Source: Mantamonas sphyraenae STR306 (Eukaryota > Protista > CRuMs). From it: DNA of 64,000 nt. Position numbers and translations under genes: made by a program. Each line of letters opens with the position of its first letter. Positions within the stretch are counted from its first letter, which is position 1. The DNA lies in contig JAPMXV010000011.1 of the NCBI GenBank assembly GCA_026936335.1, forward strand, positions 124,001 through 188,000, given 5' to 3'. The notes under the pieces are model-generated. The model made no database searches. It worked only from the letters and a program-made list of their open reading frames with translations, and was not told where the DNA came from. Below are positions 1 through 64,000 of the stretch, piece after piece.

Positions 1-475
1 GGCCGTGTACAACGCGACAAACGAACGACCCATGGAGCACCAGTGTGTGCGCAATCTGGAGGCTGTGTTGGACAGTGTGCAGGTGTCGCATCTGGGTCTG
101 ACGATGGACGACCTGGTGTTGGTGGAGAACGATCCGTTCAAGGTGGTCCATGTGGACCCCACCAATGTCATCCTGGTCAACTCGTGGGACGACAAGCGTG
201 TGTTGGACCACCAGGAGGCTGTGGATGGAGGAAGTGAGCTCGACCGTACCCTGTTTGACCTGGAAGAGTATCTGACGGCGCTCGTGGACTCCGATTCCTC
301 CCTCACCCTGGCACAGGCACGTGCACAGCTGGAGTGGGTGACACCCGACGATGTGTTCTCGCTCACATCGGCCGTAGACGACGAATTGGCCGAAGACGTG
401 CACTCTGGCAGGGACAAGGATGCACAAGAGGAAGCCGAACTCGCTGCCAAGCTGGGCAACGTCCAACTGGAGTGA
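1..475 (+). CDS. 3' end of an FCP1/NIF (CTD small phosphatase/TIM50-like) HAD-domain protein, 5'-truncated by the window
   Basis: RNLEAV...DDLVLVENDP...PTNVILVNSW...DRTLFDLEEYL resembles the NIF-domain C-terminus (KDL...VIIVDNSP...P.NAI.I..W...D.EL..L..FL); stop at 473-475. Confidence 0.55.
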   Translation, partial: AVYNATNERPMEHQCVRNLEAVLDSVQVSHLGLTMDDLVLVENDPFKVVHVDPTNVILVNSWDDKRVLDHQEAVDGGSELDRTLFDLEEYLTALVDSDSSLTLAQARAQLEWVTPDDVFSLTSAVDDELAEDVHSGRDKDAQEEAELAAKLGNVQLE

Positions 476-561
476 GAGAGAGTGAGAGAGAGGGAGGGAG
501 TGACAGAAGGATGGAGATACAATGTAAAATACAACGAGGCAGGACACACGAGACATTGGGG

Positions 562-1272
562 TCACTCTTTCGCTTGTTTGGCGGCTGCGGAGGGCTTTGA
601 AGCTGGGTTGCGAAGACCGGGAATGAAGCGGCCCCACATGCGCAAGAGGACCTGTTTGAAGAAATGATGACGTCCTCCGAGAGTGCCAACGGTCATGAGG
701 ATGACCGAGTAGATGGGTGTGATGATGCCGACGTAGGCGAGGCGGTAGGACCAGGGACCCTCGGCAAGGGTACCCTGGAGACCGAGGACGTCATGGAGCA
801 TGGGCTTGGCAAACACCATGGTGGAGCTGCCAGTGATGCCAAACAGGATGCAGATCCAAATCTTGTCAGCCCACCATTGGGAGCTCCAACGAGTGTACTC
901 GGGGGTGGGGGCGAGCCAGCGCTGGACGAGGGAGCGAGTCGCTGGCGGGGCAGATTCAGAGCTCATCAGACGCAACGAGGAGACGAGTGGAGATTGGATG
1001 GACGACTTGAGTGAGCACACACGGGTCACAGGCGTGCCAATACGAGAGCAGGATTCCGGAAGCAAGACCGGGCGTGGGATGCGAGCGAATGCGCAGGTGG
1101 CGGACGAGGCCGAAGAGGAAGAGGTGGAGGCGGAACGGCTCAGGTGAGTGTGGACAGCCTGAGTGCCGGAGCTGGGGAAGCGGCGTGCACAGTGGGAGTT
1201 GGCGGAGCGAAGCACAACCAGAGCAGTGGCAGCCGAGGTTGGATGGAGAGGAGCACGAACGCGCGAGAACAT
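562..1272 (-). CDS. DUF6787-like small membrane protein with a probable mitochondrial presequence
   Basis: Arg/Ser-rich N-terminus; conserved-looking core ICILFGITGSST...GPWSYRLAY...TPIYSVIL..GTLGGRHHFF with two hydrophobic helices. Confidence 0.6.
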   Translation of the reverse strand: MFSRVRAPLHPTSAATALVVLRSANSHCARRFPSSGTQAVHTHLSRSASTSSSSASSATCAFARIPRPVLLPESCSRIGTPVTRVCSLKSSIQSPLVSSLRLMSSESAPPATRSLVQRWLAPTPEYTRWSSQWWADKIWICILFGITGSSTMVFAKPMLHDVLGLQGTLAEGPWSYRLAYVGIITPIYSVILMTVGTLGGRHHFFKQVLLRMWGRFIPGLRNPASKPSAAAKQAKE

Positions 1273-1382
1273 TCAGAGGTGGCCGTCACGGCGCACACGT
1301 GTGGATTTTGTTCCGTTCCACCACCCCTCGCATACACTCATGACGAGGACACCACATGCAACATGGATCTCCTCTCGCTCGC

Positions 1383-3791
1383 TCACAAATCCTCTCCGCG
1401 TGTGCTGAGATCGCTCATGTTGCCCAGGAACATGCGTGTTCCTCGCTTCGCGTCACGATGATCGCGCGACCATGTGCGTGAGCAGGGTAGCCACTGGTTG
1501 CTTGTGCACTTGGAACACACGTCGAGGGGCACGCGTCGATTGACCACACGCGTGGTGTTGTTGCACTTTCCGCAGCGGAACCAACGCACAGTGACCTCCA
1601 CATAGTGCAGTTGCGTCGGGTGCTGGCTGTTGCACAGGCTGGCCGACACCTGTGATTTGTACATGTACTTGTTGACACAGGCACGGCAGTGGTACATCCA
1701 CTGTGTCTGCTTGTGCATCTCCTGCTCCTGGCCATCCTCCCCACCACCGCCTCCGCTTCCGCCCTGTTCGCTGCGTTTCTCCTTGGCCTGCATGTACTGT
1801 AGGCCCAGCTCCAGTTCCGCGTCCTTCCACGTGTCCACCTCCAGGTGCAGCACAGACTTGCGTGCGCGTACGGCGTCTGCCTGCTCAGTGCTGAGCTTGG
1901 GGATGATGTTGAGAAGCCTTGGCGGTTCGTTCTGTGAGCCCGACGATGATGACGATGAAGATGAGGATGAGGATGAGGATGACGTCAGAGCTGACCTGTC
2001 CACGCCCTCTGCACGCCCGTGGGCAAGCTGCACGCGCGATCGTTTTGATGCTGGCTCAGCCAGTGGCGAAGACTCCATTGGACGCTTGGTGGTGTTGCTG
2101 TTGAGGTTGAGTGCAGTGGTGTCGTTGGGGTTGGGTCGATGGAGAGGGGTGGCACGGAGCACGGCAGCCGCACGTTCCTTGGCACGGGCCATCTCACGTG
2201 CCTCTCGCTCCTTGCGTCGTTTCATGTCCACATCCTCGCGGTCCTGCTTAAAGCGCAACAACGGTGCAGGCACTCCTACAGCCGCCTGTCGATCCGCAAC
2301 CTTCTTCAACCGCTCCTCCTCGCGTCGCACCAGCTCTGCCATCGATGGTTTGGCCTTGAAGGAAACCACCTTGTCGTACCCAGTCGCGGGCTTTCCGCTG
2401 CTCCCACTGGAGCTGGTGGCAGAAGTGGCAGCAGAGGCAGCAGAGGCAGCAGCGGCAGCCTGGTTCTGCCGGTGTTGGCGTGCCTCTTTGCCCAGCAGGT
2501 TCTTGTTGACGAGACGCACGGCCCCCGGAACATTGGGTTTGCTCTGGTGTAGCTGTTCCAGCTTCATGTGAGCAGCCTGGGCCATGTTGGCTTGCACGTC
2601 CTGAGGCAGTGTGGCCTTGCTGCGCTTGCGAATGTCTTGGAATTGCTTGCGCATGACAGAGTGTAGCATGCCCGACGAACGATCGCGCTTCAGATCCTCC
2701 TTGCTCAGGGTGGGTCCGCCGTACGGAGCTACCACAGAGTTGAATGAGGGACGGCTCATGTACTGGTGCAGACTCTGGTTGGTGTGAAAGGCACAGGTGG
2801 CCCCCAACGCCGTGTCGATCGGCTCCGTGCACTTGCTCTTGCTCTTGCGGTTCACACCCGCACAGCGCCCAAACGTCATCATGCGACCCACACGTCGTAC
2901 TTGATCTGCACTGCTGATGCTCAGCGCCACCGAGTTGTCCTTGTCCCGCGACGGCAACACCCGCGGATTCAAAACAAGGAACACATCGCCCGTCATCTCT
3001 TTGTACAGCTTCTTCAGCGCCTCGTTGAACAGTAGCAGCTTCACTTCGTTGCCGCGCATGTCAGACAGCGTCCAGGGTTGGAAGGAGACATTCTGTACGG
3101 GCGCGAGTCAGTCGAGGCGATTTTGCGCGCCATTTTCCCGCCAAAAAGCACCTCCGCTTACCTTTCTGCTCGTCTGTGGCTCACGCTTGGATGCCAGTAC
3201 GGCCATGAGCACCCAATTGTCTTGGGTGTGCTCAAGGGCAGGCGTGACCTTGCGCACTGGCACATACTGTGCGGCCTCGAGCACCTTTGTCTCCTCGTCC
3301 AGGCTGAGGGAGCGTTTGCTGCAAGCACGCACGTGTGAGGAGAGGAGTGGGACAACGACATCACACACAGTGTGCCATGAAAGGGGTTCAACATACTCAA
3401 TTGGCAGTTTGATGGTGGGGTCAACAAAGTCGATGCACTTTGCGTAGCGGCGTTCCAGGGTGGATTCGCTGCTGGCGTGCTGGGTGTCCCTTTCTCGATT
3501 GTGTTTGAAGCCATCAGCGACACGCTTTGCCTCCTGCTGGCGACGAGCCTGTGCCTGTTCGTGCACTCGTTTCTGCCTGGCCTCCTCCTTGCGCTCGACA
3601 CTGCTCTGTCGAGCCTGGCGCTGGTGATCACTCTGTTGACGCTTCTGCTGCAGCCGTTCCTCCTTGAGCTTCTTGGACCGTGCCATGCGCTCCTTCAGCG
3701 TCAGTGCAGGACTCTCGTCACGCACTTGGCTGCTGCTGCTTCTGCTGCTGCTGGCTGTCTCCGGCCCTGGCGACTGGGAGAAGCTGAACAT
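1383..3791 (-). CDS. MCM10: DNA replication factor MCM10 (exons 3791-3162, 3092-1383)
   Basis: OB-fold motifs (NWVLMAVL, WTLSDM, LLLFNEA, VLNP), zf-primase FGRC...C...C..H, C-terminal Zn domain (CRAC, C..QH, CGKC, CSKC) and RGE tail; GT-AG intron 3161-3093 joins the two ORFs in frame. Confidence 0.9.
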
Positions 3792-3829
3792 GGCGTCCGT
3801 TTTGCTGCGTCGGCGCAGCCACAGCCCAC

Positions 3830-6800
3830 ATGTCATCCAACCAAGAACACAGCAACCAGCCAGAAAAGGGCAAGGACAACGACAAGGCCAACAGTGAGGG
3901 GGATGACGTGATCACTGTGGACGCAGCGGCGGAGGCAGAGGCGGAAGCGCGTCGCAAAGCAAAGGGCAAGGGCAAGGTCGCGTACAACAGCAGCAGCAGT
4001 GGCAGCAGTAGCACCAGTGGCAGCCCGGGACAAAGCATGCCTGGCGCAGGCATGGACATGAGTGCCATGGCCGATTTTCTGAGTGGAGGCATGATGGGAG
4101 GAGGCATGGGAGGCGGTGGTGGCGTGTCCATGGACACGCTGATGCAGGCACTCGAGGCAGCCGGACAAAAACCCAGGCCTGTGCAGGAGTACCTGGCCAA
4201 TGGCGGCCCCGGGTCAGGAAGTGAACGTGTAGCCATGCTCAAGCTTTCCCCTGGCGGGCTGACGGCCGCCATGGAGGAGGATGTGCTGTCTGCGCTGGCC
4301 GCGGGCATGTCGGTGGTGATGCCAAAGTTGTACGCCCTGGAGATGTTTGGTGAAATCACCGTCACACCCATGCGAGACCCTCTGTACTGCCGTGTGAGCC
4401 CCGAGCAGGCGGCCAGTGGCCAGCAGTTGGGCACAGCAGCACAGGCACCGCCGCAGCAGGTGAGTTGGCGCCGCGGCACGTTTCTGCGAACTGAGAGCTG
4501 GGCGAACAAGCGGAATTCGCTCGAGTCACCACCTGCCCCTTTTTCTCTCCCGCTCGCGCCTCACACACGTCCCAACGCACCCACAGGACATTTCACACCT
4601 GTCCATCAACAGGGAGACAGGCATCCCGGACCCTTCACTGGACTTTAACATCCCACTGAATGCAGGGGCGTCCAACTTTATGCTGAATCAGTTCATCGAC
4701 ATGGAGGCGCTGAACGACCTGCCCGCCGTCATCCAATCGTTGCGCGACACAGTGCCCCTGTTCCCTCTGTTCACCCTTGGCGACGGCAACTGCCTGTTGC
4801 ACGCGGTGTCGCGTGCCATGTGGGGGGTGGAGGATGTGTTCCACCACGCCTTGCGGCGCCTGCTGAGCACGGAGCTGGAACAGCATGCGGATTACTACAA
4901 AGAAGTGTGGCTGGAGGACAGTAAGAAGGCAAACGTGAACTTTGAGGACCCCGAGGCGGAGTGGAAGACGATTGTGCGCGAGGCGATGACCGACGGCCAG
5001 GACCTGCAAGCCATGCACTGCTTTGCCCTGGCCAACGTGCTCCGTCGTCCCATTGTGTTGTATGCCCCCGATGCCGTGTCCATGTATGGCACAGGTCTGC
5101 AGGGCTCGTCGGCCATCCATCTGCCGGCCCGATTTGAGCCGGACGAGTGCAGCACACACACGCCGTTGGCGCTGACCTGGTCTGGCACTCACATGCACCA
5201 CTACGTGCCCATTGTCGGTGTCGAAGTGGGTCACGGCGTCTACGAGGCGCCCGTGTGGCCCTTGGAGGGCATCCAAACGGTGCCGTCGTCGCTGCAGGAC
5301 CGTCTTGACGAGTATATTGTGCAGGGGAAGGCAGGCGGCGACCAGAAGCAGGATGAGAAGAATCCGTTTGCGCGGAAGCTGGAAAAGGAAAACTCGTTGG
5401 ACAAGGAAGGCAACGTGGCACAGCCGGACGTGGTTGAGAAGGAGTACCTGGACGGGGTGCCGTACGATCTTGTGCTCAAGGTGTCCATCAAACCGGGCCA
5501 GAGCATCCCCATTGGGTACAACCGGTCACAGAACCCGTTTGTGGTTGCGTGGGAGTTCTGCAGGACGCACTCGTTGTCGCTGGACGTGCAGCTGCGCATT
5601 GCCAAGATGCTTGCGCAAAAGGTGCGTGTGCGCACGTCTCTGAACAAAGGTCTGTGCAAGTGTGGTTACAAGCACTACGTGGACGACGTGGAGTATGAGT
5701 TTAACGTGCTGTTCAGGGAGGTGCCGGTGGGATTCAACATGGACGACGACCCGCGCGAGGTGGCGGAACGCGCGGTGCGTGACAACGCAGATCTGGCCGA
5801 TTGCACCCAGGAGCAAATCTACGTGTTGGCACAGGGGGTGCTGGAAACACAGATGGAGGCATCGGAGCGCGCGGAGGCGAGCAAGCCAAAGAACGGGAGG
5901 TCGACCACAAAAGGCCCTTGCCCGTGCGGCTACAAGCACTATGTGGACGGCGTGGAGTACGACTATGAGTACACATGCACGCGTGGCACCATGGGATACA
6001 ACCACGACGACGACGTGGACGCCAAACTGCTGGCGTTTCTGAAGGAGCACGCGCGGGAGAGCGGGTCGGCAAAGAAGACGACGGAGGGCAAGGTCAACAT
6101 GACGGAGTTTGGGGCACACCTGAAACTGCTTACCACCGAGGCCAAGTGGCAGCTGGTGCGCTGCATGTCGTGTATGGAGGAACGCGTGGTGGTGAAGGGC
6201 ACGACGGCAGAGACGGAGTGGAACTGTGGCGCTTGCCAGGCCTGCCACTACATCAGCAAGTGCAGCGAGTGCAGCACGCCGACGCTGATGCCCAAGGAGA
6301 TGCCGCGTGCCACCTGTCCCAACTGCAAACACATGATCCTGGGTCATGTGGACGCACGCGCTGGCAAACTGGAGGGCAAGTTTGCCAAGTACGGTGTGGA
6401 TGGCGCACCAGAGGGCAGCACGACAACACAGACGGGCACAACAGACACTGATGAGGGCATGGGTGGAGCTCTCACAAGCCGATTCAAGTCGATTCCCTTG
6501 CAGGCGGCGTACACAAACGCGTTTGCAGTGGGCGACGTCGGACGCATTGTGGAGCGGTTGCGCAAAGCAAACAAAGCGATGGAAGAGGACGCCTCGGTGG
6601 CGTTCTGGATGGACGAGGCGCTGGTCAAGGCAATGGACAGTGTGGCCAAGACGGTGGAGGAGAACAAACCGAGGCAGGCCAAGTTTGCGGACGAAGCCGT
6701 ACTGGGCATGGAACGTATCGTGTCGGAATGGCCAGCCAAGGGCTGTTTGATGCCTGCGTTGGACCTGTTGCGCATGATGGTCAAGAGCAGCGACGTGGCG

Positions 6801-7322
6801 GTGCGTATGAGTGGGCGAGTGCCGGATCTGGTGCGTGTTCTGCGCGAAACAGAAGCCAAGGGAGTCATGGTGATGAGCATGCGGGTGCTCCTCAACCTGA
6901 CATTCCATATGCGGGCACGCAACACCATGGTGGTGCATGTGGGGGACATTGTAGCCGCGCTGGAAAGCAAATGGTTTGACCATTCGGCCGAAGTGACACA
7001 GGAGGCCATCACGCAGTTTCTCACCAACGTATCTATGATGCCAGCCCAAGATGTGGATCGTAGTGCAAGGCAGGCCACGGCTGCATTCCTGCTCCAGCGA
7101 TTGCAGGGTAACGAGGTGCCAGCGGCCGTCCGGCTGCGCATCTTGCAGGCTTTGGGCACCCTGCTGCTGGCAGATGGCTCGCTCGCAGAGGGATTGGATC
7201 TGCGCTCACAGCTTGTTGACGCGAATTTGCAGGGTGGCGGTGAGGTGGCCGATGCACTCGAGCTTTGCTTGAGCGAGCTTGCCGAGTTGCTCGATGATCT
7301 CGAAGTTGAGAAGCAAGACTGA
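3830..7322 (+). CDS. VCPIP1-like OTU deubiquitinase fused to three PFU-like repeats, a Zn-ribbon and a PUL domain (exons 3830-4459, 4587-7322)
   Basis: OTU catalytic GDGNCLLHAVSRA and HHYVPIVG; PFU-like YLDGVPYDLVLKV...IGYNRSQNPFVVAWEF plus two degenerate copies; four CxxC pairs; PUL-like WP...PALDLLRMMV; in-frame intron 4460-4586. Confidence 0.8.
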
Positions 7323-7403
7323 GATCATGATGGGAAAGGGTGAATGTGTGTGTGTGTGGATGCTGCTGGTGGTGGTGGTGGGGTGAATGGCAACAAATCA
7401 CGT

Positions 7404-9927
7404 TCACTGCTTCTCGATGCTCGTGTGCTCCTCAAGCACCTTGTCCCAGGCGGAGTCCTTCTTGACGCACGGACGTCTGCCATTGTACAGGTCGCAGCGG
7501 AACTTGCTCACCCACTCGTTGACGAGAAGGTTGTGCAGTTCAGACATGTTCAGCTGGCGGGTCGACAAGGTCTTGCCATTGGGAAGCCTGTAAATCGATA
7601 CTTCGACCATCTTGCCGTCCTTGAACATCATCATCCTCTGCACCTGAACGTTGGCCGGAAGGGGGTGACCGTTCGACAGGACAACCTGGCGCTCGCGGTA
7701 CCCTTCGTAGGCTGCGCAGAGAGACTTGCACCCATTGCACTCGGGGGAGCCACACTGGTTGGGCAGGCAGCGGGGCAGGCTGCCATTGCACGGGCGCACG
7801 CAAAGCGGCAGCTTGCTGAGCTTCGTGGAGGACATGAAACGGTTGGGAGAGCAGTCGTTGTAGTTGGACCAGCTCCACGCACGTTGAACCTCATACGGGA
7901 CACAGTAAGACGGCTGAGACGTCCTGACCTTGCGCCAATGGCACATAAACTGGCGGTACAGCGCTTGTTGGTAACGCTTGCCAAATGTACCCAGGTTGAC
8001 CTTCTGCTCCGCAGCCTTCTTCTTGTACTCTGCACACACAGTGTCGCAGCCGTTGCAGGCCGCGGTGCCGCAGAACTGGGGCAGACAGCGTGGGGCAATG
8101 TGGAAGCAGGGCTTGTGGCACGCAGGCATGTCTGCAATCTTGAGCGTATCGAGGTTGCCATGCAGCTTGCACGGAGCGGTGGCACGCCAGGCGGCGTTGT
8201 TCAGGTTGGCATCGGACACGTCTTCAGACGACTCGTCCTGGGTGCCCTCAAGTTCCTCGAGGGGCTCCTCGGGGACCTCGTTTTCGTCAAAGGCTTGCTT
8301 CTCCTGGTCTTGGTCTTGGTCTTGGTCTTGCTCCTCGGCGGTGCTCTCGTGCTCCTTGTCCTCCTCTTCCTCGTCGTCCGACAGGTCGGAATCCAGACCA
8401 AAGTCGGTGGTGTCTTCCTCCTCGGCGGAATCCTCGTCTGCGAGGTCCTCGGCGTCAAAGAGCGACTTGTTGGCGTCGCAGACACCGCCCAAAAGGAAAA
8501 GAAGCCACTCTTCAAAATGCGGCAGCCCTTCTTGTACAGACGTTTTGAACACCACAGGTAGTGGTAATCTCGACCTGCGTTGGCAAACTCCTCCTTGGTG
8601 AGGATGCGCTGGTAGACGGGCTTGCCAGCAAAGGTAGGCTCATTGGAGGTTTTGCCAGCTTGCACATTTTGGTGCGCGTGCATACGCACCTGCGTGTCGT
8701 CTGCCTTGTAGAACCAACGCTTGGTGTTGAGACGCGTCTGCTCGGCGGCGCCACAATAGTCTTCGCAGCCGTCACACTGGGCAGTGCCGCATTTGTCGTA
8801 CGTGCACTTTGGTTCGTCCCCGTTGCAAGGGCGAGCGCAAGGAGGAAGCGCGTCTTCGACCTTGGCCATGTCGAGTTCGGGATTGGGCATGCAGTCGTTG
8901 TTGGAGGACTGGGCCCAGTGAGCAACAGTGTCACGGGGCATGCAGTACGAGAGGGCCAAAGGCTGCTTGCGCCAGTAGCAGTTGGCCTGCATCCAGTACT
9001 GGTGGATCATTCGATCGTGCAGCACAATGGCACTAACGTTCTCCAACTTGCGCAGCTTCTCGTACTTTGCGCACAGCGTGTCGCACCCTTCACAGGCTGC
9101 TGTGCCACAGAAGCGGGGCGTGCAACGCGGCATCACACCCCAGCACGGTTTCTCGCACTTGGGCATCTCCGAGATCTTCTTGGGGTCAATGAGATGATGC
9201 ACGCGGCAAGCGGCCGTGGCACGGACATTGGGGTTGAGGCTTTCGTCCCCTTCCTCGTCCTTGAGCTCTTCGGGAAGCTCCGGAAGCTGCTCGCTGTCGC
9301 TAACCTCCTCCGGCAGCTCCTCCTCCTCGGCCATGCTGTCCTCAGCCTGAGAGAGCACGGCAGCGTCCTCTTCCGACAACGTGTCGACACTGAATGTGTG
9401 TATGTGTGAGAGGGTTGATTGTTTGGTGTCAGTGACGGCGATGGAATCTAGACTCCACAGAGTCTGTGGAAGTCGGCGCGCCAGAGCGTCGGCGGGTGCA
9501 TGTACATGCAAAGTCGGAGGGTGGACAATGCACACACACACTGCTCGCATGTGTGTGGCCCACCAGCCTCTACACACGGCGGGAGGGGGAGCCAAAGCAC
9601 CAGACGCGAGGCAGGAAAAAAACGACGGAGCTGCGCAATTCGCCTGCGTCACACTGTGTCCTCTACACGGCCCATGCGGAGCATAACAGGCCACACAGGG
9701 TATAGAAGCGGTGCGAAGTGCAAAATGCTTTGCATCCAGCCTTCCGATCCAAGAGGCTGTGACGGCGTACTGGTGTGGAGGTGGGATGCGGTGGAGAGGA
9801 CGTTTTGCACCCCGAATCGGAACGGACAAAACGCCACACGTACTCATCGAGAAGTGTGCTTTCGGCGGCGCAAAGCCAGCGACACACACAGCATCATCAT
9901 TGCGATGGCAGTCCAGGACAGCTTCAT
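7404..9927 (-). CDS. Secreted Cys-rich repeat precursor, copy 1 (exon 9927-9844, intron 9843-9390, exon 9389-7404; apparent frameshifts at ~9871 and ~8490)
   Basis: Signal peptide MKLSWTAIAMMMLCVSLA; acidic tracts; four PxCxxPCxxxxPxCxxxxCGxxxCxGCxxxC motifs; phase-compatible GT-AG intron. Confidence 0.7.
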
Positions 9928-10169
9928 TGTGTGAATTCTTCCTGAGTATGTATGGATCGATCGACGCGCGCGCAGAAACTTCTGTGTCTTGTTCTTGGGA
10001 CAAAAGGTCCGGACCCACAAGCTGGGTCTTTCAGCATCCGGGTGTGCGTGTACGAAGTGCACAAGGAGAGGGGGAGAAGCATGTTCGTACAGAGACATGA
10101 GGTGAGTGTGTGAGCATCTGGATCATGACGTGGGGACTCCTGAGTGTTTGTGCGGAGAACGTTGGCGTT

Positions 10170-10313
10170 TTGCTCCGATTGTCCTCCGACGTCGAGCTGA
10201 GCTCGATCGACAACAAGACCACACACCACGTGGGAGAAGGGCACGATGGAAGTGATGTGGAGCGCGTGGAAGACAAGTCCAACACGTGGATCACGGTCTT
10301 CCTGGTCGGGCAG
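10170..10313 (+). pseudogene. Truncated 5' fragment of the membrane-protein gene at 13275, created by the duplication
   Basis: Encodes SSDVELSSIDNKTTHH...FLVGQ; the ATG context is altered (ccgattgtcc vs ccgatgtcttcc) and it ends at the duplication junction. Confidence 0.8.
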
Positions 10314-10418
10314 GGAAGCAAGACTGAGATTATGATGGGAAAGGGTGAATGTGTGTGTGTGTGTGTGTGGAGGGTGGAGGGTGGTGGTGGTGGTGGGATG
10401 AATGGCAACAAATCACGT

Positions 10419-13005
10419 TCACTGCTTCTCGATGCTCGTGTGCTCCTCAAGCACCTTGTCCCAGGCGGAGTCCTTCTTGACGCACGGACGTCTGCCATTG
10501 TACAGGTCGCAGCGGAACTTGCTCATCCACTCGCTGACGAGAAGGTTGTGCAGTTCAGACATGTTCGGCTGGCGGGTCGACAAGGTGTTGCCGTGGGCAT
10601 CCTTGTAAACCGTTGCGTCGACAATCTTGCCGTCCTTGAACATCATCATCCTCTGCACCTGAACGTTGGCCGGAAGGGGGTGACCGTTCGACAGGACAAC
10701 CTGGCGCTCGCGGTACCCTTCGTAGGCTGCGCAGAGAGACTTGCACCCATTGCACTCGGGGGAGCCACACTGGTTGGGCAGGCAGCGGGGCAGGCTGCCA
10801 TTGCACGGGCGCACGCAAAGCGGCAGCTTGCTGAGCTTCGTGGAGGACATGAAACGGTTGGGAGAGCAGTCGTTGTAGTTGGACCAGCTCCACGCACGTT
10901 GAACCTCATACGGGACACAGTAAGACGGCTGAGACGTCCTGACCTTGCGCCAATGGCACATAAACTGGCGGTACAGCGCTTGTTGGTAACGCGTGCCAAA
11001 TGTACCCAGGTTGACCTTCTGCTCCGCAGCCTTCTTCTTGTACTCTGCACACACAGTGTCGCAGCCGTTGCAGGCCGCGGTGCCGCAGAACTGGGGCAGA
11101 CAGCGCGGGGCAATGTGGAAGCAGGGCTTGTGGCACGCAGGCATGTCTGCAATCTTGAGCGGATCGAGGTTGCCATGCAGCTTGCACGGAGCGGTGGCAC
11201 GCCAGGCGGCGTTGTTCAGGTTGGCATCGGACACGTCTTCAGACGACTCGTCCTGGGTGCCCTCAAGTTCCTCGAGGGGCTCCTCGGGGACCTCGTTTTC
11301 GTCAAAGGCTTGCTTCTCCTGGTCTTGGTCTTGGTCTTGGTCTTGCTCCTCGGCGGTGCTCTCGTGCTCCTTGTCCTCCTCTTCCTCGTCGTCCGACAGG
11401 TCGGAATCCAGACCAAAGTCGGTGGTGTCTTCCTCCTCGGCGGAATCCTCGTCTGCGAGGTCCTCGGCGTCAAAGAGCGACTTGTTGGAGTCGCACACAC
11501 CCGCGCCAGAAGGAAAAGAAGCCACTTGGCAGCTTGTCGCAGCTAAACCTCATGTCCTTGTACAGGCCTTTCTGACACCACAGGAAGTGGTATCCACGAC
11601 CTGCGTTGGCAAACTCCTCCTTGGTACGGATGCGCTGGTAGACAGGGTGTCCATCAAAGGTGAAAGTGGGCGGAGGAGAAGGCTTTCCAGGGATGTGGAA
11701 GGTTGGGCCGACTTGCACATTTTGGTTTGCGTGCATGCGCACCTCATTATCGCTCTTCTTGTAGAACCAATGCTTGGTGTTGAGACGCTGCTGCTCGGCG
11801 GCGCCACAATAGTCTTCGCAGCCGTCACACTGGGCAGTGCCGCATTTGTCGTACGTGCACTTTGGTTCGACCCCGTTGCAAGGGCGAGCGCAAGGAGGAA
11901 GCGCCTTTTCGACCTTGGCCATGTCGAGCTGGGGAGAGGGCTTGCACTCGTTGTTGGAGGACTGGGCCCAGTGAGCAACAGTGTCACGGGGCATGCAGTA
12001 CGAGAGGGCCAAAGGCTGCTTGCGCCAGTAGCAGTTGGTCTGCATCCAGTGCTGGTGGATCATTCGCTCGTGCAGCACAATGGCACTAACGTTCTCCAAC
12101 TTGCGCAGCTTCTCGTACTTTGCGCACAGCGTGTCGCACCCTTCACAGGCTGCTGTGCCACAGAAGCGGGGCGTGCAACGCGGCATCACACCCCAGCACG
12201 GTTTCTCGCACTTGGGCATCTCCGAGATCTTCTTGGGGTCAATGAGATGATGCACGCGGCAAGCGGCCGTGGCACGGACATTGGGGTTGAGGCTTTCGTC
12301 CCCTTCCTCGTCCTTGAGCTCTTCGGGAAGCTCCGGAAGCTGCTCGCTGTCGCTAACCTCCTCCGGCAGCTCCTCCTCCTCGGCCATGCTGTCCTCAGCC
12401 TGAGAGAGCACGGCAGCGTCCTCTTCCGACAATGTGTCGACACTGAATGTGTGTGTGTGTGGGAGGGTTGATTGTTTGGTGTCAGTGACGGCGATGGAAT
12501 CTTGACTCCACCAGCGTCTGTGGAAGCTGCGTCGTCGGCGCGCCATTGTGCTTGCTGTGGACCGTTGGCGGGTGCATGTACATGCAAAGTCGGAGGGTGG
12601 GACATGTACACACACACTGCTCGCATGTGTGTGGCCCACCAGCCTCTACACACGGCGGGAGGGGGAGCCAAAGTACCAGACGCGAGGCAGGGAAAAAAAC
12701 GACGGAGCCGCGCAATTCGCCTGCGTCACACTGCGTCCTCTAAACGGCCCGTGCGGAGCGTAACAGGCCACACAGGGTATGGAAGCGGTGCGGAGTGCAA
12801 AATACTTTGCATCCAGCCTTCCGATCCAAGAGGCTGCGACGGCGTACTGGTGTGGAGGTGGGATGCGGTGGAGAGGGCGTTTTGGCACCCCGAATCGGAA
12901 CGGACAAACGCCACACGTACTCATCGATAAGTGTGCTTTCGGCGGCGAAAGCCAGCGACGCACACACAGCATCATCATTGCGATGGCAGTCCAGGACAGC
13001 TTCAT
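10419..13005 (-). CDS. Secreted Cys-rich repeat precursor, copy 2 (exon 13005-12921, intron 12920-12443, exon 12442-10419; apparent frameshifts at ~12960 and ~11502)
   Basis: Paralog of copy 1 with the same signal peptide, intron position and Cys motifs. Confidence 0.7.
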
Positions 13006-13274
13006 TGTGTGAGTTCTTCCTGAACGGTATGGATGGGTCGATCGACGCGCGCGAGAAACTTCTGCGTCTTCTTCTTGGGACAAACGGTCCGGACCCACAA
13101 GCTGGGTCTTCCAGCATCCCTGTGTGCGTGTACGAAGTGCACAAGGAGAGGGGGAGAAGCATGTTCGTATAAAGACATGAGATGAGTGTGTGAGCATCTG
13201 GATCATGGCGTGGGGACTCGTGAACGTGCGTGGAACGGCGTCGCAACCAGCCTTTTCTTTCGCGCAGCACTCCG

Positions 13275-14747
13275 ATGTCTTCCTCCGACGTCGAGCTGAG
13301 CTCGATCGACAACAAGACCACACACCACGTGGGAGAAGGACACGACGGAAGTGATGTGGAGCGCGTGGAAGACAAATCCAACACGTGGATCACGCTCTTC
13401 CTGGTCGGGCAGACGGCGCTGCTGGCTGCATTGATGGTCGGCTTCTCCTCCTTCTTCTCTGGAATGCCATGGCCTGACAACGTCGGTGTGAACACCCTGA
13501 TCAACGCTACAGACCTGCTGTTCTCTTGCACGTACGACCTGTGGGTGGCTGCAGTGCTGCTGAAGATGTACGGCTTGCGCATGGGCGCCAAGATGGCAGC
13601 TCCGATTTTGGGACTGCGTCTCTTCATCTGCCTGATGATAGTTGCAGTGCAGGCAGGTGATCCGCCAGCCATGAATCGCGTTGATGCAGCCCTGCTCTTC
13701 AGCGCCAGTTTGCACCTAGTGTTGTTCGGACCGGCCATCTGGCTTGCTACGCGCCCGTTGAAGGACGACCCTGTCGGGCGCTACTCCTTGGCATACACTC
13801 TGGCTGCTCTGTTTCTCGTGTACCAGATCGGAGATGCAACAGTGCAGATTGTGTTTGACCAGAGTGTGGAAGGCATCGACAACCCGTTCCTTGTGACAGC
13901 GCTGCTTGTTGTCCAGCGAGTCGTGTTTTTCTTTCTGGAGTCGTATGTGGGCCAACTGGCTGAGCAGATGATGCCCCATGGAGGAGGAGTGCACGCCTGC
14001 TTCTTGTTGACATCATCCCTGGACGCGATGTCCATCTCTGTGGGACGCGTGGTCGTGGCTACCGTTCGTCTCGTCAACGATGCGCTGCTGATCACCGTGT
14101 TTGGCAGTGTGGTGGAGATCATGGCACGTGGTCTGTTTATGCGCATCAAATTGGCACTGACTCAGCGTGTCCCATGTATCAAGGGTCGTGCAGCTGACGA
14201 GGATGAAGCAGAGGCGGCAGACGACGACAAGGCATATGAAGAACAGATGCTGCAGATGGAGTCGCATCGAGCACGCATCATCTTCCAGATGGACTTTGCA
14301 GCCATCTTTGCCCTCCCGCTGTTGCTCATTGTGTGGCAGCCACAGTGCCCGCAGCTGTCCATTGCGGACAGCTGCGCCTTTTCCGGTGCTTCGGAGGACA
14401 TTCTCATCAACCTGGTCATCCTGCTCGCCGGCAAGCTGCTTGCAGAGATCCCCTCGGTGTACCTGGAACGCAAGGACGGCATCGATATGCTGCAGAGCTA
14501 CGTGACAAACCAGTGGAGTGTCATGCCCGCGCTGACGTTTGCCATGTTCAATGCCATCATGCAAGTACTCGCAATGTCCATGGTGCAGTCTCCTTCGCGA
14601 ATTGCCGAGGAACCCCAGATCCTTGCAGATGGTGCCAACATTGTTGTTTACGTCATCGCAATCATCTTCTTCTATCCGCTCATCCTGTTTTGGCGCTACA
14701 AAGCCCGCAAGGTCGCGGCCAACCTGGGCGAGAAGGACGCACCCTGA
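13275..14747 (+). CDS. Uncharacterised multipass membrane protein (~10-11 hydrophobic segments)
   Basis: Long ORF with many hydrophobic helices and an acidic loop; no family recognised. Confidence 0.75.
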   Translation: MSSSDVELSSIDNKTTHHVGEGHDGSDVERVEDKSNTWITLFLVGQTALLAALMVGFSSFFSGMPWPDNVGVNTLINATDLLFSCTYDLWVAAVLLKMYGLRMGAKMAAPILGLRLFICLMIVAVQAGDPPAMNRVDAALLFSASLHLVLFGPAIWLATRPLKDDPVGRYSLAYTLAALFLVYQIGDATVQIVFDQSVEGIDNPFLVTALLVVQRVVFFFLESYVGQLAEQMMPHGGGVHACFLLTSSLDAMSISVGRVVVATVRLVNDALLITVFGSVVEIMARGLFMRIKLALTQRVPCIKGRAADEDEAEAADDDKAYEEQMLQMESHRARIIFQMDFAAIFALPLLLIVWQPQCPQLSIADSCAFSGASEDILINLVILLAGKLLAEIPSVYLERKDGIDMLQSYVTNQWSVMPALTFAMFNAIMQVLAMSMVQSPSRIAEEPQILADGANIVVYVIAIIFFYPLILFWRYKARKVAANLGEKDAP

Positions 14748-14818
14748 TGCTGGACGAAGCCAAGAAAGCCCGTGTATCCATCAACGCCCTTTGTTCTTTG
14801 TGTTCATCTCCCTGCGGC

Positions 14819-15946
14819 TCACTGGATGCAGCACGGCTTCTTTTTGTCGTCGTCTTTGGCTGCTTGTTCCGATTCGCCGGTGCTGAAGCGTGACGATTGG
14901 CCAATGGTGCGCTGCTGCAACTCTTCGATGACAGGAACCCACTTGGCCGGGATGTAGGTTTGCAGCACTTCGTCCACGTGGCCTTCGGTGATGCGGAACA
15001 CGGGTTCGTCGCTGGTGGCTCCCATCAGCAGTTCGCGATCTTGTTTCCAGTCAAACAGGCACGCGCCTGCCCTGCTGTGGAATGGATTCTGCTCCAAGAT
15101 GAGCACTTTGGCGTTGGGAAGGTCGACAAAGAAGTCCACCACCGTGTTTGTGTGCAGATCGTCTGCAATCGATTCGTAAAAGTCGGAGATCAGGGCCAGC
15201 ACCTTTGCGCGCTGCCGCACAAGCTCCTCGTCGAAGATGATGTCAAAGTACTGTGAAACTGCTGTAAGACGCTTGTTGTACACAAAGCAGCGAAATTCCA
15301 TCTCGGGCGTCTCGACAATTGGCTGCTGCCAGCGGCGAAGCACGACGCTGCTGCGGAAGAGCTCTGGCTTTCCAAATCCCAGTTGCTTTCGAAGGTCGCT
15401 CTGGATGCGTTCGCTTCGAAGAAAGAGGGAAAACATGGAGAGGGCATCGTGGACACGCAGGAGCGTGCTTGTGGCGACGACAAACGCCTTCATGGTTGCG
15501 TTGTCCAGCTGTTGGGTGTCTGGGCACTCTGGGATGGCCTGAAGGTAGCCTTTGACCACGTCCTGTGTCGCTTCGTCGTGCATGTACATCGTGACGTCTT
15601 TGGGTGAACGTGTGTCCAGCTTGGCCATGACGGAGCTGCCCAGCTCTGCAATGGCCTCGTCCACACGTGCCTGAAGCTCCTGCAGGCCGTGGCTGTCCAG
15701 ATACTCCTGATCCACGTCTGCGTTGAGACTGCACGCATCTACGATCAGCCTCCCCTCTTCTGGGGTCAGGTCCAGGAAGATGGTTTCAAAGGTGTGCTCC
15801 TTCAGGGCGTCGTACCATGAGCTGACGCCGTATTCCCGCTGGTAGGCCATGCTTCGATACGCCTCGACATCCGAGTCACGGATGCCCAGGGCAAGCACGT
15901 CCTCCTTCGACAGCCACAGCTCCGATTCAAACTTTGTCGTCGACAT
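14819..15946 (-). CDS. CDC123-like (R2K clade) ATP-grasp protein with C-terminal CaaX-like motif
   Basis: KLDTRSPKD, RSERIQSDL, EFRCFVYNKRLTAVSQY, VDF, ILEQNPF...ACLFDW; ends KKKPCCIQ. Confidence 0.8.
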   Translation of the reverse strand: MSTTKFESELWLSKEDVLALGIRDSDVEAYRSMAYQREYGVSSWYDALKEHTFETIFLDLTPEEGRLIVDACSLNADVDQEYLDSHGLQELQARVDEAIAELGSSVMAKLDTRSPKDVTMYMHDEATQDVVKGYLQAIPECPDTQQLDNATMKAFVVATSTLLRVHDALSMFSLFLRSERIQSDLRKQLGFGKPELFRSSVVLRRWQQPIVETPEMEFRCFVYNKRLTAVSQYFDIIFDEELVRQRAKVLALISDFYESIADDLHTNTVVDFFVDLPNAKVLILEQNPFHSRAGACLFDWKQDRELLMGATSDEPVFRITEGHVDEVLQTYIPAKWVPVIEELQQRTIGQSSRFSTGESEQAAKDDDKKKPCCIQ

Positions 15947-16207
15947 GGTTTTTGGTTGGATTCTCCATTGCATGCTCGGTGCGACACGAATGCTGACACC
16001 ACCAGGGTTGTTGTGTGTGATGTGTTCGCGCTTGGGTTACGGGTGGTCAGCCAGTGGGTCTCTGGTGGCGACAGCGAGTCGATGCACAGCGGGCGCTGAA
16101 GCCGCCAACACAAAGAGGTTCGTCGACTCCACCGCACATCCCCTTGTTTCCCTGTCGGAACCCCACGCTGACTCTGCGCATTGCACGCCGCCTGCACAGC
16201 ACCAACC

Positions 16208-17905
16208 ATGTCTTCGACGGATTTGAAGGCCCGCATCGAGGCTGCAAAGGCCGAGGCTGCGCAGATGAAAGAGCAAATCAAGGCAAACCGCGACAACGCA
16301 AACGACACGAGCCGTACGTGGCAAGAGAGGCGAGGGAGGGGCATAGAACGCAAACCACTGACACACAGCGTGGCCTCACTCGGAATTGGGTGTGTTGTGC
16401 GGACCGCCAATGTGTCACAGTGAAGCGTGCGGCTGCCGACTTGGCGCCTGTGGAGCGTCTGGGCATTCGCCAGCGCCGCTGGCTCAAGGGCCATTTGGCC
16501 AAGATCTACGCGTTGATGTGGGGCAACGAGTCGGAGAACCTGGTGAGCGCAAGCCAGGATGGCAAGCTCATTGTGTGGTAGGTTGTGTGAGCTGTGCTTG
16601 GTCAGGAGACGCGGTTGGGCGGCGTGCGGAAACCACAAGGTGTCGCCGACGTCGGGAGGGCACGAATTGCAGACGCGGCAAAAGGGGTCTCACACACACA
16701 CACACGGCCCACTCTGCCCACACAGGAACGCCATGACCACCAACAAGATTGCTGCCATCCCTCTGCGATCCACCTGGGTGATGACCTGTGCCGTAAGTTG
16801 CCGTGACGAGAGCACAGCACGCGCGCCACAAACGCGTGGTGGTGCGTGGGGGCGTCCCGGAACACGCAACCTGTTTTTGCCCTCACCGCTCACACGCATC
16901 CCATACGGCTCTCTGCCCACCACACACGTTGCACCTCCTCCTCACAGTATTCGCCCAGCCGCGACTTTGTTGCTTGCGGTGGTCTGGACAACATCTGCAC
17001 CAGTACGTGGCACAGCCTTTTCGGCCGGCGTTGCTTTTCCGAGCCGCGTTTTTTCCCTCTCCGGAAATCGTCACGCCGTGTTTGCTCGTCCCACCACCAT
17101 CCCTCGTGTCTCACACCAACACACTCCACCCACAGTCTACACCCTGCGTTCCAGCGACGCCACCCCGCGTGAGAAGCGTCAGCTGGGCTCGCATACGGGC
17201 TACCTTTCGTGCTGCCGCTTCATCACTGACGAGAGTATGTTCCCCTCGCCTCTGCCTCTCCCCGTTGCCGTGTGAACCACGTACGAAATGCTGACCCTGC
17301 TTCTGCTCACAATTGCTTGCCGCTCTCCCCCCATCACACCATCAGGCATCATCACTAGCAGTGGTGACACCATGTGCGCGCTGTGGGACATTGAGGCCGG
17401 CAAGTGGACTCAGCAGTTTGAGGACCACGTCGGCGACGTCATGGCAGTGGCACTCAACCCGACCAGCGAAAAAACCTTTGTGTCGGCCTCGTGCGATGGA
17501 TCCGCTCGCCTGTGGGACATCAACTCGGGCAAGTGCGTGCAGACGTTCAAGACCCACGAGTCGGACATCAACACCGTCGCCTTCCTGCGCAACGGCCTCT
17601 CCTTTGGCACCGGTTCCGACGACGCTTCCTGCCGCCTGTTTGACATCCGTGCCGACCGCGAGCTCAACATGTACCGCTCCGAGGAGCTGCTCGTCGGCAT
17701 TACCTCGGTCGACTTTTCGCTCTCCGGCCGCCTCCTCTTTGCAGGCTACGACGACTTCAACTGCAACATTTGGGACACCCTCACGGGCTCCAAGGTTGCC
17801 ACCCTCTGCGGCCACGAGAACCGTGTCTCTTGCCTGGGCGTCACCACCGATGGTATGGCCCTGTGCACAGGTTCTTGGGACAAGCACATGAAGGTGTGGG
17901 CCTGA
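16208..17905 (+). CDS. GNB: Heterotrimeric G-protein beta subunit (exons 16208-16313, 16421-16577, 16726-16792, 16948-17002, 17136-17234, 17346-17905)
   Basis: [81 protein letters not shown]; five phase-consistent GT-AG introns. Confidence 0.97.
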
Positions 17906-17971
17906 TCACCACGCCTCCCTCCCCACCCACCCACCCAGCCTGATTGTACGACTGCACGGACGCGCGTGCAC

Positions 17972-17972
<1 letters not shown>

Positions 17973-18006
<34 letters not shown>

Positions 18007-18016
18007 CAACACACAC
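17973..18016. repeat. (AC)n microsatellite
   Basis: Direct observation, between the G-beta and cyclase genes. Confidence 0.9.
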
Positions 18017-18112
18017 AACATAGCACTGTATTCGAACACTCCGAAAATGAAAGTCCCTCCACCACCCAATCAAAATTCGCTGCTCCACCGCTGCACACAT
18101 CACGCCGGAACC

Positions 18113-21100
18113 ATGCGTGCCAAACGTCGCAAGTCCAGGATGACTGGAGCTAGCACAAATGTGTTTGCGGTGGCCATGGACCCCTCAGTGGCCCTTGCTG
18201 CAGAGCAGAACAGCCAGAACGACCAGCCTCTCAACAAGGCACTCAATCTGTTTGAGGCCTGGGTGTCCTCGGGTCTGGAAAAGAAGCATTCATTCTCTGC
18301 CTTTCGCTTCCGCTTCAAGGAACAACGGGTCCAGGAACAGTTTGACGCTGCCCAGCGTGTCGATATTGCAAACGCCCTGCGCTTCAACCTCCTGGCCTAC
18401 ATTTGCATCTACATTGTGGCCGTCATTGTGCCTCTTGCCGCAGGTATCACTACCATCATGGTCCTGCTGCCGGTCCTTCCGCACATCGTCCTCCTCGCCT
18501 TTGTCAGCGTGCCCCGCCTCCAACGCTTCATCCCCTCTGTGCGAATCCTCGTCGCCCTAGCGGTCCTCATCCTCGCCCTCATCGCAAACATCTCCGACGC
18601 GGTCATCTACGCACAGTTCCAGGGCGAACTTGTTGTCCGCCGTGCAGAAATTGGTACGTGTCCGCCACCGTCGCCCCAGCCCCCCAAAAACGCTTGCACG
18701 CTTTGTGTCCGAGAATCCCTCCTTCGGCGCTGAACCTTGCCGCTCTTTGCCCGCTCGCCGTTGCGTCGTGCGCCATGCCACTGACTCCATCCCGTTGCCC
18801 TCCATTCTGCGCACAATCTCCTCCCAGGCGTCTCGGTCAACCTGATGGTTCTCTACGTGGTGCTGCTGTTTGAGCCCTGGCAAGCGCTGATCGTGCACAT
18901 TGTGTTTTCCATCGTGCTCGTCTCCATGCTCTCTGGCCTTGCGCCTGCTCAGGCAGGCAACCTCTTTGCCTATGTTTTCATGGCCTCCCTGTTCATGAAC
19001 ATGCTCATGTATGGCGTCTCCTACTTTAGCGCCTGGTACAAGCGCTTCCTGTTTTCTAGCGCCCTTTCTGTGTACAACACCCGCCAGCAGCTGGCCAAGC
19101 AGCAGCGCAAGCTCGAGGCTGCCCTCAGCAACATCCTGCCCGACGGTGTCTTTCAACGTCTGCGCCGCTCCCAGCTCAACGGCGATCCGCAATCCCTTAT
19201 CTACGACCCGTTTGGCGTCTGCTCTGTCGTCCAGCTCGACATTGTGGGCTTCACCACTCTATCGAGCACCAAGAAGCCTGCTGAGCTGGTCAAGTTTCTC
19301 AACTCCCTGTTCTTCAAGTTGGACGACCTCGTCGTCAAGCGGCTGCGCCTGGAAAAGATCAAAACCATCGGCGACGCATACATCTGCGCGACAGGCGTGC
19401 CTGAACCCGTGCCAGACAACGCCCTCGTGGCTGTGTGTGCCGCCCTGCTTATCCTCGACGCTGTGGAAGAGCTCAAGCAAGAGGTGCCGGAAGACTTTGA
19501 CATTCGCGTCGGCGTGGGCACAGGCTCGGGAGTGGCAGGTGTGATTGGACACAGCAAACTGTTTTACGACCTTTGGGGCGAGGCCGTGGACATTGCCGCT
19601 CACATGGAAGAGTCTGGCGTGCCGGGTAGGCTGCAGATCTGTCCGCGCACCGCAAAGCAGCTTCGCATGCAGGAGCAGTTTTACTTTCGTCCCGAGGTCA
19701 TGGCCGATGCCAACGAAGAGGATGACACCTTTTTCGAGCTGACTCCCGTGTACGCCGAAGGCCACGTGCCTGAAGACGAGGAGGAAGAACAAGAACGGGA
19801 GCGCCGCGGCAACGAAATTGTGCTGCGCAAGGGCGTCTCCGGGTACCTGGTGCACGTACAAGAGATTGCCAAACTGTCCATGTACCTGGGTGGTGCTGCG
19901 GTGGAGGAATACGTCGACGAGTATCGGGATATGGAAATCGACAACGAAACCCGCCTTCTGCAAGAAGGCGAGCGCGCAGGTGTCACCTGGGACGACACGC
20001 TGGCCGTCACCTTTGACGATCTGCGTGCCAAGAGCGAGGAGGAGGAGGACGAGGGGATGGAGGACGAGGAGGACGAGGAGAAGGGCGACACAAGCCCAAA
20101 GGAGCAGCAGGCGGATGGAACGGTGGAGGAGCAGCATGCACAACAACAGGGTGACCAACCCAGCGACAACTCGGCCGCCATGGATCGACCCGATGAAGTG
20201 CGTGCCACGTACGATCTGTCTGGTCTGGCAAGCAGCAGCAACGGGACGCCGTTGGCGTCGCCTGGAATGACACCAAAGCACCTCCAGGCGCTGCAGGAGC
20301 AGGAGGAGAGGGAGATGCAGGAGCGACAGCAACAGTTGGAGACCGAGGCGTTGGAGGAGACGGGCACAGCGCAGCAGTTGAATATCCTGCCGACGCTGGC
20401 TCGCAAGAAGAGTGCCATGGATGCGTTGAACGACGCACAGAAGCTGGAGCTGGACAGTTCGTCGACAGACATGGACGAGGTGGTGGAAGAGACGATGCAC
20501 ATTATGGGCGAGCTGTCGCTGGAATCGTGGCGCAAGGTGCACCTTGCCGGGAGCGTGGTCAGCGACGATGAAACGGTGAGCCGAGGCGGAGGCAGTTCGG
20601 TGCGCATGGTGGATGTGGACCGTGTTCTCGTGGCAGATGCAGGCCAAGATTACTTGTTTGCCACAGTGCAGCAACATCCGCTGGTGGTCGACGCCAACAG
20701 CGTGAGCCAGGCCTTCCAAAAGGTTGTGGAAAAGACGCGGCGGCGCGAGTTCCAACAGGATCATGTGTACGGCGCGGAGTGGATGGATGTGCCGAGGCCT
20801 GTCTACATGCGCTACCTGCCTGAGCCCAAGACGCGACTGCCGTCCATTGTGAGCATGTTTCGCATGCGCATGCAGACGCAGTCGCTGATGCCGTACATCC
20901 GAGCCAAGTTTCTGATGATGATGTTGCTGCTGCTGTACTTTGTGCTGCTGGACAGTGTGACGTCGCTGTCTATTGGAGTGCGTCCCGGCTACGAGTGGGT
21001 GCTCACTGTGTTCCTGCTGTTTACGCTGCTGGGCCATCTGCTGCTGTTGCGCCTCACCTTTATCAAGACCAAATGGTTTGTGACGCACTACCCGCTGATT

Positions 21101-23299
21101 TCGGTGGTGTACATGTTGTGTAGCGGCATCATCATGGTGCTGTACACGACGTCCTACCTGTATGTGCGCTTCGTGCCGCTTGCGTGCTGGGTGGTCTTTG
21201 TCAGCGGCTTTGAGTTTACACGCTCGCGCGTGACACTGGCCATCAGCCTGGTGTGCCTTGTGCTCGGCGGAGTTTTGCCGGGCGTGGGGTTTGTGCAGTT
21301 GTACGCGGTGTGGTCTGGGTTTCTGATTGTGGCATGCGCGGGTGTACTGTCTCAGCTCGCGTTTGTACGCGTGCTGGAAGATGGATTTGTGCTGCTGACG
21401 ATGAGCCAGATCGAACACGACCAATCGTACAAGTTTGCCGTGCAAACGGAGAAGCTGCTGTCCAACATCTTTCCCAAGGAGATCGCCGTGCGGTTTGCAC
21501 GCGAGGAGGGCTTCTTCAACGAGGAGAACGACAGCGACGACGACGATGACGAAGTCCTGGACGAAGACGACGAGTTGTTGCTGGACACACCCACGCCAGC
21601 GGACAAGTTGGACAAGAAGAGGCTGGATGAAGCAATGGAGGACATGGCGGCCAGTGACACGGATGTGATTGTGGAGCTGGACGACGGGGAAGAGGGCGAC
21701 GACAGCGTGGTTGTGGCCGACCGAAGGGTGGCGTCACTGGCCAAATCCCACGACATGTTTCACAGCGAATCGCTGTTGTCCGTGGACGAAGAAGCCAAAC
21801 GGGAAATGGCCGCGGCCGAGTCGCCACGGCACAAATCGCTGCCGGCGAGCGCCAGCTTCATCGATGACGACGAGTCGGACATGCCCGAAGCCGAGGCGTC
21901 GAATGGCCTGGTGATGCTGAGCCAGATGAAGCTGTTTGACATGCTGATTGGCCCCGTTGGGGGCTCGAGCAAGGCGGACAAAAAGCGAACGAAGCAACTG
22001 GACAGATCGTACGGCATGCTGGCGCGCGAACACAAGGCAAGCGTGCTGTTTCTGAAGCTCAAGCTGCCGCGGGAGGTGGAGTGGGAGCGGCAGTTGGAGG
22101 AGGTACGTCGGGAGAAGGAGACGCGTGCGACTGCACGACGCACGTCGATGTTGTCCTTACCGGCGTCAAACGGCTCGGCAGAGGACGGTGCAAGTGTGCC
22201 CGATTCAGAGAGCACCGATTCGTACGGGCGCGCCAACCCGATGTACTTCGAGGAGGCAGTGGAGAGCGTGAAGCAGTTGCACGAAATCTACTCAAAGCTG
22301 GACATGTTGTGCGAGGAGCACAAGGTGGAGAAGATGAAGAGCAACGGCAACTATTACATGGTGGCTGCGGGTCTGCCGGGCAGAGATCGTCACCACGCGC
22401 TGCATCTTGTGCGTATGGCGCTCAAGGCAATCGAAATGCTTCTGGAAGACTGCCAAGGGATCCAAGTGTACGCAGGGATCAACAGCGGGCGAGTGGTGGC
22501 GTCGCTGGTGGGCAAGACGAAATGGCAGTACGACATCTTTGGCGACACGGTGAACGTGTCGTCGCGCATGATGTCCACTGCAGGCAGGCCTAATGTGCTC
22601 CACGTGAGCAAGAGCACATATCAGCACGTGATGCGTAGCGTGTCCGAGCTTGGTGAGGCTGCGTATGACGACGAGGACGGATTCCGGGACTTTGTGTTCC
22701 AGCGCAGGGAGAAGACGTACGTGAAGGGCAAGGGCCTTATGACAACGTACTTTGTGCACACCAAGGAATTCGTGTCTGAGGAGAGCCAGCGACACAGCTA
22801 TGTAAAGCTGGAGGATCCCAAGTCGGGCAGCCTGGGCAGGAACAAGGGCCGGCGCACGTTGTCGGCGCTGAACGAACGCGTGGCGAGCGATGCCAAGGTG
22901 AGCCTGGACAAAGGCTTGTTTAGTGGTGAAGAGGCGTCAACCATGGTGCGCCGAACGACGTTCACGCCGCCAGCAGCCCAGAAAAATAGCGGTGGTCGGC
23001 GACCCACGCTGCGCTCCTCACTCACCTCGGCTCCCAATCTGGAGGCGGTGGAGGAGAAAGATGATGGAGAAGAGGAGGATGTTGTGGTGGTGGTGGTTGC
23101 GGAAGAGGAAGCAGAGGAGAGTGCACGAGAGGAGGAGGAGGAGAAGGAGGAGGAGCCGCCCGCACCGCCTGCACAAGAGACTGTGGACGTGGAAGAGGAT
23201 GAGGAGGGAGATGAGAACGCAAAGGAGGACCCTGCGCCGCCTGCGCAAGAGGCTGCAGAGGGGAAAGCGAGGGACGGCGAGGAAAAGCAGGCATTGTGA
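18113..23299 (+). CDS. Transmembrane class III adenylyl cyclase, TM-C1-TM-C2 architecture (exons 18113-18653, 18828-23299)
   Basis: C1: LDIVGFT, KIKTIGDAY, GVIG...YDLWG; C2: KMKSNGNYYM, GKTKWQYDIFGDTVNVSSRM; two hydrophobic clusters; LSNILP/LSNIFP helices; intron 18654-18827. Confidence 0.9.
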
Positions 23300-23348
23300 A
23301 AACATTGTTGAATGGTTTGTGGATTGTTGAAAAGGCGCCCCCTTCTCC

Positions 23349-23351
<3 letters not shown>

Positions 23352-23382
<31 letters not shown>
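23352..23382. repeat. (TG)n microsatellite
   Basis: Direct observation, in the convergent intergenic gap. Confidence 0.9.
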
Positions 23383-23384
<2 letters not shown>

Positions 23385-23396
23385 CTGGCTGTCGGC

Positions 23397-24454
23397 TCAA
23401 GAGAAGCTCTTTGCAGCAATCTCCTTCTTCTTCTTCTTGCCCTTCTTCTTCTTTTTCTTCTTGGAGCCACTTGTATCGACGATGCTCATGTCTGGTTCAA
23501 AATTCTTGCCGCCCTCGCTGCTAGCCAGCTTGGCAAGCAGTTCCTCCTTGCTGGAGACAGTGGAGGTGGAGGTGGGAGCTGCAGCGACGGCGGGTTGGGC
23601 TTCCTGAGGGTCACCCGGGTCCTGTACAGTGTTGGTTGAGGTGGATGAGCTTGTACTGGCTGTGCTGGTGCTGGTGCTGGCGCTGGTGGCACTTTTTGTT
23701 GATGTGAACGTGACCTGCTTGTTGTCGTTGTCCTTTCGTGGCTAAGTGAGGGGGAGGTTGTGGATGCAGCAGACGCCTGCTCGTCCGCAGTCTCCTGTGC
23801 GGTGTTATTCTCCTGCGAAACGGTGTCTTTTCGAGATTCTGTGGTGGTGGTGGTGCTGCTGCTGTTGGTTGACGGAGTGTCGTCATCTATAGTGCCTTGT
23901 GGAGTGTCGCTGACGGAGGGTTTGCGTGGAGTTGGGTGTTTGACGCCACTTTTTGCTTCCTGGATGAGCTCACAGGTTGCAATTGCGCGATGCAGGTGCT
24001 CCTGCAACGAGTCGATGCGCTCGTTCACGCTGGACATGTCACGGACTGTGCGCAGGGAGTAATTGACGTCAAAGAGACTAGACTCCACGCGTTTGTGGGT
24101 CTTTTTCAATTCGGTCTGCCATGGTGCAACGGAGGTGAGCGGGCACGCAGACACACACACAAGGGGACGAACACACAGCGTGCAATGCCGCACGGTGGTA
24201 GCAAGGGTATGAAAGGCACACAACCGTGGCTGAGGCGGCTGCAAACGCACCCTCTTTTCGACGAGTTCGGGCACACTTCGTTGAACGTGCTCCTGGACAC
24301 GATACAGACCCACGGATGGCTCGTTGGCCAGGTGGTGCAAATATTCGCTGCCACGGCGCATGGTGTTGTCCCAACGCGTGATGGATTGCGACGAGAGAAC
24401 AGTGGCGGTGAGCGAGGCCTTGTTGGCCGCAGAAAACGGGTCTCCACTCTGCAT
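23397..24454 (-). CDS. BORCS8: BORC subunit 8 (MEF2BNB)-like protein with Ser/Thr-rich, Lys-rich tail (intron 24250-24116; probable frameshift at ~23735)
   Basis: EYLHHLANEPSVGLYRVQEHVQRSVPELV and FDVNYSLRTVRDM match BORCS8; the tail continues in another frame to KKKKKKKGKKKKKEIAAKSFS*. Confidence 0.75.
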
Positions 24455-24600
24455 GGTGGTTGTGTTGGATGCACACGCGTCGCGAAGAGTGACGGGCACA
24501 GGAGAATGGATTCCGCGTGGGTGGGTGCTTTGTGGCACTGCACTGAATGCGCTCAGGTGGCCAAGAAGAAAGCGAGGTCAGGCTTCGAAACGAGAGGCCA

Positions 24601-25089
24601 ATGAGCAGCAAATTCGACGCACAGGGGATGTTGGATGCCATCGAAGACGGGGACGTGGACAGCAGTGAGGCACTGCTGGCGGCAGAGAAGCAGCATGCGG
24701 TGGAGGAGGTTGAAAATGGCGTGGCCAGTGAGGAAGCAAGCATGGCGCTAGCCATGCAGTTGGTGCGATGCCAAAGCCCAGATCTGATCCGAAGGGGCGT
24801 TCTGCTCCTCAAGGACCTTGCGCTGAGGAAGAAAGATGAGCCGTTCGACGCCGAGTTGGTGTTCCTGCTTGCCGTGGGACAATTCCGCCTGGACGAGGTG
24901 AACGACGCTCGCAAGTTCTGCAACACCATCCTGAACGTGAAACCCAACGACGCACGTGCATTGGGGCTGAAGGAGCTTTGTGAGGAGAAACTTGTGTCGG
25001 AGGGGACCACAGGAGCGTTGGTGGTGGCTGGGGTTGCTGCAGCGGCCATCGGAATCGCAGCAGCGCTGGCCAGCAGCAGCAAGAAGTGA
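24601..25089 (+). CDS. FIS1: Mitochondrial fission protein FIS1
   Basis: LVRC...IRRGVLLL, VFLLAVGQFRL...AR...IL...PN..A..L, EG..GA tail-anchor followed by KK. Confidence 0.88.
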   Translation: MSSKFDAQGMLDAIEDGDVDSSEALLAAEKQHAVEEVENGVASEEASMALAMQLVRCQSPDLIRRGVLLLKDLALRKKDEPFDAELVFLLAVGQFRLDEVNDARKFCNTILNVKPNDARALGLKELCEEKLVSEGTTGALVVAGVAAAAIGIAAALASSSKK

Positions 25090-25206
25090 AGAATAGGAGG
25101 GGAAGGCGACGAGAGGAAGGAGGAATGTGAATAGCCATGAATAAGAGCGGGCGCAGCCAAACAAAAACCCACACCGCTCCCCACACGCACTCACTCGTCA
25201 CTGCCC

Positions 25207-28200
25207 ATGTCCAGGCTGCTGGCAAACACCCGTGTGACGCCGGCTCGGCCGAGTGAACAGACGTGGGACGAGGGGGTCACGGCCATGGAAGAGGGAGGCT
25301 CTGGAATCAACGTACGAAAACGGCGAGAGATTGCGCAGCAGCAGCAGCAGGTGATGCAACCTCGTATCAACGAGGAAGAGTATGTGCCTGCAGAGTTGGC
25401 ACGCAGCAAGGTGTTGGCCATCGAAGCAGACATGCGCAAGATGAAAGAGGAGCACGAGAGCATCATCGAGCAGATTGAAACGCACTACGAAGCCATGCTG
25501 GAAGAAACCGAGGTAAGGGCCCAGGAACGGCATGGACACAAAAGAGAGGATGGGGTGGAGTGCCAGAACCGAAAACACATGAGGTGGCTACCTTGTGGGA
25601 AGAAGGAAGGGTCGTATGCTGACCAACACGCACACGCACACAGGCACACTACGTGAAGTACATCCGCGAAGTGACCAAGCAGCACACAGACAAGATTGCC
25701 AAGCAGAAGAGCATCCTGCTGAGTGTCAACCAAGAAGTGAAGTCGTACAAAACGCAGGCGCAGCAAACCATCAAGGTAAGCAGGCAGTGGCACGGAGCAA
25801 GTGTGGAAAACGCAGAGGGCGCGAGCGGGCAGATAACGGTTTTCACGATTTCGCGCTATCTGCCCGCCCCTGCGCAAATCAGGGAGCGGCAAGCATGGCT
25901 AGCCACGCCCAAGGGTCGCATACGATGCATATGAACGACGTGTGCACGCATGACCATGTATCGATTCGTGTGTGCAGCACACAGCCGTTGGACGGCGCGC
26001 TGACACAGAGACCACGTCCTCCCTTCCCTCGTGGCCGCACAGCAATTGCAAGAGAAGAACACACAGCTGTTTGTGGAAAACGGCGAACTGATGCGCAAGC
26101 TGACATTTGATATGAACGAGCTTCAATCGGAAAAGGTAGGGGTTGAGACGCTCGCACGCACTCGCTCGGGCACGCGACGCAACACAGCAACGACACTCAC
26201 ACCACATACACACACGCCTCAGGAACGAGAACTGCGTGAGCTGGCAGCCAAGTTTGAAAAGGAAAAGGGAGAGGCCAGCGCAAAGAACAAACAGGCGTTG
26301 CAAGAGGCGCAGGAGCGAGCTGAGAAGGCAGCTGCAGACGCGGCAGCGTCGAGGAGCACTGCGGCGCCGGTGGCAGCAGCAGCGGCCACAAACACAGCGC
26401 AGGTAGACGAAAGCGCACTGCGCAAGGTGGAGGACGAGCTGAAGGCGGCACAGAAGGAGCTGGAGGAGCAGGAGGCAATGATCAAGAAGCTGGAGCGCGA
26501 AAAGGCTGACCAAGCACAGAAGCTGGCACTGCTGGAGGGAGGGGCTGACGACGAGGAAGAGGGAGAAAGCAGCAACCTGTCGCTGGCGGCACAGAAGCAG
26601 TTGATGAGCACGCTGGACACGCTGCAGAAGGAAAACAGGCACAATCTGGAGCGGATCGACGAGCTGGAACGGCAGCTGCATCACGACGAGGCAACAGATG
26701 GGGAAACCATCAAGGAATTGCGGGCACAAGTGGCGACGCTGGAAACCGAGCGTGACGAGGCACGTGCGGCAGCAACCAAGGCAGCAGCCAGTGCGCCGAG
26801 CAACATGCCGCCGCTGCCCGGAGCCGGAGGCGTACCGAGTGGAGGCGCCGCAGCCACAAGTGCACAGGACAAGGCCAAAATGGAGGGTTTGGAGAAGCGC
26901 ATCCGGGAGCTGGAGGCGTCGCAGGCGGCAGCGACGCGGGAGGCGGAAATTGCGGCGCAGGCAGCGTCGCGTGAGATCGAGACGTTGAAAACAGAGGTGC
27001 AAATGGAGCGAGAGAACGCAGAGCAGCAACGCAAACAACTGCAAGACACTCTGGCAGCCCTGTCGGCCACAGGTGAGGACGCGGAAGAGGAGGCAAGCAA
27101 CAACGCCGGCAGCAGCAGTTCAGCAGACAGCGAAGCTGTGGGCGATCCGGAAACACAGCAGCGCATCGATGAAATCCAGGGTGAGTTGAACGAAATCATG
27201 GACCTTGGAGACAAGCTGGCACAGTGGAAGGCCGACTTTGTGGAGGAGAACGGGCGGGATCCGGGCAAGGATGATCTGGATCCGATTCGAGCCGACATGA
27301 AGCGTCTGAAAAAGCTGAAGAAGAAGCGAGATGCCATGGAAGAGGAACTGGGCGAGCTGCAAGCCAAGCAGGAAGAAGCCAAGGCCAAAGCTCCGGCACA
27401 GGCTGCACCCGAGCCCAAACGCGGCAAGGGCGACCAATCGTCCGGGGCAGCTTCGGCCGCACTGGCCTCCCAGCTGGCAGCCGAGATTGCCTCAAAGCAG
27501 AAGCTGCAGGAGGAGGTGCAGCGGTCGAAGTTGGAGCACGAACGTGCAATCGCAGCGTTGCAGGAGCAGCTGGAACGCGAAAAGGCGGCGCTGGAGTCGC
27601 AGATGCGCACCGAAGTGGACGCTCTGAACGACGAGCTTGCTCGTGCCAAGCAAGACGCAGCCAGTGCAGGCGAGGCCGGTTCGGTTCCGCCTGAAGAGTA
27701 CACGCGGCTGCAACAACAGCTGGCCGACGCCGAAGCACGCGCTGCTGCCGCATCCACATCCAGCGGCAGCAGCAGCGGCGGTAGTGACAGCGGCAGCAGC
27801 AGCAAGGAGACGGAGGAGCTGCAACGCAAGGTGGCGGAACTGCAACAGGAATTGGAGGAAGTCAAGAAACGGCCAGCGCTGCCGGCAGTGCCTGCAGCAG
27901 GCGGATCAGCGAGTGGCACGGGCACCAGCGATGAAGCTGAGCAGAAGCTGAAGGAGCTGCAGGGACGCATCGATGAGTTGAACAAAGAAAACGACAAGCT
28001 GAAGCAAGAGGTCGCAGAGGGCCAGAGCAACAGCGCAGCAAACGCAGGCGCAGCAGCGGCGGCGGCGGCGGACAACAGCTCTGCGTTGGCGGCGGCACAA
28101 AGCGAACTGGAGAAGCTAAAGGAGGAACACGAAGCACAGGTGAACGAAGTGCAGAAAAAGTGGGCGGAGGAGCTGGAGAACACGAAACAGGGGCTGGAGA

Positions 28201-29978
28201 AGCAAAAGGCAGAGCTGCAGGCGTCGCTGGAGTCGCAGCAGAGCGAAAACGCAGCGCTGAAGAGCACATTGGAGGAGAAGGAGGCCAAGGTGAACGAGCT
28301 GGCGGGACGGCTGAACGAGATGGAAAGCAGTGGCAGCAACGAGCTGGAGGCTGTGCGTGCGGAGCTGGCCAAGGCACACGAGGAGCACGCAAGTGCACTG
28401 GCAGCACGGGAAAAGGAGCTGCAGGATGCCATGGAAGAGAGCCAGCAAAAGGCGCAGGCGGAACAGGAGCGGCTGCAGCAGGAGTTGGAAGAGAGCAGCT
28501 CGCAAGCAAGCAGCATGCAGGCCGACCTCAAGAGCAAGAGCGAGGAGGTGGAGAACCTGAAACAGGAAGTGGAAGAGCTGAAGGCAGCGGCCAGCGAGGC
28601 GGCAACGAAGCATGCGGAGATGCAGGAGCAACTCAAGGTGCTGGACGAGTGGATGCAAAAGGCAGAACAGCTGGAGGGCGAGGTGGCAGCGTTGACGGCT
28701 GCCAAAGACGACCTGGAGAAGAAGCTGAAGAAGGAGCAGAAGGAAAGGCGAGCGTTGCACAATGAGCTGCAGGATCGCGACGGTGCCATTCGTGTGTTTG
28801 CACGCTGCCGTCCGCCGAGCTCGAAGGAGCTGGCCAACTCGGAGTTCCGGGACGTGGTGGTCGTGCCCGACCCCATGGTGGTGGAGCTGGACAATGGCGA
28901 CGAGGACACGGACAACAAGACGTTCAACTTTGACATGGTGTTTCCGCAGGACTCGACGCAGGATCAGATGGGCGAGGCCACACAGTCGCTGATGCGCAGT
29001 GCCTGCGACGGTTACAACGTGTGCATCTTTGCGTACGGCCAGACGGGATCGGGCAAGACTTTCTCCATGTACGGACCCGAGGGCGACGTGAACCTGCACA
29101 GCGACATGCGCGGGATTGTGCCGCGTGCCCTGGTGGAGGTGTTTGACATCTGCGAGGAAGAAAAGACCACGCGGCCGTACCGCATCAGCATGTACATGAC
29201 GGAGCTGTACATCAACGACCTGCGCGATCTGCTGAACGAGGATCCTCCGAACAAGCGGCCGCCCCTGAAGATCCACATGAACGACAGCACGGGCATTGTG
29301 GAAATTGCCAACATTGTCACCGTGCCGGTGACCAGCCCCGAGGAGTGCTACGAAATGATGTTCAAGGGCCTGGCGCAGCGCAAGACGGCGTCGACAGAGA
29401 TGAACGAAGGGTCGTCGCGCTCGCACCTCATCTTTGCCCTGATGATTGAGAGGGACGAAAAGACAAAGAAGGGCAAGTGGAAGACCAAGGTGGGCAAGCT
29501 GTCACTGGTGGATCTGGCAGGGTCGGAGCGTGCGGACAAGACGGGCGCGGTGGGCCAGCAGCTGAAGGAAGGCATTGCCATCAACAAGAGCCTGTCGTAC
29601 CTGAGTGAACTCATTGGAAAGCTGTCCAAGAAGAAGAAGGGCGACCACATCAACTACCGCAACAGCAAACTGACGGAAGTCATGCAGGACTCGATTGGAG
29701 GCAACGCCAAGACGCTGATGATCATCTGTATTTCGCCGTCCAACTACAACGAGTCGGAAACGGCCAACTCGCTGACGTACGGTACGGCCGTGAAGCAAAT
29801 CAAGAATTCGGTGGTGCAGAATGTGGAGACGGACAAGACCAAGGCGCTGACAAAGAAGGTGAAGGATCTGCGCAAGGAAGTGAAGCGGCTCAAGGAAAAG
29901 GTGGGCGAGACAGACGAGGAGGACGAGGAGATGGGTGGAGACGACGATGACGGGGGGGTGGGGTCGTCCAGTGGATGA
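25207..29978 (+). CDS. Kinesin-14 family (C-terminal motor) with long coiled coil (introns 25513-25643, 25776-26042, 26136-26222)
   Basis: Neck ERRALHNELQD..GAIRVFARCRP, P-loop AYGQTGSGKT, SSRSH, LVDLAGSE, INKSL, YRNSKLT. Confidence 0.93.
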
Positions 29979-30050
29979 TTGGGAACATGTGTGGGGTGAG
30001 GGGGGGGCGGAAGAGAGGTTGGGACAGGCGCCCGAAGTTCGACAACAAAA

Positions 30051-33000
30051 ATGTCTTCCTCTTCGTCGTCATCATCGTCGTCGGGGGCTGCAGGCGGGTC
30101 GAGCTCGTCGTCGAATGCTCTGTTGAACATCCGGTAGGTGGAAAGGAGGGGGACGGGAGCACGTGGGCGAGAGAGGGGGCCGGGAGAGGAAAGTGGCTAA
30201 CGATCACCTTGGCGCAGACACGTGTTTGGCCTCAAGGCGGACGTGAAGGACAACATTGCGTTTGTGGACGAGAGCAGCGTGGTGTACCCGGCTGGTAACA
30301 CGCTGTTGATCAGCAACCACGACCAGAAGATCCAAAAGTTCTTTCAGGCGGGCAAGGAGAAGCCGCACAACATCACGGCCATGACCACGTCGCCGAACCG
30401 CCGCTACTGCGCAATTGCAGACGAGGGCACACGGGGAGCGAACATCCACGTGTACGACACGCACTCGATGAAACCAAAGCGAGTGTTGACGACGCAGGAA
30501 GTGGGCTCGACGGTAAGCAAAGGGCGGGTAAAGGCGAGGCGGCGAGGGCGGCGGCGAGAGGCCGTTTTCGCCACGCGAGCTGCGAGCGGAGCATGCGGGA
30601 AAACGCTGACACCGAGGCCCGTGGGCACACACATGGACAGCACTACACGTCACTGTGCTTCTCATCAGACAACAAGCTGCTTCTTGCGCAAGGTGGAGCG
30701 CCTGACTACACACTGGTGGTGTGGGCGTGGGACAAAAGCAAGGTGGTGACAACGGTCAAAACGACCAACCAGAACAACGCGCCGATCTACCAGGCCAGCT
30801 TCAATCCGTACAACAGCGCGCTCATCTGCGTGTCTGGACTGTCGGGCATCTTCAAGATCTTCAAGTTTGTGGATGGCATCCTGAAGCTTGTGCAGACGCA
30901 GCTGGCAAAGCGGACGGGCAAGCCGCCAAACTACCTGGCGCACGCATGGGTGTCTGACGACCGGGTGATGGTCGGCACAGACACAGGCGAGCTGATGCTG
31001 GTGGAGGCGGCTGACAACAAGAGTGTGGTGACGCAGGAAACGCGTGAGTCGCACAGTATCGAGGCGATTGTGGCCACGCAAAAGGGGTTCATCTGCGCGG
31101 GCGACGGATGCATGATTTCGCTGTTTGATCGTACCGAGGATCAGTTCAAGCCGAACAAGAGCTTTGCCGTGGCCATGGACAACATCAAAATCAAGAACCT
31201 TGCGCTGTCGCCGTCGGAGGAGACGCTTGCGTGCACGCTGGAAAACTCGCAGCTGATTGTGCTGTCGCTGAGCAACGCGGAGCTGCTCAAGAGCGACCAG
31301 CGGCTGGACCTCATGTCCCTGAGTTACCACAGTGACGCCATCACGGGCATCGACACGTGCGTGCGCAAGCCGCTTGTGGCGACATGCGGCATGGACCGCA
31401 GCGTGCGCGTGTGGAACTATGTGGAGCGCACGCTGGAGCTGGAGCACACGTTTGCCGAGGAGGCGTACTCGATTGCCTTCCACCCGTCGGGTCTGTTTGT
31501 GGTGGTGGGCTTCTCGGACAAGCTGCGGCTGTTGAATCTGCTGATGGAGGACATTTCCGTGTTCAAGGAGATCACAATCCGCGGGTGCAAAGAGGTGCGC
31601 TTCAGCAACGGAGGTCAGTACTTTGCGGCTGTGAACAGCAATACGATCCAGATCTTCAACACATGGACGTTTGAGAACGTGGGCAACATGCGCGGCCACA
31701 CGGGCAAGGTGCACTCGCTGGCGTGGACCAAGGACGACTCGGCCATCATCAGCGCAGGCGCAGACGGGTTCATTTACGAGTGGGACGTGGCGGACTTTAA
31801 GCGTGGCGACGAGAACACGGAGCGCAAGTGCAACTACAACGCCCTCGTGACGACGGGCGAAGGCTCGACACGCACCATCTATGCCGTTGGTTCGGACAAG
31901 CAGCTGCGCGAATTGCGCGACAACATGCAGTCGGACGAGTACGACAGCGTGGGTGGAGTCATGTTGACGGCATTGGCGGTGCCGAGCGGCTCGAAGCACC
32001 TGCTGCTGGCAGGCACGGAAGACGGCAGCGTGCGTGCGTACAAGACAAACCTGAGTGCATCGAACGCAGCGGATCCGATCGAGGTGGCATGCCATCTGGG
32101 CAGCGTGACGCGCATGTGTGTGTCGTACGACGACAACTACGTGTTCAGTGTGGGCGCGGACGGGGCGCTGTTTATGCTGGACATCAAGGAGAAGGACGTG
32201 CGCAAACTCACCACACGCAAGGACAAGGAGGTGGCGTGGGCGGAGGAGGTGCTGGTGACCAAGTCGGACCTGGAGGACAAGGAAACGAAGCTGGCGGAAT
32301 ACTCGTCGCGCGTGCAGGAACTGAACACACAGCTGGACTATCAACTGCGCATGAAGGAGTTGAACCACACGGAGAAGTTGAAGGAGCTGCGTGAGAAGCA
32401 CCAGCACGAGATGGAGCAGGAGAAACGCAAGTTTGAAATGCTGAGTGCCGAGAAGAACGAAGCCGACCAAGAGTACGAAGCAAAGCTGAAGCAACAAGCA
32501 GAGAAGTACCAGGCGCAGCTGCGCGAGCTGGATTCGAGCTACCACGAAAAGTTCCTTGTGCATGCGCAGCGGTACGAGGCGCTGGAGAAGGAAAAGAGCG
32601 CGATGAACGCCGAGTGGGACCAGCGGCAGCAGATGCTGATTGAGAACAACGAACAGGTGATCCAGGAGCTGACGGAAGACTACGACCAGAAGCAGCAGGA
32701 GGACCAGGCGATGATGAAGGAGCTGAAGCTGGAGATGGCGGACCTGATCCGCGAGTTTGAGGAGACGAAGCGACAGCTGGAAGAGGATGTCGACAGAGAG
32801 ATCGAAGACCTGAAGGAAAAGTACGAGAAGCAGCTGAGCGAGCAGGAAACGGAGGCGCTGCGTCTGAAGGGCGAAAATGCGATCCTGAAGAAGAAGTTCT
32901 TGATGTTGAAGAAGGACATCGAGGACCAGCAGGAGCAGATCAAGTTCTTCTTCAACCAGAACAAGGAGTTCTACAACACAATCCGCAACAAGGACGCGGA

Positions 33001-33955
33001 CATCAAGGGTTTGAAGAGCGAAATCTTTGTGCGCGACGGAACGATCAGCGACAAGGAGAAGCGCATCTATGAGCTGAAGAAGAAGAACCAGGAGCTGGAG
33101 AAGTTCAAGTTTGTGCTGGACTTTAAGATCAAGGAGCTGAAGAACCAGATCGAGCCGCGTGAAAAGGACATCAAGACGATGAAGGATCAGATCCGAAAGA
33201 TGGACAAGGAGTTGGAGGAGTACAGCAAGAAGAACCTGAACCTGGAGCTGACGATCAGCGAGCTGCGATTGAAGCTGGAGGGTCTGAACAGGGAGATCTC
33301 GAAGCAGCGGGTGGAGCTGAAGAAGCAGGACAGCCACAAGAAACAGTTCCAGAGGCAGCTGTACGGAACGGTGCAGCTCATCCAGGAGCCAAAGAAGCTG
33401 AAGAATGCGGTGGTGGACCTGTACAACAACTTCAAGGGGGACACGGTGGACGCAGGAGGCCTGGAGGCAGACATCCAGAAGGAGTACAACAGGCAGCGAG
33501 AGTACCTTGAGAAGAGCGTGGCGAGCCTGAAGAAGAAGTTGGTGAAGGACAGCGAGCTGCACAAGGCGGACAACATGCGGATCATGCAGGAGAACGTGGC
33601 ACTGATCAAGGAGATCAACGAGCTGCGACGGGAACTCAAGTCGATGAAACAGGCACAGGTGCAGAAGAGCAAGCTGGAGGTGGGAAACAAGATGAAGCGG
33701 CTGGGAAGCATGGAGACGCTGACAAACGTGATGATGTCGTCGTCGTCGTCGACCACACCGCTGGAGATTACGCGTATGATCAACTCGCAGCGCGAAGAGA
33801 TTGCACGTCTGCGCGAGCGCAACGAGGAGCTGGAGACAATGCAGGGAGGACGACAGAGCAGCAGCGGACGCTCGTCGAGCAACAGCAACAACGGCGGCAG
33901 CGTGAGCCAGCGGCCAGTGTCGCGCGAAAAGTTGCCTCCCATGGAGCGTGCTTGA
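30051..33955 (+). CDS. CFAP57: Cilia- and flagella-associated protein 57 (WDR65) (introns 30134-30217, 30513-30640)
   Basis: RHVFGLK, VYPAGN, CVRKPLVATCGMDRSVRVWNY, EEVLVTKSDLE, KKNQELEKFKFVLDFKIKELK, MQENVALIKEINELR. Confidence 0.95.
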
Positions 33956-34056
33956 GAGAGACAGCAAAGAGAGACATGGAGAAAATGGAATGGATTGAGA
34001 ATGCAACACTCGTGGTGTATGTGTGAACACCTGCGCTCGCAGGGCCAAGATTGTCG

Positions 34057-37000
34057 ATGTCACAGGAGGACGAGTGGGCAGAGTTTCGCCAAGCAATGGC
34101 GCAGAATGGGCCGGCAGTTCATGATGAACCAGCAGAGGGAGAAGTGAGAGAGGAACAGGAACAGGGATACGAGGAGGGGAGGAGGGAGAGGAGGGAGAGG
34201 AGAAGAGGAGAGGAGGAATGGCAGAATGGCAATGATCTCCCGCAGGAATCGCCAGGTGAGGGTGATGCTGCAGTGGAGCAAGAGCCGAAAACAGATGGAT
34301 CGGCATCGTCATCGTGGGTGGGGTCGTGGTGGGGAGGCAGCGGGGAGGATGTGGCTGCGTCTGGTGAGGAACAAAGTGCGGAGAAGGAGTCTGCGCCCAA
34401 GCCACGAAGACACGGTGTCGTGGCTGGTGTCGTCCATTGGAGGGTACTGGTGGAGTGAAGGGACGGGTGAAGAGAGGGACGAGGCGGAAGCGGCTGCTGT
34501 TGAAGCTGTGGAGGAGGACGCGAGAGAAACGAACGGGGAAACGCAAACAACGCAAACTGCAACGCAGAGTGCGGCAGAACGGCAACTGGAAGCACAAACG
34601 CGAGACAACCGGCGTCTTCAGCGCAAGAACGCCATGCTACAGGAGAGGATTCGAGAGATGGAGGAAACCGTGGCTGAGAAGAGTCGCAAGGCTTTGGAGG
34701 TGATCCGCAGGCAAAAAGTGCAGCTCGAGGCTGCGGAAGAAGCGCTGAGGGAGGGACGTGCGCTGCGTGTTGCCGTGCAGGAGGCCCAACAGGAGGCAGA
34801 AGTTGCACGCATGCAGCTGGTTGTGGAACAGGAACGCGTGAGTGAACTGGAACATGGTCGCCGTGCGCTGGTCGCAGAGTACGAAATCGTCGCCGAGGTG
34901 GCCCTCGACGCGGCTACACTGGAGCGAGCGAGTGCCAAACGGCAAAAGGCGGCGCTGGTGCAAGTGTGCGAATCGGCAAACAGATTGCTCAAGACCAGCA
35001 CCAGCCGCGAGGTGAAGCAGGCGGCATCGCGAGTGATGGCACGCGGTGTGCCGCTTGCCGAGGCCAGCAAGGAGAGCATAGACAGCCTGTTGAGCGAGTT
35101 TGAGGTGGAGCGATCCCTGGAAGAGTATCAACGGGAGCAGAGCGGATTTGTGAAGGTGAAGGTGGGGGCAGAATGGGAAGAGCAGGACGGGAGGCCGGAT
35201 GCTGTGGAGGCGTTGAACCTTCTGCGGCATTGCAGGCACGACGACGAAGGATCGCGTGTGATGCTCAAGCGATGTCTGTACACACAGTACGAGCGGTACC
35301 GAAACAGCGAGCAGTTTGCCGTGGATATGCGTGTGCTTCGTGGATCGGGGCTCGCTCTTGTGCCACAGCTGGGCTTTCGTCACATGACGGGCCAGGGAAA
35401 GCCTTCGTCGAGCTTTTTCTTGCAGTTTGACGACGTGCTCAACACGCTCGAGCTTGCCGGGTCGCAGGGTGCTGCGAGTGCGGAGCGGGTGTTGGGTCAG
35501 GTCATCCAAGCGCTGCCGACTCTTTCGCGCTGGGTGGACGAAAGCGACGACAGCGAGCATTGCATACGACAGATCTGTGCCGCGTTGTGTCGCGATAGAG
35601 TGCTTCTGGACACACACGACAGCGTGCGTCTGTGTGTAGGCGTGGCGCAGGATCTGCATCTGTCGGTACGTGTGGAAGGTGAACTGGGGAAGCACACCCC
35701 GGATTCGTTGTCCCACCTGAGCATGTGTGCGCCAGAGTTGCAGGACGGCTCCGAGGTGACGTTTGCAGCAGTGGTGTTTTCTGTGGGTGTCCTCTTCTTT
35801 GAATGTCTGTTTGGCCGCGCACCCACCTACAACGTGAACAGTGGGCATGTGGAGGTGCCCATCCACACATCCACCAGCAATCTGGACACACGGTCCCTTC
35901 TCGTGGACATGCTGTCCAACGACGCAGCGCGACGGCCGAATCTGGTCGATTTGCAGCGCCGTGCCGCAGGCACATCGTCGTCGGCGTCGTCGGCCTCATT
36001 CTCATCGTCGTCGTTCTCTTCATCATCGTCGTCCTCTTCTTCTTCCGGGTCTGGGTCGTCGTCGTCGTCGTCGTCCGATGCGGGTCAAGGCGGTGGGTCC
36101 GCAGAGTCGCTGAGCGGACCAGAGGCAATGCTGGCTGTGTTCTTGCAGGAGAAGCAGAGGCAACGGAGCGCCAACTACGAAAACCCAAAGTATCTTCGTG
36201 TGCGTCGCAACGGCATGCTCAACTCTGTGCTGCTGCAAATGTCGGAGATGGGTGTGGACGACATGAAACGTCCGCTGCGGGTGTTGTTCGTGGACGCCGA
36301 TGGCAACCAGGAGGCCGGTGTGGGCGATGGTCTCAAACGGGAGGCACTTGCGTCTGCGTTGGAAATGCTGGTGAGCGAAGAGGGTCGCATGATGCAGAGC
36401 GACACCAAAGAGGCTTGGTTGCCGTATGCATGGAAGCGAGAAATGACAGGGAGGACTGGCGAAACCCGTACTACGAGAGTGTCCTGCAGATGTACAGAGG
36501 TGTGGGTGTGCTCCTTTCCGTGGCACTGCTGGAGGAAGAAATCACATGGCCGGCCACGCTGTCCAGCGCGATGTACAAATACCTGTGTGCCGGGGGCCGT
36601 GTGCCGTCGGATCTCGACCTGACTGATCTCATGCAGTACTCGCAGATGTCTGCCAACACACTGGTGCGCTATTTGGACGGGTGGGACGGATACGAGTCGC
36701 TCAACGACACGGATCTGTCGCCGAAAGAGTTTGCAGCGCGCGAGGTACGCGAGCAACTGGTGCTCAACCGGGAGGAGAAGCTGCGTGCCATCCGCCAGGG
36801 CATGGTGGAGAGCATCCCGGGCCTACAGGTCTTTCTGGACAACATGAGCTGGGTGAGCTTGCGCAACGCGGCATGCGGAGCCATGGCCCTCACCGCAGAG
36901 AATCTGCTCTCGCACATGCGCTTCGAATCGTTCCCCACAGGCAGCAACACGGAGGCACTCATTCGCGCGTATGTGGAGGCCTGTCCCGAAGCCAAGCTGC

Positions 37001-37218
37001 GTCAGCTGTTGCACTTTGTCACAGCGCTGCGTTCGCTCCCGGCCAACTTTCACAGGCACATCAAGATCAAGTGTCTGCGCGAAGCATCCCTGGATACTCT
37101 TCCCGTAGCACACACCTGTTTCTACACCCTGGATGTGCCTGCATACGACGACGCAGATACTGTGGCGGCCAAGATGGACATGGCTTTGGGCAACGGGGAC
37201 GGATTCCAATTGGTCTAG
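34057..37218 (+). CDS. Coiled coil + degenerate protein-kinase domain + HECT E3 ligase (apparent frameshifts at ~34400 and ~36435)
   Basis: Kinase C-lobe VFSVGVLFFECLFGRAP...LLVDML..DAARRP; HECT LRVRRN, LRVLF...EAGVGDGLKRE, LLHFVTAL, LPVAHTCF with catalytic Cys. Confidence 0.75.
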
Positions 37219-37252
37219 TCTCAAATGCATTGTGCATCCATTTCGTTCACAA

Positions 37253-37432
37253 TTATCGCGTGGCCCTCTTCACACCCATCATGATGTCCAGCTGCAGGGC
37301 GCCGCCGTCTGGGTAGTGGTCTTCTCGCGACAGCACATGCATGATCTCCTTGACGGCGTCCGAGGAGGACAAGAGATCCTGAAAGGCATCCTGATCGTCT
37401 GCCAAGCCACTGCTGGAGACTCCAAGGGTGCC

Positions 37433-37469
<37 letters not shown>

Positions 37470-40400
37470 CCATGACCGGTCTTGCTGTTGTCTTCGGCAA
37501 CTGGCCATGGAAGCCTACCTCGACCCGAGGTATTCAAAGCACTGGGTAGCTGAACGCCTAGGGACCAGACCTCGTTGCGCGTGACCCCACGCACGGCATC
37601 CATGTCCACGGCGTCGATGCTGTCGAGATGGGCGTCATCCACCTCGATGTGTTCGTTGGCCACCGCGCCGACCACCTCTGCCGCCAGCGAAATGCCTGTT
37701 TGGGCATTGCTCAGCACCCATTGGTTCATGTTGACAAAGTCACCGCTGTCAAATGGCGTCAATGTACCCAGTGCCTTGAGGGTGCGTGCCGCCAGCAGCA
37801 GGTTCTTGTGTCCAGCCTTGGTCAGTTGCAGAGGTTGCCCTCCATCCATCAGGTACGTGCGCCTGTTGGTTCGCTGGGCACGGGCCAACTTTTGCCGCTG
37901 CAGCGCCGTAGCTGCAAGCATTCCTTCCTTGCGCAGACGCTCCTTCTCCTCAGCCATCTCGACAGTCTCGCGCATCAAGATGTACTCGAGTGCGCCTTGC
38001 CACTGACGAGGCCAGTGGATGATCGAGCCACACACTGCGTGGACCACAAACAAGCGCAGCACAGCCGTGATCGCTGTGCGCTGGTCGTAGTGGGCAGCCA
38101 CGCGTTCAGCCACAATGAGCAGGACTTGTCGCAGAGCCATGGGCACGTAGTCCATGTGGTCACGCACTGCCTGCAGGATACCCTCGCACAAGGATTCCAA
38201 GCGCCGGATGCGCTCCATCATGATGCGCTCCTCCTCCAACACCTTCATCGCATCCTCCTCCAGCTTGATGGGTTTGCTGTACAGCGAAATCTGTTCCAGC
38301 GCGGTGGCATCTGGCTGCACTGCGTAAAAGGCACTGCGCAGCATCCAATCTTGTGGTTGGGCCGTGTGCAAACACTGCTGCACAAGCATGGCCACCACCG
38401 AATCGGCCTGGCTGAACAGTGCGTCGCCTGATCCGTCTCCGTCGTTCATCGCCTGCTGATACTCCATGTCCACCAGCATGTACACAAACTGGCGCAGGCG
38501 TACACCTTTGTGCTCGCACACAACCAACACCATGGCCGAGCGCATCAGCGACGCCAGCACGCGGCCCGTGAGTCGTCCGTGCGTGGGAAACAGCAATCTG
38601 TGCATCAGCTGCATTTGACGCACGCTCAGGCGATCCAGAAACACGTATGGCGCGGGTGGATCTTTGTTGGCCAGCACCTGTCGCTGGTGCTGCTTGATTT
38701 GGTTCAGCAGGTCGTATTCGGTGTGCGAACGAGTCGGCAGCAGACGACGCGACGCCGAAATCTTCATGCGCATGCGATGCTTCGTGTTCACCCCGTCAAA
38801 GTCCAGCTTGCCGTCGCCAGTCGTGTCTCGCGGTGCGATCCGGCGCAAGGCATATTCCAGCTTCACTCGTGTGGAGACCAAAACACCTTGCATGTCTTCC
38901 AGTGCGGCGACTCCGGCCTGTGCAACGTTGCTGCGTTCGCTTTCGGGCAGCACGAACCAGCGCCAGCAAGCACGCAGTGTGGCCATGCTCTCTGCTTGGT
39001 TGCTCAGAATGGATTGTACGAGACTGGGCTCGATCACCGCTCCCTGCTCGGGCTCGAACAGCGGAATGATGAAGCGTTCGACAAAGAAGCGCGCTGCCAC
39101 TGCCGGCCCGTGGCCCGGGTACTTGTGTTCCACACTGTCACACACGCTCGTGCACACAATGCGAATTGTGTGCGGAAAGTGCTCCAGGGCGCCCGTGATG
39201 AGATCGCTGCCGCGGGTGAACAGACGTCGCAGTTTGGTGACGTTGGTGCCCAGCGATCCACGCACACGGTGTAGATCCACAAACATGGGATGCATCAGCT
39301 GGCGGAAGAACAGATGCAGCGTGTGCTGCAGCATCCGGTGAGTAAAGTGGTCCAGCAGCACCTCCACAATCGTCACTCCACCTGTGAGCACTTCTTGCGG
39401 CGTCGCCGTCTGTTTCATCACGTGCGTATGCACCACATCCGTCACCATCTTCAGCATTCCGGGCGTACTGTCGTACACGTGCTCCCACCAGTCCACCATC
39501 TGCTCCATCCACAAAGGTGGGATGTCCATCATCAGCACCTCTTCACGCAACGTGCTGTGGCCGGATCGGATGCGGGCAAACAGCGCCTGCGCAGAACACA
39601 AAGGCTCTGCATCCAGCAGCTGCGGGTGCAGACGGTACAACTGTCGGTACAGACTCTGTGCGCGGGGTCCCACCTCCACAACATCTCGGTGTCCAGTCTT
39701 CTTGGCACCCTTCCCCGCCTTGCCTCCACTCCGATGCTCCTCAATCACCGCCTTTGCCTGCTCCATCACCACCGTCATCACATCCAACCAGCGTGCGTGT
39801 GCTTCAGCCACACGCGTGCACAATTGCTCATGTTCCGCATCCACGTGTTCGTCGGGATAACCAATGGCTGCCTGCATGCGATCCAAAATGCCGTTTACAC
39901 GTCCGCCGTTGGCAAACAGTGCCGCCAGGGTGGAGGCACACGCCTTGAGACGCGTCCTCCAGTACAGGCCCAGAGCGTTGGTGGCCTGCAACGACTCGAC
40001 GCCCAGCAGCGACTCGGCGTCTGGCAACACCGTGTGGGCCTCGCGGATCGACGGCACCAGCAGCGCCTGTGCCAACACAGCCGCGACGGCTTCCAGGCTC
40101 TTTCCCTTCATGTGTGCTTCACTTTGTTGCCACACCACATCCAACGTGGACGCAAGCGGCAGAGGCAGATACGCAGCCACAGGCAGCATCACCTCGGCCA
40201 CTTCCAACGCGTCCTCAACGGCCGTCAGCAACACCCGTGCGGTGCTGCTGGCCTCTGCCACGTCCTGCTCGCTTGACCCGGGTCCCCGCTCGCTCATGCG
40301 GCTGACGACATCCTCCAGCATGTCCAGAGCAAAGTACTCTGCAAACTCCCAATTGCGCACCACAAACCGCAGCAGGCGCACGCAGTAAGGCAGCTTGCTC

Positions 40401-43400
40401 TTGACGTTGCACTCGGACGCAAACACAGGCACCGAATCATATGTGGAGCATTCACGGGCGGCCAACGCGCTGCCCAGCACCGCCAGTCTCTCGCCCGCAT
40501 GTTTCTTGTCCTCGGCCGCTGTGTCCATCAACAGCTCCAGCATCTTTGTGTCTCGTGCAAGATCCACCTCGCCTGCCCCGCTGCCCTCCTCGCCAGCTCC
40601 CGGTGTGCCAAAACTGACACCCACCACACGCGCGCCTCCACGACCGGGCGTCGTGGATACCTGCGCCTTCATCACCCCACCACTACTGTTGCCACTGCTG
40701 CTGCTGCTGCTGCTGCTGCTGGCCGTTTCGGTGCTGCTGAATGACACGCCATGTGCGTCGGCATCCTGGCCGGCCTTGGTCAACCGCTGCCGCTGTGCCA
40801 CGCGGCCCAGCACGCGGTCAATCATGCTTTCCATGTAAGCCTGTTCGCCAAAGTGTGCAATCATGTCCATCGGCGTGTATGTCGGTTGCATGAAACTCGG
40901 CAGATGCTCCACCAGGAATGCGTGCATCTCTCGCGCCGCCTTGGGCACTTGCATCGCCATATCCTCATCGCGAAGTTCCTTCAACTTGGCCTCCTCCGCC
41001 TCTTCGTCCATCTCCTCATCCTCTCCTTCTTCCTCCTCCTGCGCCTCCTCGCCCTCTCCGGTGCCCTTGTTCTCCAGGTTGGCCACGTGCGACAGCTCGC
41101 GTCGACGCCACAGAAAGTCTTGCGGCGGTTCAACAGACGCCTCACGCCAAAACTCGCGCACATCGCACATCTGCTCAAAGAACGCATCCATGGCACCGCT
41201 TTGAGTGTCTACAAAGTCGCCCATCAGCGCCATGTACGGCTCCTTCTTGCCCGCCGTGCTGCGGTTTGCGAGCATTTGGATCGTTTTGCCGATCAGCACC
41301 ATGTTACGTGTGGCGTTGGGTCCCACCTTGCGGCCGGCTGTCATTGAGATGCGCGGTACCAGGTAGCGCAGAAAGAACATGGAACTCAGTGGCACCAGCG
41401 CGTGATCCGGGAAGCGCACTTGTGCAACCACGTGCATGTGGTACGCCAGCTGACGCATGGGCAGTGGAATAGCCACAGGGAAAGTCTCGATCAGCTGCAT
41501 GATTTCCATGCACTGTTCGTACAGCACACCAGCACTGCGCTTGGCCAACCGGTTTGACACGCCTTCCCGCGTCGCATCCAGCTCCACCTGGCGCTCAGCT
41601 TCCACAATCGGACCCACCACGGGCCCCAACAAATTGTTCAGGTAGGTTTCGCCAATCTGTTCGCACATCAGCGTCACCAGGCGTGCAGGCACCGATTGAC
41701 TGCGGAACATCTGATCCTGTGACGGCACAAGGAGCACCTCTGCCTTGACAGCCGTCATCATCAGCCGGTTCAGCTGCCCCACAGGGTACATCAACTTCAT
41801 CAGCAGCATCGGAAGCTCCTTCATCCCGTCGCCGTTGCCCAGAGGCGTCACAAGGTACCACAGCATCGGGCTCAGCGGCGCCAGAATCGCATGGGAACAC
41901 TCTTCAAAGTTGGACGGCATCTCCAGTGCAAACGATTCGTCCTTTTCCTCGTATTCCTGCAGCACCGACAGCACGATCTGCAACAGACGAACTTCGTCGG
42001 CGTCGGTCATCTCCTGGAACTGTCGCGTCGACGGCTGCGCAGGTTGCCGGAACTTGCGTGCATACAACCGCGCCTTTTCCAGGGTGCTCACCACCCACCC
42101 GTTCATGCAGCGGATTCGCGAGTACTGGTCGAAGCGTGTGTTGCCTGCCATGGCCGCAAACACACGTCCAATGGTGCCCAGCATCACCTCTCCCGACGGC
42201 GTCATGTCGATGCCCTGGCTCCAGTACTGCTGGGGCTTGCACAGAAACTCAGACACCACCGTGCCAAAGAAGATGGCCAGCACAAACTGGTCAGCTTGGA
42301 ACCCGTCCGTCAGCTCCGACGCCGTCTCCCAGATGCTGTGCAGCACTTCCAGCAGCTCAAACGGCACATGGCTACTTTCCACCAGCTTGTACAGCTCGTC
42401 GCAACGGCTCTTGAGCATGCTCTCGCTTGCACTTGCACTGGCACTCATCATGGTCAGCTTTGCTCGCGTCTGCTTCAGCTGTTTGGCCAGCTGACGCGGT
42501 CCCATCTTCTTGGCCGGCTTGGCATTTGTGTCTGTGTCACTGTTGCTCTCGGTGCTGCTGCTTGACGATGACGACGACGATCCTCCTTGGATGGCCGCCT
42601 CCTCCAGCACACCTCCCTTTTGCAAGCGCTCAGCCTCGGCTTCTTTCAGACTGATCAAACTCGGGTCTGGGAACTGCAGCATGGCCGCGTCTGTGCGGAA
42701 GCGGTCCACGATCGGGCCCAGCACCTGCCATTGGTACGCCTCGGCTTCGCGGTGCACAACCAGAGACAGTAGCACGCTCCACATGGCATTCTGCTTCACA
42801 AGCGCCTCGGGCAGGTGACCACTGGCCTCGGTGCATGCCACACGCGTGCAAATCTGCGTCAGACGCTCAAGCTGATGGGCGCGTGCAAACATAGTCATCA
42901 GATTCGTCGCCACGGCCATCATGCCCTCCTCGTGTTCGCTGGTGTAGTGGCGTACAAACTGGTCCAACAGTGGATGGAACTCGCTCAAGAAGTCCTGGCG
43001 CACCTGTCGTGCACGGCTGTTCTGAAAGTAAAACAGCAGCTCGGGCAAAGTGCCTTCCTTGAGCATCCGCTGCAGCTCTCGCCTGCTTTGCCGCGCCTCC
43101 TCCATCATGCCCACCACATTGTTGTTCAACGCCACGCCACGGTTGCTCAGGTGTGCCGTCTTGGCTTCCTCCTCCTTCTCCCGTGCCTCTTCCGCCTTGC
43201 GTTCCGCCAACATCGTCCTTCCCAGCGCACGGATCTTGTCCAGCAGCGACTGCGCCCTGTTCTCCTCCTCCTCCGCCACCTGCACCCGCGGCCCCTTTGC
43301 GTTGTCCTCCTTCGAACGTGCCAGAGCTTCCATCACGCTTGCCTTTTGCGCCGCTTGCTTCTCCTCAAACCGCGCCAGGATTTCGTCCATCTCACGCAGC

Positions 43401-46400
43401 TCCCTTTCCTCCTCCGTCTCCTGGTGCGCCTCTTCCGCCCCGCCAAACCCTTCCGGCACGTTTCCAGTGCGAATGTCCAGCCACGACACTGCCATGTCCA
43501 TGTACGAGCCGCTCTCTCCTTGGCTGCTCCCTGCGCTGCTGCTCCCTCCGCCGCTCTCCTGCCCCTCCACATCGTACCCTTCTCCCTTGTTGTACATCCC
43601 TGGCGCATACAAGCTGCTTGCCAGATTGCGACTGTGGTCGCCCAGGCCTGCCCCGCGTCCGCTTTGGTCACCTCCTTGTCCGCCCACACCCACACCCACA
43701 CCCCCACTCGCACTCGCACCCACACCATCGCCCAGCAGTGTGCCTGCGCGTCCTCGCCTGCCCATGCCTCCTGCGCGTCCGTGCTCGTGGCCGTGGCCGT
43801 GGCCAGCCTTGAGACTCACGCTGCCCGCGCGTCCGCGACGCCTGCGGGCGACACTGTCACGTCGCATGGGACGGGACGACGTGTCTCCTTCCACGCGGTT
43901 GCTCAGGTAGTTCTCGCTCTGCAGGTGCATCTGTGTGCGTCGCACAAACGGCGACACAAACGTGCGTGGCATCTTTTCCTTCAGGAAACCCAGCTGCACA
44001 ATCAATTCCATGCGCTCCAGTGTCACCGTGCCCTCCTCCACCAGATGGCTGAAGCCAAACCGCAGCTTCAGCCTCTCCGTCACCACAAACGTCATCGTAA
44101 ACGTCAGCTCAGAGTACAACGGGCCGCTCTTGCCGCCGCCGTTCTTGCCGTTCTTCTTGCGCCTGCGATTGCCCTTGTTCGACTTGTTGGCCGCCTTCTC
44201 CTCCTCGTACTTTTGCAGCTTTCGGATCAGCCGCCTCTCAATCAGCTCTGTGTACATGCTAAACTTCAGCAGTGGGATTTCCTCCAGTTCTTTTGCCGCC
44301 TGCACCTCCATCGCCGACTTGGTGCCCAGAACCTTGCGCAGCTTGCCCCAGCCACGCTTGCCCGTCGTGGTCTCTTCCGAGCAGTCGTACGACACCTCCA
44401 GCTCCGTGGGCAGGATCTTGGCCAGCGAGTCCTTGGCCACCGTCTTGCTGGCGTCGGTCAGTGGAAAGTTGCAGTTGAACACAAACGCCCACTCCTTGTG
44501 ATCTTCCTCCGTCTGAAACTCGCCCTTTTCCTTTTTCTTCTTTCTCCTGCTCGTTTGCGCCTCCTCCGCCTTGCTTTCCTTGGTCTTGTCGCCCTCCTCT
44601 TGGTACTCCTCGGCACTCATCAGCTGCAGGTCCATCGAAGCCATGTCGTTAAAGGCATGGCACATGATGCGTTTGCGGAAAAAGTCCACCGTGCGCTTCT
44701 TGCCCACTGTGATTTCCGACGGCAGCAGCGGCCGATCGGGCAGCGCAGGTTCCGCAAAGTGCTCCACGGGCACGTCGTCTGGAAACGCGTCACCCAGTTT
44801 CAGGATCGACTCGGCGTCAATTACAGGCGCGTTGTACTGCACGTCCACCTCGGGGATCTTGCGATAGAAGCTCGAGTGGCCACGCGAGGCCAGCGGTTCG
44901 TCCACCGATCGCACACCGCCCCCAAGCACCGTCTGCTTGCGCTTCACCACCTCTCCTTCTTCCACCTCCTCTTCCACCGTCACCTCTTCCGACAGCAGTC
45001 GCATGCCCTCTGCATCCAGCTGGCTGCGATCCAGCCGCTGCACAATCGAGAACTTGTTGTATCGTCCCGTCAGCGTCGTTGTGTGCACCCCATCTTTCGT
45101 CACCACCATTTCGCCCCTCCTATGCTTTCCGTCCCCGCTTGCAGGTTGCCAGCCACTGCTGCGACCCACGCCAGCCCCTTCCTCCTCGGCCAACTGGCCC
45201 AGCGCACGCGACGCCGCCTCTGTCAACGCCCCCTGGCTCATCTTGTCCAGCAAGGTGTTGCGCCGTGCGGCCATAAGCCGCGCGTGGCGACTGGCTGCAT
45301 CTGCGTCCGAGTCCTCGGTGCTGCTCTCGTTTTCCATGCCCATCACCAAATCCCCCGCCCAAGCGTCTGTCTGCGCGCCTGTGCCTTCAAACATTTCCAG
45401 CAGCTCCTGGTCGCTCACACTCTGCATCGCCCACATCCCTGCCTGTACCTCTTCGTCCACAGTGGTCCCTGCACCTGCAGTGCCTCCACTGCCCCTGCGC
45501 ACGCCTGCACTGCTTCCAGCACGCGATCGCGTGCGTGTGGGCGACGATGTGGTTGCACTCAATGCCGTCGTTCGCCTGCTCGCTGTCGCCGACGCCACGT
45601 CCGATGCCACGTCCACCACTTCCAGCTCCTGGTCCGTGTCTTCGCTTGTCCCTGTGCTGCCCAACAGGAATTGCTTCAGCTTGTTCTCCTTGCGCCTCTG
45701 CTTCGCTGCATACTTGGCCTCGCGTTCCTTAAACACGTCCCGCAACGCGTCGTCGCCCACAAAATCGCTGTCCTCACTTTGTTCCGCTTCCGCCGCCTTG
45801 GCTGCCTCTTCGGCCAACACCGAGGCCTTGCCCTCGCGCACCTTCCAGGCATCACTGCCCTCTTGCGCGGCTGCCGCTTCCGCCGCCTCTGCCGCCGCCT
45901 TGGCTGCCTCCTCCTTCTTCCTTGCCTCTTCCAGCTCGTCCAGAACCTCCTGCGAGTATTCCCACTCTCCGTTCGGCTGTCGATACTTGCGTCGCTTGCT
46001 CTTGTCCTCGATGAAAAACTTGCCTGTGCCTGCCTCCTTGTAGTATCGCTCCTTCGACGACGCAGAATCCGTGTAGAAGCGACGATACGATGCGTCGGGC
46101 ATTTTGGTTTTGCGCAGTTTGGCCTCCTCCGCCTGCAGTTCCCACTCGTCGTTCTCGTAGAAAAAGTGGCCCTCCTCGTCCACAAACATCTCCTCGCCGT
46201 CGTCTGTCAGGTAGTACCGCATGCCGTTCTCGTGCACAAACAGAGGTTCGCCTTTGCTGTCGTAGTAGAACTTGGTGCCTGCGTTACTCTTGTAGTACAC
46301 CTCGTCCTTCTCGTCACGAAACTCTCGCTGCCCATCCGCATCCACCATGTACATGTCGCCCACCTCGTCAAAGTAGTACGCACGTCCCGTCTCTGTCTGG

Positions 46401-49077
46401 TACCTATGCCTGCCGCTGGCCTCCACCGTGTAAAACAGACCACGTTCCAAATCCTTCCGTGCACTCCGGCCGTCCTCCAGCATGTACACGTGTTCCCCAT
46501 CCTTGTTGACAATGTACACGTCGTCGTCCTGGTCCAGGTAGTGCCGTGCGTCGCTTCCGCCTGCAAAAAAGTACATCTTGCCCTCCTCGTCCTTGTACAT
46601 GGTGAATCCGTGCCGGTCGTACGCGTGCCGCCCCTCCTCGTCCACCACGTACACGTCAAAGTCCTTGTCCATGTGGAACATGGTATCGCTGTCCGGATAG
46701 TAGAAGCTCTTGACGCCCGTGGCCTCGTCCAGGTAGTACACCGTCCCGTCTGGAAACACATAGTCGCGCCCCTCGCCGTCCTCGTGCAGAAAGTACCGCC
46801 GGCCCTCCTTGTCCACGTAGCACTTGTTGCCGTGGATGTCCAGAAAGTACTTGTCGCGCTTTCCCTTGCGCGAAACAGCCGCCGCCGCCGCAGCCGAGGA
46901 CTCTGCCTCTTCCGCTGCCTCCTCGCCGTCTCCTTCCGCCGCTCCTGCGTCCGCTGCCCCGTCCTTGTTGTTCTTCTCCTTGCCACCCAGTCGCAGCATC
47001 GCAAGTTTGCTGCCCACGCCCTGCTGCGACTCGTCCACGTCCTCCATAAGCTCGTCCATGTTGGACAGTTTGAAGGGGCACACCTCCAGCGACTCTATGT
47101 CGTCGTAGTTTGTTTCCACAAAGTCTGCCTTTTCGTCAAACACGTACGGCAAGCCCGCTTCGTGGTCGTAGTAGAAGGGCGTCCCGTGCTGGTCGAAAAA
47201 GTACTTGAACCCGTTGTGATCCCGCTGCCACGGCGACTCTGGGTTTTCAATGGCCTCCAGCAGCTTCAGGCGCTTCTGTTCGCGTTCGTTCTGCAGTGCC
47301 GCTTCGCTTTTCGGCTCCTCCTTTGTGCTTGTCTCCTTTGCGTCCTCGCCTGTGCTGCTGCTTGCTGCTGCTTGGGCGCTGGTTGCGTCCTGTGTTCCAC
47401 CGTTGTTGCTGCTGCTTTCGCCTGCTTCGCCCACCCCCATGCCACTGGAGGTATCGACCGCTCCCACCTGCACAATCTCATCGTCTTCATCATCCACGTT
47501 GATCACCTCCACGTTGCTCTTGTCCACGGGCGTAGGTGTGGCTGCGGCAGCCTCCGACGTGCCTTCCGCCTCGCCGACCTTCTCCTTGCCCTTTCCCTTG
47601 CTCTCGTCTGCCTGTTCTCCAACTCCATCGTTTCCGTCCTCACCGTTGCCTTCTGCGGCTGCTTTGGCCCGTGCAGCGCGCAACTTTTCGCGTTCGTCCA
47701 CGTACTGCGGCATGTCGCCCTCGTAGTTGAAGGCATCGATTTCTGGCTCGTCGTCCGGATACACGTTGCCTCCCAGTTGTGGAGGCATGGTCTCTGCGGA
47801 GAAAACAGAGTCCATCAGCTCTGCCTCGGCCACTTTGCGGTCGCTCGGCAGAAACACAACCTGTGCGTCGCGCAACTCGTGAGCACACACAGGCACACAT
47901 ACACACACACACACACACATCGACCTCTCGTTCGCACCCATGCTTACCTTTTGCACTGTGTCTGGGTCGATGGATCCACTCAACATCTGTGTGCAGCGTG
48001 TGCGTGTGGTGCGTTCTCGCTGTGTCAGGGCTGCACACGCGCGGGGGGGAGAGGGGGCTCCACGCTGCTCGGCGTTTGGTCGCCGTCTCTACCGGTCCCA
48101 TTCGTGCGCACACACTCACTCTGTAGATCCAACGGAAGAGAGAAGGCTCATGCACAAGGAACAGCGTGCCCAACCGCTCCGGGTAGTGTTTCTGCAACAG
48201 GTCCATCGCTTCCAGGATGGACGCCTTCTCAAAGTTCTTCCAGCCCACGTCCTCCAGATCGACCACCGTCAGGGTCTGGTAGATGTCCGGCCGCATGCTG
48301 TGTGTGTCCATGTAGTGTGCATCCACATGAGCGGTGTGTGGGTTCACCTTGTGTCAGTCTTGCCTGCTCCTGGATGACCTTTCGCTACCGCCGCAGAGAC
48401 GCATGAGCTCTTGCGAAACGCTACGCACCTCGCAATCGCCTTTTCCAGGCAGTAAATCAGACAATACACGAAATCCTTCGGGTCTCCTAGGTCAGGGTTG
48501 TGTCGGTGGGGTGTGACAATGATCACAGGTCGTCCCAATAGGTCCTCTTCGGGCCAAACGCGGAACGTTCTGATCTTCATCTGGTACTCCAGTGCAGCCT
48601 CGTTGGCAAGAATCTCGTCCACCGCCCACGCCTCACGCCATGCCTGCATTGCACAGTTGTCAGTCACACGCCAATCCACACCCTCACCACAACTGCTGCA
48701 GGTGGTCATCCTGTTTCTGTGCACACGTGCAAATGCTCGCCCGCTGAAAACTCACAAGCGTCTCCCCGAGCAACCGCGTGGCCTCTTTCACCTCCCACTT
48801 TCCCGCCCACAGGAACGCTTCCATTGTCCGCTTGTCCTTCAAGAACGGGCTGGGTTTCCCTGCAAACGCCTGTGTCAACTCGTCCACCATCTGTGCGCAC
48901 AGCCATGTGTCAGCTCACGTCCGTGTAGCCCCTCAATCAATCGGTCTCGTTGGTTGGTCCCAAATCTCCACAGGCCCCCTTGTTTCCTCCACTCACCTCC
49001 AATTGCTCATCTGTCAACTCTGGCCGGATTGTCGTCCAACCCAGTGCCTTAAGCCGTCCGTCCGTTTGGCTGGCCAT
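37253..49077 (-). CDS. Giant CRAL-TRIO (Sec14) + aromatic beta-hairpin repeats + tandem RasGAP-domain protein (exons 49077-48997, 48890-48756, 48643-48429, 48297-48120, 47986-47948, 47860-37253)
   Basis: CRAL-TRIO: FLWAGKWEV.EA..LL..TLAWR, D.LGRPVII, VVDLEDVG, LQKHYPERL..LFLVHEP; RasGAP: MFRSQS, FFLRYLVP, RNMVLIGKTIQMLAN; five phase-consistent introns. Confidence 0.85.
37434..37468. repeat. (CTG)n trinucleotide repeat encoding poly-Ser on the minus strand
   Basis: Direct observation. Confidence 0.85.
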
Positions 49078-49194
49078 GGCGAAAGCGAGAAAAAATGTTG
49101 CCTGATGCCGTGCAACACCAAGTACTGAACTGGTAGGTGACTGAATCGAGGGTGTCTGCATTCCACATTCTACTCCTCTTCCCATTCCCATTCC

Positions 49195-52100
49195 TCACAA
49201 CCCTTTGGGACGGATAGACGGTTGCACGCGGTTCCCGCGCCGAGTACGACGTGGGGTCAAACCCGGTGATCCTACACCGGCTCCCATTGCGTCTTCGGAA
49301 CCTCCACCCAGGCTGTGCAGCTTGTCTGCACGTCTTGCTTGCTCTTGCTGCTGTCTGTGCGCTTGTTGCATCACCAGTTTGGCTGTCGACACGGCTGGCA
49401 GACGCACCCTGTGCATCGGATGTTCCACAAGCACCGGTCCCACATCCACCGCTCCGTACGGGTTTGGCACAGCGCGATCTGGCGTACGTGCCTCCATCTC
49501 GCTGCTCTCCACTGCCCCTTCGCCAATCTGTGCCACCTCCACCTCGCCCGAATCGGACCCTTCTTCGTCCAGCGCCAATGGCGCCACATGCATCGATCCC
49601 TGCTTGTGCTGATCCTGCGTCGTCTGCACCAGCTTCTGCATTCGCTTCAGTTCCATGTATCGCTTCCACTTGGTGGCAATCAGCTTGGCTGCAAGCACCT
49701 CCTGGTGAGAACAGCTCAGCTGCGCCGCTTCACGAAAGTCCAATCGCTTCACCAGCCGTCGTCCTGCCTGGTCTGTTCCGTGGTACACCAGAGTCTGGTG
49801 CGCAATCTTGCGGTGGTCCTTCAGCAACGACATCACAACATTCTCTGTCACCGGGTTCTTTGGCATCGATGTGCCAAACGCCTTTTCCATGATGCCAAAG
49901 AAAGTCGGCAGGAACCGCAAGTTGCCTTCAGGGTCACTTGGAATGTGCAGGTCCCACATGAACTGCAGCTTGCGTCGCTTTCTCCACGCACGGCCCATGT
50001 ACCCCATCGGAGGTTCCAGCTGCTCCAGCAGTTCTGGCAGCTGTTCCACCCTGATGCGTCCCGTTGCCTTTGGGTCCAGCTCGGCCCACGCCAGCTCAAA
50101 TGTCTCTCGGTATTGCTGGTGCCGTGAGATGTGCTCACTCGGCTCGTCTTGCAGGTCGCTGTATGTGTTCAGCATCACCGCCACAAACAGATTCAACAAC
50201 ACAAACGACACCATCACCACGAACGACACAAAGAACAACGGTGCAATCGGCGTCCCGCAATTGTCCAGGTGAGCCTCGCAATCCGGAGGCTCCACCATGC
50301 ACTCGGACATCAGCGCCGGCCACGCCTCGCCCGTACTGATGCGAAACAACAGCAGCATGCTGTACGAGAACGTGGTAAAGTTGGCATGCCGCGTGATGTT
50401 GTCCTGGAACTTGACCAGCCCAAACAGGTTCATCCCCAGGATGGAGTACACCAGAAACAGCAGTGACAGAAGCGAGCCCACATTCGCCAGAGACGGGATG
50501 GCAATCCACAGCGTTTGCAGCAGCCGCAAAAGGCCCTTGGCACGTCGAATCAGCTTGAAGATGCGCGTGATGCGAAACACACGCAGGATCGCAGCCCCGA
50601 CCCCGCTGTCGCCAAACAGCTCCACCAGCGAGCCCAGTACAATGACAAAGTCCAACCGGTTCCAGCGGTCGTAAAAGTAGCGCCGCGGGTACAGCGCAAT
50701 GATTTTGACCACAAACTCAAACAGAAAGATAAAGGTGAACACCAGGTTGCTGGACTCTAGAAACGCACTGTGCGCGTCCGTCATGTCGTACGTGCGCGTG
50801 GCCATGATCACAATGTTCACCACAATGCACACCATGATACCGTAGTCAAAGTAGTCGTTGATGCACAGCCGGTACAGCCAGCGTCGCACAGGCGCCTCGG
50901 GCACCTTTTCCTTCAGTTTGGGTCTTCCCTTGATCAGGTTCTTCTGCGCCTCCACCCACTCCTGCTGGTCCTGCGTCATAAAAGGCGAGTTGTGCTTCTC
51001 AAACTCTGCTCGCTTGGTGTCATACGTGTCGATGACCACACCCACAAACAGGTTCACCACAAAGAATTGGCCCACAATAATGAACGCCACAAAGTACAGC
51101 GCATTGATCTCGTTTAGCGTTGCGCTCGGGTGCCACCCCCTGCGCCACCGCATCCACGCCGTTGAATAGCACGTCCACCCATCCTTCGCCGCTGGCCATT
51201 TCAAACAACGTCAGCTCGGCGTGGAACACGTCGTCAAAGTGCGAAGGGGCGTTGACCCAGCGTCGCTGCATCAGCTCCACGGTACCGTCTTCCATGGTGG
51301 CGTTAAACATGCCCGTGCACGCCTGCAGAGTCGTCACGCTCTCGTCGGTGCAAGTGTAAAACTTGCCTGCAAAGAGCTGCACGCCCAGGATACCAAAGAT
51401 GATAAAGAAGATCATGCAGAGCAGAGCCGCCTGGCCGATGTTGGGCAAGGCTGCAAAGATGGTGTTGACCACAAGCTTCAGCGCAGGGTAGCGAGACACG
51501 ACACGCAGCGGACGCAGCGCACGCAACGCTCGGAACGAGCGGAACGCCTTGAGGCCCGATGTGAACACGTTGAGCACAGACACGAGCACAATGAACCCAT
51601 CCAGCTTATTCCAGTGGTTCTTCAGGTACGCAGTCTCGCCCATGACCACGCCGTGCACAATCATCTTCATGACCATTTCCAAACCAAAAATGGCCAGAAA
51701 GAGCCAATCCAGCACCATCAACACCTGGCCCAGCTCGCTCTCTGGATTGAGCGTCGGATATTCCACCGCCAGTGCCAGCGTGCTCAGGAAGATGCACAAC
51801 AGGATGAAGCGCTCAAAGTACCTGTGTGCAACCACGTGTGCCAGCCACACACGCACCGGGTTATCCGGCGAAAACAGACCCATGGAATGGCCGTGGAGGT
51901 GCAAAAGCGTCACGTCGTCCCCATGCTCCTCCAGCGACTTGGATTCGCTATCCTCCGACGCATCGGCGGCCTCGGTGTCGGCGTTTGGCACTCGCATCGC
52001 CCCAACTGCCGCAGCCTGCACACGTGCCCTGCGGAACCGAGCCTTTGCTGCGTTGTGCCGGTTGGGAGTGTCATCGTCGGCGGCCAAGTCATCGCCCGAT

Positions 52101-55100
52101 GCAGACAGCAGCGAAGAGTTGCTCGTTTCCGACATCGACCTGGCACTCAGCAGCGAGTTGCTGCTGTCCAAGCGCTGCAGGAAGCGCGTACGCGGCACAT
52201 TGGGCAGTTCGCGTATGCCCTCTTCCTTCTTGCGCTTGCCTTGGATGGTCAGGGTGCGCTTGCGCGCAGGCGACGCACGAGAGCCAGCCGACACATTGCT
52301 GGCCGTGCTGTCCACGCTTGCCTCCGAGTCGTTGCGTTGGCGCAGCATGTTGACACGTGCTCCGATGTAGTTGCTCACGCTCATGGTGCGCTGACGGATG
52401 AAATTGGGCACCACCGTGCCACGGCGGCGCTTTTTCAGCATGGTCTTGCGCAGTTGCAGCTCCAACTCGCGACGCTGCTCGGCAAACTGGTCCACCAACA
52501 TGGCCACAAACAGGTTGAGCAGGATGTACGTGCCAAACAGCAGCAAGGAGACAAAGTACACCGAGGCCCACCAGCCCACGGCGCGGATGGCGTCAAACAG
52601 GATGAGCTGCCAATCCTCGCGTGTGAGCACCTGAAACACAGAGAGGAAAGCCCAGTGAAGTGTGTCAAAGTTCATGCGCGGCGAGCCGTCGTCAAAGTCA
52701 AACCTGTTGCCGAACCACTGCATGCCCAAGATCGTGTAGATAAACAGGTAGAGGAACAGCAGCATGGGAAAGTGCGAGATCGCGTTGAGGCACTTGATAA
52801 TCATCTTGAGCTGTTGGTTGATCTTGTTCCAGTTCTTGGCCAGCTTGACCACGCGGGCGAGACGGAATGCACGCAGGGCACTGATGCCTGTGTTGGTCGC
52901 GCCGCCGTCGCCGCCATACACGACGCCGATTTCCACGAGTGATACGAGCACAATGAAGCCGTCAAAGGCGTCGGACTTGTTGGTCCAGTAGGCGTTGAGA
53001 CCCAGGCCGATCCACTTGAGAAGCATTTCGCAGAGAAAGACAAAGGTAAAGACAAAGTTGGACACTTCGAGGGTCAACGTCCACCAGTCGGGCTGCTGGT
53101 AGTGCTCCGAGGCCAGCGAGAGTGTGTTGAGGAAAATGGCAGCCATGATGGCGTTGCTGAACCAGTCGTGTTGCACAATGTCAAAACAGCGCTGTTGAAG
53201 CTCGCTGCGCTGGTGATGCCTGTCGTAGGGGTGGAAAGGCAAGCACATGCGGCTCTTCCACACCTCGTCGAGCAGGTAGCGCACGTAGAAGGAAAGGGAG
53301 CCGACGCCTGCGACTTCGTCGTTGTTGCCGGCCCCGTCGTCCTCCGGGCGGTTGCCATCGCGGCGTGCGGTGTCCATGGTTTCCACAATGACGGCGAGTG
53401 CGAGGTTGATGAGGAAAAAGGAACCAAAAATGACCAGAATGATAAAGTAGATGACAACAAAGTCCGAGGTGGCGTCCTGCAGCCTGTACATGATGTCTGT
53501 CCAGCCCTCAAGAGTGAGAGTCTGGAAGATGATGAGTGCAGACGCGCCGAGGTTGTCAAAGGAGGAGATGCCGTGGTTGGGGTTGTCATGGGAGGCAGCC
53601 ACGGCGCAGTAGCTTCCGGACGGGCATTGGCGGCCGCCGATGTCGAGAGAGCCTTGCGGCTGCAGCGTACACTGTTGGTCACCATCGTCGAGCAGGCGTT
53701 GTGTTTGTGCGTCGAAACATCGTTGGCGCAGAGCTCCAGCAAAGAGTTGGACGCCAAAGATGCCAAAGACGACAAAGAGGAGGAGTGAGAGGAGGAGCAC
53801 GTCGAGGAGGCGCGGGAAACTGGTGATGAGTGCCGTGACCTGAAGTTTGAGGGCAGGGACGTGCGTGAGGGTGCGCAGGGGTCGAAGGACACGGATGGTG
53901 CGCACGCTGCTGACGTTGGTGGTGGAGGAGATGGGAAAGAAGCCGACGATGGAGGTGAGGACAAGGACAAAGTCTAGCCTGTTCCACGGATCGCGCACGT
54001 AGCAACGGAAGCCCGAGGCGATGATCTTGAAGGCCATTTCGACGATAAAGATGATGGAAAAGACAATCTCTGCGTTGTCGATGGTGAGGTTGTTGGGCGA
54101 GTTGTGGTCGGTGTCGCGCGGGTCGTACATGGCCAGAAAGACGCAGTTGAGGAGGATGGCTGTGAGGATGAAGCGGTCAAACAGTTTGTGGGTGACCACT
54201 CGCAACGCAAACTGACGCACGGGGTTGCGGACGTCGATGCACAGGAGCGCCTTTTCCTGCACGGGCAGCTTGCCGTAGTAGCCGTTGAATGAGTCGTCGC
54301 TGCTGATGCTATCGTCCGAGGAGATGTCCTTGTCATCTTTGGTGATGGGCTCGAGATTGACGAGGGAGACTGCATCGCGTGGGGAGGCAAGTTGCGTGGT
54401 GGTTACAAGCTGACTAACGGCCACCGAATCGCCAGCGGATGGCGGGACCTGGACAGTGAGATTGCGACGTGGTCGTTGTGTGGGCGACGCGGGAGTGTCT
54501 TGAGGTACACTTGCGTCTGCAGAGGGCTGTGTGTCTGTGCTTGTGGGCGCCTGTTGCTTCTGTGGGGCTGCTTTCCTGAGAGCGCCTTCAGGTTTGGTGA
54601 TATGTTCCAGCACGAGGCTGTTCTTGTCAGCCAGCATCATTCCTGAGATGGGAGGCACGGCGACGCCACGAGAGCGACGCACGGGCGGAGAGAGAGGCTG
54701 GTCGAGGGCCACAGCAACGGCTGTGCCTCGGGAGCGCCTGGGCAAAGGGGGTGTGGGAGCATGACGGATTGCCGCTCGTTTGGCCTCTTTGTTCTGTACA
54801 TGGTGAGAGGCCGACCCGGAGCCGGTGTGTGTGGTGTCCTGTGTGTCGTTTGCTTCGCCCATCACGGTGGATGTGTCGGCAAAGTGCACACGTAGGTCGC
54901 CAGCCGAGTCTTCCAGACGTCCCCGCGAGCCGCTCTGTTTCAAGATGCTGTGCAGCTCGGAGGAGTGCGAAGAAGCATCCCCCGAGCCTGCAGCGTCGGG
55001 TGTCGCTCTGTCCCCGGCATCGACGTGGGACGAGTCGAGATCTTCGCTCGTGTCAATGTGTGTGGAGGAGCCTACGCTGCTTGCGGGTCTGTCCAGACTC

Positions 55101-55216
55101 GGAAGCGGTGGCAAGGTGCCATCCCGAGCCACAAACGAGTCTGGACGAGGCCCACCAGGCTCTGGCAAGGGTATCCGAGCCAGGTCGGGCGTGGAGGACG
55201 TGTCCTCGCTCGACAT
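49195..55216 (-). CDS. Four-domain voltage-gated Ca2+/Na+ channel alpha subunit, EEEE filter (single +1 frameshift at ~51114)
   Basis: Four S4 segments (RTIRVLRPLRTL; RAFRLARVVKL; RSFRALRALRPLR; RVFRITRIFKLIR); pore loops TLEGW, TREDW, SGEGW, TGEAW; EF-hand-like and IQ-like C-tail. Confidence 0.93.
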
Positions 55217-55279
55217 GGTGGATGTGTTGTGTGTTTGGGTGACCCTGCGCCGCTGCAGGCAACGAAGGACAACTCGACG

Positions 55280-58068
55280 ATGGAAGCTATTGCACAACAT
55301 CCCTTTGTCGAACAGACTGTCAAGACCATCATTGAGCTTGGTGTGCCCCAGGACTACGCTCACTCGCTGTTGTTTGTGAGCGCTGCGCTGCTGGCCAACG
55401 TGAGTTTGCGTTGACCCTTTTTTGTATTGGATTCCGCCCGCTCTGCCCGGCCCCGTTTCTGTTGGAGGGATGCATGGAAGCAGGTGAAGAAACCCAGCCA
55501 GGCTTGTTCGGTGCAGTGTGCACGCGTGGAGTACGCGGGAAGTGCATGGCAGTGCCGCCTGGAGGGACCGGGCCCGAGCAACCTTGGGGGGAAAAGGCCA
55601 CGGTGGAATTGGCGATTGTGTGACAAGGCTGACACCAAAACACGACACGTACACATGCCACCGCGGTGTGAATCCGCTGGGAACCACATGGTGTGGATAT
55701 TTGCGGCCACTGGACACATGTACACGCGTGTGTGAACATGGGATGACGCGCATGGCCTGGTTTGGACGCTGGTGACGTGTGACGGGCATTTTTTGCGCGC
55801 GCCTGTTCTCGTTTTCTGCCGCGACGGACCACAGATCATCATCACGTACCTTGTGGCACCGCCGCTGTTCATGGCCCTGAATGTTCTGGACCGTTTGCTG
55901 GCTTTGGTGACGTCGAGCCGCTACGATGAAGTGAGTTTTGGGGAGAAAGTGTGTGTGCGGACGACACAGCACAACACGTCAGCAACCTCAACACCAGGCC
56001 CTCTCTCTTTCTCACACACGCACACACGCACACACCCTTTGGCAATCAGTTTGCCAACCAGAAGCCGCCTTACTCGGTCAAGGCCGGCGTGGCAGAGATG
56101 GACGACGAGACGGTGCCGATGCGCAACCAAATGTCTCCCAATGTGCTCGTGACGTCGCCTTTCCCTGGCGAGAACGTGGCCACGCTGAGCGACATCTTCC
56201 AGCGCAGTGTGGAGAAGTATGGTGACAAGCCGTGCTTCGGCACACGTGCACACCTGGGCACGGAGGAGAAGAAGGTGGGCGGCAAGACACTGCAGCTGCA
56301 AAAGCTGGGCCCGCTGAAGTATGAGTCGTACCGCGCCGTGGGCAAGCGAGTGGACAACATTGGCAACGGCCTGCGCAACCTGGGCTGCGAACCCAAGGAC
56401 AACGTGGGCATCTTCCAGGACACGCACGCCACGTGGCAGCTTGCTGCACAGGCGTGCTTCAGCCAGAGCATCGTGGTGGTCACATGTTACGCCACGCTGG
56501 GCATGGATGCACTCGTACACTCCATCAACGAGACGGAAATGTCGGTGATCTTCACCACTGCCGATCTGGTGCCCGTGCTGCTTGAGGCCTCCGAAGAGTG
56601 TCACAGCCTCACCACGGTGGTGGTGACCACGCCCAAGCCGACCAAGGAGCAGCTGGCCGCGTACAAGGACACCGACGTCCTCAATGTGATCTCCCTGGCC
56701 GACGTGGAGAAGGACGGCGCTGCCAACCCGCATCCCAAGCAATCGCCCCTGCCCGACGACCTGGCCGTCATCATGTACACCAGCGGATCCACGGGCATGC
56801 CCAAGGGCGTGCAGATCCTGCACCGCAACCTGGTGGCCGCTGTGGGTGGCCTGTCCATGCACATTGGCCTCACGGAGGAGCGTGACGATGTGTACCTGGG
56901 CTACCTGCCGCTGGCACACGTGTTGGAGCTGGTGGCCGAGACGTGCTGCATTGCCATGGGCAACCGCATCGGCTACGGCCACCCGCGTACGTTGACGGAC
57001 AAGGGCACCTTCAAGTGCGACGGCGACCTGGTCACTGTGCGCCCCACCATCTTTGCCGGCGTGCCCAAGGTCTACGACACCGTGCGCAAGGGGGCCATGG
57101 CCAAGATCAACAACTCGGGTGCCATTGTGCGCGCCCTCTTCAACTACGCCTACGAGGCCCGCCGCAAGGCCGTCCAAGCAAAGCGTGCCTCTCCCGTGTG
57201 GGACCGCTTGGTGTTCCGCAAGCTGCAGGCTGCGCTGGGTGGCCGTGTGCGTCGTCTGATTTCCGGCGGTGCCCCGCTGCACCCGGAGACCCAGGAGTGG
57301 CTGGCTGTGTGTTTGGGCGCCATTGTCGGCCAGGGCTACGGCCTCACCGAGACCTGCGGCTGTGCCACCGTTCAGAACGCAGACGATTTGGGCACAGCCG
57401 TCATCGGCTCGCCAGCCCCATGTGGCGAGATCAAGCTGGTCAGCCGCGAGGCGCTGGGCTACACCGTGCACGACAAGCCCAACCCGCGCGGAGAGCTGCT
57501 CGTGCGTGGTGGCCAGGTCACTGCAGGCTACTTCAAGAAGCCCGAAAAGACGGCCGAAGACTTTATCGAGGGTGGATGGTTCAAGACGGGCGATGTGGCT
57601 GAACAGCTGCCCAATGGCTCCTTCCGCATCGTCGACCGCGTAAAGAACCTGGTCAAGCTCAGTGGCGGCGAGTACATTGCGCTGGAGGCGCTGGAGAACG
57701 CGTACGGCAACTCGCCGCTGGTGGCCCCCAACGGCATCTGCGTGCGTGGCGACTCGCTGCGTGAGTTCCCTGTGGCCGTCGTCTGCCCACACCCGGACAA
57801 CATCGCCAAGTGGGCCCGCGACAACGGCATCCACGGCGACCTCGAGGCCCTGTGCAACAACCCAAAGGTGCGCGAGGGTGTCAAGAAGTCCCTGGACGCT
57901 GAGTGGAAGGCAAAGAAGATGGCTCGCCACGAGAAGCTCCAGGGTATCTTCCTCACCGAGACCGAGTGGACTCCGGAGAACCACATGCTCACCGCCGCCC
58001 AGAAACTCAACCGCCAGTCCATTTACAAGGAGTATGACGAGGAGTTGACCGCTCTGTATGACGAATGA
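55280..58068 (+). CDS. ACSL: Long-chain fatty acyl-CoA synthetase (ACSL3/4-like) (exons 55280-55399, 55835-55930, 56051-58068)
   Basis: IMYTSGSTGMPKGV, YLPLAHVLE, QGYGLTET, GWFKTGD, DRVKNLVKL..GEYIALE, TAAQKL. Confidence 0.93.
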
Positions 58069-58124
58069 AGACGGTTTCGGTTTCACTCACCTCACACAAT
58101 GACCTCATTCGTCGTTGTCAGCCT

Positions 58125-58385
58125 GTCAGCGTGGCTGCTGCCCGCAGCCAATGACCTGACCTGTATTTCTCGTAAGTGCGTGAACGCACGCCAACGCACT
58201 ACATACAAATACTCGACCATGCCCAAAAGTTGGCTTGCTTCTGGACAATGGCTACCAGGGCGTCGTTGCTGGATGCCCTGGTTATTTTGCTTGAACATCG
58301 AGCGGTGGCTTGCGCTCGATGTGCTCCGTCTCTTCGAGCAGCTCCCGTCGTCGATGGAGCTGCATCAGATCATGTTCACTCACTC
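58125..58385 (-). ncRNA. Candidate Fanzor omegaRNA (multi-hairpin region directly downstream of the Fanzor stop)
   Basis: Inverted repeats 58132-58138/58144-58150, 58175-58181/58194-58200, 58254-58264/58272-58282, 58295-58304/58313-58322 (perfect 10 bp), 58338-58345/58356-58363; position matches known TnpB/Fanzor guide loci; boundaries approximate. Confidence 0.55.
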
Positions 58386-61300
58386 CTCCGTTTGAGTGGT
58401 GTTGGTATGATCATTGGACGTGTCCGTGACTGCTGCTTCGCTCGGCCTGCTGAATGGAACGGGTCGTTGTCCCGATTTGATCTGCTCCACAGTGATCCAG
58501 AAAAATGCCTCGCACGAGTGCTGGTCTCGTTGCATTGCTACGTGCAGCGGAATCTTCACGTCGTTGTGAATTTCCCGTTGCAGTAGTGCAAACAAGGTCT
58601 GCTTGCGTGTGTGGTGGTTGCGCGATCTGCTGCATCGGGGACAGTACTGCAGCCTGCCCAGAGGTTTACGCGACACATTGGTGTTGAAACTGAGTGTCTT
58701 CCCACACCTGTGCACCTTGGATGTGCGATACTCGTCGAGGTCCTTGACCACGTTGTAGTACGCGGCGAGCCTGTCCAGCACGTCCCCAGTGCGTCCCCCC
58801 AGGCTTGACTGCTTCTTGCCTCCAACCACAAGCACATCGTTCTTGGGCATGTCTCTGTCGGACATCATCTCCAGCGTCTTGTCGATTGTCCTTCTGAGGA
58901 AACGGGCCTGTGTGCGTGTGCCCCCTTTCCTTTGCCTCATCTCGTTGTGAGTCATGGTCGGCACGGACATCTGGAACACTGTGTCGTTGTGCGTCCACAT
59001 GAGAACCCAAGTGTCACGCGTTACGCCCCAGTCGACAAAAGCAAAGAGGGTATCGTTGACCATCTCTTTCCAAGCGGGTGTTGTCTGCGACTCGTCCTGC
59101 TCGCTCTCCATGCCACCACTAGTCACTTCCGCCTCCCTGTCCTGCGCACCGTTGTCAGCCCCTGTGCCAAGCGCCCGTGCCACGTCCTCCTCCCTGTCCT
59201 GCGCTCCATCGCCAGCCCCTGTGCCAAGCGCCCGTGCCACGTCCTCCTCCCTGTCCTGCGCTCCATCGCCAGCCTCTGTGCCAAGCGCCCGTGCCACGTC
59301 CTCCTCCCTGTCCTGCGCTCCATCGCCAGCCTCCGTGCCCAACGCCTGTGTCTCGTTCTCCGGGCTGCTCGTTCCCGTCTCTTCCTCCGTCGCGCCTTCA
59401 CCACTCTTCTTCGTACTCCAACCCCCGATGTCTCTGAACTTGTACACACCGCGCTTGCCAACCTTGCTTCCCATGTCTTTCATATGGTTCCAGTTCTCCT
59501 TTGCGACGAACCTTGCCATCCACGGGGGCAACTCATCCGTGAATTGCAACATGTTGATTGCAGTTGTGAACAGGGGCGCCGTCAGCTTGTTCAACCAGTT
59601 CTTCTTCTTGTCCTTGGTGCTCGTGTCGCCGTTCCCGCGGCGGACTTGAAGTTCCGCGAAGATGTACCAAAGATGACGCAGGCACTCTTCCTCCAGCCTC
59701 GTGACCAGAGCAGGGTCACCACGCGTCATGGGGTCAGTCACAAGGTTCTGCGGGTAGAAAATCGAGACACCCGCGCCTGTGTCTGACTCTCGCACAGTCC
59801 CTTTCCACCTCATCAGCTGGCTCGGCCTCATATGTTCAACCACGGGAGCGTGTGCAATGAGGCTCGCAAACAGATCATCGAGCAGGGGTCCAGGTTCGCA
59901 CGCGTGTACCCGCCACCACGAAAGCGAGTATGCCGCATCCTCCGGGATGCTGCTGTGATCTGCCTTCCACGCTTTCAGCACACGGCCACACGCCCCACTG
60001 TTCAGCTTTCCTGCGTGCACGTCCTTCCATCGCTCATCGCTGTGGAGTAGGAACGGAACCAGCAGCCTTTTGGCCTCCACTGGGCTAAAGTCGACTGCGT
60101 TGACGCTGTGTTCGTCGCCGAGATCCTCGATGAGGCCATGGAGGATGCACAAGTAGATGTGTCGCGTCTGTTTTGCCCTCTTGCCTGTGGTTTTGGTGGC
60201 CAGCATCGACTTCTTCTCGTCCATCTCGCCCAGGACGCGCACCGCAACCGCATGGGCAGCCTCGTACTCTGGCTTTTGCCTGAGCTCGTTCCCCGTCCTG
60301 ATGACCTGCTCTTGCGCCCTGGACCTTGTCTTCCTCGCTTCTGCTTGCAAGACATCGTGGACGACGCCAAGGTAGTCTTTTCCGACGCCGTGCCGGGCCA
60401 GCGCCGGCACGATGCGTGTCTCGCCGTAGTGGGCAACGATGGCGTCGCACGCCGCAAGCACCACCATCTGCTCCGCCTTGTCGACATCATCTGTGGCCAT
60501 GGTCGTTTGGTGTTTCACCAGGGCGAAGAAGAGCAGTGTCTGCTTCGAGGTCACCATCTTCTTCAGCTCGTTGCGCAGCCGGTCGCAGAGCATCGTACGC
60601 ATGTGCTGTGTGGCGGGCCCAAGGTCTCCTGCTGCGGTCAGGTCCAGGTCCAGCGTGTGGTCGCCACGGCCGTCGTCAACGACAACGTGCCCTTCGGTGT
60701 TGATGGCCAACGGCCTTCCGGCATGGGAGAGTAGATCTCCCACCAGGGAGTCACTTGAGCTGCTGATGATGTAGCGATCCACCAACGTCTGGATGCTTTT
60801 GAGTTTCTCCTGAGCATCGTCGCACTCCCAAGCGCTGGCGACTGCCAACACTCTGCCGGCAACTTCCATCACACTGGGCACAAGGTTGGCAAACTTGCGG
60901 GTGAGGTGCATCACCGTGACACTGTTCTCCACTTTCATGGCGTGGAACCGAGTCGCACCGGCGCTGGCAATCGCGTGCAGCAGACCGAGATCGAAGGGAA
61001 CCACACTGCCATTGCCGGGGAAAACATCGTCCAGGGCCCCTTGAAGGATCGTCGAGACTTGTGATACGAGCTCCTTCTTGTCCTTGGGCGGTGATTCGGC
61101 TGCGCTCTTTGGCCTGGTCAGGCCTTGCGGCGCGGGCGGTTGCTCCCTTGTGAACTCTGGGCGATCCTGCAGAGTCCCAATGGCACGTGCCGTCATCTTC
61201 TGGCCGTGCAGTGCACCGGTGTGATAAACCATGCCTCGCTGGGTTTCGTCGTACATCGACTCTGCCCTCATGTGCTCCAGGTCCTCGTCGGTAACAACCA

Positions 61301-64000
61301 CGCGCTTCACCCGAAACCGGAGCGACTGGAAGAGTTGAAGAGCGGTATAGCAGCCGTTGAGAGCGTTTGCTTGAGTGCGCAAGAGCCTGGTCAGCGGGAA
61401 AGTCGCGGCATCTGGCACCATCAACCCGTCCCTGCCCAGAGTCGCGCCAGTGCCGTCCAGCTGTGGGGCCAACTCGTGTTGCAGGTAGCGCACAACGGCG
61501 TCCAGGGGTTTGTCCTCGCTGAGGTCGCGTGTCCACTCTTTGGTGCGGTGGGTGTACGGCACGTTTGAGTTGTACAGCACGTTGATGTTTTCGCAGACGC
61601 GCTGAAACACATCGTTGTCCTTGTTGCCAGCGAGGATGATGGCCAACGCCAGTCTGCCGTTGCCCAGCTCGAGAGCCAGAGACACCTTGGCAACCACCCC
61701 CGTAGGCTGGTCTTGCGCTGGTCGCCGCGGCAAAACCCACCGGGCACCGCCTTGCACATTGAAAGCCATCGATACAGCCCTGGCCACACAGTCGGGACCA
61801 GACACAGCTTTCGTCACGTTGCCTCGGTGATTGATGACCTGAAGTCGGAAGTGGTTCTCGTTAATGCCCTGCGAGAGCAGAAACAGGGCGCCAACCCACT
61901 CGACGATTCTCGGGTACGTTGTGTGCGCCCTCAGCCAGATGGTATGCTCGTTGTCCACTTCTCGCAGACGCTGTGCGATGTCCTCGACTGACTCGGGCCG
62001 GAAGTCCTCAACGAGCTTCTGCAATGTCAGGTACGGCTTGATCTTGTTCTTGCGCTTCCTGTTGGTACTCTCCACTGTGCTAAGGGCAATGAGCAGCCTC
62101 TGTTGCTGGGCAGCTGTGACTCCTGGCGAACCTCGCAGCACATCTTCCATGGTGGCCAGCCCCAGGCAAACCACAACGGGGTGCGTGCCACGCACGTGGT
62201 CCACAGTCATCTTGTCAAAGGCCACGCTCGCCAAATCCAGGATGTTAACCACGCTTGACGACAACCCCGGGGTCTCTTCCATCTGCCCTGCCTCCTCCGT
62301 TGCCTCCTTCTGCTTGACCAACGCTTCCAAGCTGCTCTTGGACACTTTGCCGTTTGGCAGCTCCTTCTTCAGCTCCTTTTTGATGTCACGCACGTCACCC
62401 GTGCGCTGCACAGTGCCTTGTTCGCTGAACCACACGCAGGTGGCATCCACCTGCTCGTCGTCGACGTACTTCAGGGCGGTGTTGCGCATCCCATGACCAA
62501 TGCCGGTCACCAAATCCTCACGTGATGCTTGGTTATCGAACCGGACTTGCTCATCGTGGACTTTGGCCTCATGGACCCTGGGCTTGTGGCGTTTGCGTGA
62601 CCGGTTCCCCTTCCTCGGTTGCTTTCCCGGCTTCCCCTTCCTCAGTTGCTTTCTATGCCTTCCCTTCTTCTGCTGCTGGGCAACCTGGTTCCTTGCTGCC
62701 TGTTGCACCCGCACAGGCGCCCGTGAAAGCGACATCGGAGAGGTGGAGCCCATGGAGAACACAACACGCGCCTGTGTTCCCTGCTGCAGCACGACGTTCC
62801 CATCCACATACGATGAGTAGTCGTCGTGAACGCGATCGTCATCAAACACTCGCCAATGCGTGTCGTCCACACCCAGGACGAGTACGTAGTGGCCTGCCAA
62901 ACCATCGCCCAGATAGATGCCGATGGCCACCGCCTCACTGACGTCCATCCGCTCCACGACGGAGTTGCGTTCGTACGTGATCAAACAGTTTTCGGTGCAG
63001 GTGATCTCGTCTGTTTCCGTGCCAATCACCGTTGAGCATCTTCCACTAGAGCATGTCCATTGGAACTCTGCAACGTGGCCACTGTTAGCAGGCACGCTTG
63101 CAATGCTCGCCTGTGCTTCCACACTGGTCACCTTGTTGCCACACGAACAAAAAGCCTCCCTGGTTGTTGTTGAAAGTGCAGACGGGACGCCAGCGTTCTT
63201 GGCCTCCTCAAAAAGTGCCACGTGCTTCTCGTTTGCCAGCACCCTGTCGTCCATGGGCACGCGACTGGTGTCAAACGCACGAATGGCATGCTTGCTATCG
63301 ACACAACTGCAGAAGGTTGCCCACAAACACCCATAACTGCGGGAGAATGGGAGGCGTGGGGTGAGTGTGTGTGTGCAGGGTGCAGGCGCGCGTGGCGGCG
63401 CGCGTGTGGGCGCGTGTGTGGGGTCGATTCTCGCAACCTACGTCTCAGTCGAGCTTTGCTGGTGCCTCACAAGCCCGGAGTTGGAAACAACGGCGTCTGC
63501 ATGTAGCAGGAGCATCCATACTGTGCTGTCGTCAGCAGGAATGCCTTCCATTCCGGTGAGGTAGGCGAAGAGACCGACTAAACACCTGCCTTGCCACCTC
63601 CAATCTTCATGTACGTCCAGAGCCACAAGCCCGTTCGCGCCAACACTGAGAAGCAGCGCACGCACGGCGACGGTAGCGTGACACAACAATGCCATCGGGT
63701 TCCTTTGAGACGTGGGTTCGAGAGACCTGTCAGCAAAGGCACGAGCCGCGCCGGCACGCGCCAGAAAAAAACCTACTCTATGCCTCTCTTGCACTCTGCT
63801 ACAGTGGCACGGACATCCGTCACTGTGTTCAGATGCTCCACGGCGTCGGCAACAGTGCGTGTGCTCGGGGAAAGTGCGTCAGCAACGCCAGCGAGAGCAT
63901 CTGCACGCTGCTCCTGTGGCGTTGCGTCCCAAACTACCCAGGGCAGCACGTGTGAGTGTCTCTCTGCATAGACCCTGCAATCCAGGCCATACGTACCTTT
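58380..64000 (-). CDS. Fanzor1-like (TnpB-family) RuvC nuclease with N-terminal USP/C19-like deubiquitinase domain; 5'-truncated (exons >64000-63997, 63913-63777, 63702-63442, 63336-58380)
   Basis: RuvC-I FVDWG (D 59031-33), RuvC-II LDEYRTSK (E 58731-33), Zn-finger HRC...CPRC, RuvC-III QRDQHS (D 58524-26), terminal GQRPVPFSR; spliced GIENPMALLCHA (Cys box), HQQSSTE, AGHYV, WRVFDDDRV. Confidence 0.8.
59132..59345 (-). repeat. 57-bp coding tandem repeat (~3.7 copies; ALGTEAGDGAQDREEDVAR)
   Basis: Period 57 (59161, 59218, 59275), in frame, just N-terminal of RuvC-I. Confidence 0.92.

Follow-up and report, generated by a model that had tools for sequence, protein, structure and literature searches.

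The Mantamonas sphyraenae STR306 genome harbors an IS630/Tc1-type transposon whose cargo gene combines a USP-type N terminus with a TnpB/Fanzor-type C terminus, an arrangement in one reading frame that is supported by the comparison of its genomic copies. The element extends beyond the window, the 64,000-nt stretch of contig 11 that was analyzed, and its predicted minus-strand gene contains four exons, 5,565 nt in total, that would encode a protein of 1,854 aa, in agreement with an earlier proposal of a single polypeptide of more than 1,780 aa. To our knowledge, the Fanzors described so far are compact nucleases with a single activity. The first-pass annotation knew of no described USP–Fanzor fusion, and our literature search likewise found none; transposon deubiquitinases (DUBs) have been described, as have Mariner-borne Fanzors, but each on its own. 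The reading that we favor, with a probability of roughly 60%, is that the transposon carries a one-protein USP–Fanzor cargo that would perform omega-RNA–guided restorative homing, with the USP acting in cis. The features of the element are collected in Table 1.

Table 1. Positions of the gene, its domains, and the transposon (window coordinates)
Feature	Position	Strand	Details
IS630/Tc1-type transposon, in-window part	58161..64000	-	Element 8,813 bp
DD34E transposase	window-equivalent 65594-66634		PF13358 E 2e-24; NF033545 142.5 bits vs cut-off 100
Exon 1, last 4 nt	63997..64000	-	Whole exon 190 nt
Intron 1	63934..63996	-	63 nt, GT-AG, phase 1; acceptor corrected
Exon 2	63777..63933	-	157 nt; its 3′ end encodes the initial half of the USP Cys box
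Intron 2	63703..63776	-	74 nt, GT-AG, phase 2; interrupts Cys box; position shared with C2, C41, C43
Exon 3	63442..63702	-	261 nt; carries the Cys proposed to be catalytic (63683-63681), the thumb helices, and a QQ box (63464-63444)
Intron 3	63337..63441	-	105 nt, GT-AG, phase 2; C/A-rich tract, host-like
Exon 4	63336-58380	-	1,652 codons including stop; without internal stop
USP fingers and palm	62780..63336	-	Two Cys knuckles 63149, 63053; His 62891, Asp 62843
Basic tract	62562..62675	-	18/38 K/R; candidate nuclear localization signal
Middle region	59403..62570	-	~1,050 aa, mostly helical
Acidic tandem repeat	59124..59361	-	57-bp (19-aa) unit, 4.2 copies; variable linker preceding RuvC
TnpB/Fanzor-type RuvC and Zn knuckles	58422..59075	-	D 59033, E 58733, H/C 58712/58706, CxxC 58643-58632, D 58526
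Candidate omega-RNA scaffold	58161..58379	-	219 nt, five hairpins; ends at transposon right end 58161
Right flank	58141..58160	-	2-bp target-site duplication 58160-58159 and predicted guide segment

Gene structure and the USP-type domain

The 1,648-aa ORF from which the fusion was originally proposed (58380-63326, minus strand, TTG start) is confirmed as part of exon 4, and the motifs named for it all lie where they had been placed. Because the USP His and Asp boxes and the RuvC domain share this one stop-free exon, the fusion is evident at the DNA level. The Cys box would join it through splicing, a model supported by conserved introns. Sequence beyond position 64000 supplied, as anticipated, the transposase, the left end, and the start codon, the last at the equivalent of position 64186 (contig 11 position 188186) and kept in C59, C46, and C43. 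The two downstream introns of the original model, 63776-63703 and 63441-63337, held up: their position, phase, and GT-AG ends are constant while their interiors have diverged, and they fall at identical codon positions in copies just ~30–40% identical in protein. However, the acceptor proposed for intron 1, 63914, is wrong, as it gives a stop after 10 codons from the true start and is absent in C43; it was rejected in favor of 63934, which leaves the reading frame intact in each of the four near copies (intron lengths 63, 63, 71, and 61 nt). That the upstream exons are instead never spliced to the long exon, so that the product starts within exon 4 and contains half a USP only, is extremely unlikely given the constancy of introns 2 and 3 over diverged interiors and the behavior of exon 3, which comprises 86 codons in C11, C2, and C41 at 37–39% identity and is under purifying selection (dN/dS 0.26–0.51). 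Between diverged copies, dN/dS is 0.17–0.38, beyond what chance would give.

Profile comparison identifies the N-terminal domain as USP-type. The best 60 matches of a five-copy profile against PDB sequences are all USPs (best E 3.7e-7), bearing out the earlier assignment of a USP-type N terminus with its His box at 62891 and Asp at 62843, and the profile matches include the His box and downstream Asp of the USP/peptidase C19 family. Exon 4 searched alone matched PF00443 at E 4e-4 in C2 and 9e-4 in C41, at best 20.4 bits against a cut-off of 23.9, and exon 3, the Cys-box exon, gave no HMM match when searched alone. Like cellular USPs (Ubp8/USP22, USP12/46, USP14, USP7; PF00443), the domain runs from a putative Cys box and QQ box through Zn fingers to a His box and the Asp, and these are spaced as in a minimal core (~228 residues from Cys to His, 16 from His to Asp). 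In contrast to them, it scores below the Pfam cut-off, its Cys box is altered, and no close host paralogue was found, the best host USP reaching E 9e-5 against the profile. All intact copies (C11, C59, C41, C2) retain the Cys, His, and Asp, the QQ box is invariant among copies, and dN/dS of the USP is 0.28 and 0.38 between C41 and C2. Of the Cys box claimed at the outset, the putative catalytic Cys (63683-63681) is invariant together with a candidate oxyanion Asn, and both, like the QQ box, lie at the correct distance from the His; relative to the USP consensus, the box has one extra residue and is split by intron 2, and motif and conservation are the basis of its assignment.

These data support a putative cysteine isopeptidase. 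It is rather unlikely, if worth serious thought, that a working RNA-guided Fanzor here carries a USP fold that is not a DUB, serving instead as a ubiquitin-binding pseudo-enzyme or as a protease for the precursor or another substrate, such as the transposase. The divergent Cys box and unmatched exon 3 would suit such a role, as would the finding that giant Fanzors in other elements with this left end lack a USP and that the USP is the fastest-evolving folded part of the protein, with 17–23% identity between sub-families (dN/dS ~0.5–0.6 in the window copy's sub-lineage from C11–C43 and C11–C59, the latter pair with few changes). However, even between sub-families whose synonymous sites are saturated, the Cys, His, and Asp, the QQ box, and the cysteines of the fingers have all been retained, and no cleavage-site-like conserved motif was seen downstream of the USP domain.

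Behind the putative isopeptidase, the basic tract noted in the first-pass annotation (62675-62562) is indeed rich in Lys and Arg, is also basic in C2 and C41, and may function as a nuclear localization signal. The middle region that follows has no match in Pfam, NCBIfam, PHROGs, the PDB, the ESM Atlas, or a 1.84-billion library, and evolves at dN/dS 0.14–0.30. Its AlphaFold model has a pLDDT of 36, so a fold search with it is meaningless. Neither profile searches nor this low-confidence model revealed REC or WED domains before the RuvC; their equivalents should sit in this region. An XPG/FEN1 PIN nuclease was also considered for the middle region of the window element, which gave no PF00752 or PF00867 match, although a very degenerate copy might escape such searches. 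The acidic repeat is shorter in C2 and C41 and expanded by ~3 kb in C46.

The RuvC domain and the structured 3′ region

The C terminus is supported as a divergent TnpB/Fanzor-type RuvC related to CRISPR-Cas12. Its RuvC-I Asp, RuvC-II Glu, and RuvC-III Asp are invariant in five copies, a CPRC motif lies at 58643, and its dN/dS (0.08–0.17) is the lowest of the gene. ESM features place it at 0.92 to Cas12f1-like_TNB clusters, with 9 of the 10 best named matches in agreement, and the predicted model contains an RNase H core of three strands, helix, strand, and helix (core pLDDT 62–84, whole model 54). The D-E-D triad, the Cas12f/TnpB neighbors, and the RNase H-like model thus uphold the TnpB/Fanzor-type C terminus claimed initially. 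The fold matches of the model are generically RNase H-like (Z up to 7.5), with RuvC, IsrB, IscB, Cas9, and Cas12 among the tied matches and none specific. HMM, PDB, and fold searches yielded no significant match to a known Fanzor, and searches of Pfam, NCBIfam, PHROGs, and the PDB with the window ORF, or with just its RuvC, gave nothing significant. PF07282 does not match the window copy and is the best Pfam match for C2 at only E 0.086; the RuvC does align over strand 4, the helix, and the Zn knuckle with one of the genome's giant ORFs that is positive for PF07282 (pairwise E 0.005).

Published Fanzor/TnpB fingerprints are present in part. In the E-alt fingerprint, the Glu of the D-E-D triad stands six residues ahead of the first Zn ligand (PMC10711439), and six residues indeed lie between E 58733 and His 58712. 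The RuvC-I motif is DPG (PMC10711439); here it is DWG in all copies. The first Asp should precede a TS pair by 125–275 residues (PMC3627910), compared with 102 here. The RD is expected 5–50 residues past the finger (PMC3627910), or 4–8 in a tighter definition (PMC10711439); the observed 34 falls within the former range and outside the latter. A TS-X-X is present before the finger, whose knuckles are H-x-C and CxxC in contrast to the C4 finger of PF07282. The bridge region between D and E is short, at 99 residues, and a 34-residue insert precedes RuvC-III. Because the nuclease is thus a divergent Fanzor-like one that lacks several published fingerprints (DPG, D-to-TS spacing, four-Cys finger), the label "Fanzor1" used in the first-pass annotation is not established. 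The same departures (DWG, D–E bridge region, first-knuckle His, insert) could indicate an RNA-guided binder with little or no cutting that mainly brings the DUB to chromatin beside insertions, an epigenome editor shielding the element from silencing; dead TnpB-derived regulators are known in bacteria. We consider this very unlikely, since the three acidic residues are invariant in the slowest-evolving domain of the gene and each guide would simply be the sequence that flanks its insertion, the pattern of homing systems.

The structured 3′ RNA context sought for such a nuclease is present between the ORF end and the right end, as a conserved noncoding region with z −5.33 in the window copy and z −4.41 in C2. 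It contains the right subterminal inverted 9-mer, shows two compensatory and two one-sided changes in its hairpin base pairs, and has no match in Rfam. RNA structure is limited to this 3′ end, and RuvC and RNA module have been swapped between copies as one unit (C41–C2 dS 0.16, compared with ~1.0 elsewhere). The right flank differs in each of the seven copies and, because of what is known of TnpB/Fanzor biology, would provide the guide segment. The lack of significant profile or structure matches to TnpB/Fanzor and the generic fold matches might point to a different nuclease of the RNase H fold that uses no RNA guide, with the hairpins a mere terminator or transposon-end structure. We regard this as most improbable in view of the ESM features, the motif order with a Zn knuckle between the Glu and last Asp, the cargo slot shared with PF07282-positive ORFs, and the co-conversion of RuvC with the 3′-confined structure; the nuclease is probably RNA-guided.

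The transposon and a proposed mechanism

The element runs from window position 58161 to a left end at window-equivalent 66973, and its transposase carries a paired-like HTH (PF00292 match). Counting genomic copies, a check suggested earlier, gave six long copies and one 844-bp internal-deletion derivative; these seven insertions have different flanks and the same ends. The transposase is 99–100% identical in four copies (dN/dS ≤ 0.05), and the transposon is young. It is odd for its superfamily. None of the seven copies has the TA target-site duplication of IS630/Tc1/mariner elements, the duplications being GT, CG, CG, CA, CA, CT, and TT in a TG-NN-CA context, with a 2-bp reading fitting 6/7 copies and a 4-bp reading 5/7. 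Five of the seven left flanks end in (C/T)TG. Terminal inverted repeats were not found, only a 9-bp inverted match 18–26 nt inside each end, and CAG is directly repeated at the two ends.

In the favored reading, this active cut-and-paste transposon would express its four-exon cargo gene as one protein in which a cysteine isopeptidase of the USP type is followed by a basic nuclear signal, then by a large helical body, and finally by a RuvC of the Fanzor type. Transcription through the structured right end into the flank would yield an omega-RNA whose guide is the DNA adjoining the insertion. Once the transposase has removed the element, the protein could cut the vacated site, and host repair would reinstate the element using another chromatid or copy as template, a restorative homing step for which a published homing model is a precedent (PMC13565253). 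The attached USP would remove ubiquitin in cis from the protein–RNA complex, permitting escape from the proteasome, or else may remove it from chromatin or repair factors at the cut.

Relation to known systems and to other giant Fanzors

Fanzor1 genes occur in the Tc1/mariner elements PGv-1 and PUl-1 (Bao and Jurka 2013, PMC3627910), and IS630-linked TnpBs occur in Klosneuvirinae (PMC10691335). Like these, the element has a DDE transposase and, after it, a RuvC gene of the TnpB family whose 3′ end is near the element end, and has non-autonomous derivatives. However, they have TA duplications and terminal inverted repeats in place of the variable 2-bp duplication, TG-NN-CA target, direct-repeat CAG ends, and subterminal 9-bp match seen here, and the present nuclease is about three times longer and bears a USP. 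The C-terminal D-E-D, Zn-binding TNB region, introns, nuclear signal, and structured right-end RNA are shared with the characterized Fanzor1 nucleases SpuFz1, GtFz1, and PpFz1 (PMC11423790) and the intron-containing CrFNuc (PMC10530073). In contrast, most Fz1 proteins are 600–700 aa with 75–150-nt RNAs, compared with 1,854 aa and a 219-nt structured region, and the element differs in its DWG, first-knuckle His, unrecognizable REC/WED, and N-terminal USP. Fanzor1 folds a fixed duplication into its RNA scaffold (PMC10711439), which the element's variable duplication fits poorly. Helitron/Helentron proteins carry VTD and OTU deubiquitinase domains, the VTDs being shown active (PMC9741609), and Ginger elements are reported to carry OTU and Ulp1 (PMC2836005). 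These too fuse a papain-fold isopeptidase to a transposon nuclease protein; however, there a VTD, OTU, or Ulp1 is joined to a transposase or RepHel, and here a USP (C19) to a candidate RNA-guided nuclease.

Outside the genome, no relatives were found in a length-limited search of 5.8 billion proteins, among 1.84 billion representatives, or in metagenome or viral contigs; transposase relatives are just ~30% identical, and no USP–RuvC-type cargo was seen with them. A broader interpretation, which we offer tentatively as possible, is a natural single-chain RNA-programmable nuclease–deubiquitinase in which an active USP would be directed by the omega-RNA to selected DNA, erasing ubiquitin on chromatin or repair factors and biasing repair to homing. 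The protein would then belong to a modular radiation of giant Fanzors in this genome whose N-terminal enzymes are swapped while the transposon left end is shared. The fusion may thereby let the element strip host protein tags at its cut sites. If true, it would be the first natural RNA-guided nuclease–DUB fusion found in our literature search, a selected, mobile, and three-times-larger form of Fanzor, and would show how such nucleases adapt to the control that ubiquitin exerts in eukaryotes over turnover, chromatin, and the choice of repair pathway. The element also offers a direct test of why Fanzors are kept by cut-and-paste transposons. At least eight other elements with the same left end hold, in the same slot, an ORF above the PF07282 cut-off (1,780–1,861 codons, and 582 in one), and the genome contains more than 55 TnpB/Fanzor-like loci, most of them in giant ORFs.

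The fused gene and its transposon

The fusion of a USP-type deubiquitinase domain to a Fanzor-like nuclease, proposed in the first-pass annotation, is real at the DNA level and appears to be new, and its components have separately been described before: mariner- and IS630-borne Fanzors are known (PMC3627910, PMC10691335), as are Fanzors with introns and nuclear signals (PMC10530073), and Helitron proteins contain active deubiquitinases (PMC9741609). Literature searches, mainly of openly available papers, found no Fanzor fused to a deubiquitinase or ubiquitin domain. The predicted protein has 1,854 aa, compared with 600–700 aa for most Fz1 proteins. The long ORF is present as annotated, and a coordinate check placed all the motifs that had been named in it. 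The USP His box, the Asp and the RuvC domain lie in a single stop-free exon of >1,600 codons in four copies, so that the fusion is independent of the intron model. Introns 2 and 3 also stood, keeping their codon positions and GT-AG borders in copies that are ~30–40% identical in protein. The acceptor first assigned to intron 1 (63914) had to be replaced: read from the true start, which lies beyond the window, it leads to a stop after 10 codons, and it is absent in copy C43. The corrected acceptor keeps the frame in four copies, with intron lengths of 63, 63, 71 and 61 nt. The exons, searched one by one for domains, measure 190, 157, 261 and 4,957 nt (1,855 codons including the stop) and contain no internal stops. 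From these features we infer that the gene is spliced; exons left unspliced are barely credible.

The gene is transposon cargo. DNA searches of the 25-Mb genome found copies named for their contigs, C11 (the window copy, 8,813 bp), C59, C46, C43, C41 and C2, together with an internal deletion derivative on C51. The C11 copy is inserted between convergent host genes, named by eye as diphthamide-synthesis-like and acyl-CoA-synthetase-like. Its 5′ part, beyond the window, holds the transposase gene, whose product, 346 aa long and of DD34E type, belongs to the IS630 family (NF033545, 142.5 bits with a cut-off of 100; PF13358, E 2e-24) and is 99–100% identical among four copies (dN/dS ≤0.05). Every copy starts and finishes with CAG (the left end of C46 has one additional base), and the only inverted match between the ends is 9 bp long, 18–26 nt inward from each. 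The target-site duplication, read from the flanks of copies, is a variable 2 bp in a TG-NN-CA context, whereas TA is typical of IS630 and mariner (PMC13565253). At the C11 ends CAG is directly repeated, terminal inverted repeats are lacking and the duplication is not TA. A 3-nt staggered excision would give cohesive ends and a single defined footprint. The last exon is uninterrupted in C11, C59, C41 and C2 and frameshifted in C43; in C46 an acidic linker repeat is ~3 kb longer and breaks the frame, with frameshifts. The 1.4-kb spacer between the transposase and USP genes holds diverged internal duplications, with a 45-nt unit repeated 604 nt apart. It differs strongly among near-identical copies. 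In C41 it has grown to about seven units of 143 bp. One stretch, read on the opposite strand, folds well (z -4.7).

Coordinates of the element, its gene and other loci (window-equivalent, window numbering continued past 64000; G000, this genome)
Feature	Position	Strand
C11 element	window 58161 to window-equivalent 66973	
C11 element ends	window 58159-58163; window-equivalent 66971-66975	
Long ORF	58380-63326	-
Intron-1 acceptor, corrected	63934	
Start codon	G000:C11:188186 (window-equivalent 64186)	
Folding spacer stretch	window-equivalent 64755-64636	opposite
Transposase-USP spacer	L017:180-1590	
C46 acidic linker repeat	G000:C46:153900-156800	
C51 derivative	L028:3297-4300 (G000:C51:522296-523299)	
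Same-left-end elements	G000:C8:260865, C45:420279, C30:152578, C58:204023, C10:237342, C25:251905, C55:397032, C31:337629	
OTU and MULE transposase genes	L082:15025-18775	
Cation channel gene	window 49195-55972	-

USP-type, middle and RuvC-type regions

The window copy alone had no Pfam match, and its sole PDB match at E ≤10 was a USP (E 0.069). In the diverged copies C2 and C41 the His box matches PF00443 (E 4e-4 and 9e-4, both under the cut-off), and a five-copy profile of the start of exon 4 matched 94 PDB sequences, the best 60 of which are all USP-family (top E 3.7e-7 over 120 positions). That the top match is Ubp8, a histone deubiquitinase, is not evidence for the substrate. The His, the subsequent Asp/Asn and the finger cysteines are conserved among copies. 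In exon 3, of 86 codons in C11, C2 and C41, an invariant Cys opens a hydrophobic helix, and the exon closes with a QQ box. The spacings, ~228 residues from Cys to His and 16 from His to Asp, fit the minimal USP core consensus. Because exon 3 searched alone gave no HMM match and its Cys box exceeds the USP consensus by one residue, we regard this Cys as the putative catalytic residue. With dS near 1 between C41 and C2, the USP has a dN/dS of 0.28 in its exon-4 part and 0.38 in exon 3; the value within the C11 lineage is higher, 0.5–0.6. Set beside the conserved residues, a USP part that is a dead or non-ubiquitin protease appears unlikely. Against the five-copy profile the nearest host USP reaches no better than E 9e-5, which makes the capture an old one. 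Another transposon-deubiquitinase pairing was seen on an unrelated metagenome contig (L082), where an OTU gene lies 2 kb from a MULE transposase gene.

The ~1,050 aa between the USP and RuvC domains are under purifying selection (dN/dS 0.14–0.30) and had no domain match in any search run; their structure model has a pLDDT of 36, and an XPG match, looked for here in this element, was not found.

Profile, PDB and database searches with the nuclease domain gave no significant Fanzor match, and its TnpB/Fanzor-type assignment draws on several weaker lines that agree. Language-model features of the last 226 aa score 0.92 to Cas12f1-like_TNB clusters of giant viruses and fungi, the best Pfam match of C2 is PF07282 (E 0.086), and a PF07282-positive giant ORF of this genome can be aligned with the domain in register (pairwise E 0.005); a non-guided nuclease is very improbable. 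The AlphaFold model of the C terminus has an RNase H-like core (pLDDT 62–84), whose fold matches are tied and non-specific, RuvC, IsrB, IscB, Cas9 and Cas12 among them. The three acidic RuvC residues are invariant and dN/dS, 0.08–0.17, is the lowest in the gene; a non-cutting RNA-guided carrier of the deubiquitinase is quite improbable. The domain has the rearranged Glu (PMC10711439) and the RD spacing (PMC3627910) and lacks the DPG (PMC10711439); its finger, after a TS-X-X, pairs an H-x-C knuckle with a CxxC in place of four Cys, and its D-to-TS spacing is 102, compared with 125–275 published (PMC3627910). Since these fingerprints are only partly present, the Fanzor-like part of the annotation is retained and its Fanzor1 label is not; we call the nuclease Fanzor-like, probably working as a Fanzor does.

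A candidate guide RNA and the proposed mechanism

Between the stop codon and the right end lie 219 nt whose predicted folding is far stronger than that of shuffles (z -5.33; C2, z -4.41), and stronger on the sense strand; the element's remaining non-coding parts show no such excess. Hairpins common to the sub-families carry two compensatory and two one-sided changes among few independent sequences. Directly after the stop, an invariant 6-nt segment could pair with the last hairpin, to which it is complementary; such a long-range pair or pseudoknot is reported for TnpB and Fanzor2, not Fanzor1 (PMC10711439). The RuvC and RNA module is homogenized among copies: C41-C2 dS is 0.16 there versus ~1.0 elsewhere, and C11-C2 protein identity is 88% in the RuvC module versus ~30% elsewhere. 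C11, C59 and C43 share identical sequence over their last 230 nt, yet the USP region of C43 is ~60% identical.

By analogy, the element most likely works in the way proposed for other Fanzor transposons. The right-end RNA, its guide taken from the flank, would direct cutting of the vacated site, after which repair would restore the element (model: PMC13565253). The USP would counter host ubiquitin signalling in cis, its target being the protein-RNA complex itself or, at the break, chromatin and repair factors.

Related giant Fanzor-like elements

The element's left end recurs in at least eight further elements, which have an ORF ~6 kb downstream with PF07282 over the cut-off, and five transposase relatives lie 6–7.5 kb from further PF07282 matches; the cargo position is a Fanzor cargo slot. 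The shared left end (87–90% identical, 100–190 nt) would serve as a single mobile chassis for interchangeable giant Fanzor cargoes. In these elements the giant PF07282-positive ORF differs and lacks the USP, and the right end is another. The C51 derivative (844 bp) retains the entire candidate omega-RNA and is inserted ~160 nt past the point where the coding sequence of another giant Fanzor stops, which probably places it within the RNA region belonging to that element. The genome holds >55 TnpB/Fanzor-like loci of several families, mostly in ORFs of 1,500–2,100 codons. Elsewhere in the window, translation shows, by eye, a four-domain voltage-gated cation channel gene.
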